This document shows positions 1-59,256 of a stretch of DNA of 59,256 bases, in pieces; position 1 is the first letter of the stretch, and each line of letters opens with the position of its first letter. The stretch comes from Actinomycetales bacterium mxb001 (GTDB lineage: Bacteria > Actinomycetota > Actinomycetes > S36-B12): positions 1-59,256 of the forward strand of contig NBNH01000347.1 in the NCBI GenBank assembly GCA_004379115.1, read 5' to 3'. The position numbers were made by a program, and so were the translations under genes. The notes beneath the pieces are model-generated. The model had not been told where the DNA came from, searched no databases, and worked only from the letters and a program-made list of their open reading frames with translations.

Positions 1-1716
1 GATATGTTCGTTGCGGTGGCCTCCAGCGGGACGCGGAAGCAGGTCATGTACGCCCGCGATGGCGTCACGTGGTCCACGCGAACCTCCGGCACCGTGCCGA
101 ATCAGTGGCAGTCTGTCGCCAGAGGCGATGCTGGAGCGGCGGATAACGCGGAAGATGACACGATCGTTGCGGTAGGCGCGAGCGCTGACGACTCTCAAGT
201 CATGACCTCCGTCGCGACACCCTCCCCGGGCGGACTTCGCTGCATTTCGGCGTGGAACGGGTCAACCTGGAGTCCGCTTGGCGCGGGCGTCAATGGTGGT
301 ACAACGGTCCTACGTGCGCTCAATGATGACACGCTCGTGGTCGCAGGACTCTTTAGCAGAGTCGGGACCTACCCGGATGACGTCAATGGATTGGCCACCT
401 GGGCAGGGGGAGTGTGGGATGGCCAGGGCGGGCGTGGGTTCGACTTCAATATCAAGTCGTTGCTCGCGGTTGCTCCGACCACTGTTTATGTCGGAGGAGA
501 TTTTTATCGAGGTGGCTGCTGCGGAGGTATCACCTATACGACAAACCAGCCACTTCCCCCTGAAGGTAGCCCTGACTGGAAGACAATGAGCACCGGCTTC
601 AGGCATCCGACCGAAATTCCGGGCCTTGTTGATGCCTTGGCATTACTGGATGGCACCGTCTATGCAGGTGGTTACTTCAACGAGACGGGCGACGGTGGAG
701 TCGACCTCGCGAACCTGGCCTACTGGACTGACGACACATGGCAGACAGTCGGTCCAGGGCTCAACGAGGACGGCACGGGTAACACGTCCGTACGGACCCT
801 CGCATCCGACGACACCCGCGGGCTCCTCTATGTCGGCGGCACCTTCGACGACACGGCTGGTGGTGCCGGCAATGGGGTGTGCGACGACACCAACATTGCC
901 GTGGGTCCCCTGCGGTGCGTCACCGTCTGGGACGCGGGCATCAACCAATTCATCCCCTTCAAGTGGGGCTCAGAAGACGACAGCAACGGTCTGACCGGTG
1001 AAGTGAAGGCCTTTGTCGTGGACGACTCCGTCGTCTACGTCGGTGGCCAATTCAACACCTGGCCAGAGGGGGGATTCCCCCAGGCGTGGAACCTCAAGAA
1101 CGTCGGGAAGTGGACGTGGGGCGCTCCCAGTGCCGCGCTCTCGACGTCTAGTGGCGCCAGCGGGACAAGTGTGTCCATCAGCGGTTCGCGCCTCATCGGC
1201 GTCACTGAAGTGAAGTTCGGGACCACGCCAGCGGCCTTCACCCGATCGAGCATCACGTCCATGGCGGCGACCGTGCCCAATCTCGCGCCAGGCACCTACA
1301 CGGTGACCGTCAACGCGGTCGGCGGCATCGCGAATGCCGGCACCTTCACGGTGCCGTCGAATCCACGGCCCCCCGTGCCGCCTCAACCCACCCCCACGGC
1401 ATCGCCCACACCGACGCCAACTCCCACGCCAACACCAACTCCCACGCCTACGCCCACTCCCGAGATCGACATCGGCGGCAAGCGGTCCGGGGACATGGCC
1501 ATCGTCACCGGACGCATGGAGGGTGCCGGCCCCGGCGCCCTGGTCACCGCATACACGCGCACTAAACGCGGGGTCCCCTACACCGAGGGATCGACGGTGA
1601 TGGTGAATGCCAACGGCACCTTCCGCTGGACGCGCGCGATCTCCTCGCGCAAGACCCTGTGGGTGTACTTCACCGCCGACGGCGTGAAGTCCAACATCCT
1701 GCGGCTGACGCCCTAG
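1..1716 (+). CDS. Cell-surface/secreted beta-propeller-repeat protein with IPT/TIG-like domain, Pro-Thr linker and small C-terminal domain (5-prime partial)
   Basis: Track ORF 4..1716 stays open to base 1 and has no signal peptide, so the N-terminus probably lies outside the window. Spaced blade-like repeats VYVGGDF, VYAGGYF, LYVGGTF, VYVGGQF. IPT/TIG-like stretch SGTSVSISGSRLIGVTEVKFGTTPA...GTYTVTVNAVGG. (PT)n linker. Confidence 0.6.
   Translation, partial: DMFVAVASSGTRKQVMYARDGVTWSTRTSGTVPNQWQSVARGDAGAADNAEDDTIVAVGASADDSQVMTSVATPSPGGLRCISAWNGSTWSPLGAGVNGGTTVLRALNDDTLVVAGLFSRVGTYPDDVNGLATWAGGVWDGQGGRGFDFNIKSLLAVAPTTVYVGGDFYRGGCCGGITYTTNQPLPPEGSPDWKTMSTGFRHPTEIPGLVDALALLDGTVYAGGYFNETGDGGVDLANLAYWTDDTWQTVGPGLNEDGTGNTSVRTLASDDTRGLLYVGGTFDDTAGGAGNGVCDDTNIAVGPLRCVTVWDAGINQFIPFKWGSEDDSNGLTGEVKAFVVDDSVVYVGGQFNTWPEGGFPQAWNLKNVGKWTWGAPSAALSTSSGASGTSVSISGSRLIGVTEVKFGTTPAAFTRSSITSMAATVPNLAPGTYTVTVNAVGGIANAGTFTVPSNPRPPVPPQPTPTASPTPTPTPTPTPTPTPTPTPEIDIGGKRSGDMAIVTGRMEGAGPGALVTAYTRTKRGVPYTEGSTVMVNANGTFRWTRAISSRKTLWVYFTADGVKSNILRLTP
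1387..1461 (+). repeat. Pro-Thr dipeptide repeat linker (PTPTASPTPTPTPTPTPTPTPTPTP) inside the surface protein gene
   Basis: Codon-by-codon reading: ccc acc ccc acg gca tcg ccc aca ccg acg cca act ccc acg ... ccc act ccc. Confidence 0.9.
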
Positions 1717-3080
1717 CGCTTGACGCCGGCCAGCCGGTCGATCGCCTCCAGGGCCGCCGACAGGTGGGCGAGCTCGGTGACGCCCGGATCCTTCAGCCGC
1801 TCGCGCGAGCCCGCCGGCACCAGGATGCGCTGGTAGCCCAGCCGCTTGGCCTCTGCCACGCGCTGGGCCAGGTGCGGCACCGGGCGCACATCGCCGGACA
1901 GCGCGATCTCGCCGATCGCGAGCACATCAGCCGGCACAGGGGTGTCGCGCGCGGCCGATGCGATCGCCAGGCACACCGCGAGGTCGGCCGCCGGATCGGA
2001 GATCTGCGCACCGCCCACGGTCGCGACGAACACATCGTGCTGCGACAGGGTCAGCGAGCCGGAACGCTCGGTCACGGCGGCCAGCGTGACGATGCGCGTG
2101 GTGTCGAGCCCGGTGACGGTGCGGCGCGGGCTCACCGACGTGCCCTGGCCGATCAGCGCCTGGATCTCGGCCAGGAGTGAACGCCGCCCCTCCATCGTCA
2201 CGGTGACGCACGTGCCCGACACCGGCACATCGCGATGGCCGCGGAAGAGTTCGCTCGGGTCAAGCACCTCGCGCAGGCCCTCCTCGGTCTGCTCGAAGCA
2301 CACGACCTCGTCGGCGGGGCCGTAGCGGTTCTTGGCAGCGCGCAGCAGGCGCAGCGACGTGGTGCGCTCACCCTCGAAGGTGAGCACCGTGTCGACGAGG
2401 TGCTCCAGCGCGCGTGGACCGGCGATGGAGTTGTCCTTGGTGGACTGCCCGACCAGCAGCAGCGGGATGCCACGCTGCTTGGCGGTGCGCGTCAGCGCCT
2501 GGGTGACCTCGATGACCTGCGAGACGCCGCCCGCACGACCGTCGATCTCGGGTGAGGCGATGGTCTGCACCGAGTCGACGACGACGAGCTGCGGGCGATG
2601 GTGCTCGACCTGGCCCAGGACGGCGTAGAGGTCACTCTCGTCGGCGACCAGCAGGCGATCGGACAGGGCCCCGATGCGTCGCGCGCGCAGCGCGATCTGG
2701 TCGGCCGACTCCTCACCGGAGATGTAGAGGACGGTGCCGCCGGTCTTCTCGGCGAAGGCGTGTGCGACCGCGAGCAGCAGCGTCGACTTGCCGACGCCGG
2801 GCTCGCCCGCGACCAGCACGACCTGGCCGGGCACCAGGCCACCGCCGATGACGCGATCGAACTCACCGGCCCCCGTGGGGGTGCGGGTCAGTCGCTCGCC
2901 GGCGATGTCGCCGACCGGCGTCGCGGGCTTCACGCGTGCCGCCTGGGCGGTCGCCTTGGCCGGGGCAGCGGCCTGCTCGACGACCGTGCCGAACTCCTGG
3001 CACTTGGGGCATCGCCCGACCCACCTCAGCGACGTCGCACCGCAGGCGGTGCAGGCGTAGGAGACGGTGGACTTGGCCAT
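1713..3080 (-). CDS. radA: DNA repair protein RadA
   Basis: N-terminal zinc finger YACTACGA...GRCPKC, Walker A GEPGVGKST, KNRYGP motif, Lon-like C-terminal domain, 455 aa. Confidence 0.95.
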   Translation of the reverse strand: MAKSTVSYACTACGATSLRWVGRCPKCQEFGTVVEQAAAPAKATAQAARVKPATPVGDIAGERLTRTPTGAGEFDRVIGGGLVPGQVVLVAGEPGVGKSTLLLAVAHAFAEKTGGTVLYISGEESADQIALRARRIGALSDRLLVADESDLYAVLGQVEHHRPQLVVVDSVQTIASPEIDGRAGGVSQVIEVTQALTRTAKQRGIPLLLVGQSTKDNSIAGPRALEHLVDTVLTFEGERTTSLRLLRAAKNRYGPADEVVCFEQTEEGLREVLDPSELFRGHRDVPVSGTCVTVTMEGRRSLLAEIQALIGQGTSVSPRRTVTGLDTTRIVTLAAVTERSGSLTLSQHDVFVATVGGAQISDPAADLAVCLAIASAARDTPVPADVLAIGEIALSGDVRPVPHLAQRVAEAKRLGYQRILVPAGSRERLKDPGVTELAHLSAALEAIDRLAGVKR

Positions 3081-3086
3081 GGACGC

Positions 3087-3092
3087 AGGCTA
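3087..3092 (-). promoter_or_regulatory. -10-like hexamer TAGCCT, 6 nt upstream of radA ATG (leaderless-type)
   Basis: Minus strand reads TAGCCT-gcgtcc-ATG. Confidence 0.45.
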
Positions 3093-3112
3093 GGCCCTGC
3101 CGCCGACAGTCT

Positions 3113-3886
3113 CTACGGCTCGGGGTCGGCGGGGTGCGCGGCGAGGGCGCGACGCGACGCGGGGGTGCGGGCCTTCGCCAGCGCCTCCTCATGTGCCTGG
3201 CAGTACTCCACCAGGACGGCGTACGCCTTCTTGCCCATCAGCTCGACGAGCTCGTCACGGTTGCTGATGTAGACGGGCTCGGTGCCGACGTGTGCCTCGG
3301 TGTTGCCGCTGCAGTACCAGTCGAGGTCCTTGCCCCCCGGACCCCAGCCACGCCGGTCGAACTCGGTGATCGACACAACCTGCATGGTGGTGTCGTCAGG
3401 GCGTTCGACCTCGTCGTACGCGCGGCGAATCGGAAGTTGCCAGCAGACATCGGGCTTGGTCTTGACGAAGGACACGCCCTCGCGTAGCGCGAGACCGTGC
3501 AGCGCGCAGCCCTCGCCGCCCTCGAAGCCCGGGCGATTGAGGAAGATGCAGCCCCCGTCGACGACGCGCGTCTTGCGCTCGCCCTTGCCCGCCTTCGTGG
3601 TCGGGCCCTTCTCCTGGCCGACGTCGTAGAACTGCCAGTACTCCGGCGTGAGCTTGGCCGCCCACTTGAGCACGCGCTTCTCGTCGTCCTTGTCGGTGAA
3701 GTGGGCCCCCTGGGTGCAGCACCCCGAATCCGGCCGATCCGCGTAGATGCCCTTGCAGCCGCGACCGAAGATGCAGGTCCACCGCGACGTCAGCCACGTC
3801 AGGTCGATGCGATAGCGGCGGCTCTTCTTGCCGGGGTCGTCGAACTCCACCCAGGCACGCGGAAAGTCGAGGGGAACTTCAGGCAC
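3113..3886 (-). CDS. Conserved Cys-rich protein of unknown function (putative metal/Fe-S binding)
   Basis: 257-aa ORF with Cys clusters [44 protein letters not shown] start preceded by a leaderless-type -10. Confidence 0.6.
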
Positions 3887-3892
3887 CTCGCG

Positions 3893-3898
3893 ACCTTA
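3893..3898 (-). promoter_or_regulatory. -10-like hexamer TAAGGT, 6 nt upstream of the GTG at 3886
   Basis: Minus strand reads TAAGGT-cgcgag-GTG. Confidence 0.45.
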
Positions 3899-3913
3899 CC
3901 CCCCGCCGACGGG

Positions 3914-3919
3914 TAGCGT
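3914..3919 (+). promoter_or_regulatory. -10-like hexamer TAGCGT, 7 nt upstream of the GTG at 3927
   Basis: Plus strand reads TAGCGT-gcacgct-GTG. This supports 3927 as the ppx start rather than 3828 or 3918. Confidence 0.4.
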
Positions 3920-3926
3920 GCACGCT

Positions 3927-4856
3927 GTGCGGCTGGGCGTCCTGGATATCGGTTCCAACACCGTTCATCTGCTGATCGTCGACGCTCATCAGGGAGCCGC
4001 TCCGCTCCCGGCCTGGAAGTCCAAGATCTCGCTGCGCCTCGCCGAGCACCTGCTCCCCGACGGCAGCATCGACAAGGACGCCATCGACGAACTCGTCGAC
4101 TTCGCCCGCCAGGCCCAGGTCAACGCCGAGGACCTCGGCGTCACCGAGTTCCTCGCTTTCGCCACCTCGGCCATCCGCGAGGCCCCCAATGGCATCGCCG
4201 TCATCCAGGCGGTCCGCGAGCGCGCCGGCCTCGACGTCGAGGTGCTCAGCGGCCCCGACGAGGCCCGGCTGACCTTTCTCGCCGTACGCCGGTGGTTCGG
4301 CTGGTCGGCCGGCCGCATCCTCGTGCTCGACATCGGCGGCGGCTCGCTCGAACTCGCCTCGGGTGCGGACGAGGAACCCGATGTCGCCCTGTCGCTGCCG
4401 CTCGGCGCCGGCCGCGTCACGCGCGACTACCTCGTGGGCGATCCGCCGAAGGAATCGTCGGTACGCGCGGCCCGCAAGGAAGCGCGCGCGGCTCTGGGTG
4501 CGGTCGTCGGCCAGATCCTGCGTGCGGGCGAGCCGCGCATCACCGTCGCGACGTCGAAGACCTTCCGGCAGTTGGCGCGCATCACCGGAGCGGCACCGTC
4601 GAGTGACGGCTTCTACGTGCGTCGCACGCTGTCGCGCGATGATCTGCATACCTGGGTGCCCAAGCTCGCGTCGATGACGGCTGGCGAGCGCGCCAAGTTG
4701 CCCGGCGTCTCGGAGGCGCGCTCGTCGCAGTTGCTCGCCGGTGCGATCGTGGCCGAGGCGGCTCTCGACCTGCTCGGCATCGACCTGGTGGAGATCGGGC
4801 CGTGGGCGCTGCGCGAAGGCGTCATCCTGCGCCGACTCGACGGGATGCAGACATGA
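3927..4856 (+). CDS. ppx: Ppx/GppA-family exopolyphosphatase / guanosine pentaphosphate phosphohydrolase
   Basis: N-terminus (V)[18 protein letters not shown] and LDIGGGSLE are actin-like ATPase-fold motifs of Ppx/GppA. The track ORF extension 3828..3926 overlaps the divergent gene's promoter region. Confidence 0.85.
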
Positions 4857-7240
4857 CGGTCCTGACGCAGGAGGGCCTCACCACCGCCCAGGTGCAGGAG
4901 CGCATCGCACGCGGACAGACCAATGACGCGCCCGATCCGCATAGCAGGAGCATCGGCAGCATCATCCGCGCCAACACCCTGACATGGTTCAACTTCCTCA
5001 TCGGGTCGATGTGGGTCGTGATGTGGTTCGTCGCGCCCTTCCAGGACTCGCTCTTCGGGTTCGTCATCGTGTTCAACTCGCTCATCGGGATCATCCAGGA
5101 GTGGCGCGCCAGCCGAGCGCTCGCGAAACTGTCGGTGATCGGCGAGGCCCGTCCGATGGTGCGACGCGATGGCATCGACGTGGAGGTTCGTCCAGCGGAA
5201 GTCGTCCTCGACGACCTCGTCGTGCTGCGGCCGGGAGATCAACTTGTCGTCGACGGCGAGGTGGTCTCCGCTGAGGGCCTGGAGATCGACGAGAGCCTGC
5301 TCACGGGCGAGGCCGATCCCATCGACAAGGCCATCGGCGACCAGGTGATGTCGGGCTCCTTCGTCGTCGCCGGATCCGGCACCTACGTCGCCACGCGCGT
5401 GGGTCGCGACTCCTTCGCCTCGGGGCTGACCGAGCAGGCCAAGAAGTTCTCCCAGACACGGTCTGAGCTCCGCGAGGACATCGCGAAGTTCATCCGCCTG
5501 GCGTCGTTCCTCATCCCGCCAGTCGGACTCCTGCTCTTCATCTCGCAGATCCGCTCGGCGCAGCCGCTCAACGAGGCCATCAGCAGCACGATCGCCGGCG
5601 TCGTGACGATGGTGCCCGAGGGCCTGGTGCTGCTCACCAGCATCGCGATGGCCGTGGCCGTCGTGCAACTGGCGCAGCGCAAGGTGCTCGTCCAGGACCT
5701 GCCCGCCGTCGAGGTGCTCGCGCGCGTCGACACCGTGTGCGTCGACAAGACCGGCACGCTCACCGAGCCGGGAATGGCCGTCACCGACGTGCAGGTGCTC
5801 GACACCTCCGCTGACGTGCCCGCGATCCTGGCCGCGCTCGGCGCATCGGAGGAGAGCCCCAACCCCACGCTGCAGGCCGTTGCCAAGGCCTACCCCAATC
5901 CCACGTGGTCGATGGTCGAGGGCATCGCCTTCTCCAGCGCGCGCAAGTGGTCGGCCGCGACGTTCACCGATCACGGCACGTGGTTGCTGGGCGCCCCCGA
6001 GGTCATCCTCGGCACCAGCGACCCGCACGTGCTCGAGCAGGCCGAACGCCTGGCTTCTGCGGGATCCCGCGTGCTGCTCGTCGCCCGCGCTATCGGCGAC
6101 GGTCCCGACGTTGAGCGCGGCCCCGGGCAGGTGCAGCCCGTGGCACTCGTCGTTATCGATCAGCGGCTGCGCCCCGATGCCCGTGACACCGTGCAGTACT
6201 TCCTCGAGCAGGACGTCGCGGTCAAGGTGATCTCCGGTGACAACCCCGCCACGGTCGGGGCCATCGCGGTCCAGGCCGGCGTTCCAGGCGCGACCAGCCC
6301 CGTCGATGCGCGCGAACTCCCGGACGACCCGGACGCGCTCGTCGCCCCCATCGACGACAACTCCGTCTTCGGGCGCGTGACACCCAGCCAGAAGCAGGCC
6401 ATGGTCGGCGCCCTGCACAAGCGGCAGCGCACGGTGGCGATGACCGGCGACGGCGTGAACGACGTCCTGGCGCTCAAGCAGGCCGATCTCGGCATCGCCA
6501 TGGGCTCGGGTGCCTCCGCGACGCGAGCGGTCGCCCAGCTCGTGCTGCTCGACAACAAGTTCTCGGTCATGCCGGCCGTGGTGGCTGCCGGCCGTCGCGT
6601 GCTGGGCAATATCGAGCGCGTCGCCGACGTCTTCCTCACCAAGACCTTCTACGCGACGATCATCTCGGTCTTCATCGGGCTCTCGGTGCTGTTCTCGCTC
6701 TCGGCCAACGGCGAGTCGCTGGAGTTCCCGTTCCTGCCGCGGCACTTCACGCTCATCAGCGCGCTCACGATCGGCATCCCCGGCTTCTTCCTCGCCCTGA
6801 TGCCCAACACCGAGCGCTTCCGGCCCGGATTCCTGCGCCGCGTCCTCACCTTCGCGATCCCCGCTGGCATCATCTGCGCGGCATCGGGACTGACCGCCTA
6901 CCTGCTCATCCTGCGCAGCGGCGAGCCGATCGCCGACGCGCGCTCCGGCGCCACCATCGCCCTGTTCATCGCGGCCTTCGCCGTGCTCGTCCAGTCGGCC
7001 CGGCCGCTCAACCTGCTGCGACTCGGCGTCTGCACCGCGATGCTGGTGTCCTTCCTCGTCGTTCTCTTCGTGCCGTGGCTGTCCAATTTCTTCGCCGTGT
7101 ACGTCGGCCAGGAGCAGGACACCGTCATCGCCGTGGTCACCGGCCTGGTGGCCGCGGTGGTCATCGCCCTGGCCACCCTCGTGACCGATCGCCTGCGCCG
7201 GGCCACGCCGGGACACCCCGGGAGCGCCGGGGGAGAATAG
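4853..7240 (+). CDS. Cation-translocating P-type ATPase (HAD-IC family)
   Basis: DKTGTLT phosphorylation motif, [25 protein letters not shown], multiple TM segments. ATGA start/stop overlap with ppx. Confidence 0.9.
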
Positions 7241-7244
7241 GCGC

Positions 7245-8096
7245 GTGTCCGGTGCGCGCTTCGTCGTCGACTCCGACGCCGTCGCTCAGCGCGATCCGGG
7301 CGTCCAGGTCGTGCTGTCCACCTCATCGGTGTTTCCCGAGTCGACCGCGTCGGCATTCGAGATCGCCTCTCGCCTGGGCTACGACGGCGTCGAGGTCATG
7401 GTGATGACCGACGCGGTCAGCCAGGACCCCTCGGCCCTCAAGCGGCTGCGCGACCACTACGCGATGCCCATCCGGGCGGTCCACGCCCCCTGCCTGCTCG
7501 TCACGCAGCGCGTGTGGGGCACCGATCCGTGGGGCAAGCTCCTGCGGGCACGCGCCGCCGCGGAAGACCTCGGCGCCGACACCGTGGTGGTGCACCCGCC
7601 GTTTCGGTGGCAGCGCGACTATGCCCGCGAGTTCGTCCGCGGCCTGGAGCGCATGGGCGAAGAGACGCACGTGCGCTTCGCGGTCGAGAACATGTACCCC
7701 TGGAAGGCACGCTCGCGCGAGATCGCGGCGTACCTGCCCGGCTGGGATGTCCGCGACGAGGACTACCCCCACACCACCCTCGACCTGTCGCACACCTCGG
7801 TGTCGGGCACCGATGCGCTCGAGATGGCGCGCGACCTCGGCGATCGACTGAGCCACATCCACCTCGCCGACGGCAGTGGCTCCAATCGAGACGAGCACCT
7901 GATACCCGGGCGCGGCAATCAGCCGTGTGGCGACCTGCTCGAGCACCTCGCGGCCTCCGGCTTCGACGGCACGGTGTGCGTGGAGGTGTCGACGCGGCGG
8001 GCGGCCTCGCGCGAAGACCGCGAACGCGATCTGGCCGAGGCCCTGGCCTTCGCTCGACTGCACCTGGCCGCCCCGCCGGCCATGATGCGCACCTAG
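7245..8096 (+). CDS. Sugar phosphate isomerase/epimerase (xylose-isomerase-like TIM barrel) family protein
   Basis: 283-aa [23 protein letters not shown] and HIHLADG are typical of the AP-endonuclease-2/xylose-isomerase-like fold. Confidence 0.75.
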
Positions 8097-8097
8097 A

Positions 8098-8718
8098 GTG
8101 ACTCCGATGTCCGACAGCGACGGCACGGCCGAACCCACCCCGGATCCCATCCGCGACGCCGCGCTCGCGGCTGCCCGCAGCGCCTTCGCCGCGCGGGGCT
8201 ACGCGCGCACCACCTACAAGGGCATCGCGGCCGCTGCCGGCATCGCTCCCGCGGTCCTGCGCAAGTACTACGACTCCAAGGGCGACCTGTTCGCCGCGGC
8301 CGTCCGCCTGCCCACCGATCCGGCATCGGCGATCCCGACGCTCCTGGCCCCCGGGCTCGACGGCCTCGGCGAGCGACTCGTGCGCTTCACCCTCGACACC
8401 CTCGGCGACCAGGAGGTGCGCGAGGACCTCATGGCGATGATCCGTGCTGGTGCGTCCGCCGCTCAGGTCACCAAGTCGCTGCAGTCCTACCTCGAGGTGA
8501 ACGTCGTCGACCGCATTGTCAGCGCCGTGGGCGTGCCTGATGCGCGCATGCGCGTCGCGCTCATCAGTTCCTATCTCGTGGGGATCGCGGCCGGCCGCTA
8601 CCTCATGCGCATCGAGCCGCTGGCCTCCGCGCCCGAAGACCAGGTGGTGCGCATGGTCGCCCCCACCATCCAGGCCCTGCTCGATCCGCGGGTCCCACTT
8701 CCGGGCAGTACGTCGTGA
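8098..8718 (+). CDS. TetR-family transcriptional regulator
   Basis: N-terminal HTH ARGYARTTYKGIAAAAGIAPAVLRKYYDSKGDLF. 206 aa. Confidence 0.8.
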   Translation: MTPMSDSDGTAEPTPDPIRDAALAAARSAFAARGYARTTYKGIAAAAGIAPAVLRKYYDSKGDLFAAAVRLPTDPASAIPTLLAPGLDGLGERLVRFTLDTLGDQEVREDLMAMIRAGASAAQVTKSLQSYLEVNVVDRIVSAVGVPDARMRVALISSYLVGIAAGRYLMRIEPLASAPEDQVVRMVAPTIQALLDPRVPLPGSTS

Positions 8719-9521
8719 TCGCCGTCCTTGGTGCCGGGGTCATGGGCGAGGTCTTCGTCGCTGGACTCATTCGCGGGGGCACCCCGGCCGCGCGCATTGT
8801 CATCTCCGAGAAGCGCGAGGAGCGCGCCCGCGAGGTGGCGCAGGCCCACGGCGTGCACGCGCTCCCGGCGGCCGACGCGGTGCGTGAGGCCACCACGGTC
8901 CTCATCCTGGTCAAGCCGCAGGACATGCCGGCGCTGCTCGAGGAGATCACCGGTCACCTGGCCGACGGCACCGTCGTCGTCTCCCTCGCGGCGGGCATCC
9001 GGCTCGATGCACTGGAGTCCGCGCTCCCATCCGGCGTCGCCGCGGTGCGGGCGATGCCCAACACGCCAGCTCTCGTCGATCGCGGCATCACCGCGATCAC
9101 CCCGGGGGCCACGTGCTCGCCCGTGCAGGCCGACTATGTCGAGAGCCTGCTCTCGGCCGTCGGTCCCGTCGTGCGCGTCCCCGAAGACCTCCAAGACGCC
9201 GTCACCGCGACTTCCGGCAGCGGACCGGCCTATGTCTTCCTCCTCATCGAGTCGATGGTGGCCGCCGCGCAGGACCTGGGGCTCGACGCCCACACGGCCC
9301 GCGAGCTCGTCGTCCAGACCGTCCTGGGCGCGGCCACGATGGCTTCGCAGCCCGGCACCGACGCCGCCACGCTGCGCCAGCAGGTGACGTCTCCCAACGG
9401 CACGACCGCGGCAGCCCTGGCGGAGTTCGAGGCCGGAGGATTCCGCGATCTCGTTCTGCGAGCCATGACCGCCGCCCGCGACCGCGGACGCGAACTCGGC
9501 CGCCCCGCCTCGTCGACATGA
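8715..9521 (+). CDS. proC: Pyrroline-5-carboxylate reductase
   Basis: Rossmann IAVLGAGVMGE, MPNTPALV, SPNGTTAAAL. GTGA overlap with the TetR stop. Confidence 0.9.
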   Translation: MIAVLGAGVMGEVFVAGLIRGGTPAARIVISEKREERAREVAQAHGVHALPAADAVREATTVLILVKPQDMPALLEEITGHLADGTVVVSLAAGIRLDALESALPSGVAAVRAMPNTPALVDRGITAITPGATCSPVQADYVESLLSAVGPVVRVPEDLQDAVTATSGSGPAYVFLLIESMVAAAQDLGLDAHTARELVVQTVLGAATMASQPGTDAATLRQQVTSPNGTTAAALAEFEAGGFRDLVLRAMTAARDRGRELGRPASST

Positions 9522-10714
9522 GCGATGCGCTCACCGTCGTCTGGGACGACGCGCTCAAGGCCTACGACTTCGGCCCGGGACATCCGCTCGCACCGATCCG
9601 CGTGCAGCTCGCGATGCGCCTGGCCACCGACTTCGGCCTGCTCACCGCGCCGCGCGTCACGGTGCACACACCTGTCGAGCCGGCCACTCTCGACGATCTC
9701 CTGCGCGTGCACGACCCCGCCTACATCGCCGCTGTCGAACGCGCATCGCTCGACGTCCATGCCGTCGATGAATACCGCGGCCTCGGCACCTCCGACGACC
9801 CGGTCTTTGCCGGCATGCACGCCGCCTCCGCCCTCGTGGGCGGCGCCACCCTGGCTGCCGCGCGCTCGGTGCACGTGGGCACGGCCCAGCATGCGATCAA
9901 CATCGCCGGCGGCCTGCATCATGCGATGCCCGACCGTGCCAGTGGCTTTTGCATCTACAACGACATCGGCGTGGCTATCGCCTGGCTGCTCGCGCAGGGC
10001 TACCGCCGCATCGCCTACATCGATGTCGACGTCCATCACGGCGATGGTGTCCAGGCGATGTTCTACGACGACCCACGGGTGCTCACCATCTCGATCCACG
10101 AGGACCCGCGAACCCTCTTCCCCGGCACGGGATTTCCCGGCGAGGTGGGGGGTCCCGGCGCGCTGGGCACCTCCGTCAACATCGCCCTGCCGGCCGGCAC
10201 CGGAGACCAGGGGTGGTTGCGTGCCTTCCACGCGGTGGTCCCCGATGTGCTCGGCGCATTCGATCCGCAGATCATCGTCAGCCAGCACGGGTGCGACAGT
10301 CACTTCGAGGATCCCCTCGCGCATCTCACGCTCTCCATCGACGGACAGCGCATGTCCTACGAAGCGATCCATCGGTTCGCTCATCGATATGCCGAAGGTC
10401 GTTGGATCGCGGTCGGTGGCGGTGGATACGAGTGGGTGAACGTCGTCCCGCGGGCGTGGACGCATCTGATCGCCGAGGCGGCCGGGGCGCCCATCAGTCC
10501 TGCATCAGAGACGCCCGAATCGTTCCGCGCGTACGTCAGCGAATCCCTTGGTCGACCCGGACCGGGGCACATGACAGACGGCCGGCAACCGTGGGCAAAG
10601 CCGTTCGAGCAGGGTTGCGATCCGTCGGATCCGGTGGATTCAGCAATCCTTGCGACGCGTTCCGCGGTCTACCCGCATCTGGGCCTGGTGGCCGACGAAG
10701 ACCCCTGGTTCTGA
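9518..10714 (+). CDS. AcuC / histone-deacetylase-family amidohydrolase
   Basis: GGLHHAMPDRASGFCIYND and DVDVHHGDGVQ motifs. ATGA overlap with the proC stop. Track ORF start 9113 is an out-of-gene extension. Confidence 0.85.
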   Translation: MSDALTVVWDDALKAYDFGPGHPLAPIRVQLAMRLATDFGLLTAPRVTVHTPVEPATLDDLLRVHDPAYIAAVERASLDVHAVDEYRGLGTSDDPVFAGMHAASALVGGATLAAARSVHVGTAQHAINIAGGLHHAMPDRASGFCIYNDIGVAIAWLLAQGYRRIAYIDVDVHHGDGVQAMFYDDPRVLTISIHEDPRTLFPGTGFPGEVGGPGALGTSVNIALPAGTGDQGWLRAFHAVVPDVLGAFDPQIIVSQHGCDSHFEDPLAHLTLSIDGQRMSYEAIHRFAHRYAEGRWIAVGGGGYEWVNVVPRAWTHLIAEAAGAPISPASETPESFRAYVSESLGRPGPGHMTDGRQPWAKPFEQGCDPSDPVDSAILATRSAVYPHLGLVADEDPWF

Positions 10715-10856
10715 CCTCGGGGGATCTCCCTTCCCCCCTCCCGGGGGAGGCCACTAGGCTCCAATCGCTGAATTCCGGATGACGACCGGCTGGACGTGCA
10801 GTAGCGTCTCGCCGACACGACAGCCCTCCGGGGCAGGACCGACCTAGGAGCGACAC

Positions 10857-11063
10857 ATGAGCGGTGGAACCGAGCGCCCCCTTGCCGAGGTTCGTTTTCT
10901 CACCGTTGCCGAGGTGGCGTCGCTCATGCGCGTCTCCAAGATGACGGTGTATCGACTTGTGCATGCCGGTGAGCTGCCTGCGGTTCGCGTCGGTCGTTCC
11001 TTCCGTGTCCCCGAGCAGGCCGTGCACGACTACCTGCGCTCGTCCTACATCGAGGCTGGCTGA
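10857..11063 (+). CDS. Small excisionase/MerR-type helix-turn-helix DNA-binding protein (Rv0500A-like)
   Basis: 68 aa. LTVAEVASLMRVSKMTVYRLVHAGELPAVRVGRSFRV. AGGAG 6 nt upstream of the ATG. Confidence 0.85.
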   Translation: MSGGTERPLAEVRFLTVAEVASLMRVSKMTVYRLVHAGELPAVRVGRSFRVPEQAVHDYLRSSYIEAG

Positions 11064-11172
11064 GTCAACTGGCGGAGCGAGTCCATCGCTTCGACGGCCG
11101 CCTGACCCGCTCCTGTCGAGTCCTGCGCCATCGGATAGGGTCGTGGGACTCCAGGAATGAATGAGGTAATCG

Positions 11173-11271
11173 ATGGGTTCCGTGGTCAAGAAGCGCCGCA
11201 AGCGCATGGCCAAGAAGAAGCATCGCAAGTTGCTTAAGCGCACCCGCGTTCAGCGCCGCAACAAGAAGTAG
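11173..11271 (+). CDS. 30S ribosomal protein bS22 (32 aa, Lys/Arg-rich)
   Basis: Not in the ORF track because it is shorter than 60 aa. ATG..TAG translates to [36 protein letters not shown] 5 nt upstream. Position after proC and the HTH gene is as I recall in mycobacteria. Confidence 0.8.
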
Positions 11272-11296
11272 CGCACCGGGTATCCAGGGAGTCCGC

Positions 11297-12376
11297 ATGG
11301 GCAGGGTCGTGCTCGTCACCGGCGCCGCCCGCCACCTGGGCGGCCATATGACCCGAGCCCTGGCCAAGGATCCTGCCGTCGACCGGGTCATCGGAGTCGA
11401 CGTCGTCCCGCCCCGCAAGGGCATCGGAGATGCCGACTTCATCCGGGCTGACATCCGCAATCCCGTGATCGGCAAGATCATCCGCTCCGCCGACGTCGAC
11501 ACCGTCGTCCACATGGGGGTCATCGCCACCCCGGTTCAGGCCGGTGGACGCGCGGCGATGAAGGAGATCAACGTCATCGGCACGATGCAGCTGCTCGCGG
11601 CGTGTCAGAAGTCCGACACCGTCCAACGCCTCGTCGTGAAGTCGACGACGTCGGTCTACGGTGCCGGTCCGCGCGACCCGGCACTGTTCACCGAGGAGAT
11701 GGCTCCCAAGCACCCGCCGACGTCGGGCTGGGCGAAGGACTCGGTCGAGGTCGAGGGATACGTCCGCGGCTTCGGCCGTCGTCGCCCCGACGTCGAGGTC
11801 GCCATCTTGCGCCTGGCCAATGTCATCGGCCCGCGGATCCAGACCGCGATGACCGCCTACTTCTCGCTGCCGATCGTCCCGGTCGTCATGGGCTACGACG
11901 CTCGCCTGCAGTTCGTCCACGAGGACGACGCGATCGAGGCCCTGCGCATCGCCACGCTCAATCAGTCCACGGGCATCTACAACGTGGCGGGCTCCGGCAT
12001 CATCACCGTCTCCCAGGCGATTCGCCGCGCCGGTCGCCCGTGGATCGAGGTGCCGCGGCCGCTCCTGGGCATCGCCGGCCGCAGCATCGGCAGTGCCCGC
12101 CTCGCCGACTTCTCGGCCGACCAGGTTCGCTTCCTCACCTACGGTCGCGGCGTCGACACCACGCGGGCCGCGCGTTCCCTCGGCTTCACCCCTCGCTACA
12201 CGACGGCGCGCGCGTTCGAGGACTTCGTGCGCGGCCACGGCCTGCGCTCCGGCCTCACCTCGCGCGCGGTCGAACTCACCGAGTCCCTCGCCTTCCAGGT
12301 CGGCAACGCGACCGAGCGGCTGACGCAGTCCGCGGGCGACGTGCTCCAGGGTGCGACGGGGGGTCGTCGTGCCTGA
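11297..12376 (+). CDS. NAD-dependent epimerase/dehydratase family protein
   Basis: VLVTGAARHLGGH Rossmann motif. 359 aa. Syntenic with an Rv0501-like gene. Confidence 0.85.
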   Translation: MGRVVLVTGAARHLGGHMTRALAKDPAVDRVIGVDVVPPRKGIGDADFIRADIRNPVIGKIIRSADVDTVVHMGVIATPVQAGGRAAMKEINVIGTMQLLAACQKSDTVQRLVVKSTTSVYGAGPRDPALFTEEMAPKHPPTSGWAKDSVEVEGYVRGFGRRRPDVEVAILRLANVIGPRIQTAMTAYFSLPIVPVVMGYDARLQFVHEDDAIEALRIATLNQSTGIYNVAGSGIITVSQAIRRAGRPWIEVPRPLLGIAGRSIGSARLADFSADQVRFLTYGRGVDTTRAARSLGFTPRYTTARAFEDFVRGHGLRSGLTSRAVELTESLAFQVGNATERLTQSAGDVLQGATGGRRA

Positions 12377-13277
12377 GGCCCAGGTCATCCCGCTCGACGG
12401 TCCGCGCCGACGTCCGGGCTCGCCGACGACGCCCGCGGCGAAGCCGGCCGGTCGCATCGGCGGCGCCATCGACTTCCTGCGCCGCCGCCTGACCGGCGAC
12501 TTCGAGGTGGATGAGTTCGGCTTCGACGCCCAGCTCACCGACGAGTTGCTGTTGGCTCCGCTGCGTCCGCTCTACGAGCACTGGTTCCGGGTGCAACTGC
12601 GCGGCATCGACAACGTGCCGTCGACCGGCGGTGCGCTCGTCGTCGCCAATCATTCGGGCACCATCGCCATGGATTCGGTGATGACCCAGTTGGCCCTGCT
12701 CGACCACCACCCGGCTCACCGGCACCTGCGCATGCTGGGCGCCGACCTGGTCTTCCAGACTCCCTTCCTCGGCGAGATCGCGCGCAAGGCCGGCCACACC
12801 CTCGCGTGCATGCCCGACGCGGAGCGGCTGCTGTCCTCCGGCGAACTCGTCGGCGTGTGGCCCGAGGGCTTCAAGGGTGTGGGCAAGCCGTTCAGCGAGC
12901 GCTACAAGTTGCAGCGCTTCGGTCGCGGTGGCTTCGTGGCGGCGGCGCTGCGCACCGGCTCGCCGATCATCCCCACGGCGATCGTGGGCGCGGAGGAGAT
13001 CTACCCGATGATCGGCAGCCTGCCACCCATCGCGCGGCTGCTGGGCCTGCCGTACTTCCCGGTGACGCCGACGTTCCCCTGGCTGGGGCCGCTCGGCATG
13101 ATCCCCCTGCCGAGCAAATGGATCATCGCCTTCGGCGAGCCCATCCCCACGGATGACATGCCCGAATCGGCCGCCGACGACCCCATGCTCGTGCTCGAGC
13201 TCACCGACCGCGTGCGCGAAAACATCCAGCAGTCGCTCTATCGGCTGCTCGTGCAGCGCGACGGCGTCTTCCTCTAG
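12351..13277 (+). CDS. Lysophospholipid/1-acyl-glycerol-3-phosphate acyltransferase family protein
   Basis: VVANHSG and VWPEGFKG acyltransferase motifs. An alternative GTG start at 12369 would give a GTG..TGA overlap with the upstream stop. Confidence 0.8.
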   Translation: MRRGVVVPEAQVIPLDGPRRRPGSPTTPAAKPAGRIGGAIDFLRRRLTGDFEVDEFGFDAQLTDELLLAPLRPLYEHWFRVQLRGIDNVPSTGGALVVANHSGTIAMDSVMTQLALLDHHPAHRHLRMLGADLVFQTPFLGEIARKAGHTLACMPDAERLLSSGELVGVWPEGFKGVGKPFSERYKLQRFGRGGFVAAALRTGSPIIPTAIVGAEEIYPMIGSLPPIARLLGLPYFPVTPTFPWLGPLGMIPLPSKWIIAFGEPIPTDDMPESAADDPMLVLELTDRVRENIQQSLYRLLVQRDGVFL

Positions 13278-14146
13278 CGGCGCAGGGCGCGACCGGCGAC
13301 GTAGCCGGCCGCCATGCCCACGGCGATGCCGACACCGCCGACCACGATCGGTGCGGCAGCCTCGCGCACCTTGGCCCGTCGCCGGTAGTCGCGGATGGGC
13401 CAGTCGTTGTCGCGCGCATGCTGCCGCAGTGTCGAGTCGGGGTTGACCGCGACGGGATTGCCGACCAGCGACAGCATCGGGATGTCATTGGCCGAGTCCG
13501 AGTACGCCGAGCATCGACTCAGGTCCAATCCCTCGCGCTCGGCGATCGCGCGCACCGCCTCGGCCTTGGCCATGCCGTGCAGGGGCGCCCCGACCAGGCG
13601 TCCGGTGTAGATGCCGTCGCGCACCTCGGCGACCGTGCCGAGGGCGCCGGTGAGGCCGAGGTTCTTCGCGATGATCGTGGCGAGCTCGACCGGCGTCGCG
13701 GTCACCAGCCACACGCGCTGACCGGAGTCGAGGTGGCCCTGGGCCAGGGCGAGGGTGCCCGGGATCAGCTTGTCGGACATCTCGTCAGCGAAGATCTCCT
13801 CGCCGAGGTCGACGAGTTCGGTGACCCGGCGGCCCTCGACGAAAGACAGTGCGGCCTCCGTGGCCGAGGCCATGTCCTCGAGGTCCTCCGAGCCGCTGAC
13901 AACGAACTTCACCTGCTTGCGGGCGAAGGCGGTGATCTGCGGGACGTTGAAGAACTTGCGTCGGGCCAGGCCCACGGCGAAGTGGAACAGGCTGGCGCCC
14001 TTCATGATCGTGTTGTCGACGTCGAAGAAGGCGGCGGCCGTGGGGTCGGCGGGGACGGTCAGCGCCGTCTCCACCTCCGCCGCCGCGGCCGATGCCTCAC
14101 CGGCAATGCGGTAGGCCGGCAGCACGGCCGTCGTACGACGCGACAT
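13274..14146 (-). CDS. HAD-IB family hydrolase (SerB-like phosphatase)
   Basis: FFDVDNTIMKG (DxDxT) and SDSANDIPML motifs. Start set at ATG 14146 (MSRRTTAV...), supported by a leaderless-type -10. Track ORF extends to 14389. Confidence 0.8.
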   Translation of the reverse strand: MSRRTTAVLPAYRIAGEASAAAAEVETALTVPADPTAAAFFDVDNTIMKGASLFHFAVGLARRKFFNVPQITAFARKQVKFVVSGSEDLEDMASATEAALSFVEGRRVTELVDLGEEIFADEMSDKLIPGTLALAQGHLDSGQRVWLVTATPVELATIIAKNLGLTGALGTVAEVRDGIYTGRLVGAPLHGMAKAEAVRAIAEREGLDLSRCSAYSDSANDIPMLSLVGNPVAVNPDSTLRQHARDNDWPIRDYRRRAKVREAAAPIVVGGVGIAVGMAAGYVAGRALRR

Positions 14147-14152
14147 TCCGCC

Positions 14153-14158
14153 AGGGTA
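14153..14158 (-). promoter_or_regulatory. -10-like hexamer TACCCT, 6 nt upstream of the ATG at 14146
   Basis: Minus strand reads TACCCT-ggcgga-ATG. Confidence 0.45.
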
Positions 14159-14197
14159 GACGGGTCCACAGGGCCGGCATTCCGGCAGACTCGGAGG

Positions 14198-14449
14198 GTG
14201 CGCGAAGCCCGGGTCCTTCTCATCGGCAAGCCCGGCTGCCACCTGTGCGACGAGGCACGCGAGGTCGTGGCGCAGGTATGCGCTGCCGAGGGCGTCGACT
14301 GGGCGGAGGCGTCGATCCTCGACGACCCGGGCCTGGCCGACCTCTACTGGGAGCGGATCCCGGTGACCCTCGTCGATGGGGTGGAGCACGACTTCTGGCG
14401 GGTCGATCCGGAGCGGCTCCGAGCCGCCCTAGCGACCGATAATCGGTGA
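14198..14449 (+). CDS. Glutaredoxin-like small redox protein (CxxC)
   Basis: Only the last 83 codons of track ORF 13418..14449 look coding: VREARVLLIGKPGCHLCDEAREV...IPVTLVDG. Start is uncertain because GGAGG abuts the GTG. Confidence 0.6.
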   Translation: MREARVLLIGKPGCHLCDEAREVVAQVCAAEGVDWAEASILDDPGLADLYWERIPVTLVDGVEHDFWRVDPERLRAALATDNR

Positions 14450-14466
14450 AGCGCGTCCGCTAGACT

Positions 14467-14485
14467 TTGTTTCACCGCTTCACAA
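14467..14485. promoter_or_regulatory. Degenerate Rex-operator-like site TTGTTTCACCGCTTCACAA upstream of rex
   Basis: The right half TTCACAA and the outer TTGT match the TTGTGAA-N4-TTCACAA type operator. The left half is poor and the site is 1 nt too long. Confidence 0.3.
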
Positions 14486-14528
14486 GCCCGTACCCTGAGG
14501 GGCCATCCCTTCCAGTGAGGTCCCCGCC

Positions 14529-15227
14529 GTGCCACTCCTTCCCCCCGGGCGTCCTGACCGTGTCGACGACGTCCCCACGGCCACGCTCGAGCGCCTCCCG
14601 GTCTACCTGCAGGTCCTCGCCGGCCTGGCCGACCAGGGCATCCGCACGGTCTCCTCGACCGATCTCGCCGAGCACAGCGGGGTGACCAGCGCCAAGCTGC
14701 GCAAGGACCTGTCGCTGCTGGGCTCCTTCGGCACGCGAGGCGTGGGCTACGACGTCGTCTACCTGCACGGGTGCATTGCCGACTGGCTCGGCGTCATGCA
14801 GCCCCTCGATGTGGTCGTCGTCGGCGTCGGCAATCTCGGCCAGGCACTCGCGTCCTATCAGGGACTCAGCGGACGCGGATTCCGCATCATCGGACTTGTC
14901 GACATCGATCCCTCGCGCGTGGGCCAGTCGCTCACGTGCGGCGACACCACGCTGCGCATCCGCCCGCTGTCCGACCTGGTCGACGTGGCGCGCCACGCTC
15001 AGATCGGCGTGATCGCGACACCCGACAGTGCCGCGCAGTCGGTGTGCGACCGACTCGTGAGCGCCGGCGTGCGCAGCATCCTGACCTTCGCCCCGAGCGT
15101 CCTGCGCGTCCCGGCCGGCGTCGAGGTACGCCGGATCGACGTCGGTGTCGAGCTGCAGATCCTCGGCTTCCGAGAACGCCGCCAGGGCAGCCCCGCCGCC
15201 TGGCAACCCGGTGCGGTGAGCGCATGA
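14529..15227 (+). CDS. rex: Redox-sensing transcriptional repressor Rex
   Basis: ATLERLPVYLQVL winged helix, GVGNLGQAL Rossmann motif, 232 aa. Confidence 0.9.
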   Translation: MPLLPPGRPDRVDDVPTATLERLPVYLQVLAGLADQGIRTVSSTDLAEHSGVTSAKLRKDLSLLGSFGTRGVGYDVVYLHGCIADWLGVMQPLDVVVVGVGNLGQALASYQGLSGRGFRIIGLVDIDPSRVGQSLTCGDTTLRIRPLSDLVDVARHAQIGVIATPDSAAQSVCDRLVSAGVRSILTFAPSVLRVPAGVEVRRIDVGVELQILGFRERRQGSPAAWQPGAVSA

Positions 15228-15298
15228 CGCACCCGCCCTCCGCGGCCTGACGGCCACCCAGTCCACCCGCCCACCACTAGGCAAGGGGAGTTCACCCC

Positions 15299-16900
15299 GT
15301 GAGCACCACACGTACGAAGAAGAAGGTCGGCCCGGTCGCGTTCGTCGCTGCCGGTCCCGGCGATCCCGAGCTGGTCACGCTGCGCGCGGCCGCTCTCCTG
15401 AGCGCGGCCGACGTCATCGTCGCCGACATCGACGCGATGGCGTTGGCCCAGGAGTTCGTCGGACCGGAGGCGCGACTCATCGCCGCCGTCGACAGCAAGG
15501 GACTCCCGCTCGACCACGCCGGTCGCGCCAAGCTCGTCGTCGACGCCGCCCGTGACGGACTGCAGACGGTTCGCCTGCTCAGCGGCGACCCCGTGCTCGA
15601 CGGTTCGCTCGCGGTCGAGGCCGCTGCCCTGCGCAAGGCCAAGGTGGGCTTCGAGGTCGCACCGGGCGTCAGCATCGCCACGGGCATTCCGGCCTACGCG
15701 GGTTTCGGCCTCACCGGTCGCCGTAGCCGCGAGGTGCACATCGTCAGCGCCACCGATCCCGATATCGACTGGGCGCCCCTGGCGCGCGATCGCGTCACGG
15801 TCGTCGTTCTCGACGGCGCCGACGCGGCCCCCAACGTCGCCAAGGCACTCATGGCCGCTGGTCGCGCACCCGAGACCCCCCTCGTCGTGACCCGTGGTGG
15901 CACCACCGTCGAGCAGCGCTCGATCGTGGCCACCCTCGACGACATCGCCGTGGTCGCCAAGACCGCCAAGCAGGCCGGCCCCGGACTCCTCGTCATCGGC
16001 GAGGTCGTGACGCAGCGTGATCGGCTCGCGTGGTTCGAGGTCAAGCCGCTCTTCGGTTGGCGCGTGCTCGTCCCGCGCACCCAGGACCGCTCCGATGACC
16101 TGCTCGATCGACTCGTGCGCCTGGGCGCCATCCCGGTCGAGGTCCCCACGATCTCCGTGGAGCCTCCGCGCACCCCGCAGCAGATGGATCGCGCGGTCCA
16201 CGGCCTGGTGTCGGGTCGCTTCGAGTGGATCGGCTTCACCAGCGTCAACGCCGTTCGCGCCGTGCGCGAGAAGTTGGAGCAGTACGGCCTCGACGCCCGC
16301 TCGTTCGCCGGCCTGAAGGTCGCTGCTGTCGGCCAGGACACGGCCGAGGCGCTCGTGCAGTTCGGCGTCAAGCCCGACCTGGTGCCCGAGGGCGACCAGT
16401 CCACCCAGGCGCTGCTCGAGGAGTGGCCCGCCTACGACGAGCTCATCGATCCGATCAATCGCGTCTTCCTGCCACGTGCCGACATCGCGACCGAGACCCT
16501 CGCCGCCGGCCTGAACGAACTCGGCTGGGAGGTCGAAGACGTCACCGCCTACCGCACCGTGCGCGCGGCACCGCCGCCCGCCGAGACGCGCGAGGCGATC
16601 AAGTCCGGTGGCTTCGACGCTGTGCTCTTCACGTCGAGCAGCACCGTGCGCAACCTCGTCGGCATCGCGGGCAAGCCGCACACCACCACCGTCGTGGCGT
16701 GCATCGGTCCGCAGACGGCCAAGACCGCCGAGGAGCACGGCCTGCGGGTCGACGTCCTCGCCGAGGAGCCCACGCACATCTCGCTCGTCGAGGCGCTTGC
16801 CGCGCACGGCGATGAGCTGCGCCAGGCTGCCGAAGAAAGCGGTGAGGGCACGTGGCGGCCGAGTCGGCGCCGCGCAGCCGCGCGTCGCAAGGCCACCTGA
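15299..16900 (+). CDS. hemD: Bifunctional uroporphyrinogen-III C-methyltransferase / uroporphyrinogen-III synthase
   Basis: N-terminal VAFVAAGPGDPELVTLRAAALLSAADVIVAD (SUMT-type). C-terminal HemD-like half starts at FGWRVLVPRTQDRSDDL. 533 aa. Confidence 0.85.
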   Translation: MSTTRTKKKVGPVAFVAAGPGDPELVTLRAAALLSAADVIVADIDAMALAQEFVGPEARLIAAVDSKGLPLDHAGRAKLVVDAARDGLQTVRLLSGDPVLDGSLAVEAAALRKAKVGFEVAPGVSIATGIPAYAGFGLTGRRSREVHIVSATDPDIDWAPLARDRVTVVVLDGADAAPNVAKALMAAGRAPETPLVVTRGGTTVEQRSIVATLDDIAVVAKTAKQAGPGLLVIGEVVTQRDRLAWFEVKPLFGWRVLVPRTQDRSDDLLDRLVRLGAIPVEVPTISVEPPRTPQQMDRAVHGLVSGRFEWIGFTSVNAVRAVREKLEQYGLDARSFAGLKVAAVGQDTAEALVQFGVKPDLVPEGDQSTQALLEEWPAYDELIDPINRVFLPRADIATETLAAGLNELGWEVEDVTAYRTVRAAPPPAETREAIKSGGFDAVLFTSSSTVRNLVGIAGKPHTTTVVACIGPQTAKTAEEHGLRVDVLAEEPTHISLVEALAAHGDELRQAAEESGEGTWRPSRRRAAARRKAT

Positions 16901-16905
16901 TCGGC

Positions 16906-17547
16906 ATGGCGGACGACACGACGATCGTGCACCTGCTGCGCCACGGCGAGGTGCACAACCCCGAGGGGATCCTCTACGGCCGCCTGCCCGACTTCCACCT
17001 GTCCGAGCGCGGCCAGGAGATGGCGCAGCAGGTCGCGCAGTCGATCCGTGACCGGGACGTCACCTACATCGTGTCGTCTCCGCTGGAACGCGCGCAGGAG
17101 ACGGCTGCCCCCATCGCCGCGGCACACGGACTGTCGATTGCCACCGATGCGCGCGTGATCGAGGCCGACAACATCTTCGAGGGCCAGCGCGTCGGGGTCG
17201 GCGACGGCGTACTGCGTCAACCGAAGGCGTGGCGTCACCTGTGGAACCCGTTCACGCCCTCGTGGGGCGAGCCCTACGACGAACTCGCCGATCGCATGCA
17301 CGGTGCCATCCGGTCGGCGCGCGACGAGGCCCGCGGCCACGAGGCGGTGATCGTCAGCCACCAGTTGCCGATCTGGATCGCACGCCTGAAGGCCGAAAAC
17401 CGTCGGCTCTGGCACGACCCGCGCCGACGCGAGTGCTCCCTGGCCTCGCTGACCTCCCTGCACTTCGAGGGCGACCGACTCGCCGCTGTCGAATACGGCG
17501 AGCCCGCGGCCGCCCTCCTACCCGGAGCCAAGGGTCGCGGCGCCTGA
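16906..17547 (+). CDS. Histidine phosphatase (phosphoglycerate mutase-like) family protein
   Basis: LLRHGE catalytic motif near the N-terminus. ATG at 16906 follows the hemD stop by 5 nt. Confidence 0.85.
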   Translation: MADDTTIVHLLRHGEVHNPEGILYGRLPDFHLSERGQEMAQQVAQSIRDRDVTYIVSSPLERAQETAAPIAAAHGLSIATDARVIEADNIFEGQRVGVGDGVLRQPKAWRHLWNPFTPSWGEPYDELADRMHGAIRSARDEARGHEAVIVSHQLPIWIARLKAENRRLWHDPRRRECSLASLTSLHFEGDRLAAVEYGEPAAALLPGAKGRGA

Positions 17548-17554
17548 GCGTCGT

Positions 17555-18151
17555 GTGAGCATGGAAGGCATGCGCCCTCGTCGTGTGGCGACCGTGCTTG
17601 CCCTGTGCCTGGCCCTCGCCGGATGCGGGGGAGCCGCCGATGCCGATCCCGGCACCGGCTTCATCGCGGGTGACGGCTCGATCGTGCTGCTCGCACCCGA
17701 CGATCGTCCCCCGGCGCCTGACCTCGAAGGTCCCACGCTCGACGGCGACACTTTCCGGCTCGCCGACTATCGCGGCGACGTTGTCGTGCTCAATGTCTGG
17801 GCATCGTGGTGCGCACCCTGCCGCGCCGAGGCCCCCGTGCTCGAGGCCGTGTGGACGGACCTGCGTGATGACGGCGTGCAATTCGTGGGCCTCGACACCC
17901 GCGACACCGTGCCGGCGGCCCAGGCCTTCGTCGACAACTACGGCATCACCTATCCCAACGTCGTCGATGCCGACGGGCAGTTGCAGCTGCTCTTCGGCGA
18001 CAGCCTGCCGCCCCAGGCGATCCCGTCCACGTTGGTGATCGATTCCGAAGGTCGGGTGGCCGGTCGCATCCTCGGCCGCGTAAGTGAGTCGACGCTGCGC
18101 GGCCTCATCGAACCCCTGCTGACCCCGAGCGCGTCGCCCACACCTTCATGA
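17555..18151 (+). CDS. TlpA/ResA-family thiol-disulfide oxidoreductase lipoprotein
   Basis: Lipobox LALAGC and thioredoxin motif WASWCAPCRAE. In-frame alternative starts at 17561 and 17570. Confidence 0.85.
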   Translation: MSMEGMRPRRVATVLALCLALAGCGGAADADPGTGFIAGDGSIVLLAPDDRPPAPDLEGPTLDGDTFRLADYRGDVVVLNVWASWCAPCRAEAPVLEAVWTDLRDDGVQFVGLDTRDTVPAAQAFVDNYGITYPNVVDADGQLQLLFGDSLPPQAIPSTLVIDSEGRVAGRILGRVSESTLRGLIEPLLTPSASPTPS

Positions 18152-18900
18152 GCGGCATCGCCGAGACCGTGGCCAGCGGCGGGCTGCTGCTCGCCGCTCT
18201 CATCGCCTTCGCCGCCGGAGTGCTGTCGTTCGTCAGCCCGTGCGTGCTGCCGCTGGCACCCGGCTACCTCTCCTATGTCACCGGCCTGACCGGGGCCGAG
18301 ATCGCCGAGGGTGGAGCCGCGCGCCGCAGCCGCGTGCTCGTCGGCAGCCTGCTGTTCGTCCTCGGCTTCTCGGTCGTCTTCGTGTCCTACGGCCTGCTCT
18401 TCGGCGGCCTTGGGTCACTCCTGCTGCAGTACCAAAACATCATCCTGCGTGTTCTCGGCGTGCTCGTCATCGTCATGGGCCTGGCGTTCATGGGACTCAT
18501 CCCCGGCCTGCAGCGCGAATGGCGCATGCATCGGATGCCGTCGTACAGCCTGTGGGGTGCACCGGTGCTGGGCGTGCTGTTCGGCATCGGCTGGACGCCG
18601 TGCATCGGTCCGACGCTGACCGTGGTGCAGACGCTGGCCTTTTCCGAAGCCAGTGCGGCGCGCGGCGCCCTGCTGTCGTTCATCTACTGCCTGGGTCTCG
18701 GCCTGCCCTTCATCCTGCTCGGGCTCGCCTTCCGCTACGCCGCTGGCACGCTCACCTGGGTGCGCGAGCACTACGTGCTGATCATGCGCATCGGCGGAGG
18801 CCTGCTCGTCCTCATCGGTGTGCTCCTCGTCACGGGCGTCTGGAACGACATCACGATCTGGATGCGCACCCTCGTGCCCGGCTTCGAGACCCCCCTGTGA
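18148..18900 (+). CDS. ccdA: Cytochrome c biogenesis protein CcdA
   Basis: Polytopic membrane protein with the FVSPCVLPLAPGYL motif. ATGA overlap with the upstream stop. Confidence 0.9.
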   Translation: MSGIAETVASGGLLLAALIAFAAGVLSFVSPCVLPLAPGYLSYVTGLTGAEIAEGGAARRSRVLVGSLLFVLGFSVVFVSYGLLFGGLGSLLLQYQNIILRVLGVLVIVMGLAFMGLIPGLQREWRMHRMPSYSLWGAPVLGVLFGIGWTPCIGPTLTVVQTLAFSEASAARGALLSFIYCLGLGLPFILLGLAFRYAAGTLTWVREHYVLIMRIGGGLLVLIGVLLVTGVWNDITIWMRTLVPGFETPL

Positions 18901-18954
18901 CGTGGCTGACACTCGGTCGGCAGGGTCGACGATCTCGGGCAGACTGGTGACGGC

Positions 18955-20499
18955 ATGAGCATCGACCTCGACACCCCGACAGCTCGCGAACCCAGCGGGC
19001 CGCCGCCGCTCGACACGGCCGGGTTCCTGCGCTGGTGCTGGCGGCAACTCACCAGCATGCGCATCGCGCTCATCCTGCTGTTCCTCCTGGCGGTTGCCTC
19101 CATCCCCGGCTCGGTGCTTCCGCAGCGCGGCCTCGATCCCATTCGCGTGACCGACTGGATCGACGGCAATCCCACGTGGGGCCCGATCATGGATCGCTTG
19201 GGCTTCTTCGATGTGTACGCCGCCCCGTGGTTCGCGGCCATCTATCTGCTGCTCTTCATCTCCGTCATCGGCTGCGTGATCCCGCGCACGCGTCAGCACT
19301 GGCGCGCCATGCGCGGCACCCCACCGCCTCCGCCACGGTTCCTCGACCGCATGCCCGGCTTTCGCACGTGGACCACGGCGACGCCGGCCGACGACGTCCT
19401 CGATGCTGCCGCCACCGACCTGCGCGCGCGCCGCTGGCGCGTCGACCGCGGCCCGGGTTGGGTTGCTGCCGAGAAGGGCTACCTGCGCGAGACGGGCAAC
19501 CTCCTGTTCCACGCGGCGCTCATCGCCCTGCTGATCTCCGTCGCCTACGGGGCGCTTTTCGGCTGGCGCGGCAATGTCATCGTGCGCGAAGGCACCGGCT
19601 TTTCCAACACGCTCACCCAGTACGACGCATGGGGTGGCGGACGCCTGGTCAACCCCGACAACCTGCCGCCCTTCTCCTTCACCCTCGAGGACTTCCGCGT
19701 CGACTTCGAGCGGTCCGAGGCGCAGCTCGGCGCGCCCCGCCTCTTCGAGGCCGACCTGGTCGTGCGACCCGAGCCGGGCGCACCCACCGATGCGGTCATG
19801 GTCCGCGTCAACGAGCCGATGAGCGTCGACGGAGCCAAGGTCTTCCTCGTCGGCCATGGCTACGCGCCGATCCTGGAGCTACGCGACGCACTCGGTCGCG
19901 TGATGAACGAGGACGGCGTCATCTTCCTGCCACAGGACGGCAACTTCACGTCGACTGGCGTGCTCAAGGCCCCCGATGCCACGCCGTCACTGGGATTCGA
20001 AGGACTCTTCCTGCCGACCGCCGCCCTCGACGATGTGCGCGGCCCGCACTCGATCTTCCCCGCCCCCGATGACCCCGCCGTGTTCCTGTCTGCCTGGGCC
20101 GGCGATCTCGGACTCGACGAGGGAGTCCCGCAGAGCGTCTACGCGCTCGACACCGAGGGCATGACCCAGTTGGGCCTCGAAGCGCTGCGCCCCGGCGAAT
20201 CCTGGGATCTTCCCGGCGGCAATGGCACCGTCGAGTTCATCGGCCTGCAGCGATGGGCCTCCTTCCAGATCGCGCACGATCCGGGCAAGGAGCCGGCCCT
20301 CATCAGCGCCATCGTGGCTCTCGTCGGCCTCATGCTCTCCCTCTTCATCCGTCGTCGACGGGTCTGGGTCCGCGCGACGTCCGAGGGTGCCGGAGTTACG
20401 GTGGTGTCCACGGCCGGGCTCATGCGCAGCGACGAAGGTGATGTCAGTGCCGACGTCGATGCCGTGACCGAGGCCCTCGCAGAAAGGACGCCCGCGTGA
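18955..20499 (+). CDS. resB: Cytochrome c biogenesis protein ResB
   Basis: 514 aa. N-terminal TM segments with the LTSMRIALILLFLLA pattern and a large extracytoplasmic loop. Lies between ccdA and ccsB. Confidence 0.85.
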   Translation: MSIDLDTPTAREPSGPPPLDTAGFLRWCWRQLTSMRIALILLFLLAVASIPGSVLPQRGLDPIRVTDWIDGNPTWGPIMDRLGFFDVYAAPWFAAIYLLLFISVIGCVIPRTRQHWRAMRGTPPPPPRFLDRMPGFRTWTTATPADDVLDAAATDLRARRWRVDRGPGWVAAEKGYLRETGNLLFHAALIALLISVAYGALFGWRGNVIVREGTGFSNTLTQYDAWGGGRLVNPDNLPPFSFTLEDFRVDFERSEAQLGAPRLFEADLVVRPEPGAPTDAVMVRVNEPMSVDGAKVFLVGHGYAPILELRDALGRVMNEDGVIFLPQDGNFTSTGVLKAPDATPSLGFEGLFLPTAALDDVRGPHSIFPAPDDPAVFLSAWAGDLGLDEGVPQSVYALDTEGMTQLGLEALRPGESWDLPGGNGTVEFIGLQRWASFQIAHDPGKEPALISAIVALVGLMLSLFIRRRRVWVRATSEGAGVTVVSTAGLMRSDEGDVSADVDAVTEALAERTPA

Positions 20500-21446
20500 C
20501 CTCGACATCGTTGGCCGAGTGGAGCAACCTCGCCGTCTACTCCGCGATGTTCGTGCTCACCGCCGCATTCATCGCGTTTGCCGTGGGCTTCGCCGCGCGC
20601 GGCCAGCGCGTCACCACTCCCGAGAAGGTGGCGGTCCCCGTCGGTGGCGGCGCATCGTCCGCCGACTCGCCGGCGAGCGATGGGTCGTCCAACGACCAGG
20701 CCGGACGTCGGGCCAGCAACATCGGGCTCGCCCTCAGCTGGCTGGCCTTCGGCCTGCTCCTCGTCGGACTCGTGCTGCGCGGCCTGTGGGCCGGGCGCGT
20801 GCCGTGGGGCAACATGTACGAGTTCTCCCTTGCCTCGGCTGCGGGCATCCTGGGTGTCTACCTCGTGATCTCGACGCGGCGCGACGTGCGCTGGCTCGGG
20901 CTCTTCGTCGCCGGCGCCACCCTGCTCACCCTCGGTCTCGCGGTCACCGTGCTCTACACCGAGGCCGCCCAACTCGTGCCGGCCCTGAAGTCGTGGTGGC
21001 TGGTCATCCACGTGTCCGCTGCGGTCATCTGCGGCGGAGCCTTCACCGTGGCCGCGGGCATCACGGTGCTCTACCTGTGGCGCGAACGCGCGGAGCGGCT
21101 GGGTCACGTCACCGGAGTCGTCGCCAAATTGCCTGATGCCGCCCGACTCGACACTCTCGCGTATCGCATCCTGGCGTTCGCCTTCCCACTGTGGACGTTC
21201 GCCGTGATCGCCGGCGCGATCTGGGCCGAAAACGCATGGGGCCGCTACTGGGGCTGGGATCCCAAGGAGACCTGGGCGTTCATCACGTGGGTGTTCTACG
21301 CCGGCTACCTGCACGCTCGCGCGACCGCCGGGTGGCGAGGTCGCCGCGCGGCGTACATCTCGCTGCTGGGCTTTGCGTCGTTCCTCATTAACTACTTCGG
21401 CGTCAACCTCTTCGTCAACAGCCTGCACTCCTACGCCGGGCTCTAG
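20496..21446 (+). CDS. ccsB: c-type cytochrome biogenesis protein CcsB/ResC
   Basis: WGRYWGWDPKETW (WWD heme-handling motif). GTGA overlap with resB. Confidence 0.9.
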   Translation: MTSTSLAEWSNLAVYSAMFVLTAAFIAFAVGFAARGQRVTTPEKVAVPVGGGASSADSPASDGSSNDQAGRRASNIGLALSWLAFGLLLVGLVLRGLWAGRVPWGNMYEFSLASAAGILGVYLVISTRRDVRWLGLFVAGATLLTLGLAVTVLYTEAAQLVPALKSWWLVIHVSAAVICGGAFTVAAGITVLYLWRERAERLGHVTGVVAKLPDAARLDTLAYRILAFAFPLWTFAVIAGAIWAENAWGRYWGWDPKETWAFITWVFYAGYLHARATAGWRGRRAAYISLLGFASFLINYFGVNLFVNSLHSYAGL

Positions 21447-21769
21447 GCCGGGGCCTCGTCGCCTTCCTCGCGGCGCCGACGCATGCGCTCGGCCCACGCG
21501 TCATCCTCGAGTTGACGCAGGAACGCCGGATCATCGTCGGGGGCCACCGGTCCGCGGCGCCGCCGACCGCGACGCGGCCGATCAGGCTTCGGGCGGCCGG
21601 CCAGGAACCAGATCACGCCGCCGACGAGCGGCACGAGGATCACGATGAGTAGCCACACGTACTTCGGGAGAGTGCGGGTGGAGGTGGACGGCGTGCGGAT
21701 GACATCGATAACGAACCAGATGTAGACCGCCAGGGCCAGCAGAATCAGGGCAACCCTCAGCACGCGCAC
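21443..21769 (-). CDS. PLD-nuclease-N-terminal-domain (PLDc_N) small membrane protein
   Basis: Two TM helices and LPKYVWLLIVILVPLVGGVIWFLAGRP, with an Arg-rich tail. An alternative GTG at 21763 has better spacing from GGGAGG. Confidence 0.7.
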   Translation of the reverse strand: MRVLRVALILLALAVYIWFVIDVIRTPSTSTRTLPKYVWLLIVILVPLVGGVIWFLAGRPKPDRPRRGRRRRGPVAPDDDPAFLRQLEDDAWAERMRRRREEGDEAPA

Positions 21770-21827
21770 CTCCCTTCGCAGTCCTGACCAGCCTAACCCC
21801 GAGTGGCTGGACTCCGCCTGTCGCGCC

Positions 21828-21833
21828 TACCGT
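21828..21833 (+). promoter_or_regulatory. -10-like hexamer TACCGT, 6 nt upstream of the GTG at 21840
   Basis: Plus strand reads TACCGT-ggagtc-GTG. Confidence 0.45.
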
Positions 21834-21839
21834 GGAGTC

Positions 21840-22208
21840 GTGCGCGGAATCGCCCTCTATACGACGTTGCGCGTGGCCCTGCTCCTTGCGGTGTGGCTGC
21901 TCGTGCAGCTCGTGACTCCGCTGCGCGGCCTCATCGCGATTGCGGTGGCGGTGGTGATCTCCGGCGTCCTCAGTTTCGTCGTCCTCGATCGGCCCCGCGA
22001 TCAGGCCAGTCGCGGGCTCTCGCGCCTCTTCCGCAATATCGACGATCGCATCGAGCGCAGTCGCACGGCGGAGGACGTCGATGACGAGCCCGCGCCCGCC
22101 GCGTCAGGACAGGCCGATGCCCAGGCCGAGCAGCAGTCCGTAGGCGAGCACGACGAGTCCGGTCCCCTTCAGGACGGCGACGAGGGCGCGACCCGTCGCC
22201 CCGCGTGA
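21840..22208 (+). CDS. DUF4229-like small membrane protein
   Basis: Two TM helices (LRVALLLAVWLLV, IAIAVAVVISGVLSFVVL) followed by an acidic tail. Position next to menA is as I recall in other actinobacteria. Confidence 0.6.
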   Translation: MRGIALYTTLRVALLLAVWLLVQLVTPLRGLIAIAVAVVISGVLSFVVLDRPRDQASRGLSRLFRNIDDRIERSRTAEDVDDEPAPAASGQADAQAEQQSVGEHDESGPLQDGDEGATRRPA

Positions 22209-22982
22209 CACGGCCGCGACCGGCCCGATAGCCAACAGGGCGGCGATGACCCCCAGCCAGGCGTACGTCAGCCCGAGGGCGAGCGCGAGCGGGACGATGA
22301 CGACGAACGCCGAGACGACCAGGGCGACGTAGAGCACCCGTGTCGGTCCATCGCCTATGCGCACCGCGAGGGTGCGCTTGCCCACCTGTGCATCGCTGGG
22401 AATGTCGCGCAGGTTGTTGGCGACGAGGATCGCGCACGTCAGCGCCCCCACACCGATGGAACTCACCCACGCGGTGGTGGTGAAGGACAGTGTCTGCACG
22501 TACGCCGTGCCCACCACGGGTACGACGCCAAAGAACACGAAGACGGCAATCTCTCCGAGGCCGAGGTAGCCGTAGGGCTGCGGGCCACCGGTGTAGAGCC
22601 ACGCGGCAACGAGCGACACCGCCCCGACCAGCAGCAGCCACCACTGCGCGGTGAGCGCCACCAGCACGAGCCCGGCGATCGCCGAGGTCGCCAGGCACGC
22701 GAGTGCCGCCGCGCGCACCGCCGCGGGGGAGGCCAGCCGCTGGCCTACGAGGCGCACGGGGCCCACACGTTCGTCGTCGGTGCCACGGATGCCGTCGCTG
22801 TAGTCGTTGGCGTAGTTGACACCCATCTGCGCCGCGACGAGCACCAGGAGCGCGAGCAGGGCCCGCACCGGCTGCAGCGAATCGGCGGCTGCGGCGACAC
22901 CGGTGCCGACAGCAACGGGGGCAATGGCTGCCCCGAGGGTGCGCGGTCGCGCTCCCGCGATCCACTGCGCTGCTGTCGCCAT
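22104..22982 (-). CDS. menA: 1,4-dihydroxy-2-naphthoate polyprenyltransferase
   Basis: UbiA-family motif NYANDYSDGIRGTD and multiple TM segments. Start set at ATG 22982 (MATAAQWIAGARPRT). Track ORF extends to 23195 into menE. Confidence 0.9.
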   Translation of the reverse strand: MATAAQWIAGARPRTLGAAIAPVAVGTGVAAAADSLQPVRALLALLVLVAAQMGVNYANDYSDGIRGTDDERVGPVRLVGQRLASPAAVRAAALACLATSAIAGLVLVALTAQWWLLLVGAVSLVAAWLYTGGPQPYGYLGLGEIAVFVFFGVVPVVGTAYVQTLSFTTTAWVSSIGVGALTCAILVANNLRDIPSDAQVGKRTLAVRIGDGPTRVLYVALVVSAFVVIVPLALALGLTYAWLGVIAALLAIGPVAAVSRGATGRALVAVLKGTGLVVLAYGLLLGLGIGLS

Positions 22983-22995
22983 GCCTCCGCCTCGC

Positions 22996-24171
22996 CTACG
23001 AGCCGCGTCCGGCACGCTCGGCGAGCGCGCGACGGTCGATCTTTCCATTGGGCAGGAGCGGCAGGGCATCCACGTGGACCACGTCGGGACGGGCGGCGCC
23101 ACCCAGACGCTCACCCACGAGTGGCGCGATGGCCGACAGTCGGGCCGGGTCGGTGAGGACAACGAAAGCAACGACACGGTGACCCAGCCGGTCATCGGGG
23201 ACGGCGACGACGGCTACGTCGACCACGCCGAGTTCGGGGCGGATGGTGGCTTCGATCGCCCCCAGGGCGACATTGACGCCGTTGACCGTGACGACGTCGT
23301 CGACGCGTCCGGTCACCCGCAGGCGACCGTCGTGCCACTCGCCGTGATCGGCGGTGCGGAATCGCCGGAGTGCGCCTTCGCCACTGAAGGGTCCGCCGCC
23401 CCCGCGGTAGCCGGCGGCGACCTGTGCCCCCTGCACCTCGATGAGGCCGTCGACGATGTCGATCGTCACACCGGGCAGGGGCACGCCGTCGTACACGCAT
23501 CCGCCCGTGGTCTCCGTCATGCCGTACGTCGTCACGAGTCGTAACCCCGACTCGCGCGCGCGGTCGGCCAACTCGTCCGGCATGGCGGCGGCTCCCACGA
23601 TCACGGCGGTGGCGCGCGCCAGCCACGCCGTTGCCGTTGGCGACGCCAGGATGTCGGTGATCTGACGGGGCACGAGCGAGATGGCGAAGGGCTCCGGCAC
23701 GTCGAGCGCGGCGAGCGCCTCCGGGTCGAAGGCTTCCGCGCCCCCGATCGATGGCAGCACGTGCAGTGGGGTGCCGGCCAGGTGCGAGCGCACGAGTGCG
23801 CCGAAGCCGCCGATGGAGGTCACCGGTAGAGCCAGCACCCAGGAGCACTCGCGCAGGCCATCGATATGCCGCCAGGACGCCTGAACGGCGGTGGTGAGAT
23901 TCGCCCGCGTGATGAGGACTCCGCGCGGGGCACCGGTCGAACCGCTGGTTGCGACCACGATGGCGGTGTCGGGATCCTCGACCGGTTCGCCCGGGCGGAC
24001 AGCGTCGGTCACCATGCGCGCGTAGTCGGCGGTGATGTGCCGGGAGATGCGGGGGATGAGGGCGAACGGCGCCCCGTCCCCATCGAGGCGGTCGGTGAGT
24101 GCGGCGCGCACCTCGGCCACGCCCACTGTTCCCGGGTCGACCTCCACCGCACGGAGGGGGAGTGCCGCCAT
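22996..24171 (-). CDS. menE: o-succinylbenzoate--CoA ligase
   Basis: AMP-binding motif TSGSTGAPRGV, 391 aa. ATG at 24171 is preferred because of its -10 spacing, with GTG at 24177 as the alternative. Confidence 0.85.
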   Translation of the reverse strand: MAALPLRAVEVDPGTVGVAEVRAALTDRLDGDGAPFALIPRISRHITADYARMVTDAVRPGEPVEDPDTAIVVATSGSTGAPRGVLITRANLTTAVQASWRHIDGLRECSWVLALPVTSIGGFGALVRSHLAGTPLHVLPSIGGAEAFDPEALAALDVPEPFAISLVPRQITDILASPTATAWLARATAVIVGAAAMPDELADRARESGLRLVTTYGMTETTGGCVYDGVPLPGVTIDIVDGLIEVQGAQVAAGYRGGGGPFSGEGALRRFRTADHGEWHDGRLRVTGRVDDVVTVNGVNVALGAIEATIRPELGVVDVAVVAVPDDRLGHRVVAFVVLTDPARLSAIAPLVGERLGGAARPDVVHVDALPLLPNGKIDRRALAERAGRGS

Positions 24172-24178
24172 GCGCACG

Positions 24179-24184
24179 AGGGTA
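24179..24184 (-). promoter_or_regulatory. -10-like hexamer TACCCT, 7 nt upstream of the menE ATG at 24171
   Basis: Minus strand reads TACCCT-cgtgcgc-ATG. Confidence 0.4.
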
Positions 24185-24236
24185 GGCCTGATTAGGTTGG
24201 GGGGCGCGCCCGCATCCGCGTGCGCCGAGAGGAGCC

Positions 24237-25184
24237 GTGGTGGGCCAGCCGTTCGACTCGCGCACCCGCTATGCGCTGCCGCCGGTCGTCCCCGAGGGAA
24301 GTCCAGCGCTGCAGGATTCGGCGTACTCCAGCATCGTGCCCGCCTGCGAGTGGGTCAGCGAGGGCGACTACACCGACATTCGCTACGAACTCTCGACCGG
24401 CGACGCGGCTGGCATCGCCAAGCTGACCATTAATCGCCCGCACAAGCGCAATGCCTTCCGACCCCAGACGCTCTTCGAATTGGCTGACGCCCTCAACCGG
24501 GCTCGCGACGACGACAGCGTGGGCGTCATCATCCTCACGGGCCAGGGCGACTGGGCATTCTGCAGCGGTGGCGATCAGATGATCCGTGGCGATGATGGCT
24601 ACATCGGCGACGATGAGATCGCCAAGAAGGGCATCGGGCGACTCAACGTGCTCGACCTGCAGATCCAGATCCGTCGCACGCCCAAGCCGGTCATCGCGAT
24701 GATCTCCGGCTACGCCATCGGCGGCGGCCACGTGCTGCACGTCGTCTGCGACCTGTCGATCGCGGCGTCCAACGCCCGCTTCGGCCAGACCGGCCCCAAG
24801 GTCGGCTCATTCGACGGCGGCTACGGCTCGGGTCTACTCGCGCGCACCATCGGCCAGAAGCGTTCGCGCGAGGTGTGGATGCTCTGCCGTCAGTACGGCG
24901 CCGAGCAGGCCTACGACTGGGGCCTGGTGAACTCGGTCGTGCCGATCGAGGATCTCGAGAAGGAGACCGTGTCGTGGGCGCAGCAGATGCTGACGCTCTC
25001 ACCGCTGGCACTTCGCATGCTGAAGGCCTCACACAACGCGGCTGACGACGGTCTCGCCGGGGTTCAGCAGCTCGCTGGCGATGCCACGCTGCTCTTCTAC
25101 ATGACCGAGGAAGCGCAGGAGGGTCGCGACGCCTACGCCCAGCGCCGCACACCTGACTTCACGAAGTTCCCCAAGCGTCCGTAG
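24237..25184 (+). CDS. menB: 1,4-dihydroxy-2-naphthoyl-CoA synthase
   Basis: Crotonase fold: [41 protein letters not shown]. Confidence 0.95.
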
Positions 25185-25187
25185 CCC

Positions 25188-26213
25188 GTGCCGATCACCA
25201 TCTCGGACCTGCTGCACGACGCGGTCCCCTATGCGCTCCCACTGCAGCATCGGTTCCGTGGCATCACGGTGCGCGAGGGTGTGCTGCTGCGCGGACCGAG
25301 TGGCTGGGGAGAGTTCGCGCCGTTCGATGATTACTCCCCGCGCGGGTGCGCGCTGTGGCTGGCCGCGGCAGCCGAGGCGGCCTTTGGCACATGGCCCGCG
25401 CCGCTGCGCGATCGCGTGCCCGTCAACGCGATCATTCCTGCGCTCCCGGCGGCTGATGCCGCTGCACTCGCCCGTCGCGCCGTGCTCGAGCACGGGTGCT
25501 CGACTCTCAAGGTGAAGGTCGGCGCGCTCGGTGAAGTCCTGGCCGACGACGAAGCGCGACTCGTTGCCGTCCGCGATGCTGCCGACACCGCGCTGCGGTC
25601 CCTGGGCCAGGCGGAATCGGCCCGCTTGCGCATCGATGCCAACGGCGGATGGTCGGCAGACGATGCCGAGCGAGCGCTGCGCCGCCTGTCGGCGTACGGC
25701 CTGGAATACGTCGAGCAGCCGTGTCCGACGGTGGAGGAGACGCTCACGCTGCGCAAGACCACCGATGTGCCGATCGCGCTCGATGAGTCGGTGCGCTTCG
25801 CGGATCCGCGCGCCCTCGAGGCCGCCGACATCGTGATCCTCAAGGTCGCTCCCCTCGGCGGTGTCGGCGCTGCACTGGCCTTGGCACGCGAGTGGGGTGG
25901 GCCTGTCGTCGTCAGCGGCGCCCTCGAGTCGGCGGTCGGTCTGTCCGCTGGTCTCGCCCTCGCCGCTGCGCTCACCGGCGAGCCGCCCGCCTGCGGCCTC
26001 GGCACGGGGGCGCTCCTGGCACGCGATGTCGTGTCGGAGCCGCGTGTACCGCAGGACGGCTATCTCGACGTGGGTCGCGTGGCGCCTGACTTGGATGCGC
26101 TCATGGCGGCCCGTGACCTGCTCGGCGATGATCGCGCCAGGTGGTGGAAGCAGCGCGTCGTCGATGCGTGGGAGTCCGGCGGCTCCGAACTCGTCGCTTC
26201 CGTCGCCGCGTGA
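25188..26213 (+). CDS. menC: o-succinylbenzoate synthase
   Basis: Enolase-superfamily motifs KVKVG, RIDANGGW, YVEQP, IALDES. Lies between menB and menD. Confidence 0.8.
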   Translation: MPITISDLLHDAVPYALPLQHRFRGITVREGVLLRGPSGWGEFAPFDDYSPRGCALWLAAAAEAAFGTWPAPLRDRVPVNAIIPALPAADAAALARRAVLEHGCSTLKVKVGALGEVLADDEARLVAVRDAADTALRSLGQAESARLRIDANGGWSADDAERALRRLSAYGLEYVEQPCPTVEETLTLRKTTDVPIALDESVRFADPRALEAADIVILKVAPLGGVGAALALAREWGGPVVVSGALESAVGLSAGLALAAALTGEPPACGLGTGALLARDVVSEPRVPQDGYLDVGRVAPDLDALMAARDLLGDDRARWWKQRVVDAWESGGSELVASVAA

Positions 26214-26225
26214 GATTCTTCTGGC

Positions 26226-27857
26226 GTGGATAGCCCGGCGATGGCGCGTGCCGTGGTCGAGGAATTGCTCGCCGCGGGTATCACCGACGTCGTCGTCTGT
26301 CCTGGTTCACGCTCGGCACCCCTTGCGCTCACCTTGGCCGCTGCCGAGCGTCGTGGTCTCGTGCGCCTGCACGTGCGCGTCGACGAGCGGTCCGGCGCCT
26401 ATCTCGCGCTGGGGATCGCGCGGGGATCGGGACGACCCGTCGCTGTCGTCACGACGTCGGGGACGGCGGCGGTCAACCTGCACCCGGCGATCGTCGAGGC
26501 GGCGTACTCGGGCGTGCCACTGGTTGCCGTGACCGCGGATCGACCCGGTGATGTGCGCGGCAGCGGTGCCAACCAGACGATCGATCAGCGCGGCCTCTAC
26601 GGCGTCGATGTCGTCACGTGGGCTGACCTCGAGGGGATGAGCGAGAGTGCCACGCGTGCGGCGGTGGCCAGCGCCCTCGACCTGGCCGTGACGCAGCCGG
26701 GGCCCATTCACCTCAACGTGCCCTTCGCCGAACCTCTCGTCACCGCGGGCCAGCATTCGATCGATGCGGTGACCGTGCGACCGGCGGCCGCATCGTCTCC
26801 TGCGGAGTACGCAGAGCTCGACACGCTCGTTCCGCCTGGACTCAACCTCGCGCACGGATTGCTCATCGCTGGCGACTTCGACGACGAGGTGGCGCGCGAG
26901 GCGGCCGGGCGACTGGCGACGGCGATGGGGTGGCCCATCATCAGCGAGCCGTCCGGCAATCTCTCGGCTCATCCGCAGGCCCTGCGTCACGGACCGCTGA
27001 TCATGAAGCGCTTTGCACCCGAGGTCATCGTGACCGTCGGACGCGTGGGACTTCACCGGCCCGAGACCTCGGCGCTGACGTCAGTGCCGGTCCACATCGC
27101 CGTCGACGTCGCACCGCGCCTCGGCCGCGTCGACCCGGCCGGCACCGCTGCCGCCATCGTGGAGTCCGTACCCGAACCCGCTAGCGCGCACGATCCGGCG
27201 TGGCTCGAGCAGTGGGCAGGCGCGGATGCCATGGCAGCAGCGGCCGTCGACGGCCTGCTCTCCGACGATGAACTCACCGGCCCCGTTGTTGCGCGGCTGG
27301 TGGCGCAGCGGACGACCGACGATGACCTCCTCGTCATCGGTGCGTCCTGGCCGGTGCGCCATGTCTCCCTGTACGCCGGACCGCTGCGTGCGCACTGCAT
27401 CGGCAATCGCGGCACCTCCGGCATCGACGGCGTGATCTCGACCGCGTGGGGAGCAGCTCTGACGCGATCCGGCGGAACGACGTACGCGCTGGTGGGCGAC
27501 CTCACGTCGATCTACGACCGCAATGGCCTCCTCGCCGCGCCCACGGAGGAACTACCTCGTCTGACGTACGTCGTCATCGACAACGACGGGGGCGGCATCT
27601 TCTCGATGCTTGAGCAGGGTGCCCCGGACTTCGCGCGCGACTTCGAGCGCGTCTTCGGCACCCCGCACGGTGGTGACCTGGGCGCGCTCCTGGCCGCCCC
27701 GCGCATCAGCGTCGAGTCGGTGGATTCCGTGGTGGGCCTGCGGTCAGCGTTGAATGCCGATCGCCAGGGCGTTCATGTCATCGTGGCCCGCTGTGCGTCG
27801 CGGGCCCGCGAGGCCGATCAGGTCGCGGCTATCCACGCCGCCACTTCTGCGTCCTAG
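26226..27857 (+). CDS. menD: 2-succinyl-5-enolpyruvyl-6-hydroxy-3-cyclohexene-1-carboxylate (SEPHCHC) synthase
   Basis: TPP enzyme, 543 aa. VVCPGSRSAPLAL, TSGTAAVNLHPAIVEA, GDLTSIYDRNGL...NDGGGIF. Confidence 0.9.
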   Translation: MDSPAMARAVVEELLAAGITDVVVCPGSRSAPLALTLAAAERRGLVRLHVRVDERSGAYLALGIARGSGRPVAVVTTSGTAAVNLHPAIVEAAYSGVPLVAVTADRPGDVRGSGANQTIDQRGLYGVDVVTWADLEGMSESATRAAVASALDLAVTQPGPIHLNVPFAEPLVTAGQHSIDAVTVRPAAASSPAEYAELDTLVPPGLNLAHGLLIAGDFDDEVAREAAGRLATAMGWPIISEPSGNLSAHPQALRHGPLIMKRFAPEVIVTVGRVGLHRPETSALTSVPVHIAVDVAPRLGRVDPAGTAAAIVESVPEPASAHDPAWLEQWAGADAMAAAAVDGLLSDDELTGPVVARLVAQRTTDDDLLVIGASWPVRHVSLYAGPLRAHCIGNRGTSGIDGVISTAWGAALTRSGGTTYALVGDLTSIYDRNGLLAAPTEELPRLTYVVIDNDGGGIFSMLEQGAPDFARDFERVFGTPHGGDLGALLAAPRISVESVDSVVGLRSALNADRQGVHVIVARCASRAREADQVAAIHAATSAS

Positions 27858-29536
27858 TCGGAGAGGCGGGCGCGCAGCCGCACCACGCTGGCTCCGAGGT
27901 CGGCGTCTTCCTCCGGTGTCCAGGTGAGATCCATCCGGTTGAGCAACTGCACCATGCCGGAGTTGGTTGCGAGCACCAGGGCGATGACGTCATCGAATCC
28001 CTGTCGCCGTGCCAGATCCACAAGGTGGCGCAGGAGTCGCGAGCCCAGGCCACGACCCTGCCACGCGTCCTCGATGATGACGGCGATCTCCGCCGTCTGC
28101 GTTTCGCCGGGGCGATCGGGAAAGACATTGCCGAGGCCGACGATGTTGCCGCGCGCATCCTGCGCAACCAGGGTGGCACCTCGGTGCCCACCGGCCAGGC
28201 GTCGCAGTTGGTCGCCGCGCCATTCGCTGATGGGAGCGAAGTAGCGCTGGTAGCGCGTCTGCTCCGAACTGCGGGAGTGCATCTCGGCGACCGCTTCGGC
28301 ATCCTCCGGTCGCGCGAGGCGAATCGTCACGCGCGTGCCATCGCCGAGTCGCTCGACCCAGCCGAATCCGCCGGTGCCGGCAGGTGCGCTTGCTACGGCC
28401 TCGACCAGTCGGAGCAGCGCGGATGCGCGGGCGCGTTCGACGGCGACGAAGGGCGAGTCGGTGCGGCGCAGGACGACATGGTGGTCTGGCGTCCACTGCA
28501 GGCGCATGACGTCGACCGATGCGTCCTCTCCCTCGGTGGCGGGCTCGACGGTCCACGAGTCGGCGAGCACGAGGTCGGCGGCCGCTCGAGGTGCGCCATC
28601 AGGATTACGCACCAGTTGGGCGGCGGCGTCGAGGATGCGCGTGACTAGGTCGTCTTCGTCGTCGGGTAGTCCGCGAGCCACCAGCACGCGGTGAGCGGCG
28701 GATGCCAGTGCGGTGGTGAGGGCGTCTCGATCGAGGGAGTCGGGAACGGACGCGATCATGTCGACCAACTGCGTGTCGTCGTCCTGCGCGTGCGTGAAGA
28801 GCGTGACGATGTCGGCCTTGAGCAGCGCCATGATGCGCAGCACGCGAGCCGTGGCCGCAGGCGTGGCCGGTGCGACCACGCGAATGCGCCACGGCACCTT
28901 CTCGCCCTCGTACGTCGACCCGGGCGGATCAGTGGCGGCCAGCGATTCCAGCAGGCGAGCGGTCAGCCTCGTCCACGCCGCGGTGTCGACGCGGTGGGGC
29001 GTGTATTCCTCGACGAGTGCGAGGCCGGCGCCCATCGCGACGAGGTGCAGGGCCGCCGCATCGTCGTCGATGGTGGGATCGACGGCACCTTCGCCGCGTA
29101 GTTGCCGCACGACGGCCCGCGCGGCCTCCCATCGCAGGGCGATCCGGGCGCGGACGACGTCCTGCAATGCGGGGTCGAAGGGAGCGAGGGCGACGGCCTG
29201 GAGCTCGATCACGTCCCACACCGATGCGGGCGCCCCCAGCGCGTCGCGCGCGGCGCCGAGGATCGTGTCCATGGGTGTCGCATCGCCCGCCACGGCCTGG
29301 TCCTGCATGCGCTGCGACGTGGGTGGGAAGGGGAGATCGGCGGTCACCCGAGCGAGTAGGTCGCTGCGATTGGCCGCGAAGGCCGTGACCGACCGGGTGG
29401 CGACGTCGGCCGCGCTGGCGACATCACGTCGCGAGGTCTCGGCGACCCCGCGATCTTCGAAGAGTTGTCGCGCCGCAGCGAGGATGCGAGCACGCCGATC
29501 GCTCGCCCTGCTAGTGAACCCGACTTCCTCCGGCAC
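27854..29536 (-). CDS. Multidomain fusion: TetR-type HTH + ACT-like domain + linker region + C-terminal GNAT acetyltransferase
   Basis: N-terminus RRARILAAARQLFEDRGVAETSRRDVASAADVATRSV (TetR HTH). The mid region RIRVVAPATPAATARVLRIMALLKADIVTLF...HRVLVARG has a beta-alpha-beta-beta-alpha-beta pattern. C-terminus IRLARPEDAEAVAEMH...QTRYQRYF...IIEDAWQGRGLGSRLLRHLVDLARRQG is GNAT with a Q/RxxGxG/A motif. Confidence 0.7.
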   Translation of the reverse strand: MPEEVGFTSRASDRRARILAAARQLFEDRGVAETSRRDVASAADVATRSVTAFAANRSDLLARVTADLPFPPTSQRMQDQAVAGDATPMDTILGAARDALGAPASVWDVIELQAVALAPFDPALQDVVRARIALRWEAARAVVRQLRGEGAVDPTIDDDAAALHLVAMGAGLALVEEYTPHRVDTAAWTRLTARLLESLAATDPPGSTYEGEKVPWRIRVVAPATPAATARVLRIMALLKADIVTLFTHAQDDDTQLVDMIASVPDSLDRDALTTALASAAHRVLVARGLPDDEDDLVTRILDAAAQLVRNPDGAPRAAADLVLADSWTVEPATEGEDASVDVMRLQWTPDHHVVLRRTDSPFVAVERARASALLRLVEAVASAPAGTGGFGWVERLGDGTRVTIRLARPEDAEAVAEMHSRSSEQTRYQRYFAPISEWRGDQLRRLAGGHRGATLVAQDARGNIVGLGNVFPDRPGETQTAEIAVIIEDAWQGRGLGSRLLRHLVDLARRQGFDDVIALVLATNSGMVQLLNRMDLTWTPEEDADLGASVVRLRARLSD

Positions 29537-29542
29537 CTCGCC

Positions 29543-29548
29543 AGACTA
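29543..29548 (-). promoter_or_regulatory. -10-like hexamer TAGTCT, 6 nt upstream of the GTG at 29536
   Basis: Minus strand reads TAGTCT-ggcgag-GTG. It lies just after the menF stop. Confidence 0.45.
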
Positions 29549-29562
29549 CGGGAGCAGAGGAA

Positions 29563-30834
29563 TCAGTCGACCGGGTCGCCGAGGGCCGCGCGGATAGGCA
29601 CGAACTTCGCCCGCGACTCCGCGAGTTCGGCCTCCGGGTCGGAGCCGGTGACGATGCCGCACCCGGCAAAGAGGCGCAGCGAGCCGGGCCGCACTTCAGC
29701 GCACCGCAGGGCAATGCCGAATTCGCCGTCGCCCCGGCTGTCAAACCATCCGACCGGTCCGGCGTAACGACCGCGGTCCATGCCCTCCACCTCGCGGATC
29801 ACGGCGAAGGCGCGTTCGGTCGGCGAGCCGCAGACAGCGGCGGTGGGGTGCAGGGAGGCGGCCAGGGCGAGGGCGGATGCGCCGTCGGCGAGACGACCCG
29901 TGATGTCGGTGGCGAGGTGCTGAACGTTGGACAGACGAAGGACGCGTGGCTGCGTGGGCACTCGCAGGTCGGTGCAGTGGTGGGCGAGTGCGCGAGCCAC
30001 TGACCGCACGGCGTATTCGTGCTCCTCGAGATCCTTGTCGCTGCCGAGCAGGGCCTTGGCCAGCGTCGCGTCCTCGCTCTCATCACCGCGGCGCTTGACC
30101 GTGCCGGCCAGCACCCGCGACAGGACGACGTCGTTGGTGCGGCGCACGAGCAGCTCGGGGGTGGCGCCGACCATGTCGTCGACCTGGAAAGTCCAGCACT
30201 CCGGGTAGGCGGCGGCCAGGCGGAGCAGGAGGTAGCGCACGTCAAAGTCATCGCTGACCTCGGCGACGACGTCGCGTGCCAGCACGACCTTGTCGAGCTC
30301 GCCACGGCCGATGCGATCGATGACATCGGCCACCGAACTCTTCCACTCCTCAGCCGTGCGGCTGCCGCGCGACCAGTCCACGCGGGTGGGTGCCGGCGGG
30401 TGGAAGACGCTGGGCAGCAGTGCATCGGCCGGCAGCGTGTCGTCGGGGTCGCCCACGATGGTGAGCCAGGTGTGGCCGTCGCGGCGACCCAGCACGGCCC
30501 GCGGGATGACGATGCGCGACATGCGGCCTGATGCGGGATCGGGGTCGAAGGTGAAGGAGCCGAACGCGACGGGGCCGGTGCCGGGCAGTTGAAGGGGATC
30601 GTCGATATCGGCCTGCCGACACCACTCCACCCACCAGCGCTGCGTGCGACTGAATCGTTCATCGCCGTTGACATCGACGGAAGCGGCGACGCCCCAGCCG
30701 ATGAGGCCGTCACCCCCGTTGACCCAGGCGGTGCCACCCGCGGCTGGCAGTCGCTCCAGAAGCGGCCCCGGATCCTCGATCGGCACGGTCCGCACTCGCG
30801 GTGCCGCCGTGGTCACCAGGAGGGGTGTGGACAC
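29563..30834 (-). CDS. menF: Isochorismate synthase
   Basis: Chorismate-binding motifs [29 protein letters not shown] at 30834 (VSTPLLVTT...) is supported by a -10. Track ORF extends to 30957 across the menG start. Confidence 0.85.
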
Positions 30835-30840
30835 GCGTCG

Positions 30841-30846
30841 AGAGTA
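30841..30846 (-). promoter_or_regulatory. -10-like hexamer TACTCT, 6 nt upstream of the menF GTG at 30834
   Basis: Minus strand reads TACTCT-cgacgc-GTG. Confidence 0.45.
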
Positions 30847-30910
30847 CGGCCAAATGGTCCACCCGGCAGTCCGGCAGGCCCGCTGCGCCACCCACTGGGA
30901 GGATGCTCGT

Positions 30911-31600
30911 ATGCCGCGCGCCGATCTCGACAAGCGTCCCCATGAGGTGGCCGCCATGTTCGATGAGGTCGCCGACCGCTACGACCTCACCAATGACCTG
31001 CTCGCCTTGGGGCAGACTCGCCTGTGGCGCCGCGCCGTCGTCAACGCCGTCCGCCCTCAGCCGGGGGAGCGCATCCTCGACTTGGCTGCCGGCACCGGGA
31101 CCTCGAGCGCGCCGATGGCTGCCCGGGGCGCGACTGTGGTGCCCTGCGACTTCTCCCTGGGCATGTTGCGCGTCGGTCGGCGCCGGGAGACGCACCTGCC
31201 CTTCGTTGCCGGGGATGCTCTGCGCCTGCCCTTCACCGACGAGGCCTTCGACGCGGTCACGATGTCGTTCGGCCTGCGTAACACCGCCGACCCTCGGCAG
31301 GCGCTGGCTGAACTCCGCCGGGTGACCCGGCCCGGAGGGCGCATCGTGGTGTGTGAGTTCTCTCACCCCGTCTTCGGGCCGTTCCGCACCCTGTACTCGC
31401 GCTATCTGATGGGTGCCCTGCCGGAGATCGCACGGCGTACCTCATCGAATCCCGACGCCTACGTCTACCTCGCCGAGTCCATTCGAGCCTGGCCGGACCA
31501 GCCTGAATTGGCGGTCATCATGAACGACGCGGGATGGCGCGACGTCGCCTGGTTGAACCTCACCGGAGGGATCGTGGCCCTGCACCGGGGGCGCCGATGA
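30911..31600 (+). CDS. menG: Demethylmenaquinone methyltransferase
   Basis: [16 protein letters not shown] and SAM motif [15 protein letters not shown] 8 nt upstream of the ATG. Confidence 0.9.
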
Positions 31601-31674
31601 CCCCCCTCGGCCGTAGGTAGACTTCCGCCGACGGGCCGTCGGGCCCCCCTGGCCGCTAAAGGAGCTCTGGTTCG

Positions 31675-32034
31675 GTGGACGCCTACGCGCCGATCCTCGT
31701 CCTGGGCCTCCTCGCCGCCGGATTCGCCGTTTTCAGCGTCACGCTGACCACCTTCACCGGTCCCAAGCGCTACAACCGGGCCAAGGTTGATGCCTATGAG
31801 TGCGGCATCGAGCCCACCCCGCAGCCGATGGGCGGCGGGCGCTTTCCGGTCAAGTACTACCTGACCGCGATGATGTTCATCATCTTCGACATCGAAATCG
31901 TCTTTCTCTATCCCTGGGCCGTCGCTTTCGACCAGTTGCCGCTCTTCGTCTTCCTGGCGATGATGCTGTTCCTCTTCAACCTCACCGTGCCGTACGTCTA
32001 CGAATGGCGTCGCGGCGGACTGGACTGGGACTAA
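31675..32034 (+). CDS. nuoA: NADH-quinone oxidoreductase subunit A
   Basis: 119 aa, 3 TM segments, YECG motif. GGAG 10 nt upstream of the GTG. Confidence 0.95.
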   Translation: MDAYAPILVLGLLAAGFAVFSVTLTTFTGPKRYNRAKVDAYECGIEPTPQPMGGGRFPVKYYLTAMMFIIFDIEIVFLYPWAVAFDQLPLFVFLAMMLFLFNLTVPYVYEWRRGGLDWD

Positions 32035-32037
32035 GCC

Positions 32038-32592
32038 ATGGGCCTTGAAGAAAAGCTGCCATCCGGGGTGCTTCTGACGACCGTCGAGGCCGTCGCGGGA
32101 TACGCGCGCAAGGGATCGCTGTGGCCGGCCACATTCGGCCTGGCCTGCTGCGCCATCGAGATGATGGCCGTCGGCGGACCGCGCTACGACATCGCCCGCT
32201 TCGGCATGGAGGTCTTCCGCGCCTCGCCGCGTCAGGCCGATCTGATGATCGTGGCCGGTCGCGTCAGCCAGAAGATGGCCCCGGTGCTGCGCCAGATCTA
32301 CGACCAGATGCCCAACCCCAAGTGGGTGCTGGCCATGGGTGTGTGCGCCTCCAGCGGTGGCATGTTCAACAACTACGCGATCGTCCAGGGCGTCGATCAC
32401 GTCGTGCCCGTCGACATGTACCTCCCCGGCTGTCCGCCTCGCCCCGAGATGCTCATCGACGCCATCTTGAAGATCCACGACGAGATCCAGGGCATGAAGC
32501 TCGGTGCCAACGCGATTCGCGAGCAAAACCTCGAGGAAGCGGCGGCGCTCACCGCGGCGCCCACGCTCGAGATGCGAGGCCTGCTGCGATGA
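32038..32592 (+). CDS. nuoB: NADH-quinone oxidoreductase subunit B
   Basis: N2-cluster motifs [25 protein letters not shown]. Confidence 0.95.
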
Positions 32593-33332
32593 CCGACCAG
32601 ACGCCGGTCACCCCCGCCGAGGCAGGGCTGGAGGTCGCCGCTCACGTCACCACGCCCGCCCGCACCATCGAACTCGAGGTCGTGGGCGTTCGTCACGGCG
32701 CCTTCGGCGCGGAAGACGGCGGCGACACCTCGGGTTTCGGCGGTCTCGTCGCCCCCATCGTGATGCCCGGCCCGACCCTGCCGCCCTACGGCGACTGGTT
32801 CGACGACGCCGCCGAGGAGATCGCGCTGGCGCTCGCCGATCACGGCCTCCCGATGACCACGGCCGTCGAGAAGGTCGTCGTCTACCGCGGCGAGATCACC
32901 TTCGTCGTTCGCCGCGAGCACCTGCTGACCTTCGTCACCGCCCTTCGCGATGAGCCCGCACTGAGGTTCGAGATGTGCATGGGCGTCAGCGGTGTCCACT
33001 TCCCTGACGACAGGGGCCGCGAGCTCCACGCCGTCTACCCGTTCCTGTCCATCACGCACAACCGGCGGGTGCGCGTCGAGGTCACGTGCCCCGACAACGA
33101 CCGCCACATCCCGTCGATCGTCAGCGTCTACCCGGCCAACGACTGGCACGAGCGCGAGACCTACGACTTCTTCGGCATCATCTTCGACGGGCATCCGTCG
33201 CTGACGCGTATCGAGATGCCCGACGACTGGCTGGGGCACCCGCAGCGCAAGGACTACCCACTGGGTGGCATCCCGGTCGAATACAAGGGTGCTGAGGTTC
33301 CCCCGCCCGACGAGCGGAGGGCCTACTCCTGA
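32589..33332 (+). CDS. nuoC: NADH-quinone oxidoreductase subunit C
   Basis: [22 protein letters not shown] overlap with nuoB. Track ORF start 32121 is an out-of-gene extension. Confidence 0.9.
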
Positions 33333-34705
33333 TGAGCACCGACAACATGAGCGCCGAAGACGTCATCTACGAGGCCGGCCACGATGACGCCGATGCCTAC
33401 GCCGATTCCTACGACACGAGTGATGGCCGCGTCTTCACTCTCTCCGGCGGCGACTGGGACACCGTCACTCCGCCGAGCGAGGGCGAGAAGGAACGCATCG
33501 TCGTCAACATGGGCCCGCAGCATCCGTCGACGCACGGGGTACTGCGCCTGATCCTCGAACTCGAGGGCGAGACCGTCACCGAGACCCGCTGCGGCATCGG
33601 CTACCTTCACACGGGCATCGAGAAGAACATGGAGTACCGCACCTGGACCCAGGGCGTGACCTTCGTGACCCGCATGGACTACCTCTCACCGTTCTTCAAT
33701 GAGACTGCCTACTGCCTCGCCGTCGAGAAGCTCCTCGGCGTCACCGAGGAGATCCCCGATCGGGCGTCCACCATCCGCGTGATGATGATGGAGCTCAACC
33801 GCATCTCGTCCCATCTTGTGGCGCTGGCTACGGGCGGCATGGAGCTCGGTGCGCTCACCGCGATGATCTTCGGCTTCCGCGAGCGCGAACTCCTCCTCGA
33901 CATCTTCGAGATGGTCACCGGCCTGCGCATGAACAGTGCCTACGTGCGCCCCGGTGGCGTCGCGCAGGATGTCACCGACGACCAGATCAATCGCATTCGC
34001 GAGACCCTGCCGCTGCTGAAGAAGCGCCTCAAGGACACCAGCGACCTGCTCGTCGACAACGCCATCTGGATGGGACGCACGGTCGGGATCGGCTACCTCG
34101 ACCTCGCCTCGTGCATGGCCCTGGGCATCACCGGTCCCATCCTGCGCTCCACCGGCCTGCCCCACGATCTGCGCAAGTCCCAGCCCTACTGCGGCTACGA
34201 GAACTACGAGTTCGAGGTGCAGACGACCGACACCTGCGACGTCTACGGCCGCTTCCTCATCCGCATCGGCGAGATGCACGAGTCGATCAAGATCGTCGAG
34301 CAGGCACTCGACCGCCTGCGTCCCGGGCCCGTGATGATCGAAGACAAGAAGATCGGCTGGCCCGCGCGCCTGTCGATCGGCAGCGATGGCCAGGGCAACT
34401 CGCCCGAGCACATCAAGGAGATCATGACGGAGTCGATGGAGGCACTCATCCATCACTTCAAGCTGGTCACCGAGGGCTTCCGGGTGCCCGCCGGCCAGGT
34501 CTACGCGGCGATCGAGTCACCTCGTGGCGAACTCGGCGCCCATGTCGTCAGCACGGGCGGCACGCGTCCCTACCGCGTCCACTTCCGTGACCCGTCCTTC
34601 AACAACCTGCAGTCGACCGCCGCCATGTGCGACGGCAGCATGGTGTCCGACGTCATCGCCGCCGTGGCCAGCATCGACCCCGTCATGGGGGGTGTCGACC
34701 GATGA
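33332..34705 (+). CDS. nuoD: NADH-quinone oxidoreductase subunit D
   Basis: [15 protein letters not shown], 457 aa. 1-nt overlap (TGATG) with the nuoC stop. Confidence 0.95.
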
Positions 34706-35361
34706 GCGAGCTCACCGCCGAGACGCGTGCGCACATGGTGGAGTTGACCCATCGCTACCCCGAGAAGCGCTCGGCGATCATGCCGATCCTGCATCTGGCG
34801 CAAAGCGTCCAGGACGAGATCACGCCCGAGGCCATGCAGATGTGCGCGGAGGTCCTCGACCTCACCACCGCCGAGGTCAACGCCGTGGCCACCTTCTACA
34901 CGATGTACAAGCGCCGTCCGGTCGGCAAGCACCACATCGGCATCTGCACCAACACCCTCTGCGCTCTGCTCGGTGGCGACGCGGTTTACGAGGCCGTCTC
35001 CGAGCGCCTCGGTGCCGGCCACAATGAGACCGATGTCGATGGCACCTTCTGGCTCGAGCGCATCGAGTGCCAGGCAGCGTGCACGCATGCCCCCGCGATG
35101 ACCGTCGACTGGGAATTCATGGACTGCCAGACCCCGGCCAGCGCCGTCGATGTCATCGATCGACTCGCACGCGGTGAGACCGTCGTCTCCACCCGCGGGC
35201 CGGCGATTCGCGACTTCCAGGCCACCGAGCACACCCTCGCCTTCCCCGATGACGGGCTCGCGGGCGAAGGCGGCGAGGCCGACGCGATCATGTGCGCGGG
35301 TCTCACCGTGGCGAAGGAACGGGGCATGTCCGCCCCGCCGGCACCGGCCCAGGGAGCCTGA
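34702..35361 (+). CDS. nuoE: NADH-quinone oxidoreductase subunit E
   Basis: 24-kDa 2Fe-2S subunit pattern (ICTNTLC ... [10 protein letters not shown]). ATGA overlap with nuoD. Confidence 0.9.
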
Positions 35362-35362
35362 C

Positions 35363-36673
35363 ATGACACCGCTGACCCCCGTCATCACCGCCCACTGGGA
35401 CGAGCCCGACTACTTCACGCTCGAGGGCTACCGGCGTTTCGGCGGCTACCGCGCACTCGCCAAGGCGCTGACGATGGAGCCCGACGCGATCATCGGCACC
35501 GTCAAGGATTCCGGGCTCCGCGGCCGCGGCGGCGCGGGATTCCCCACGGGCCTGAAGTGGAGCTTCGTCCCGCAAAACGACGGCAAGCCCCACTACCTCG
35601 TCGTCAATGCCGATGAGTCGGAGCCGGGCGCGTGCAAGGACGTGCCCATCATGATGGCCAATCCGCACGCGCTCGTCGAGGGCGTGATCATCTCGTCCTA
35701 CGCCATCCGCGCGCAGCACGCGTTCATCTACATCCGCGGCGAGGTCCCCCAGGCGATCCGCCGCGTGGCTGCGGCCGTGCGCGAGGCCGAGCAGGCCGGG
35801 TTGATCGGCGACAACATCCAGGGGTCGGGCTTCAACCTGCGCGTCACCGTCCACTCCGGTGCCGGTGCCTACATCTGCGGTGAAGAGACCGCGCTGCTCG
35901 ACTCACTCGAGGGCCGTCGCGGCCAGCCGCGACTCAAGCCGCCGTTCCCGGCCACCCATGGCCTGTACGCCGTCCCCACGGTCGTCAACAACGTCGAGAC
36001 CATCGCCAACATCCCCTGGATCGTCAACAACGGCGTCGAGTGGTTCCGCCAGTTCGGCACCGAGAAGTCGCCCGGCTTCAAGGTCTTCGCGGTCTCCGGC
36101 CACGTCAATCGCCCCGGCATCTACGAGGCTCCGCTCGGCATCACGATGCGCGAGCTCCTCGACTATGCGGGTGGTGTGCGCGGCGGCGACGGCACGGTGA
36201 AGTTCTGGATCCCCGGCGGCTCATCCGTGCCCATGCTCACCGCTGACCACCTCGACACCCCGCTCACCTACGAGGCGATGGCCGAAGCGGGCACCATGCT
36301 CGGCACCGGCACGCCGATGGTCTTCAACAACACGATCAGCGTCGTCAAGGCGGTCACGCGCTGGCTGGAGTTCTACAAGCACGAGTCATGCGGCAAGTGC
36401 ACGCCGTGTCGTGAGGGCACCTACTGGATTACCGGAGTTCTCGAGCGCTTCGAGCACGGCGCGGGCACCGATCCCGACATGAAGCTCCTCGAAGAGGTCT
36501 GCGGGCAGATCGCGGGCCGTTCGTTCTGCGCACTCGGCGATGCCGCGGCGACGCCGTACCCGGCGGCCCTGAAGTACTTCCGCGATGAGTTCGTTCTCGC
36601 GACGCACACCCCCGTCGATGAGACCTTCCCGCCGGTCGCGGGCTACGTCTTCTCGGAGGTGGCCGCGCGATGA
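35363..36673 (+). CDS. nuoF: NADH-quinone oxidoreductase subunit F
   Basis: GLRGRGGAGFPTG (FMN/NADH site), ESCGKCTPCREG (N3 cluster). Confidence 0.95.
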   Translation: MTPLTPVITAHWDEPDYFTLEGYRRFGGYRALAKALTMEPDAIIGTVKDSGLRGRGGAGFPTGLKWSFVPQNDGKPHYLVVNADESEPGACKDVPIMMANPHALVEGVIISSYAIRAQHAFIYIRGEVPQAIRRVAAAVREAEQAGLIGDNIQGSGFNLRVTVHSGAGAYICGEETALLDSLEGRRGQPRLKPPFPATHGLYAVPTVVNNVETIANIPWIVNNGVEWFRQFGTEKSPGFKVFAVSGHVNRPGIYEAPLGITMRELLDYAGGVRGGDGTVKFWIPGGSSVPMLTADHLDTPLTYEAMAEAGTMLGTGTPMVFNNTISVVKAVTRWLEFYKHESCGKCTPCREGTYWITGVLERFEHGAGTDPDMKLLEEVCGQIAGRSFCALGDAAATPYPAALKYFRDEFVLATHTPVDETFPPVAGYVFSEVAAR

Positions 36674-39111
36674 CGCTCGCACCCCAGCAGACGTCGGTCC
36701 AGCCCGTCGACTCGGTCACCGTGACCGTCGACGGCATCGACGTTCGCGTACCCAAGGGCATGCTCGTCATCCGCGTTGCCGAACTCATGGGAATCGAGAT
36801 TCCCCGCTTCTGCGATCACCCGCTGCTCGACCCGGTCGCGGCGTGCCGCATGTGCCTGATCGAGATCGAGGGCCAGGGCAAGCCTCAGCCGGCGTGCGCA
36901 GTCACGGTCTCTGACGGCATGGTGATCAAGACTCAGCGCACGTCGGAGATGGCCGAGCATGCGCAGGAAGGGGTGATGGAGTTCCTGCTCCTCAATCACC
37001 CGCTCGACTGCCCCATCTGCGACAAGGGTGGCGAGTGCCCGCTGCAGAACCAGGCCATGACGGCCGGGCGACCGGAGGCGCGTTTCGAGGAAAATCGACG
37101 CACCTTCCCCAAGCCGATCAACGTGAGTGCGCAGATCCTCCTCGATCGCGAGCGCTGCGTGTCCTGCGCCCGCTGCACGAGGTTCGCCGAGCAGATCGCC
37201 GGTGATCCGATGCTCGAACTCCTCGAGCGCGGTGCGCAGCAGCAGGTGGGCATCGGTCCCGACGCTCCGTTCGACTCCTATTACTCGGGCAACACCATCC
37301 AGATCTGTCCGGTGGGCGCGCTCACGAGCTCGCTCTACCGCTTCCGTTCGCGTCCGTTCGATCTGGTGTCGACTCCGACCACCTGCGAGCACTGTGCATC
37401 GGGCTGCGCACTGCGCACCGACGTACGTCGTGGAGTTGTCACGCGTCGCCTGGCGTGGGACGACCCGGAGGTCAACGAGGAGTGGAACTGCGACAAGGGT
37501 CGCTTCGCCTTCCTCTACAACGCGGACGGACGCCTGGAGACCCCGCTGGTGCGCGAAGACGGCGAACTGCGTGTGGCTTCCTGGCCCGAGGCGGTCGACA
37601 TCGCCGCCCGCGGGCTCGCCGCCGCTCGCGGTCGCGCCGGCGTGATGCTGGGTGGTCGCCTGACCCGTGAGGATGCCTACGCCTACGCGAAGTTTGCTCG
37701 CCTGGCCCTCGACACCAACGACATCGACTTCCGCAATCGTCTGTCCAGCGACGAGGAGGCCCAGTTCCTCGCGTCGTCGGTGGCCGGCCGTCCGCTCGGT
37801 CCGACCTACGCCGATCTCGAGAGCGCACCCTTCGTGCTTCTCGTCGGCCTCGAGACCGAAGACGAGTCGCCGATCATCTTCCTGCGCCTGCGCAAGGCTT
37901 CACGCGAAGGCAGGATCCGTGTCCAGTCCATCAGTGCGGTGCGCACGCGTGCACTCGACAAGATGCAGGCCACCTGGTGGCCCTGCCAGCCGGGCAACGA
38001 GGCCTGGGCACTGCGCCAGATCATCGACGGGCCGCAGGGCGCTGACGCGCTGGCTGGCCTTCGGCAGCCCGGCGCGGTGATCCTCGTCGGCGAGCGCCTC
38101 GCCGCCGTGCCCGGCGCGCTCTCGGCCGCTGCCGCCCTCGCATCCGCAACCGGCGCGCAACTGGCGTGGGTTCCCCGTCGCGCGGGCGAGCGCGGTGCCC
38201 TCGACGCCGGTGCCCTCCCGGCGCTGCTGCCGGGTGGCCGCCAGGTGGCAGATGCCACGGCGCGTGCGCAGGTCGCGGCCGCCTGGGGTGTCGATTCCTC
38301 AGTCATTCCGACCGCGCCCGGTCGCGCTGCCGCGGCGATGATTGACGCCGTCCTGGGTGATCGAAAGCGCGGCGATGCCGACGAAGAGCCGAGCGTCAAG
38401 GCACTGGTGGTGGCCGGACTCGATGTCGAGGATTACCCCGACGCCGATGACCTGCGCCGTGCACTCGATGCCGTGCCCTTCCTCGTGGCTGTCTCGTCGC
38501 ACCACAACGAGGTCACCGAGCGCGCCGACGTCGTCTTCCCCGCCGCGGTCGTGGCCGAGAAGGCCGGCAGCTTCACCGACTGGGAAGGCCGCGTGCGTCC
38601 GTTCGGCCCGGCGATCCGCGAGGCGTCGAGCGTGGCGGATGGCCGCATCCTCGGCATGATCGCCGACGTCATGGACGTGCCCTTCGGGTCGGGTGACTTC
38701 GCCTCGCTGCGCGCCGAACTCGATGCCCTCACTCCCTCGACGACCGATCGCTCCGCAGCCCCCACGGTGAGCTCCTCGACGATCCAGGCACCGGGCTCGG
38801 GCTACGCCCTGCTGTCGACCTGGCGTCTCCTGCTCGATCGCGGTCGCCTGCAGGAGGGTGAGCCCCACCTGGCAGCGACCGCCCGCCCCACCGAGGCCGT
38901 CATGTCGCGGGCAACCGCCGAGTCCCTCGGCGTTGCCAACTCCGCCACGGTGACCCTCTCGACCGACTCGGGTGCGGTCACCCTTCCGCTGAGCATCGGT
39001 GACGTTGCCGACGGCTCGGTGTGGGCGCCGTTGAACTCCGAGGGCTCTGCGCTGCTGGGCATCGGTGCGACATACGGCTCCGTCGTCCGCGTGACCGGAG
39101 GTGCGGCGTGA
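36670..39111 (+). CDS. nuoG: NADH-quinone oxidoreductase subunit G
   Basis: 813 aa. N-terminal 2Fe-2S ferredoxin fold, [27 protein letters not shown], molybdopterin-like C-terminal part. Confidence 0.95.
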
Positions 39112-40478
39112 GCGAATACACCTTCAACGACCCATGGTGGTTGATCCTGCTCAAGGTCCTGGCCATCTTCGTGGGCCTCGTGCTGATGACCCTCTTCACC
39201 ATCTGGTGGGAGCGGCGTGTGGTGTCGCGCATGCAAAACCGCATCGGACCCAATCGCGTGGGCCCTTTTGGTCTGCTGCAGTCGCTCATGGACGGCTTCA
39301 AACTCGGCCTGAAGGAAGAGATCATCCCCAAGACGGCGCACCTTGCCGTCTACTGGATCGCCCCGGTCATCTCCGCCACCATGGCGTTCCTCGCCTTCGC
39401 GGTCATTCCGTTCGGTCCGATGGTGAGCATCTTCGGCGTCGAGACGCCACTGCAGCTCACGGACTTCCCGGTGTCGGTGCTCTACGTGCTGGCCATCGCC
39501 TCGATCGGCATCTACGGCATCGTGCTCGCCGGCTGGTCGTCGGGCTCGACCTACCCGCTCCTGGGCGGCCTGCGCTCCTCGGCCCAGATGATCTCCTACG
39601 AACTCGCGATGTCGATGTCGTTCGTCGCCGTCTTCCTCTACGCCGGCACGATGTCGACGTCCGGCATCGTCGCGGCCCAGGAGCCCATCTGGTACGCCGT
39701 GATCCTCCTGCCGTCCTTCCTCATCTACGTGACGGCGATGGTGGGCGAGACCAACCGTGCACCCTTCGACCTGCCCGAAGCTGAGGGCGAGCTCGTGGGT
39801 GGCTTCCACACGGAGTACTCCTCGCTGAAGTTCGCGCTGTTCTTCCTGGCCGAATACATCAACATGGTCACCGTCTCCGCCCTGGCCACCACCCTCTTCC
39901 TCGGTGGCTGGATCGCTCCGTGGCCGCTGTCGCTGTGGGACGGCGCCAACGTCGGCTGGTGGCCGCTGCTCTGGTGGTTCATCAAGGTTCAGCTCTTCAT
40001 CTTCGTCTTCATCTGGCTGCGCGCGACCCTTCCTCGCCTGCGCTACGACCAGTTCATGCGATTCGGCTGGAAGATCCTCATCCCGGCGTCCCTGGTCTGG
40101 ATCGTCGTCGTTGCCACGGCGCGAGTCGTGCGCAACGAGTTCTCGGTGACGACGCAGGAACTCCTCCTCGTAGGTGGAGGCCTCCTCATCATCATCGTGG
40201 TCGGGTCCTGGGTGCTTCAGGTGCGCACGGAGCGCAAGGAGAAGGCACTCATCGAGGCTGCGCAGCAAGAGATCGACAAGCCCTTCGACCCCTACGCCGG
40301 CGGATACCCCGTCCCGCCGCTGCCCGGCCAGGAGTTCACGTTCACCTCGCGACGGGCGCGTGCGGCCTCCTCCACCACGGTCGAGGGCACTGCCACCCGC
40401 ACCGCGGTCATGCCCGGCGGGTCGGCAGAGCCGCCCGTGTCGGGCTCCACTGCACCGGAGGAGGACACCCATGGCTGA
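39108..40478 (+). CDS. nuoH: NADH-quinone oxidoreductase subunit H
   Basis: [28 protein letters not shown] overlap with nuoG. 84-aa hydrophilic C-terminal tail. Confidence 0.9.
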
Positions 40479-41049
40479 GTTGCCCCCCGCCGTTCGTGGG
40501 TTCGGCGTCACCTTCAAGACGATCTTCAAGAAGGTCGTCACCGAGCAGTACCCCGAGCAGGCTGATCGCTTCCCACCCAAGCCGCGGTTCCATGGCCGCC
40601 ACCAGCTCAATCGCTGGCCTGATGGCCTTGAGAAGTGCGTGGGCTGCGAACTGTGCGCGTGGGCCTGCCCGGCCGACGCGATCCTCGTCGAGGGTGCCGA
40701 CAACACCGACACCGAGCGCTTCAGCCCCGGTGAGCGCTACGGCCGCGTCTACCAGATCAATTACCTGCGCTGCATCTTCTGCGGACTGTGCATCGAGGCC
40801 TGCCCGACGCGCGCCCTGACGATGACCAACGTCTACGAGCTTGCCGACGACAACCGGGCTGACCTCATCTTCGAGAAGCAGGAGCTCTTGGCCCCGCTCC
40901 TGCCCGGCATGATCGCCCCGCCGCACCCGATGGTGCCGGGCACCACCGAGAAGGACTACTACGCCGGTAAGGTCACGGGCTCGGTACCGGAGCAGGAGCC
41001 AGATGGTGACACCGCCATCTGGCACGCGACCCAGGGAGAGAAGGCGTGA
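40471..41049 (+). CDS. nuoI: NADH-quinone oxidoreductase subunit I
   Basis: Two CxxCxxCxxxCP motifs ([24 protein letters not shown]). 8-nt overlap with nuoH. Confidence 0.95.
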
Positions 41050-41885
41050 CCTCCACGGAGCCCACCACGGCCGAGGCCGTGGTCTTCTGGGTCTGCGCCA
41101 TCCTCTCGGTCACTGGCGGCATCGGCCTGATCCTGTCGCGCCGCGCGGTGCACAGCGCCCTGTGGGTGGCGCTGACGATGATCAGCCTGGCGGTCCTCTA
41201 CATCGCTAACGCGGCGCCGTTCCTCGGCATGGTGCAGATCATCGTCTACACCGGCGCGGTCATGATGCTCTTCCTCTTCGTGCTGATGGTCGTGGGCGTC
41301 GACTCATCTGATTCCCTCGTCGAGACGCTGCGCGGACAGCGCGTCGCGGGCATCCTGCTGGCCGTCGGATTCGGTCTCCTGCTGGCGATCGGGCTCGGCA
41401 GCGCGCTCAGTGGCGTGCCGGTGGTCGGGCTTGATGGCGCGAATGGCCAATACGGCGGCAACGTCGAAGGCCTCGCGCGCCTGCTGTTCTCCGAATACAT
41501 CCTCGCCTTCGAAATCGTCGCCGGGCTGCTCATCGTGGCCGCCCTGGGCGCGCTGGTCCTCGCGCATCGCGAGCGCTGGCAGCCCCGACGCACGCAGCGC
41601 GAGATCTCCCAGGAGCGCACCCGCACCGGGGTCCACCCGGTGCCGCTGCCCCCTCCCGGCGTGTACGCGCGGCACAACGCCGTCGATACGCCCGCTCTGC
41701 TGCCCGACGGCAGCGTCGCGGAGATCTCCGTACCCGGCCCGCTCCGCGCGCGCGGCGACCTCCGCCCAGTCGACACGGCTGCGGTAGCCGAGACCGCAGC
41801 GCTTGCCTCGGGCGAGGCGTCCTACGGTCCGTCGAAGCGGCCCGTGGCCGACGATCCCGGCACGTCTCCGGGGGAGCCGTCGTGA
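41046..41885 (+). CDS. nuoJ: NADH-quinone oxidoreductase subunit J
   Basis: TM core plus a 105-aa Pro/Arg-rich C-terminal tail. GTGA overlap with nuoI. Confidence 0.9.
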
Positions 41886-42181
41886 GCGTCGAGAACTACA
41901 TCGTCCTAGCGTGCGTGCTCTTCACGCTGGGTGCCATCGGCGTGCTCGTGCGCCGCAACGCCATCGTCGTGTTCATGTCGATTGAGCTCATGCTCAACGC
42001 CGCCAACCTCGCGTTCGTGGCCTTCGCTCGCATGAACGGCAATCTCGATGGTCAGGTGATCGCCTTCTTCGTCATGGTCGTTGCAGCGGCCGAGGTCGTC
42101 GTGGGACTCGCCATCATCGTCACCGTCTATCGTTCGCGGCGCTCGGCCTCGATCGACGAACCAAACCTGCTGAAGTACTGA
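41882..42181 (+). CDS. nuoK: NADH-quinone oxidoreductase subunit K
   Basis: 99 aa, 3 TM segments, [10 protein letters not shown] motif. Confidence 0.95.
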
Positions 42182-42239
42182 CCCCCGCTCGGGTGACCGG
42201 GCAAACCTTGAGGATCAACGTGGAAGAGAAGGAGGCGCC

Positions 42240-44177
42240 GTGATCGGGAACGGCGCTGTCGTCCTCGCTGAGGGCGCGCCCAGCCTGCAGCCGCTGACCG
42301 CGGCGACAGGCGTCTTCGGCTACCTCTGGATCCTCATCGCCCTGCCGTTGTTCGGTGCTGCCGTCCTGCTCCTGGGCGGCCGGCGCACCAACAAGTGGGG
42401 TCCGTATCTCGGCGTGCTGACCGTGAGCCTGGCCGCGATCTACGCGATCATCCTGCTCGTCAGCCTCATGGGCCGCCCCGCGGAGGAGCGGGCGATCGGC
42501 CAGACCTTGTTCGAGTGGGTCTTCGTCGGCGGGTTCAGCGTGCCGGTCGCCCTGCAACTCGATCAGTTGTCGATGGTCTTCGTCCTGCTGATCACCATCG
42601 TCGGTTCACTGATCCACGTCTACTCGCTCGGCTACATGGAGCACGACCCCGACCGCCGCAGGTTCTTCGGGTTCCTCAACCTCTTCATCGCGAGCATGCT
42701 GCTGCTGGTCCTCGCCGACAACTACCTCCTGCTCTACGTGGGCTGGGAGGGCGTGGGCCTGGCCTCCTACCTGCTCATCGGCTTCTGGCAGTGGAAGCCG
42801 AGCGCCGCAGCCGCCGCCAAGAAGGCCTTCATCATGAACCGGGTCGGCGACGTCGGCCTGAGCCTGGCGATCATGCTGATCTTCGTGACGTTCGGCACCG
42901 TCACGTTCGACTCCGTCTTCGCCGCCGCCGGCGAGGCCAACGAATCGACGCTCACCTGGATCGGACTCCTGCTGCTGCTGGCGGCGTGTGGCAAGTCGGC
43001 GCAGTTCCCGCTGCAGGCGTGGCTTCTCGACGCGATGGAGGGCCCGACGCCGGTGTCGGCCCTCATCCACGCGGCCACGATGGTCACCGCGGGCGTCTAC
43101 CTCATCGTGCGGAGCAATCCGATCTACGACGGCACAGCCTTCGCTCTCACCGCGGTGGTGATCATCGGCGTCATCACGATGTTCATGGGCGCCATCATCG
43201 GTTCGGCGAAGGACGACATCAAGAAGGCGCTGGCGGGGTCCACGATGAGCCAGATCGGCTACATGGTTCTCGCCGCCGGTCTCGGTCCCATCGGCTACGT
43301 CTTTGCGATCTTCCACCTGCTCACGCACGGCGTCTTCAAGGCCAACCTGTTCCTCGGCGCTGGATCCGTCATCCACGGTATGAACGACGAGCAGGACATG
43401 CGTCGCTACGGCGCACTGCGCACGGTGATGGTCATCACCTGGATCACGTTCATGTGCGGCTACCTAGCCATCATCGGAATCCCGCCCTTCTCCGGCTTCT
43501 TCTCGAAGGACGACATCATCCATGCGGCGTTCGAGCAGAACCTGCTCGTCGGTGTCTGCACCATGCTTGCGGCGGGCATCACCGGCTTCTATATGACGCG
43601 CATGGTGATCATGACCTTCTTCGGCAAGGCTCGCTGGCCCGACGATGCGCATCCACACGAGTCCAAGCCCGTGATGACCATCCCGCTCATCATCCTCGGC
43701 ATCGGCTCCGTCGTCACCGGAGCTGCGCTCCTCTACTGGGGCAACATCGAGAGCTGGCTCGAGCCGGTCACCGGCATCGAGGAGAAGCCGCTGCCCATCC
43801 CGGCGATCATTCTCGAGGGCATCACGTTGGCCGTCGTCCTCATCGGCGTAGCCATTGCCATCGCGAAGTACCGCAAGGAGGTACCGGTGGAGGCCCCGAA
43901 GGGCAACCTTCTCACCGTCGCCGCGCGCAATAGCCTCTACGACGACGCGATCAACGACGCTCTCGTGGTCAAGCCGACCTACGTGCTGTCCGACGGGTCG
44001 GTCTTCGTCGACGACCGGATCATCGATGGCACCGTCGAAGGCAGTGCCCGCTTCGTCGGCGGCCTGGGCTCGCGCCTGCGTCGCCTGCAGAGCGGATTCG
44101 CCCGTTCGTATGCGCTGCTGATGGTCGCCGGCGCGGTCATCGTCGTGGCCATCCTCTACCTGGCGAGGCTGCCGTGA
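42240..44177 (+). CDS. nuoL: NADH-quinone oxidoreductase subunit L
   Basis: 645 aa antiporter-like subunit with [39 protein letters not shown] upstream of the GTG. Confidence 0.95.
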
Positions 44178-45721
44178 CGTCGCTGCCCTGGCTCACCATC
44201 CTCATGGTCGTTCCCCTCGTGGGCTCGATCATCGTCATGCTCCTGCCGCGTGATCGTGATGTGCTGCCCAAGCAGGTGGCGCTGGGCTTCGCGCTGCTGA
44301 CCCTCGTCCTCACCGTCGTCATGGGCCTGCAGTTCGATGCGGATGCCACGGCACCCTTCCAGTTCGTCGAGAGCTATCCGTGGATCCCGGCGCTGGGCAT
44401 CTCCTTCAGCGTGGGTGTCGACGGCATCGGCCTCGTACTCGTGGCCCTGGCCGCCACGCTCGTGCCGGTCGTGATCCTCGCTGGCTGGAACGACGTCATG
44501 CCGGGATCGGGACGCAGCGTCAAGGGCTACTTCGCCCTGATCCTGATCCTGCAGACCCTCATGATCGGCGTCTTCGCCGCGACCGACGTCTTCCTGTTCT
44601 ACGTGTTCTTCGAGGTCATGCTCATCCCGATCTACTTCCTGATCGGGCGCTACGGCGGCGCCGACCGCAGCTATGCGGCCGTGAAGTTCCTCATCTACAG
44701 CCTCGTCGGCGGTCTGCTGATGCTCGCAGCCCTCATCGGGCTCTACGTCGTGTCCGTTCAGCAGCTCGGCCAGGGCACCTTCGACTTCGCTGCGCTCGTG
44801 GGCCTCGACATCGACCCCAACACGCAGAAGATCCTCTTCGTCGGGTTCTTCATTGCCTTCGCCATCAAGGCGCCTCTGTGGCCCTTCCACACCTGGCTGC
44901 CCGATGCGGCCAAGGAGTCGACCCCGGCAACCGCGGTCCTGCTCATCGGCGTGCTCGACAAGGTCGGCACCTTCGGCATGATCCGCTACCTGCTGCCGAT
45001 CTTCCCGGCCGCGTCGGAGTTCTACGCGCCGCTGGTGGTGGCCCTGGCGGTCATCGGCATCCTCTACGGCGCCTTGGTCGCGTTCGGCCAGAAGGACATG
45101 AAGCGTCTCTTCGCCTACAGCTCGATGTCGCACTTCGGCTTCATCGCCCTCGGCATCTTCGTGTTCACCACGTGGGGCCTGAGCGGCTCGACGTTCTACA
45201 TGATCGCCCACGGCCTGTCGACGGCCGCGATCTTCCTGGCCGCGGGCTTCTTGATGAACCGCGCCGGTGGATCCAGCCTCATCTCGACCTATGGCGGCGT
45301 CAACAAGGTCGCCCCCGTCCTCGCCGGCTTCTTCCTGTTCGCCGCGCTGTCCGCGCTCGCGCTGCCGGGCCTGGCCAGCTTCATCGGCGAGTTCCTCGTC
45401 CTGCTGGGCACGTTCGCGGTCAACGTGCCGGTCGCCGTCATCGCCACGCTGGGCATCGTCATCACCGCGGGCTATGCCCTGAAGCTCTACCAGAAGGTGG
45501 CCACCGGGCCGCCGTCGCCGGCCGTCGAAGGCATGAGCGACCTGCGCGGTCGCGAGATCACCACGCTGGCACCGATCGTCTTCCTGACGATCCTGCTGGG
45601 TGTGTTCCCCGCACCTGTCCTCAACGTCATCAATCCCGCGGTCGAGCGCACCCTTGAGGTCGTCGGCGTCACCGATCCGCCGTCCGTCATTCCCCCGATC
45701 GTGCAGGGGAGTGCGCCGTGA
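44174..45721 (+). CDS. nuoM: NADH-quinone oxidoreductase subunit M
   Basis: 515 aa antiporter-like subunit. [18 protein letters not shown] overlap with nuoL. Confidence 0.95.
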
Positions 45722-47259
45722 CCCCCGACGTGATGCCCGCGCCGAGCATCGACTACATCGCGCTGCTGCCCTACATCCTCGTGGGCGCGGCCGGTGTCAT
45801 CGGCGTCATCGTCGAGGCCTTCGTCGGCCGTGGAGCTCGTCGCCCGATCCAGCTCGTGCTGGTGTTCGGATCGCTCATCGGGGCGTTCGTGATCCTCGTC
45901 GTCAATCGCGCGACCCAGGGGATCCAAGCCGAGGGTGCCCTGGCGATCGACGGCCCGGGCATCCTGTTCATGGGCCTGATCCTGCTGCTGTCGATTCTCG
46001 TCGCGCTTCTCATGGCCGAGAGGCAACTCGATCCGGCTGGCGATGCCTTCGCGCCGCGCGCATCGGCACTGCCGGGCTCCGAGGACGAGCGCGAGCTCAC
46101 CGTGCGCGGTTACTTCCAGACCGAGATCTGGCCGCTGTTCCTGTTCTCCGTCTTCGGCATGATGCTGTTCGTCACGGCGTCCAATCTCCTTGTGCTCTTC
46201 ATCGCCCTGGAGATCATGTCGCTGCCGCTCTACCTGATGGCGGGCATGTCACGTCGCCGTCGCCTGCTCTCGCAGGAAGCCGCCCTGAAGTACTTCATCC
46301 TGGGCGCGTTCTCCTCCGCCTTCCTGCTCTTCGGCATCGCCCTGCTCTACGGCTACGCCGGCAGCGTCGAGTTCTCCGCCATCGCCGATGCACTGGCGGC
46401 CGAGCCTGGCCAGACCGCTCTCGTGGTCGGCGGCACCGCCCTGCTGGCGGTGGGCCTGCTCTTCAAGATCGGTGCGGTGCCGTTCCACGCGTGGGTGCCC
46501 GACGTCTACCAGGGGTCGCCCGCACCCGTGACGGCGTTCATGGCTGCGGCCGTCAAGGTCGCCGCCTTCGGTGCGCTCTTCCGCGTCATGTACGTCGCGC
46601 TGGGTGGCGTGCGCTGGGACTGGGAACCCCTGCTGTGGATCATCGCCGGCCTGACGATGCTCTTCGGCTCCGTGGTGGCGATCGCCCAAACCGACATCAA
46701 GCGCATGATCGCCTACTCGTCGATCGCCCAGGCAGGCTTCATCCTCATCGGCGTCTCGACCGCCACCGCCCAGGGTCTCTACGCGTCGATCTTCTACCTG
46801 GTCGCCTACGGCTTCACCACGATCGGCATCTTCGCGATCATCTCGATGGTGCGCCTGTCCGGCGGAGAGGTGACCCGCCTCGACCAGTGGGCCGGCCTCG
46901 GCAAGCGCTCGCCCGTCGTGGCCACGTCGTTCGCGATCTTCATGTTCGCTCTCGCCGGGTTCCCCCTGACGAGCGGCTTCATCGCCAAGTTCCTGGTGTT
47001 CGAGTCAGCCCTGGCCGTCGACAACCTCGGCCTGGTAATCGTCGGCGTCATCGCCAGCGTCATGGCCGCCTTCTTCTACATCCGGGTCGTCGTCATCATG
47101 TTCTTCCGCGAGCCGGTCGAGGGCGCGCCAGCGGCTGCTGTGCCATCCGCCACCACGACGCTCGCACTGGCGATCTCGGTCGCGGTCACCGTCATCCTGG
47201 GCATCTTGCCCGAGCCGGTGATCAACCTCATCGAGCAGGCTGGCGTATTCCTGCGATAG
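45718..47259 (+). CDS. nuoN: NADH-quinone oxidoreductase subunit N
   Basis: 513 aa antiporter-like subunit. KIGAVPFHAWVPDVYQGSP. GTGA overlap with nuoM. Confidence 0.95.
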   Translation: MTPDVMPAPSIDYIALLPYILVGAAGVIGVIVEAFVGRGARRPIQLVLVFGSLIGAFVILVVNRATQGIQAEGALAIDGPGILFMGLILLLSILVALLMAERQLDPAGDAFAPRASALPGSEDERELTVRGYFQTEIWPLFLFSVFGMMLFVTASNLLVLFIALEIMSLPLYLMAGMSRRRRLLSQEAALKYFILGAFSSAFLLFGIALLYGYAGSVEFSAIADALAAEPGQTALVVGGTALLAVGLLFKIGAVPFHAWVPDVYQGSPAPVTAFMAAAVKVAAFGALFRVMYVALGGVRWDWEPLLWIIAGLTMLFGSVVAIAQTDIKRMIAYSSIAQAGFILIGVSTATAQGLYASIFYLVAYGFTTIGIFAIISMVRLSGGEVTRLDQWAGLGKRSPVVATSFAIFMFALAGFPLTSGFIAKFLVFESALAVDNLGLVIVGVIASVMAAFFYIRVVVIMFFREPVEGAPAAAVPSATTTLALAISVAVTVILGILPEPVINLIEQAGVFLR

Positions 47260-47269
47260 TTAGAGGGCC

Positions 47270-48268
47270 ATGAGTCCCCAGCCTGCAGGTTCCGTCCTCG
47301 GTCTCGGGGTCCTCGACCCGGACCTCGAGGCAAGCCTTGTCGCGGGCATGGCGTCCGTCGAGGTTGCCTTGCGCGATGCCGTGCGCAGCGACTACCCCTT
47401 CGTCACCGAGGCGTCCCGTCACCTTGTCGAGGCCGGAGGCAAGAGGTTTCGCCCGCTGCTGGTCCTGCTCGCCGCGCAGTTCGGCGATCCGCAGGCCCCG
47501 GGTGTCGTGCCAGCGGCCGTCGTCGTCGAGCTCACCCACCTGGCCACGCTCTACCACGACGACGTCATGGACGAGGCTGACCTGAGGCGCGGAGCAGCGT
47601 CGGCCAACGCCCGCTGGGACAACACGGTCGCGATCCTCACCGGCGACTTCCTCTTCGCCAAGGCCTCCGACATCCTGGCCGATCTCGGGCCTGAAGCTGT
47701 GCGCATCCAGGCACGCACCTTCGAGCGCCTGTGCACCGGCCAGATCCGCGAGACGGTGGGGCCGGAAGGCGGCGCCGACCCCGTGGAGCATCACCTTCGC
47801 GTGCTGGCCGACAAGACCGGCTCGCTCATTGCCACGTCCGGTCGCTTCGGCGCGATGATGTCGGGTGCCGATCCGCGCATCGTCGACACCATGACCACGT
47901 TCGGCGAGAAGATCGGCGTGGCCTTCCAGCTCGCCGACGACATCGTCGACATCACCAGCGACAGCAGCGACTCGGGCAAGACCCCGGGCACCGACCTGCG
48001 CGAAGGGGTACCCACCCTGACCGCGCTCATCGCGCTCAGCGACGCCGACCCGCGCCTGCGCGATCTCCTCACCCGGCCCCTGCCCGATGACCTGGACCAC
48101 GCCGAGGCGTTGGCGACGTTGCGCGATCACGCTGCCCTCGCCCAGGCCCGCGCTGAGGCTCGTCGCTGGGCCGATGATGCCCGCGCGACGCTGGTCGATC
48201 TGCCCGAGGGATCGGCCCGCCAGGCACTCGAGGTGCTCTGCGACTACGTCGTCACCCGCACGGGCTGA
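47270..48268 (+). CDS. Polyprenyl diphosphate synthase (menaquinone side-chain; heptaprenyl/GrcC1-like)
   Basis: First Asp-rich motif LYHDDVMDEADLRRG, second FQLADDIVD. Starts 10 nt after nuoN. Confidence 0.9.
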   Translation: MSPQPAGSVLGLGVLDPDLEASLVAGMASVEVALRDAVRSDYPFVTEASRHLVEAGGKRFRPLLVLLAAQFGDPQAPGVVPAAVVVELTHLATLYHDDVMDEADLRRGAASANARWDNTVAILTGDFLFAKASDILADLGPEAVRIQARTFERLCTGQIRETVGPEGGADPVEHHLRVLADKTGSLIATSGRFGAMMSGADPRIVDTMTTFGEKIGVAFQLADDIVDITSDSSDSGKTPGTDLREGVPTLTALIALSDADPRLRDLLTRPLPDDLDHAEALATLRDHAALAQARAEARRWADDARATLVDLPEGSARQALEVLCDYVVTRTG

Positions 48269-48271
48269 GCG

Positions 48272-49459
48272 CTAGTAGCCCAGCAGGCGCGCCACGAGGT
48301 CGGTCATCACCTCGGTCGATCCGCCGCCGATGCCCAGCACGCGAGCATCGCGGTAGTGACGCTCCACCTCGCTCTCGCGCATGTAGCCCATGCCTCCGTG
48401 CAGTTGCACGGCCTGGTCGACGGCGTACGCGCAGGCCTCGACCGCGGTCTGCTTGGCCATGGCGGCCTCGACCGCCACTGACTCGCCAGCGGCGTAGCGC
48501 GCGGCAATCTCGCGCGTGTAGGTGCGTGCCACCTCGATGCGCCGGTGCATCTCCACGAGCGTGTGGCGCACGACCTGGCGGGTGATGAGGGGTCGTCCGA
48601 AGGTCTCGCGGTCGCGTACCCACGCGAGGGTGAGATCGAGGGCGCGCTGCCCCGTGGCGTAGGCCGTCACAGCCAGGGAGATGCGTTCGGAGACGAAGTG
48701 CTGGGCCAGGGAGGCAAAGCCCTGCCCTTCGCCCAGAACATCGGCTGCCGACACCGGGACGGCGTCGAAGGCGAGTTCGGCGGTGTCACTGCACAGCCAG
48801 CCCATCTTGTCGAGAGCGCGCGGTGATGCATAGCCCGGTGCGCGCGGATCCAGGACCATGAGCGACAGCCCGGCCGCCCCGTCGTCGGCTGATCCCGTGC
48901 GGACCGCCGCGACGACGAGATCCGCGCGTACGCCCGACGTGATGTAGGTCTTCGCGCCCGTGACCGCCCATGAGCCGTCTGGCTGGTGCTGCGCGCGCGT
49001 GCGCAGATGGGCGACGTCGGAGCCGCCATCGGGTTCGGTCACGGCCAGGGAGGCGATGGCCTCACCCGCGAGCACAGGGCGGACATAGCGGTCGAGGAGG
49101 TAGTCGGCACCCACCGCGTCGCCGCGGACACGTCGGCGCTCGGCCTCATCGACGACGTGCGGGAGGGCGATCCCGTGACTGAATAGGCCGGCCACCACGC
49201 CCCCGCTGGCGCCACCCTCGAGCAGGGCTTCGGTGAAGGTGACGACGTCGACGAGATCGCCGCCCGAACCGCCCACCGACTCGGCGAACCCGATGCCGAG
49301 GATGCCGGCTTCGGCGGTCGCCCGGTGCAGCGAGCGCGGCAGGGCTCCGTCGCGCTCCCAGTCAGAAAGATGTGGGGCGATCTCACGGCGGGTGAAGTCG
49401 ATGACGAGCTCGCGCAGGGCTCGGCGCTCGGGCGTGGCATAGACCTCGGTGAGCGCCAT
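48272..49459 (-). CDS. Acyl-CoA dehydrogenase
   Basis: 395 aa. C-terminal QLHGGMGYMRESEVERHYRDARVLGIGGGSTEVM is typical of the ACAD family. Confidence 0.85.
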   Translation of the reverse strand: MALTEVYATPERRALRELVIDFTRREIAPHLSDWERDGALPRSLHRATAEAGILGIGFAESVGGSGGDLVDVVTFTEALLEGGASGGVVAGLFSHGIALPHVVDEAERRRVRGDAVGADYLLDRYVRPVLAGEAIASLAVTEPDGGSDVAHLRTRAQHQPDGSWAVTGAKTYITSGVRADLVVAAVRTGSADDGAAGLSLMVLDPRAPGYASPRALDKMGWLCSDTAELAFDAVPVSAADVLGEGQGFASLAQHFVSERISLAVTAYATGQRALDLTLAWVRDRETFGRPLITRQVVRHTLVEMHRRIEVARTYTREIAARYAAGESVAVEAAMAKQTAVEACAYAVDQAVQLHGGMGYMRESEVERHYRDARVLGIGGGSTEVMTDLVARLLGY

Positions 49460-49465
49460 AGCGCC

Positions 49466-49471
49466 ACCCTA
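49466..49471 (-). promoter_or_regulatory. -10-like hexamer TAGGGT, 6 nt upstream of the ATG at 49459
   Basis: Minus strand reads TAGGGT-ggcgct-ATG. Confidence 0.45.
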
Positions 49472-49676
49472 GGTCGGCGTGCTGGCGGTGGGAGAGGGGG
49501 TCGGGGCTCGGCTCGCCGCCCCACCGAGTCTCATCCCCCCATGGACGCGGCACCCCCCGAAGGTTGGCGACGAACCGAGCCCCCGTCGGTGACCCGACGG
49601 GTTCCGCCACCCCCGCGACTGGCGGACGCCTCCTGTCTACCGCCCTGGACCCTCATTCGGGGGACGGCGTACGGTC

Positions 49677-49696
49677 TATAGCCGGGATATAGCCGG
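49677..49696 (+). promoter_or_regulatory. Direct repeat TATAGCCGG-ga-TATAGCCGG (11-bp period) just upstream of the LuxR-type gene
   Basis: Two identical 9-mers at 49677..49685 and 49688..49696. This is an unusually AT-rich patch for this DNA. Confidence 0.35.
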
Positions 49697-49718
49697 AGCC
49701 CGTGGGGAGGTGGCGGTC

Positions 49719-50516
49719 GTGGCGAAGCGGCAGGTCGCGCGCGCGAGCGATGAGGCGCGCCTGGGCGACATCACACGCCCGGAGGACTTCGCCCTCGACG
49801 GCACCCCGCTCATCTCCTACCTCTGGATGCTCAGCGACCTGCCCGATGGCGACGCGGTGGGCTTCGCCATCTGCCGAGGTCTCCTCGCGCCCTTCGGTGC
49901 TGAACTTGCGCTGGTGTACGCCGTCCGGCCCGATGGCCACACGCTCGACCTCATCGCGTCCTACGGCATGGGCAAGAAGGAGGATGCCGTCTACTCGAGG
50001 GTGACCGCCGAGATGCATCTGCCGGGTGTTGAGACGTTCCGGCTGGGCACCGAGAAGTGGCTGACCAAGGACCAGGTCTCCGACGACTACCCGCTTGCGG
50101 CGCCGTTCTTCCGGGCGTGGAAGTCCAACGGCGATTTCGCGTTCCTGCCGCTGCGTCACCGCGGTGCGCCCATGGGGTTCATGGTCCTTGCCTTCGCCGA
50201 GCCAGTGGAACGCAGCTGGCACCTCAGGGCCACCATTGACGCCGTCCTCAGTGCCACCGTCCTGTGGCTGCTGGCCGCGTCGGCCCTGAAGGGCACCGCC
50301 CGTTCCAACCTCGCGGAGACGGCGCCCCTCGAACTCACGGCCCGCCAGCGCGAGGTGCTCGTGCTCATGCGCGAAGGGCGGAGCAATCGCGACATCGCGG
50401 ATCAGTTGGGCTACTCCGTCGCCACCATCAAGGCCGACATCACGGCCCTGGGTCAGATGCTCGGTGCCAGCGGCCGCGCCGACATCCTCGAACGCGCCCG
50501 ACTCGCCGGGCACTAG
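49719..50516 (+). CDS. LuxR-family transcriptional regulator with N-terminal GAF-like sensory domain
   Basis: C-terminal HTH LTARQREVLVLMREGRSNRDIADQLGYSVATIKADI. GTG at 49719 is preferred (GGAGG 8 nt upstream), with GTG at 49710 as the alternative. Confidence 0.8.
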   Translation: MAKRQVARASDEARLGDITRPEDFALDGTPLISYLWMLSDLPDGDAVGFAICRGLLAPFGAELALVYAVRPDGHTLDLIASYGMGKKEDAVYSRVTAEMHLPGVETFRLGTEKWLTKDQVSDDYPLAAPFFRAWKSNGDFAFLPLRHRGAPMGFMVLAFAEPVERSWHLRATIDAVLSATVLWLLAASALKGTARSNLAETAPLELTARQREVLVLMREGRSNRDIADQLGYSVATIKADITALGQMLGASGRADILERARLAGH

Positions 50517-51391
50517 GCGGGTTCGGCGACCTCGAGGGCGACCGCTCGATTGTCCTGTCGCGATTGCCGCCACGCGTCGGTGGAGAAGACAGCGAGCGCC
50601 AGCCAAATGAGACCGAAGCCGATCCACTCCAGGGTGTTGACCGTGTCGCCGAAGACGGTGATGCCGAGGATGAAGATCACCGTGGGCGTGGAGTACTGCA
50701 GGATCCCCAGCAGGGCGAGTGGCAGGCGGTTGGCGGCAGCGGCGTAGGCCAGCAGCGGGATCGCCGTCACGGGGCCGAGCAACGCCAGCAGGACGCCCAT
50801 GCCCCACCCCTGGCTGATGACGGCGGCGCTTCCGGCTGACTCGACGAACACGAGGACGATGAAGGCGAAGGGCAGGAGTACGGCGGTCTCGACCGTCAGG
50901 CTCGGGATCGCATTGACGCCGGCCATCTTCTTGAGCAGGCCGTAGGAGCCGAAGGAGAACGCCAGGACCAGGCCGAGCCACGGCGCGGCCTTCTCGCCGA
51001 TGCCGATGACGATGACGCCGGCAGCGGCAATGCTGATGGCCATCCACTGCCACGAGCGCAGGCGTTCGCGCAGCACCACGACGCCCAGCGCCACGGTGAC
51101 CAGCGGATTGATGAAGTAACCGAGGGCAGCCTCGACCACCTGGTCGGTCGAGACGGAGTAGACGTAGGTCGTCCAGTTGATCGTGATGGCGACCGCGGCG
51201 CCGATGAGCAGGCCCAGCTGTCGCGGGGTGCGCATGACATCGCGGACGCTGCCGAAGCTGCGGGTGATCGCGAGCAGGAGCACGCAGAAGGCCAGGGACC
51301 ACACGATGCGGTAGGCGACCACCTCGACGGGGGAGACCGAATCGAAGAGCGAGAAGTAGAGGGGGAACAGGCCCCACAGGCCGTACGCCAT
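50513..51391 (-). CDS. rarD: RarD-like EamA/DMT-family transporter (start uncertain)
   Basis: YGLWGLFPLYF motif and about 10 TM segments. The first in-frame ATG (51391) falls inside the conserved first helix. A possible CTG start at 51442 overlaps the korB stop. Confidence 0.7.
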   Translation of the reverse strand: MAYGLWGLFPLYFSLFDSVSPVEVVAYRIVWSLAFCVLLLAITRSFGSVRDVMRTPRQLGLLIGAAVAITINWTTYVYSVSTDQVVEAALGYFINPLVTVALGVVVLRERLRSWQWMAISIAAAGVIVIGIGEKAAPWLGLVLAFSFGSYGLLKKMAGVNAIPSLTVETAVLLPFAFIVLVFVESAGSAAVISQGWGMGVLLALLGPVTAIPLLAYAAAANRLPLALLGILQYSTPTVIFILGITVFGDTVNTLEWIGFGLIWLALAVFSTDAWRQSRQDNRAVALEVAEPA

Positions 51392-51438
51392 GACGGCGTA
51401 GAGGAAGCCCGCGGTGAGATCGGAGCGCGGCTGCTGGT

Positions 51439-52497
51439 TCAGGAGACGGTCCAGGTGTCCTTGCCCCGCAGCAATGACTGCAGGTCGCCCTCGCCCTGGG
51501 CTTGGACGGACGCGACCTGTTCGCGCACGAGGCGGTCGTAGGCCGGTCGCTGCACGTCGCGGAAGACGCCGACCGCGGTGTTTTCGAGCGAGTGGATGTC
51601 GGCCAGCCGCGACAGCGCGAAGGCGAGGCCCGGGTCGTCGGCGTGGGAGTCGAACACGATGATCTCCGCCGGGTCGACCTCGGAGGTATCTGCCACGACG
51701 ATGTGTCCCGCCTCGCCGCGCACGACGGCCTTCGATCCGTCCTTGCCGAACACGACAGGCTGGCCGTCGGCGAGTCGGATCATCCGGTCGTCGCTGGTCT
51801 CGGAGTCCTTGAGCGGCTCCCACGCGCCGTCGTTGAAGATGTTGCAGTTCTGCATGATCTCGACCAGCGCGGTGCCTTCGTGGGCGGCCGCGCGGCGCAG
51901 GACCTCGGTGAGGTGCTTGCGGTCGGAGTCCATGGTGCGCGCGACGAACGACGCCTCGGCGCCGAGGGCGAGGGACACGGGATTGAACGAGTGGTCGAGT
52001 GAGCCGAGTGGCGTGGACTTGGTGATCTTGCCGGTCTCGGAGGTGGGGGAGTACTGGCCCTTGGTCAGGCCGTAGATGCGGTTGTTGAAGAGCAGGATCT
52101 TGAGGTTGACGTTGCGTCGCAGCGCGTGGATCAGGTGGTTGCCGCCGATGGAGAGCGCATCACCGTCGCCCGTGACGACCCACACCGACAGGTCGGGGCG
52201 CGTGAGCGCGAGGCCCGTGGCGATCGCCGGCGCGCGACCATGGATCGAATGCATGCCGTAGGTGTTCATGTAGTACGGGAAGCGCGACGAACAACCGATG
52301 CCCGAAACGAAGACGATGTTCTCCTTGCGCAGGCCGAGTTCGGGTAGGAAGCCCTGTACCGCAGCGAGGATCGCGTAGTCACCGCACCCGGGGCACCAGC
52401 GCACCTCCTGGTCGGTCTTGAAGTCCTTGGCGCTTTGCTTCTCGTCGGTGCGTGGCACGAGCGCGAGGCCGGGCATGGGCAGGTCGGTGGCGGTCAC
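51439..52497 (-). CDS. korB: 2-oxoglutarate:ferredoxin oxidoreductase subunit beta
   Basis: WCPGCGDYAIL, GIGCSSRFPYY, and TPP-binding GDGDALSIGGNH. Confidence 0.9.
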   Translation of the reverse strand: MTATDLPMPGLALVPRTDEKQSAKDFKTDQEVRWCPGCGDYAILAAVQGFLPELGLRKENIVFVSGIGCSSRFPYYMNTYGMHSIHGRAPAIATGLALTRPDLSVWVVTGDGDALSIGGNHLIHALRRNVNLKILLFNNRIYGLTKGQYSPTSETGKITKSTPLGSLDHSFNPVSLALGAEASFVARTMDSDRKHLTEVLRRAAAHEGTALVEIMQNCNIFNDGAWEPLKDSETSDDRMIRLADGQPVVFGKDGSKAVVRGEAGHIVVADTSEVDPAEIIVFDSHADDPGLAFALSRLADIHSLENTAVGVFRDVQRPAYDRLVREQVASVQAQGEGDLQSLLRGKDTWTVS

Positions 52498-52504
52498 GGG
52501 ATCC

Positions 52505-54361
52505 TCACAGGCTCTCGATGACGTCGGTGATGGTGGAGGCGAGTTCTTCGGAGGTGAAGGGCATGCCTCGCACCTGGTTGTAGCTGATGGCGTCCACGAG
52601 GAAGCGGCCGCGGATCAGCAGGGCGAGTTGCCCGAGATTCATTTCGGGGATGATCACCCTGTCGTACGCGCGGAGCACCTCAGCGGTGTTGGCCGGGAAC
52701 GGGTTGAGGTGCCGCAGGTGAGCCTGCGCGACGTTGCCGCCCTCGGCGCGCACGGCGCGGCAGGCGGCACCGATCGGCCCGTAGGTCGAGCCCCAGCCGA
52801 GCACCAGCACGCGTGCCTCGCCGGAGGGATCGTCGACCTCGAGCGGCCCGATGCTGCGAGCGATCGCCTCGACCTTGGCCTGACGCAGCCGCACCATGTG
52901 GTCGTGGTTGTCGGGGTCGTAGGAGATGTTGCCGCTGCCGTCGGCCTTTTCGAGCCCGCCGATGCGGTGTTCGAGGCCGGGGGTGCCGGGCACCGCCCAG
53001 GGGCGCGCGAGGGTTTCGGAATCGCGTAGATAGGGCCAGAACTCACCGTCGTGGTTGGGCTCGGTGGCAAACCCCGGGTCGATCGCGGGAAGCGACGCCG
53101 CATCGGGCACGGCCCAGGGCTCGGAGCCGTTGGCGAGGTAGCCATCGGAGAGCAGCAGCACCGGGGTGCGGTAGGTGATGGCGATGCGGGCGGCCTCGAA
53201 GGCGGCGTCGAAGCAGTCGCCGGGGGAGCGCGGAGCGACGATCGGCACGGGAGCTTCGCCGTTGCGGCCGAACATCGCCTGGAGCAGGTCGGCCTGCTCG
53301 GTCTTGGTGGGCAGGCCGGTGGAGGGTCCGCCACGCTGCACATCGACGACGATGAGCGGCAACTCGAGTGACACGGCGAGCCCGATGGTCTCGGACTTCA
53401 GAGCGATGCCCGGACCCGACGTCGTCGTGACGCCGAGCGCACCGCCGTAGGCGGCGCCCAGTGCGGCACCGATGCCGGCGATCTCGTCTTCGGCCTGGAA
53501 GGTGACGACGCCGAAGTTCTTGTGCTTGCTCAGCTCGTGCAGGATGTCGGACGCTGGCGTGATCGGGTAGGACCCGAGGAAGAGCGGCAGACCGGACTGC
53601 TGCGAGGCAGCGATGAGTCCGTAGGCGAGCGCCGGGTTGCCGGTGATGTTGCGGTAGAGGCCGGCGCGCATCGGCGCGGGCTTGACCTCGTAGCGAACCG
53701 CGAACGACTCGGTGGTCTCGCCGAAGGACCAGCCGGCCTCGAAGGCGGCGATATTGGCGGCGAGGATCTCGGGCTTCTTGGCGAACTTGGCCTTGAGGAA
53801 GTCGATGGTGCCCTGGGTGGGTCGGCTGTAGAGCCAGCACAGCAGCCCCAGGGCAAACATGTTCTTGGCCCGCTCAGCGTCCTTCTTGGTGATGTCGAAG
53901 CCCGACAGCGCCTCGACGGTCATGGAGGTGAGGCCGATGGCCTGCACGTCGTACGAGTCGAGCGTGCCGTCTTCCAGCGGGTTGCTCGCGTAGTCGACCT
54001 TCTCGAGGTTGCGCTTCGTGAACTCGTCGGTGTTGACGATCAGCGTGCAGCCGGCGCGCAGGTCCTTGAGGTTGGCCTTGAGTGCGGCGGGGTTCATCGC
54101 GACGAGGACGTCGGGCCGATCGCCGGGCGTCATGATGTCGTGATCGGCGAAGTGCAACTGGAACGCGGAGACGCCGGGCAGGGTGCCGGCGGGAGCGCGG
54201 ATCTCGGCGGGGAAGTCCGGCAGGGTCGACAGGTCGTTACCGAGTCCGGCGGTCTCGGAGGTGAAGCGGTCGCCGGTCAACTGCATGCCGTCGCCGGAAT
54301 CACCGGCGAAACGGATCACGACGTGCCCCAGCGGGACGACGGCCTTGGCGTCAGTCGACAT
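52505..54361 (-). CDS. korA: 2-oxoglutarate:ferredoxin oxidoreductase subunit alpha
   Basis: 618 aa with fused gamma/alpha domains ([15 protein letters not shown] ... [15 protein letters not shown]). GAGGA 5 nt upstream of the ATG. Confidence 0.9.
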
Positions 54362-54406
54362 TCACGTCCTCGTTCGGCGGCGTAGGGGCTGGACTCATTC
54401 TCTACC

Positions 54407-54422
54407 CCGAGGGGCCCCTCGG
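54407..54422. promoter_or_regulatory. Perfect 16-bp palindrome CCGAGGGGCCCCTCGG in the korA / nuoB-like divergent intergenic region
   Basis: Read directly from the sequence. It lies between korA (ATG at 54361) and the nuoB-like start (54483). Confidence 0.3.
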
Positions 54423-54470
54423 CCCGTTTCGGGTGCCGGGACGCGGGACGGGGCAGCCCTGAGATCGGAC

Positions 54471-54476
54471 TACCCT
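54471..54476 (+). promoter_or_regulatory. -10-like hexamer TACCCT, 6 nt upstream of the ATG at 54483
   Basis: Plus strand reads TACCCT-gcccag-ATG. Confidence 0.45.
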
Positions 54477-54482
54477 GCCCAG

Positions 54483-54881
54483 ATGAGCGTGTACGCCGTC
54501 GCCGACGCCCCCGGCATCCGCGTGCACGTGGCCGACCTCGGCATGGCCTGCTGCGCGGTGGAGTTCGCGGCCGCCCTCGGGCGGGGGCTGTTGGTGGAGG
54601 CGCCCGACGACGGCGAGCCCTCGGCCCGAGTCCTCGTCGTCTCAGGCACGGTGACCGATGTTCTCGCTCCGTCCGTGCTGGCGGCCTGGGAGGCGCTGCC
54701 CGCGCCCAAGGCGGCCATGTCGTTCGGGGCGTGCAGCAACACGGGCGGTCCCTACTGGGACTCCTACTCGGTGACCAAGGGTGTCGACCAGGTCATCCCG
54801 GTGCACTCCTATGTGCCCGGTTGCCCGCCGCGGCCCGAGGCCCTCATCGATGCCATCGTCGAGTTGGCGGCGTCGGCGTGA
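54483..54881 (+). CDS. NuoB-family (complex I 20-kDa / hydrogenase small-subunit-like) protein, short paralogue
   Basis: 132 aa. MACCAV (C23, C24), GACSNTGG (C84) and [14 protein letters not shown] (C114) align with the canonical NuoB in this window. Confidence 0.8.
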
Positions 54882-55390
54882 ACATCGACGCGGGTGCGTG
54901 GTCGTCGACTGTTGCCGACCGGGTGGCGGATGGCTTCGTCTATCTCGACTTGCTGACGGCGGTGGACCGTCCGGGCGACGGATCCATCGAGATCGTGCTC
55001 GTGCTGCTACGGCTCGATGATGCTGCCGCGTGCACTCTGACGACGTCGATCGGCCGTGCCGAGCCGCGGCTGGCGTCCCTGGTGACGCTGTTTCCTGCCG
55101 CCTCGTGGCATGAGCGGGAGATCCGCGAGATGTTCGGCGTTGAGTTCGCCGGCAACCCCGATTCGCGTCCCCTACTGCTGTCGCCCGGGCTTGGCGTTCA
55201 CCCGCTTCGCAAGGACACCGTGCTGGTCACGCGAGCCGTGACCGTGTGGCCGGGCGCGCCCGACAGGAGCGGCTCTGCCGCTCCGCCGGGCGCCCAGGAT
55301 GATGAGCCCACCTCATCGGGGCGGCGTTCGCGCCGTGCCAGCCTGCCCCCGGGAGTGCCCGCCGACTGGTTGCGCGAGGAGGGGTCGTGA
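54878..55390 (+). CDS. NuoC-family (30-kDa subunit-like) protein, short paralogue with Pro/Arg/Ser-rich tail
   Basis: 170 aa. [19 protein letters not shown] matches the canonical [22 protein letters not shown] overlap with the upstream gene. Confidence 0.75.
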
Positions 55391-55734
55391 CGCAGGTGCC
55401 GGAGCAGGCCCGCGGCGTCATCGCCCTTGATCCCGTGGCGTGTACGTCGTGCATGATCTGCGTGCGCGAGTGCCCGGACTGGTGCATCGAGATCGACAGC
55501 CACACCGAGGAGGTCACCGAGCCGGGTGCGCGTCGGCCGCGGTTCGTCGCGGTACTCGACCGCTTCGCCATCGACTGGGGCCTGTGCATGTACTGCGGCA
55601 TCTGCGTCGAGGTGTGCCCATTCGACGCGCTGTTTTGGTCACCGGAGCATGACTACCCGGCAAGTGAACCCGGTGGCCTCGTGCAGGAGACCCAGCGCCT
55701 GGCCGACTGGCTGCCGAGCGTGCCTCAGCGGTAG
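55387..55734 (+). CDS. NuoI-like 2x[4Fe-4S] ferredoxin-type protein
   Basis: 115 aa. [12 protein letters not shown] and [16 protein letters not shown] overlap with the upstream gene. Confidence 0.8.
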
Positions 55735-56216
55735 TTGACGAACTGGACCGGGAAGTCCAGGTCGGCGTCCTTCACCAACTGGATGACCTCCTGGAGGTCG
55801 TCACGGCTCGAGCTCGACACGCGTAGTTCCTCGCCCTGCACCTGCGTCTTGACCTTCTTGGGGCCCTCGTCGCGGATGAGCTTGGCGAGCTTCTTGGCCT
55901 GCTCCTGGTTGATGCCTTCCTTGAGCTGGCAGGTGATCTTGTGCAGGCGACCGGAGGCGCGGGCATCGCCGGCGTTGAGGATCTTCAGGCTGATGCCGCG
56001 CTTGACGAGCTTCTCCTTGAGCACCTCGAGGGCCGCCTTGACGCGGTCCTCGGTCTCGGCTTCGAGCTCGATGGTCATGTCACCTTTGAACTCGACCTTG
56101 GCGCCGGTGCCCTTGAAGTCGAAGCGCTGGGCAAGCTCCTTGGACGCCTGGTTGACGGCGTTGTCGACCTCGGCGCGGTCGAGCTTGGAGACGATGTCGA
56201 AACTGTTGTCGGCCAT
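55725..56216 (-). CDS. YajQ-family (UPF0234) nucleotide/cyclic-di-GMP-binding protein
   Basis: [37 protein letters not shown], 163 aa. Track ORF extends to 56306. Confidence 0.9.
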
Positions 56217-56241
56217 GGGCGACATTGTGGACCATGGGGCC

Positions 56242-56865
56242 ATGCCGCCGCCCCGGGCCTTCCTGTTCGACCTCGATCGCACGCTCGTCGACCTGCAGTC
56301 CTTCACCGACTATGCGGCTGCTCTGCGCGATCTGACCGCCCTGGTGGGTGACCAACCTGGTGCGACGGTGCCGGATGCCGACTGGGATGCCCCGACTGTG
56401 TCGACGATGGCCATCCTGGTGGCGCTGTCGGATGACCCCCGCTGGCACGAGGCCTCAGCGGCGGTGTCCGTGCACGAGCGAGCCGCAATTCCGCAGTCGC
56501 AGCCCATGCCTGGGCTTGGCGACGCTGTCGAAGCGTGCGCGGGGCGCCCGTACGCCGTCGTCACGCTGCTGCCGTCGGATGTGGCGCGCGACGTGCTCGA
56601 TGCCCACGGTTTCCCGGTCGACGTCATCATCGGTCGCGACCCGCGCATCCGTGCCAAGCCGTTCGGTGATGGGCTGGTTGAGGCCGCTGAACGTCTCGGC
56701 GTGCCCGTCACGGAGTGCGTCATGATCGGCGATTCGTCGTGGGATCACGCGGCCGCGGTCGACGCCGGAGCGGGCTTCATCGGCGTTCCCGTGAGCGCAA
56801 CGGCCTTCCCTTCGGACGTGCCGGTGGCGCGCCATCTGGTCGAGGCCATCGAGCGAGCCCCGTAG
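56242..56865 (+). CDS. HAD-superfamily hydrolase
   Basis: [11 protein letters not shown] (DxDxT) and [20 protein letters not shown]. In-frame alternative starts at 56215 and 56227. Confidence 0.75.
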
Positions 56866-56903
56866 GTCGCTGCATGCCGGCCCTGGCTAGGCTAGGCGCC
56901 CCT

Positions 56904-56984
56904 GGCAGGTTGCCCGAGCGGCCAATGGGAGCGGACTGTAAATCCGTCGCGAAAGCTACAGAGGTTCGAATCCTCTACCTGCCA
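56904..56984 (+). tRNA. tRNA-Tyr (anticodon GTA), class II with long variable arm, CCA not encoded
   Basis: Acceptor GGCAGGT/ACCTGCC+A, anticodon loop CTGTAAA flanked by GCGGA/TCCGT, T-arm AGAGG-TTCGAAT-CCTCT. Confidence 0.85.
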
Positions 56985-56990
56985 CGCGTG

Positions 56991-57016
56991 GGCCCCCGGC
57001 ATTCGTGCCGGGGGCC
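56991..57016. terminator. Bidirectional stem-loop terminator (11-bp perfect GC-rich stem, TTCG loop)
   Basis: GGCCCCCGGCA-TTCG-TGCCGGGGGCC followed by TTTCTCGTC. It sits between the tRNA-Tyr 3-prime end and the stop of the convergent gene at 57024. Confidence 0.7.
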
Positions 57017-57023
57017 TTTCTCG

Positions 57024-58151
57024 TCAAGGAGCGAAGATGAGGGGGACTTGCTGCGCGACGTAGGGCGCGGCCGACCGCTCGTACCAGGCATCCCGGGTGA
57101 TGCCATAGACCTCAGAGAAACTGGCACCCGAGTCTCCGGAGACACGGGTGGCTCGCAACCACTGAAGGAAGCGCTCTTCGCCGAATTCCTCGATGAGTCT
57201 CTCGGTGACGAGGTAGCCCAACGAGTAGCCGAGACCGCTCTGGGAGCAGAATCCCGTGTTGCGATCCTCCGAGCGACGGATGACGTCGAGCCAGTACTCG
57301 GGAGAAGAAGCACTCGTTCCCGCCGCCATGTCGATGAGTGGCACGAGGAAGGCTGTTCGAGAGAAGCGAGCCTCCCGAGCGTTCTTTGGGTTGCTGAGAT
57401 CTCCGTGCCCCAGCGCCACCGAATACACCTGGGCCATGCCTTCCCCAAGCCAGCATTCCATCCGGGACATACCGCTCACCCCGAGAAGGCTCACTTGCGC
57501 TACGTGCACGAGCTCGTGAGCGTAGAGGCCCGCTTCGAGTGTGGGATCGCTGGCCGGGAGCCGACTTCCGAGCATGATGCCCATGTAGCTCCATGACGCG
57601 CCGGTGCCCCAGCAGACAGCCCCACCCGTCCCTGTCGGATTCGGAGACATCCTGTTCCACCAGTGAATGGCGCACCCGTCATTGGGAAATTGCCGGGACG
57701 TCTCCAAGTACCAGTCCTTCGACCGCTCATCCAAGATGAACACGGGGAAGCCGTCCGGAATCGGAGCGATGGCCAACCACGGTTCGTAGGCACGACGGAC
57801 AGAGGCGGCAATCTCGTCCGCCTTGGCTGGAGGAACGGTCGGGCTGATCATGAAGGAAAACGTGTTGGCGAGGCTGGGCTTGGGGCGCTTGGCTGCGGAT
57901 GCTTGCAGACCCTGGGCGACGGCCAACCAGGACGGCGTGGGTGCGGGTGTGCGTTGCCGGACCCAAACCCGCTTGCCCTTCTTGAGCGTGCAGGTGAAGG
58001 TCCAGGGTCCTTGGACGACCTTCTCGCCCACGGTGGCGCAGGGCCGACCCGGCTTGATCGTGGTGGCCTCGGCCGGACTCAACGTCATCATGGCCGCGAT
58101 ACCGACGACCGCGAGCACCACCGCCGCAACGCGCCTTGCCACCCCGACCAC
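57024..58151 (-). CDS. Secreted peptidase-MA-like putative zinc metalloprotease
   Basis: Signal/TM segment VAAVVLAVVGIAAMMTLSPAEA. HELVH followed by WLGEGMAQVY (HExxH...E pattern). Visibly lower GC and more A/T-ending codons than the neighbours. Confidence 0.6.
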   Translation of the reverse strand: MVGVARRVAAVVLAVVGIAAMMTLSPAEATTIKPGRPCATVGEKVVQGPWTFTCTLKKGKRVWVRQRTPAPTPSWLAVAQGLQASAAKRPKPSLANTFSFMISPTVPPAKADEIAASVRRAYEPWLAIAPIPDGFPVFILDERSKDWYLETSRQFPNDGCAIHWWNRMSPNPTGTGGAVCWGTGASWSYMGIMLGSRLPASDPTLEAGLYAHELVHVAQVSLLGVSGMSRMECWLGEGMAQVYSVALGHGDLSNPKNAREARFSRTAFLVPLIDMAAGTSASSPEYWLDVIRRSEDRNTGFCSQSGLGYSLGYLVTERLIEEFGEERFLQWLRATRVSGDSGASFSEVYGITRDAWYERSAAPYVAQQVPLIFAP

Positions 58152-58157
58152 GCCGCG

Positions 58158-58163
58158 ACCCTA
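58158..58163 (-). promoter_or_regulatory. -10-like hexamer TAGGGT, 6 nt upstream of the GTG at 58151
   Basis: Minus strand reads TAGGGT-cgcggc-GTG. Confidence 0.4.
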
Positions 58164-58357
58164 CGGTTTGCAGGCGCGGGAGGCGAGTTGGTGTCTGTCG
58201 CCTGACCGCGGATTGAGGCACCGATCTTTAAGGAGATCTTCAGCGGCGTGGTTGTCTCGGTTGCCTGCGGGAGGTGGCCGAGTGGAGGACACTGAGCCCG
58301 TCAACCGCCGGCGACGCCCCCCGACGTGCGGCCCGGTCAGCGTCTCCCTCGAACTCA

Positions 58358-58369
58358 GGGGGGGGGGGG
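58358..58369 (+). repeat. Homopolymeric G12 tract, 6 nt upstream of the ATG at 58376
   Basis: Counted directly: ...aactca G12 tactca ATG. Confidence 0.95.
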
Positions 58370-58375
58370 TACTCA

Positions 58376-59092
58376 ATGCGTAGTTCTGTGCGACCACTTG
58401 CCTATGGCGACTTGGTCATCGACACCGACGCTTGGGAGGTCCGTCTACGAGGTGATGTCGTTGACCTCACCAAGACAGAGTTCGAGATCTTGACCACGCT
58501 CGCGATGAACCCGCGCAAGGTCATCACCGACGAGGACCTGACCCGGATCGTATGGGGTGCCAACTGGTTTGGTGATGACGGCAACCTCGCGGTGCACATC
58601 AGCAAACTTCGCCACAAATTGGGCGAGTCTGGGATGCAGCCGCGCTATATCCGCACCGTCCGGGGTGTGGGCTACCGCTTCGATCCGGGTGCGACACCTC
58701 TGACCGACGTCCTGTTAGAGGCCTATGAGGCATTGCGAGCCAACCCCGCCATGGTCGAGATCGTTGCGGATCACGAACTTGTCGTCGCGGAGGTCCACAC
58801 CGAACTGCCGGAGATCCTGGGCTGGCGCACCGATGGACTCCTCGGCGGGCGCATTCCCTTCCTGGCCAATCCGCGGCTGCGCGATCCAGCCACAGCTCGC
58901 CTTGAGATCGAAGGCCTCCTAGCCCGAGGCTTTCGCTGGTGGTCGGGATCGCGGGACTTGCCGCACGCTGACGGAAGGTGGCTCCCGGCCGACTTCGTGA
59001 CACAGGTACTCACGACGCCCGATGGCGAACTCGTCGGTGTCCGCTTCGTCTTCGTGGTCGGGGGGGGGGGGGGGGCCCCGTTGTTCCCCTAA
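58376..59092 (+). CDS. Receiver-less OmpR/PhoB-type winged-helix DNA-binding protein with C-terminal PAS-like domain (3-prime end unreliable)
   Basis: LTKTEFEILTTLAMNPRKVIT...LAVHISKLRHKL...IRTVRGVGYRF. The C-terminal about 130 aa look PAS-like. The last codons (VVGGGGGAPLFP) are read through a G16 tract. Confidence 0.6.
   Translation: MRSSVRPLAYGDLVIDTDAWEVRLRGDVVDLTKTEFEILTTLAMNPRKVITDEDLTRIVWGANWFGDDGNLAVHISKLRHKLGESGMQPRYIRTVRGVGYRFDPGATPLTDVLLEAYEALRANPAMVEIVADHELVVAEVHTELPEILGWRTDGLLGGRIPFLANPRLRDPATARLEIEGLLARGFRWWSGSRDLPHADGRWLPADFVTQVLTTPDGELVGVRFVFVVGGGGGAPLFP
59060..59075 (+). repeat. Homopolymeric G16 tract inside the 3-prime end of the regulator ORF
   Basis: Counted directly. 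Confidence 0.95.
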
Positions 59093-59256
59093 CATTGACG
59101 CCAGGGGGTTTCTGGGGTGGGGGCTTGACCGCGGAACGCCCCGCAGCCCTCCCCCCCCCCGCCCCCAACGGGGGGCAGTCGTCCCCGGGGCCGCCCGTCC
59201 ACCGGGGGGCGGGCCTGAGCCAGAGGGGGTGTCGGGCAATTTGGGGCCCTGTAAAG
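59093..59256. other. G/C homopolymer-rich low-complexity terminal sequence (probable contig-end/sequencing artefact)
   Basis: Runs of G5, G4, G5, C10, C5, G6, C4, G4, G6 and so on. No coherent ORF, and the window ends here. Confidence 0.6.

What the first reader, a model, noticed from the sequence alone, without database searches (positions are those of the whole stretch)
54362..55734. Self-contained nuoB/nuoC/nuoI-like operon without D, H or antiporter subunits, divergent from korAB
Seen in the sequence:
- Three ORFs of 132, 170 and 115 aa are translationally coupled by GTGA overlaps at 54878-54881 and 55387-55390.
- The B-like protein keeps all four N2-type Cys (C23/C24 in MACCAV, C84 in GACSNTGG, C114 in PGCPP). 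Their spacing is 60 and 30 residues, against 65 and 29 in the canonical NuoB at 32038..32592. It lacks about 14 N-terminal residues.
- The C-like protein keeps [14 protein letters not shown] and ends in a Pro/Arg/Ser-rich tail.
- The I-like protein keeps both CxxCxxCxxxCP motifs.
- The operon is bounded by divergent korA and a convergent yajQ-like gene, so no NuoD/large-subunit, NuoH or Mrp-like partner is encoded with it. A complete nuoA-N lies 7 kb upstream.

Established knowledge:
- In complex I and group 4 hydrogenases the B subunit works against the D/large subunit. B+C+I alone is not a recognised module.
- KorAB-type oxidoreductases need a low-potential ferredoxin or flavodoxin acceptor.
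- In Campylobacter and Helicobacter an OOR-flavodoxin couple has been reported to feed complex I directly.

Inference: the triad may be a soluble three-cluster [4Fe-4S] relay taking electrons from KorAB toward complex I or quinone, or an alternative Q-module isoform.
Basis: partly seen in the sequence, partly recalled or inferred. Interest (0 to 1): 0.75.

Follow-up and report, generated by a model that had tools for sequence, protein, structure and literature searches.

The report
Soluble NuoB-NuoC-NuoI remnant of nuo2
Three small, tightly coupled genes encode stripped-down copies of three iron-sulfur/scaffold subunits of respiratory complex I; they are what selection kept when a second complex-I-like operon of actinobacteria lost all its membrane subunits, and they probably form a soluble electron-carrying protein of unknown partner.

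Summary
Three overlapping genes encode a NuoB-like protein with all four cluster-N2 cysteines (54483-54881), a NuoC-like protein with a Pro/Arg tail (54878-55390) and a NuoI-like protein with two 4Fe-4S motifs (55387-55734). They lie between divergent korAB and convergent yajQ.

The triad is not a stand-alone invention. It is orthologous to B2, C2 and I2 of the actinobacterial second nuo operon (nuo2):
- Acidimicrobiia carry A-B-C-D-H-I-J-K-L-M-N.
- Streptomyces and many others carry the same operon without D.
- One clade, including this window, Lentzea and Actinosynnema, keeps only B, C and I.

The triad genes are under purifying selection (dN/dS 0.06-0.10 for B and I). They keep every cluster ligand in 118 of 120 homologues. 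They have lost the NuoI N-terminal amphipathic segment, the NuoB N-terminal motif and the NuoB RxDxxRxG...PRQxD loop, all of which the membrane-bound versions keep.

Best reading: a soluble three-cluster electron-transfer module. Coupling to KorAB is plausible but unproven, because the adjacency is largely inherited synteny. A role as a replacement isoform in canonical complex I is disfavoured. I rate it a new variant of a known kind, of moderate to high interest.

The parts
54362..54482 (.). 121-bp divergent intergenic region between korA and the B-like gene. A TACCCT element at 54471-54476 lies 7 nt before the ATG. It may be a -10 box of a leaderless transcript.
   Evidence: Sequence. The block GGACTACCCTGCCC is conserved in the close relatives L088 and L089, while the rest of the spacer varies. 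The sigma-70 consensus scan found nothing. The leaderless reading is inference.
54483..54881 (+). Bx: a minimal NuoB/NdhK-type subunit of 132 aa. It has the N2-type [4Fe-4S] ligands C23, C24, C84 and C114. It lacks the N-terminal LNWGRRYSLW motif, the RxDxxRxG...PRQxD loop and the C-terminal helix.
   Evidence: PF01058 at 71 bits. Best solved relative is cyanobacterial NdhK, 6hum_K, at 101 bits. Ligands are invariant in alignment A2 and present in 118 of 120 homologues. Loop and motif loss. C-terminal shortening.
54878..55390 (+). Cx: a NuoC-type scaffold subunit of 170 aa. It has a NuoC domain (about residues 1-120), a disordered linker and a C-terminal motif.
   Evidence: PF00329 at 92 bits. 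The AF2 model has pLDDT above 95 for residues 1-100 and below 50 for 132-152. Foldseek matches NuoC/NDUFS3/NdhJ at rmsd 1.3-2.0 A over 120 residues.
55322..55369 (+). C-terminal motif of Cx, [16 protein letters not shown] (residues 149-164). The family form is (R/K)RRxxxPPGVPxxW, preceded by WPGAxEPGE.
   Evidence: The motif is present in all D-less and triad C proteins examined. It is absent from all 19 D-containing operons and from L083. R152, R153, P157, P158, G159, V160 and W164 are invariant or nearly so in 59 homologues. It is not packed on the NuoC domain in the model, where its pLDDT is about 55.
55378..55382 (+). GGAGG Shine-Dalgarno-like sequence inside the 3' end of Cx, 5 nt before the GTG start of Ix.
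   Evidence: Read directly from the sequence.
55387..55734 (+). Ix: a minimal NuoI-type 2x[4Fe-4S] subunit of 115 aa. It has CxxCxxCxxxCP motifs at residues 19 and 67. It starts at the position of the QYPE motif and lacks the N-terminal amphipathic segment.
   Evidence: Fer4 families. Best NCBIfam model is TIGR01971 NuoI at 57.6 bits, below the 113 cut-off. The ORF is bounded upstream by a stop, so no longer N-terminus is possible. Comparison with 60 I2 proteins of full operons.
51439..54361 (-). korB (51439-52497) and korA (52505-54361): a two-subunit 2-oxoacid:acceptor oxidoreductase, divergent from the triad. This is context and a candidate electron donor.
   Evidence: TIGR03710 at 671 bits, above its cut-off, and TIGR02177. 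Pfam POR, POR_N and TPP_enzyme_C.
55725..56216 (-). yajQ (DUF520, cyclic-di-GMP-binding family), convergent with the triad. Its 3' end overlaps Ix by 10 nt. This is a context and synteny marker.
   Evidence: NF003819 at 195 bits, above its cut-off. The same neighbour occurs in L001-L007, L058, L088-L090 and L094.

Best explanation
The three genes encode a minimal soluble heterotrimer. It consists of a NuoB-type subunit with one N2-type [4Fe-4S] cluster, a NuoI-type subunit with two [4Fe-4S] clusters, and a NuoC-type scaffold whose C-terminal (R/K)RRxxxPPGVPxxW peptide arose when NuoD was lost.

Shown:
- It descends in situ from the second complex-I-like operon of actinobacteria (nuo2: A-B-C-(D)-H-I-J-K-L-M-N, without NuoEFG).
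- The descent removed A2, H2 and J2-N2 and left exactly the three non-membrane subunits.
- These subunits stay translationally coupled and under purifying selection.

Inferred:
- The trimer no longer docks on a membrane arm and no longer builds a quinone site.
- It works as a low-potential electron-transfer relay, passing electrons through the two NuoI-type clusters to the N2-type cluster.
- The most plausible donor is the neighbouring KorAB 2-oxoglutarate:acceptor oxidoreductase.
- The acceptor is unknown.
For: Origin:
- The tblastn layout of 87 loci shows B, C and I homologues embedded in A2-B2-C2-D2-H2-I2-J2..N2 in Acidimicrobiia and in the same operon without D in Streptomyces, Micromonospora, Actinomadura and others. 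They stand alone in the window lineage, L010, L012, Lentzea and Actinosynnema.
- An NJ tree on the B+I core puts all triads in one clade (bootstrap 95) inside the D-less clade (92).
- Synteny is kept: korAB upstream, and htpX and yajQ downstream.

Maintenance:
- dN/dS against close relatives is 0.07-0.10 for B, 0.06-0.07 for I and 0.20-0.27 for C. Controls are KorA at 0.05 and YajQ at 0.03-0.09.
- 118 of 120 B homologues keep CC...GxC...PGCPP.
- The 4-nt and 8-nt gene overlaps are kept in relatives.
- Three separate deletions spared exactly B, C and I.

Solubility and loss of the quinone site:
- The I N-terminal segment PGxGLAKGLAVTLRTMT..QYP is present in all 60 I2 proteins recovered from full operons and absent in all 16 triads.
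- The B motif LNWGRRYSLW is present in 62 of the 63 B2 ORFs recovered from full operons. It is intact in the basal triad L010, half-kept in Lentzea and Actinosynnema, and gone in the window lineage and in 120 of 120 homologues.
- The B loop RxDxxRxG...PRQxD is present in at least 60 of 63 full operons and in the canonical NuoB, and in 0 of 16 triads and 0 of 120 homologues.
- Both termini are shortened.
- There is no hydrophobic segment beyond the conserved core strand.

KorAB:
- korA is directly adjacent in 10 distinct triad loci.
- The physiological acceptor of actinobacterial KorAB is not known (PMC2773412).
Against: - At equal KorA divergence (70-75% identity) the triad proteins are much more diverged than those of full operons: B core 62% against 92%, I 68% against 85%, C 45% against 63%. 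Constraint is therefore clearly relaxed.
- Other lineages show plain decay of nuo2. Phycicoccus keeps only A2 and B2. L093 keeps A2, B2, C2 and H2 next to an integrase.
- No precedent is known to me for a stable NuoB N2 cluster without NuoD. This rests on my own knowledge.
- No transcription evidence could be obtained.
- The korAB adjacency is inherited from the nuo2 neighbourhood. korAB is 4.5-7 kb away in Lentzea and Actinosynnema, absent in L058 and absent in 13 of 13 D-containing loci.
- M. tuberculosis has KorAB without such neighbours.
- Monophyly of the triads in a distance tree could be inflated by long-branch attraction.
Confidence: 0.55

Rival explanations
1. Alternative Q-module isoforms. 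On this view B2, C2 and I2 replace the canonical NuoB, NuoC and NuoI in the nuo1-encoded complex I. They would use the canonical NuoD, NuoH and NuoA and exclude NuoEFG, giving a hybrid ferredoxin- or KorAB-driven complex I.
For: - A complete nuo1 operon lies upstream in the window and in L001-L006, L058, L092 and L094.
- A hybrid nuo/nuo2 machinery has been suggested for Streptomyces (PMC9239103).
- Partial complex I enzymes that use flavodoxin or ferredoxin exist (PMC4453560).
- The best solved relative of Bx is NdhK of the ferredoxin-dependent cyanobacterial NDH-1.
Against: - The segments that all membrane-bound orthologues keep are missing or degenerate in all triads. These are the I N-terminal amphipathic segment, the B N-terminal motif and the B RxDxxRxG...PRQxD loop, which is also present in the canonical NuoB.
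- The proteins evolve several-fold faster than in membrane-bound versions.
- Bx is only 36% identical to the canonical NuoB of the same window.
Confidence: 0.12
2. A slowly decaying relic. On this view nuo2 is dispensable, and the triad is simply what has not yet been deleted, with no function of its own.
For: - nuo2 is found in several states of erosion: A2+B2 only in Phycicoccus, and A2-B2-C2-H2 only in L093.
- D is lost in most Actinomycetes.
- Protein evolution is accelerated in triads.
- The function of nuo2 is called unclear in the literature.
Against: - dN/dS is 0.06-0.10 for B and I, close to the housekeeping neighbours.
- No frameshifts or stops were seen, and all cluster ligands are kept in 118 of 120 homologue clusters.
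- The triad state spans divergences down to 70% KorA identity, for example the window against Lentzea.
- Translational coupling is preserved.
- Three deletions spared exactly the three soluble subunits.
Confidence: 0.1
3. The trimer serves an unlinked partner or a non-respiratory role. Examples are electron supply to another enzyme encoded elsewhere, a redox or Fe-S sensing module, or an assembly factor for complex I. KorAB would be only a neighbour by descent.
For: - The conserved C-terminal peptide of C is not packed in cis in the model (pLDDT about 55), as expected of a motif that binds something in trans.
- L058 keeps the triad without adjacent korAB.
- The neighbours yajQ, htpX and HAD hydrolase give no functional hint.
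Against: - No candidate partner is linked in any of the 16 triad loci.
- The electron-wire architecture of three clusters in the complex I arrangement is what is conserved.
Confidence: 0.18

Closest known systems
Actinobacterial second nuo operon (nuo2; Streptomyces coelicolor SCO4599-SCO4608)
   Same: - The B, C and I proteins are orthologous: they fall in one clade (bootstrap 92-95).
- They occupy the same chromosomal position: korAB upstream, htpX and yajQ downstream.
- Both share the GGPYWDSY signature in B.
- Both share the WPGAxEPGE...RRxxxPPGVPxxW tail in C.
- Both lack NuoD and NuoEFG.
   Different: - The triad has no A, H, J, K, L, M or N genes.
- B and I are trimmed at both ends.
- The B N-terminal motif and the RxDxxRxG...PRQxD loop are lost.
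- The proteins evolve faster.
- The function of nuo2 itself is undescribed (PMC9239103).
Q-module of respiratory complex I (NuoB/Nqo6/NDUFS7, NuoC/Nqo5/NDUFS3, NuoD/Nqo4/NDUFS2, NuoI/Nqo9/NDUFS8)
   Same: - The domain families and the NuoC fold are the same.
- The tandem-Cys N2 ligand pattern is present.
- Both NuoI cluster motifs are present.
   Different: - There is no NuoD, so there is no quinone or N2 pocket partner.
- There is no membrane arm and no N-module.
- All three proteins score below the NCBIfam cut-offs.
- Bx is 36% identical to the canonical NuoB of the same window.
Partial complex I enzymes that lack NuoEFG and take electrons from ferredoxin or flavodoxin (cyanobacterial NDH-1, Campylobacter jejuni complex I, archaeal Fpo)
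   Same: - They lack NuoEFG.
- The best solved relative of Bx is NdhK of NDH-1.
- The triad lies next to a 2-oxoacid:acceptor oxidoreductase, which recalls the OOR-flavodoxin-complex I chain (PMC4453560).
   Different: Those enzymes keep NuoD/NdhH, NuoH and the antiporter-like subunits and reduce quinone. The triad keeps none of these.
Delta (ferredoxin-like) subunit of four-subunit 2-oxoacid:ferredoxin oxidoreductases (PorD/KorD)
   Same: Ix is a small 2x[4Fe-4S] protein encoded next to a two-subunit KorAB that has no delta subunit. It has a weak TIGR02179 match.
   Different: - The score is 39 bits, below the cut-off of 60.
- The inter-motif insert and the phylogeny are NuoI-type.
- Ix is co-translated with NuoB- and NuoC-like partners.

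Membership tests
NuoB/PSST/NdhK (PF01058; TIGR01957, NF005012) | Domain match above the curated threshold | tested here: inconclusive
   Pfam PF01058 scores 71.4 bits against a cut-off of 27, so it is met. The NCBIfam models are not met: NF005012 scores 109.8 against 116, and TIGR01957 scores 107.7 against 142.7.
NuoB/PSST/NdhK (PF01058; TIGR01957, NF005012) | Four Cys ligands of cluster N2, including the tandem CC | tested here: met
   C23, C24, C84 and C114 are present. They are invariant in A2 and present in 118 of 120 homologues.
NuoB/PSST/NdhK (PF01058; TIGR01957, NF005012) | Conserved loop RxDxxRxG...PRQ(A/S)D between the CC motif and the SGT strand. From my own knowledge of complex I structures, this loop lines the quinone cavity. 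| tested here: not met
   The loop is absent in 16 of 16 triad B proteins and 120 of 120 homologues. It is present in the canonical NuoB of the window and in at least 60 of 63 full nuo2 operons.
NuoC/NDUFS3/NdhJ (PF00329; TIGR01961) | Domain match and fold | tested here: met
   PF00329 scores 92 bits against a cut-off of 22.5. The AF2 model has pLDDT above 95 for the domain. Foldseek gives rmsd 1.3-2.0 A over 120 residues. TIGR01961 scores 69.7 against 122.45 and is not reached.
NuoI/NDUFS8/NdhI (TIGR01971) | Two CxxCxxCxxxCP motifs with the NuoI-type insert between them | tested here: met
   The motifs are at residues 19 and 67, and the insert aligns with I2 of the full operons.
NuoI/NDUFS8/NdhI (TIGR01971) | Curated score and the N-terminal amphipathic segment before QYPE | tested here: not met
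   TIGR01971 scores 57.6 against 113. The segment is absent and the ORF is closed upstream by a stop.
Actinobacterial nuo2 operon | Orthology of B, C and I, shown by a shared clade, shared signatures and shared chromosomal position | tested here: met
   Supported by the tree, the GGPYWDSY and C-tail motifs and synteny.
Actinobacterial nuo2 operon | Membrane subunits A2, H2 and J2-N2 encoded with B, C and I | tested here: not met
   None lies between korA and yajQ in the window or in any of the 16 triad loci.
Complex I / group 4 [NiFe]-hydrogenase-type energy-converting complexes | NuoD or large subunit paired with the NuoB or small subunit | tested here: not met
   There is no NuoD-like ORF in the locus. 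The only NuoD in the window is the canonical one at 33332-34705. Whether an unlinked copy exists in the genome could not be tested.
2-oxoacid:ferredoxin oxidoreductase delta subunit (TIGR02179 PorD_KorD) | Curated score | tested here: not met
   The score is 39.4 bits against a cut-off of 60.05.
Functional electron partner of KorAB | Reduction by KorAB, co-expression, or physical association | not testable with these tools
   Only gene adjacency is available, and it is inherited synteny. The RNA data were not informative.

The most novel reading that the evidence does not exclude
Actinobacteria have turned the iron-sulfur core of complex I into a new kind of soluble electron carrier. It is a NuoB-NuoC-NuoI trimer in which a short C-terminal peptide of NuoC takes the place of NuoD. 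The trimer is the dedicated physiological acceptor of the aerotolerant KorAB 2-oxoglutarate oxidoreductase. By extension, its membrane-bound ancestor, the D-less nuo2 of Streptomyces, would be a KorAB/ferredoxin-driven pump that works without the canonical NuoD quinone site.
Probability: 0.18. Interest if true: 0.85.

Novelty: new variant of a known kind. Interest (0 to 1): 0.62.

Why it matters
NuoD is regarded as indispensable to the NuoB cluster N2 and to the quinone site in complex I and its hydrogenase relatives. Here a whole actinobacterial lineage has dropped NuoD, in the D-less nuo2 operon. A sub-lineage has then dropped every membrane subunit as well, yet keeps B, C and I under selection with all clusters.

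If the trimer is a working soluble Fe-S protein, three things follow:
- The Q-module core can exist and function on its own.
- There is a candidate for the still unknown physiological acceptor of actinobacterial KorAB.
- The series D-containing, D-less and triad offers a natural dissection of which parts of NuoB and NuoI serve membrane and quinone coupling and which serve electron transfer.

It also corrects annotation. These genes are uniformly named NADH-quinone oxidoreductase subunits B, C and I, although they cannot be part of an NADH:quinone oxidoreductase as encoded.

Tried and rejected
- Fused B-linker-C-linker-I alignment for AlphaFold2, meant to see where the C tail docks.
- Transcription. 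An RNA-run search returned only runs of unknown kind. Their contigs cover korAB, the triad and yajQ at flat depth, so they are metagenomic DNA and say nothing about transcription.
- Shared regulatory motif in the korA-B spacer. The spacer aligns only among close relatives. Nothing is conserved beyond GGACTACCCTGCCC, and the sigma-70 and terminator scans found nothing.
- The idea that the C-tail motif is a relic of NuoD. The Acidimicrobiia D2 proteins are ordinary NuoD (GPQHP...LGDIDR), and the motif occurs nowhere in D-containing loci. Rejected.
- The idea that Streptomyces hides a D gene between C2 and H2. That space is the long low-complexity tail of C2. Rejected.
- Literature searches for nuoA2/nuoB2, nuo2, SCO4599-4603 and KorAB found no description of the triad and only 'function unclear' for nuo2.
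- The longest-ORF lengths of B, C and I in high-GC loci were not usable as such. I replaced them with motif-anchored comparisons.
Full report
**1. The observation**

The region holds three ORFs on the + strand.
- 54483-54881 encodes 132 aa and starts with ATG.
- 54878-55390 encodes 170 aa and starts with GTG.
- 55387-55734 encodes 115 aa and starts with GTG.

The ORFs are joined by GTGA overlaps at 54878-54881 and 55387-55390. A GGAGG lies 5 nt before the third start.

Pfam assigns them to Oxidored_q6 (NuoB; 71 bits), Complex1_30kDa (NuoC; 92 bits) and the 4Fe-4S ferredoxin families. In NCBIfam the best models are NuoB, NuoC and NuoI, but every score is below the curated cut-off: 109.8 against 116, 69.7 against 122 and 57.6 against 113.

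The B-like protein has Cys 23, 24, 84 and 114, a spacing of 60 and 30. The canonical NuoB of the same window has Cys 37, 38, 103 and 132, a spacing of 65 and 29. The I-like protein has CxxCxxCxxxCP at residues 19 and 67.

The flanks are korA/korB on the other strand (TIGR03710 at 671 bits) and a convergent yajQ. The canonical nuoA-N operon ends 7.2 kb upstream.

**2. It is a family, not a one-off**

A search with the B-like protein returned more than 120 clusters at 59-95% identity. All are 115-208 aa long and come from freshwater, groundwater, wastewater and soil actinobacterial metagenomes.

Wherever the contig is long enough, the arrangement is the same: nuoL-M-N, polyprenyl synthase, (acyl-CoA dehydrogenase), EamA, korB and korA, then divergently B, C and I, then convergent yajQ.

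**3. Where it comes from**

A scan of one genome per species with the family's conserved peptides ([17 protein letters not shown]) gave 80 loci. I laid the window's Nuo, Kor and YajQ proteins on all loci by tblastn. Three architectures appear.
- In Acidimicrobiia and a few others (19 loci), the B-like gene sits in a complete eleven-gene operon, A-B-C-D-H-I-J-K-L-M-N, without E, F or G. The operon directly follows the canonical nuo operon.
- In Streptomyces, Kitasatospora, Micromonospora, Actinoplanes, Actinomadura, Nonomuraea, Pedococcus, Flexivirga and others (44 loci), the same operon lacks D. This is the 'nuo2' cluster of Streptomyces coelicolor (SCO4599-4608). The one paper I found that discusses it calls its function unclear (PMC9239103).
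- In 16 loci only B, C and I remain. These are the window and its relatives, two soil MAGs, Lentzea and Actinosynnema.

In Streptomyces the space between C2 and H2 is not a hidden D. It is a long low-complexity tail of C2.

A neighbour-joining tree of the B+I core (245 columns, 100 bootstraps) places all triads in one clade (95%). That clade lies inside the D-less clade (92%), which in turn is next to the D-containing operons.

Synteny agrees. korAB lies 5-7 kb upstream of nuoA2 in Streptomyces-type genomes, with a two-component system in between. htpX follows nuoN2 in Streptomyces and follows I in Lentzea, L010 and L012, and yajQ lies further down.

The triad is therefore nuo2 after removal of A2, of H2 (between C and I) and of J2-N2.

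**4. Relic or kept?**

Evidence that it is kept:
- Against the closest relatives (88-92% identity in B), dN/dS by the Nei-Gojobori method is 0.07-0.10 for B, 0.06-0.07 for I and 0.20-0.27 for C. The neighbours give 0.05 for KorA and 0.03-0.09 for YajQ.
- 118 of 120 B homologues keep the full CC...GxC...PGCPP pattern. Of the two exceptions, one has PGCLP with the Cys kept, and the other carries an internal duplication that looks like an assembly artefact.
- The tight gene overlaps are kept in distant relatives.
- The triad state spans divergences down to 70% KorA identity.
- Three separate deletions left exactly the three non-membrane subunits.

Evidence that constraint is relaxed:
- At 70-75% KorA identity, the B core is 62% identical among triads but 92% among full D-less operons. 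The I core is 68% against 85%, and the C core is 45% against 63%.
- Other lineages show plain erosion of nuo2. Phycicoccus avicenniae keeps only A2 and B2. L093 keeps A2, B2, C2 and H2 beside an integrase.

I conclude that the triad is maintained by selection, but with far fewer constrained surfaces than in the membrane complex.

**5. What was lost from the proteins**

I anchored all B, C and I sequences on their invariant motifs.
- NuoI N-terminus. All 60 I2 proteins recovered from full operons carry PGxGLAKGLAVTLRTMTxxxVTxQYP before the first cluster motif. No triad does. In the window the ORF is closed by a stop 18 residues before the first Cys.
- NuoB N-terminus. All but one of the 63 B2 ORFs recovered from full operons carry (V/L)LNWGRRYSLW(V)FNFGLACC. 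The exception is L041, whose recovered ORF does not show the motif. In the triads the motif is intact in the basal L010, half-kept in Lentzea and Actinosynnema (VLNWGTTYRVTVLELGLACC), and replaced by [23 protein letters not shown] in the window lineage and in all 120 homologues.
- NuoB loop. The loop RxDxxRxG...PRQ(A/S)D lies between the CC motif and the SGT strand. The PRQ(A/S)D half is present in 61 of 63 full operons and the RxDxxRxG half in 60 of 63. The loop is also present in the canonical NuoB of the window (PRYDIARFG...SPRQADL). It is present in 0 of 16 triads and 0 of 120 homologues.
- C-termini. B has a median of 18 residues after PGCPP in triads, against 46-57 in full operons. I is also shorter at its C-terminus.

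From my own knowledge of complex I structures, the NuoI N-terminal helix and the NuoB N-terminus lie on NuoH and NuoA, and the NuoB loop lines the quinone cavity. I did not test this here. What the data do show is that these segments are invariant as long as membrane subunits are encoded, and that they degenerate stepwise once those subunits are gone.

The I truncation may also be a direct by-product of the deletion that removed H2.

No hydrophobic segment is present other than the conserved core strand of B.

**6. The C protein and the loss of D**

All 19 D-containing operons have a C protein that ends ...PLRKDFPLLARxVKPWPG(I/L)VDVE, followed by an acidic tail.

All D-less and triad C proteins instead continue WPGAKEPGE...(R/K)RRxxxPPGVPxxW. 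In the window this reads [16 protein letters not shown], residues 149-164. The one exception is L083, the basal D-less locus, which still has the old ending.

The motif residues are invariant or nearly so in 59 homologues. The motif is not a piece of NuoD.

An AlphaFold2 model built on 59 sequences gives the following:
- the NuoC domain has pLDDT above 95;
- the linker at residues 132-152 is disordered;
- the motif has pLDDT of about 55 and is not packed on the domain.

Foldseek confirms the NuoC/NDUFS3/NdhJ fold, at 1.3-2.0 A over 120 residues.

The appearance of the motif coincides with the loss of D, and the motif looks like a peptide that binds in trans. Whether it covers the face of B that D used to cover is inference.

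**7. The korAB question**

- korA is directly adjacent in ten distinct triad loci.
- It is 4.5-7 kb away in Actinosynnema and Lentzea.
- It is absent in L058, where the polyprenyl synthase gene abuts the triad.
- Among D-less full operons, 28 of 39 have korA within 10 kb. Among D-containing operons, 0 of 13 do.

The tight divergent arrangement in the window therefore arose by deletion of what lay between korA and B2. It is not independent evidence of coupling.

M. tuberculosis has a functional KorAB without such neighbours. Its physiological acceptor was not identified: methyl viologen was used, and NAD(P), flavins and menadione were not reduced (PMC2773412).

KorAB remains the most plausible donor for three reasons. 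It needs a low-potential Fe-S acceptor, it is the only redox enzyme linked to the triad, and partial complex I enzymes fed by 2-oxoacid oxidoreductases through flavodoxin or ferredoxin are known (PMC4453560). I put this specific link at about 0.3.

**8. Mechanism proposed**

Shown:
- B, C and I are co-translated.
- All twelve cluster ligands are kept.
- The arrangement is that of the N6a-N6b-N2 wire of complex I.
- Membrane partners, NuoD and the membrane and quinone segments are absent.

Inferred:
- The proteins form a soluble trimer.
- The trimer takes electrons at the NuoI-type clusters and passes them to the N2-type cluster.
- The C tail stabilises or shields the face left open by the loss of D, or it recruits the partner.

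Unknown: the acceptor.

Transcription could not be assessed. The conserved TACCCT 7 nt before the ATG suggests a leaderless transcript, but this is inference only.

**9. Comparison and novelty**

The closest known entity is the nuo2 operon itself, which has no described function.

The proteins belong to the NuoB, NuoC and NuoI superfamilies. The closest solved relatives are cyanobacterial NdhK for B, NDUFS3 for C, and FwdF polyferredoxin or NuoI for I.

They fail several defining features of complex I membership:
- there is no D;
- there is no membrane arm;
- the B loop and the I N-terminus are missing;
- scores are below the curated cut-offs.

I found no paper describing a B-C-I-only module.

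I rate it a new variant of a known kind. Interest is moderate to high. A specialist would be surprised that the Q-module core persists without NuoD and without a membrane, and the series D-containing, D-less and triad makes the question experimentally tractable.

Noticed in passing
L013-L063 (e.g. L016 9366-20354, Streptomyces sp. NBC_00872): The nuo2 operon of Streptomyces and many other Actinomycetes has ten genes: A2-B2-C2-H2-I2-J2-K2-L2-M2-N2. It has no NuoD, yet it keeps the NuoB loop and all the N-terminal segments lost in the triads. Contrary to the literature statement that nuo2 lacks C and L, a NuoC-like gene with a 200-470-residue low-complexity tail and a NuoL-like gene are present.
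   Followed up: partly
L011 9526-10480 (Phycicoccus avicenniae); L093 6217-9610: These are other erosion states of nuo2. Phycicoccus has A2 and B2 only, followed by unrelated genes. L093 has A2, B2, an Uma2 gene on the opposite strand, C2 and H2, then unrelated genes and an integrase.
   Followed up: partly
L041, L044, L046, L054, L056 (Micromonosporaceae): In these nuo2 operons several kilobases separate B2 from C2 and H2 from I2. The operon seems to be interrupted by inserted genes that I did not identify.
   Followed up: no
L064, L069-L071, L074, L079, L081, L082 (Acidimicrobiia): The complete D-containing nuo2 (eleven genes, no EFG) lies immediately downstream of the canonical nuoA-N operon. 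This tandem is probably the ancestral arrangement.
   Followed up: partly
window 55725-55734: The stop-proximal ends of the I-like gene and the convergent yajQ overlap by 10 nt. No intrinsic terminator was found on either strand.
   Followed up: partly
window 56904-56985: A tRNA-Tyr (GTA) gene. It explains the very high metagenomic contig depth at 56829-57000.
   Followed up: yes
window 57024-58151 (-): A 374-aa ORF with an N-terminal hydrophobic, signal-like segment and no Pfam match.
   Followed up: partly
window 49710-50516 (+): A LuxR/GerE-type regulator lies between the acyl-CoA dehydrogenase and the EamA transporter. Its 200-residue N-terminal part has no Pfam match. It is present in L001 but not in L002 or L005.
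   Followed up: no
P0087 (homologue of Bx): This protein carries an internal tandem duplication, [25 protein letters not shown] twice. It is probably an assembly artefact and is the only such case among the 120 homologues.
   Followed up: no
L058 1-9000: The canonical nuo genes of this MAG appear as many short tblastn pieces in different frames. This suggests frameshift errors in the assembly rather than pseudogenes. The triad in the same contig is intact, but its B protein has a (TA)n-encoded Ala/Thr repeat in the loop after the CC motif.
   Followed up: no
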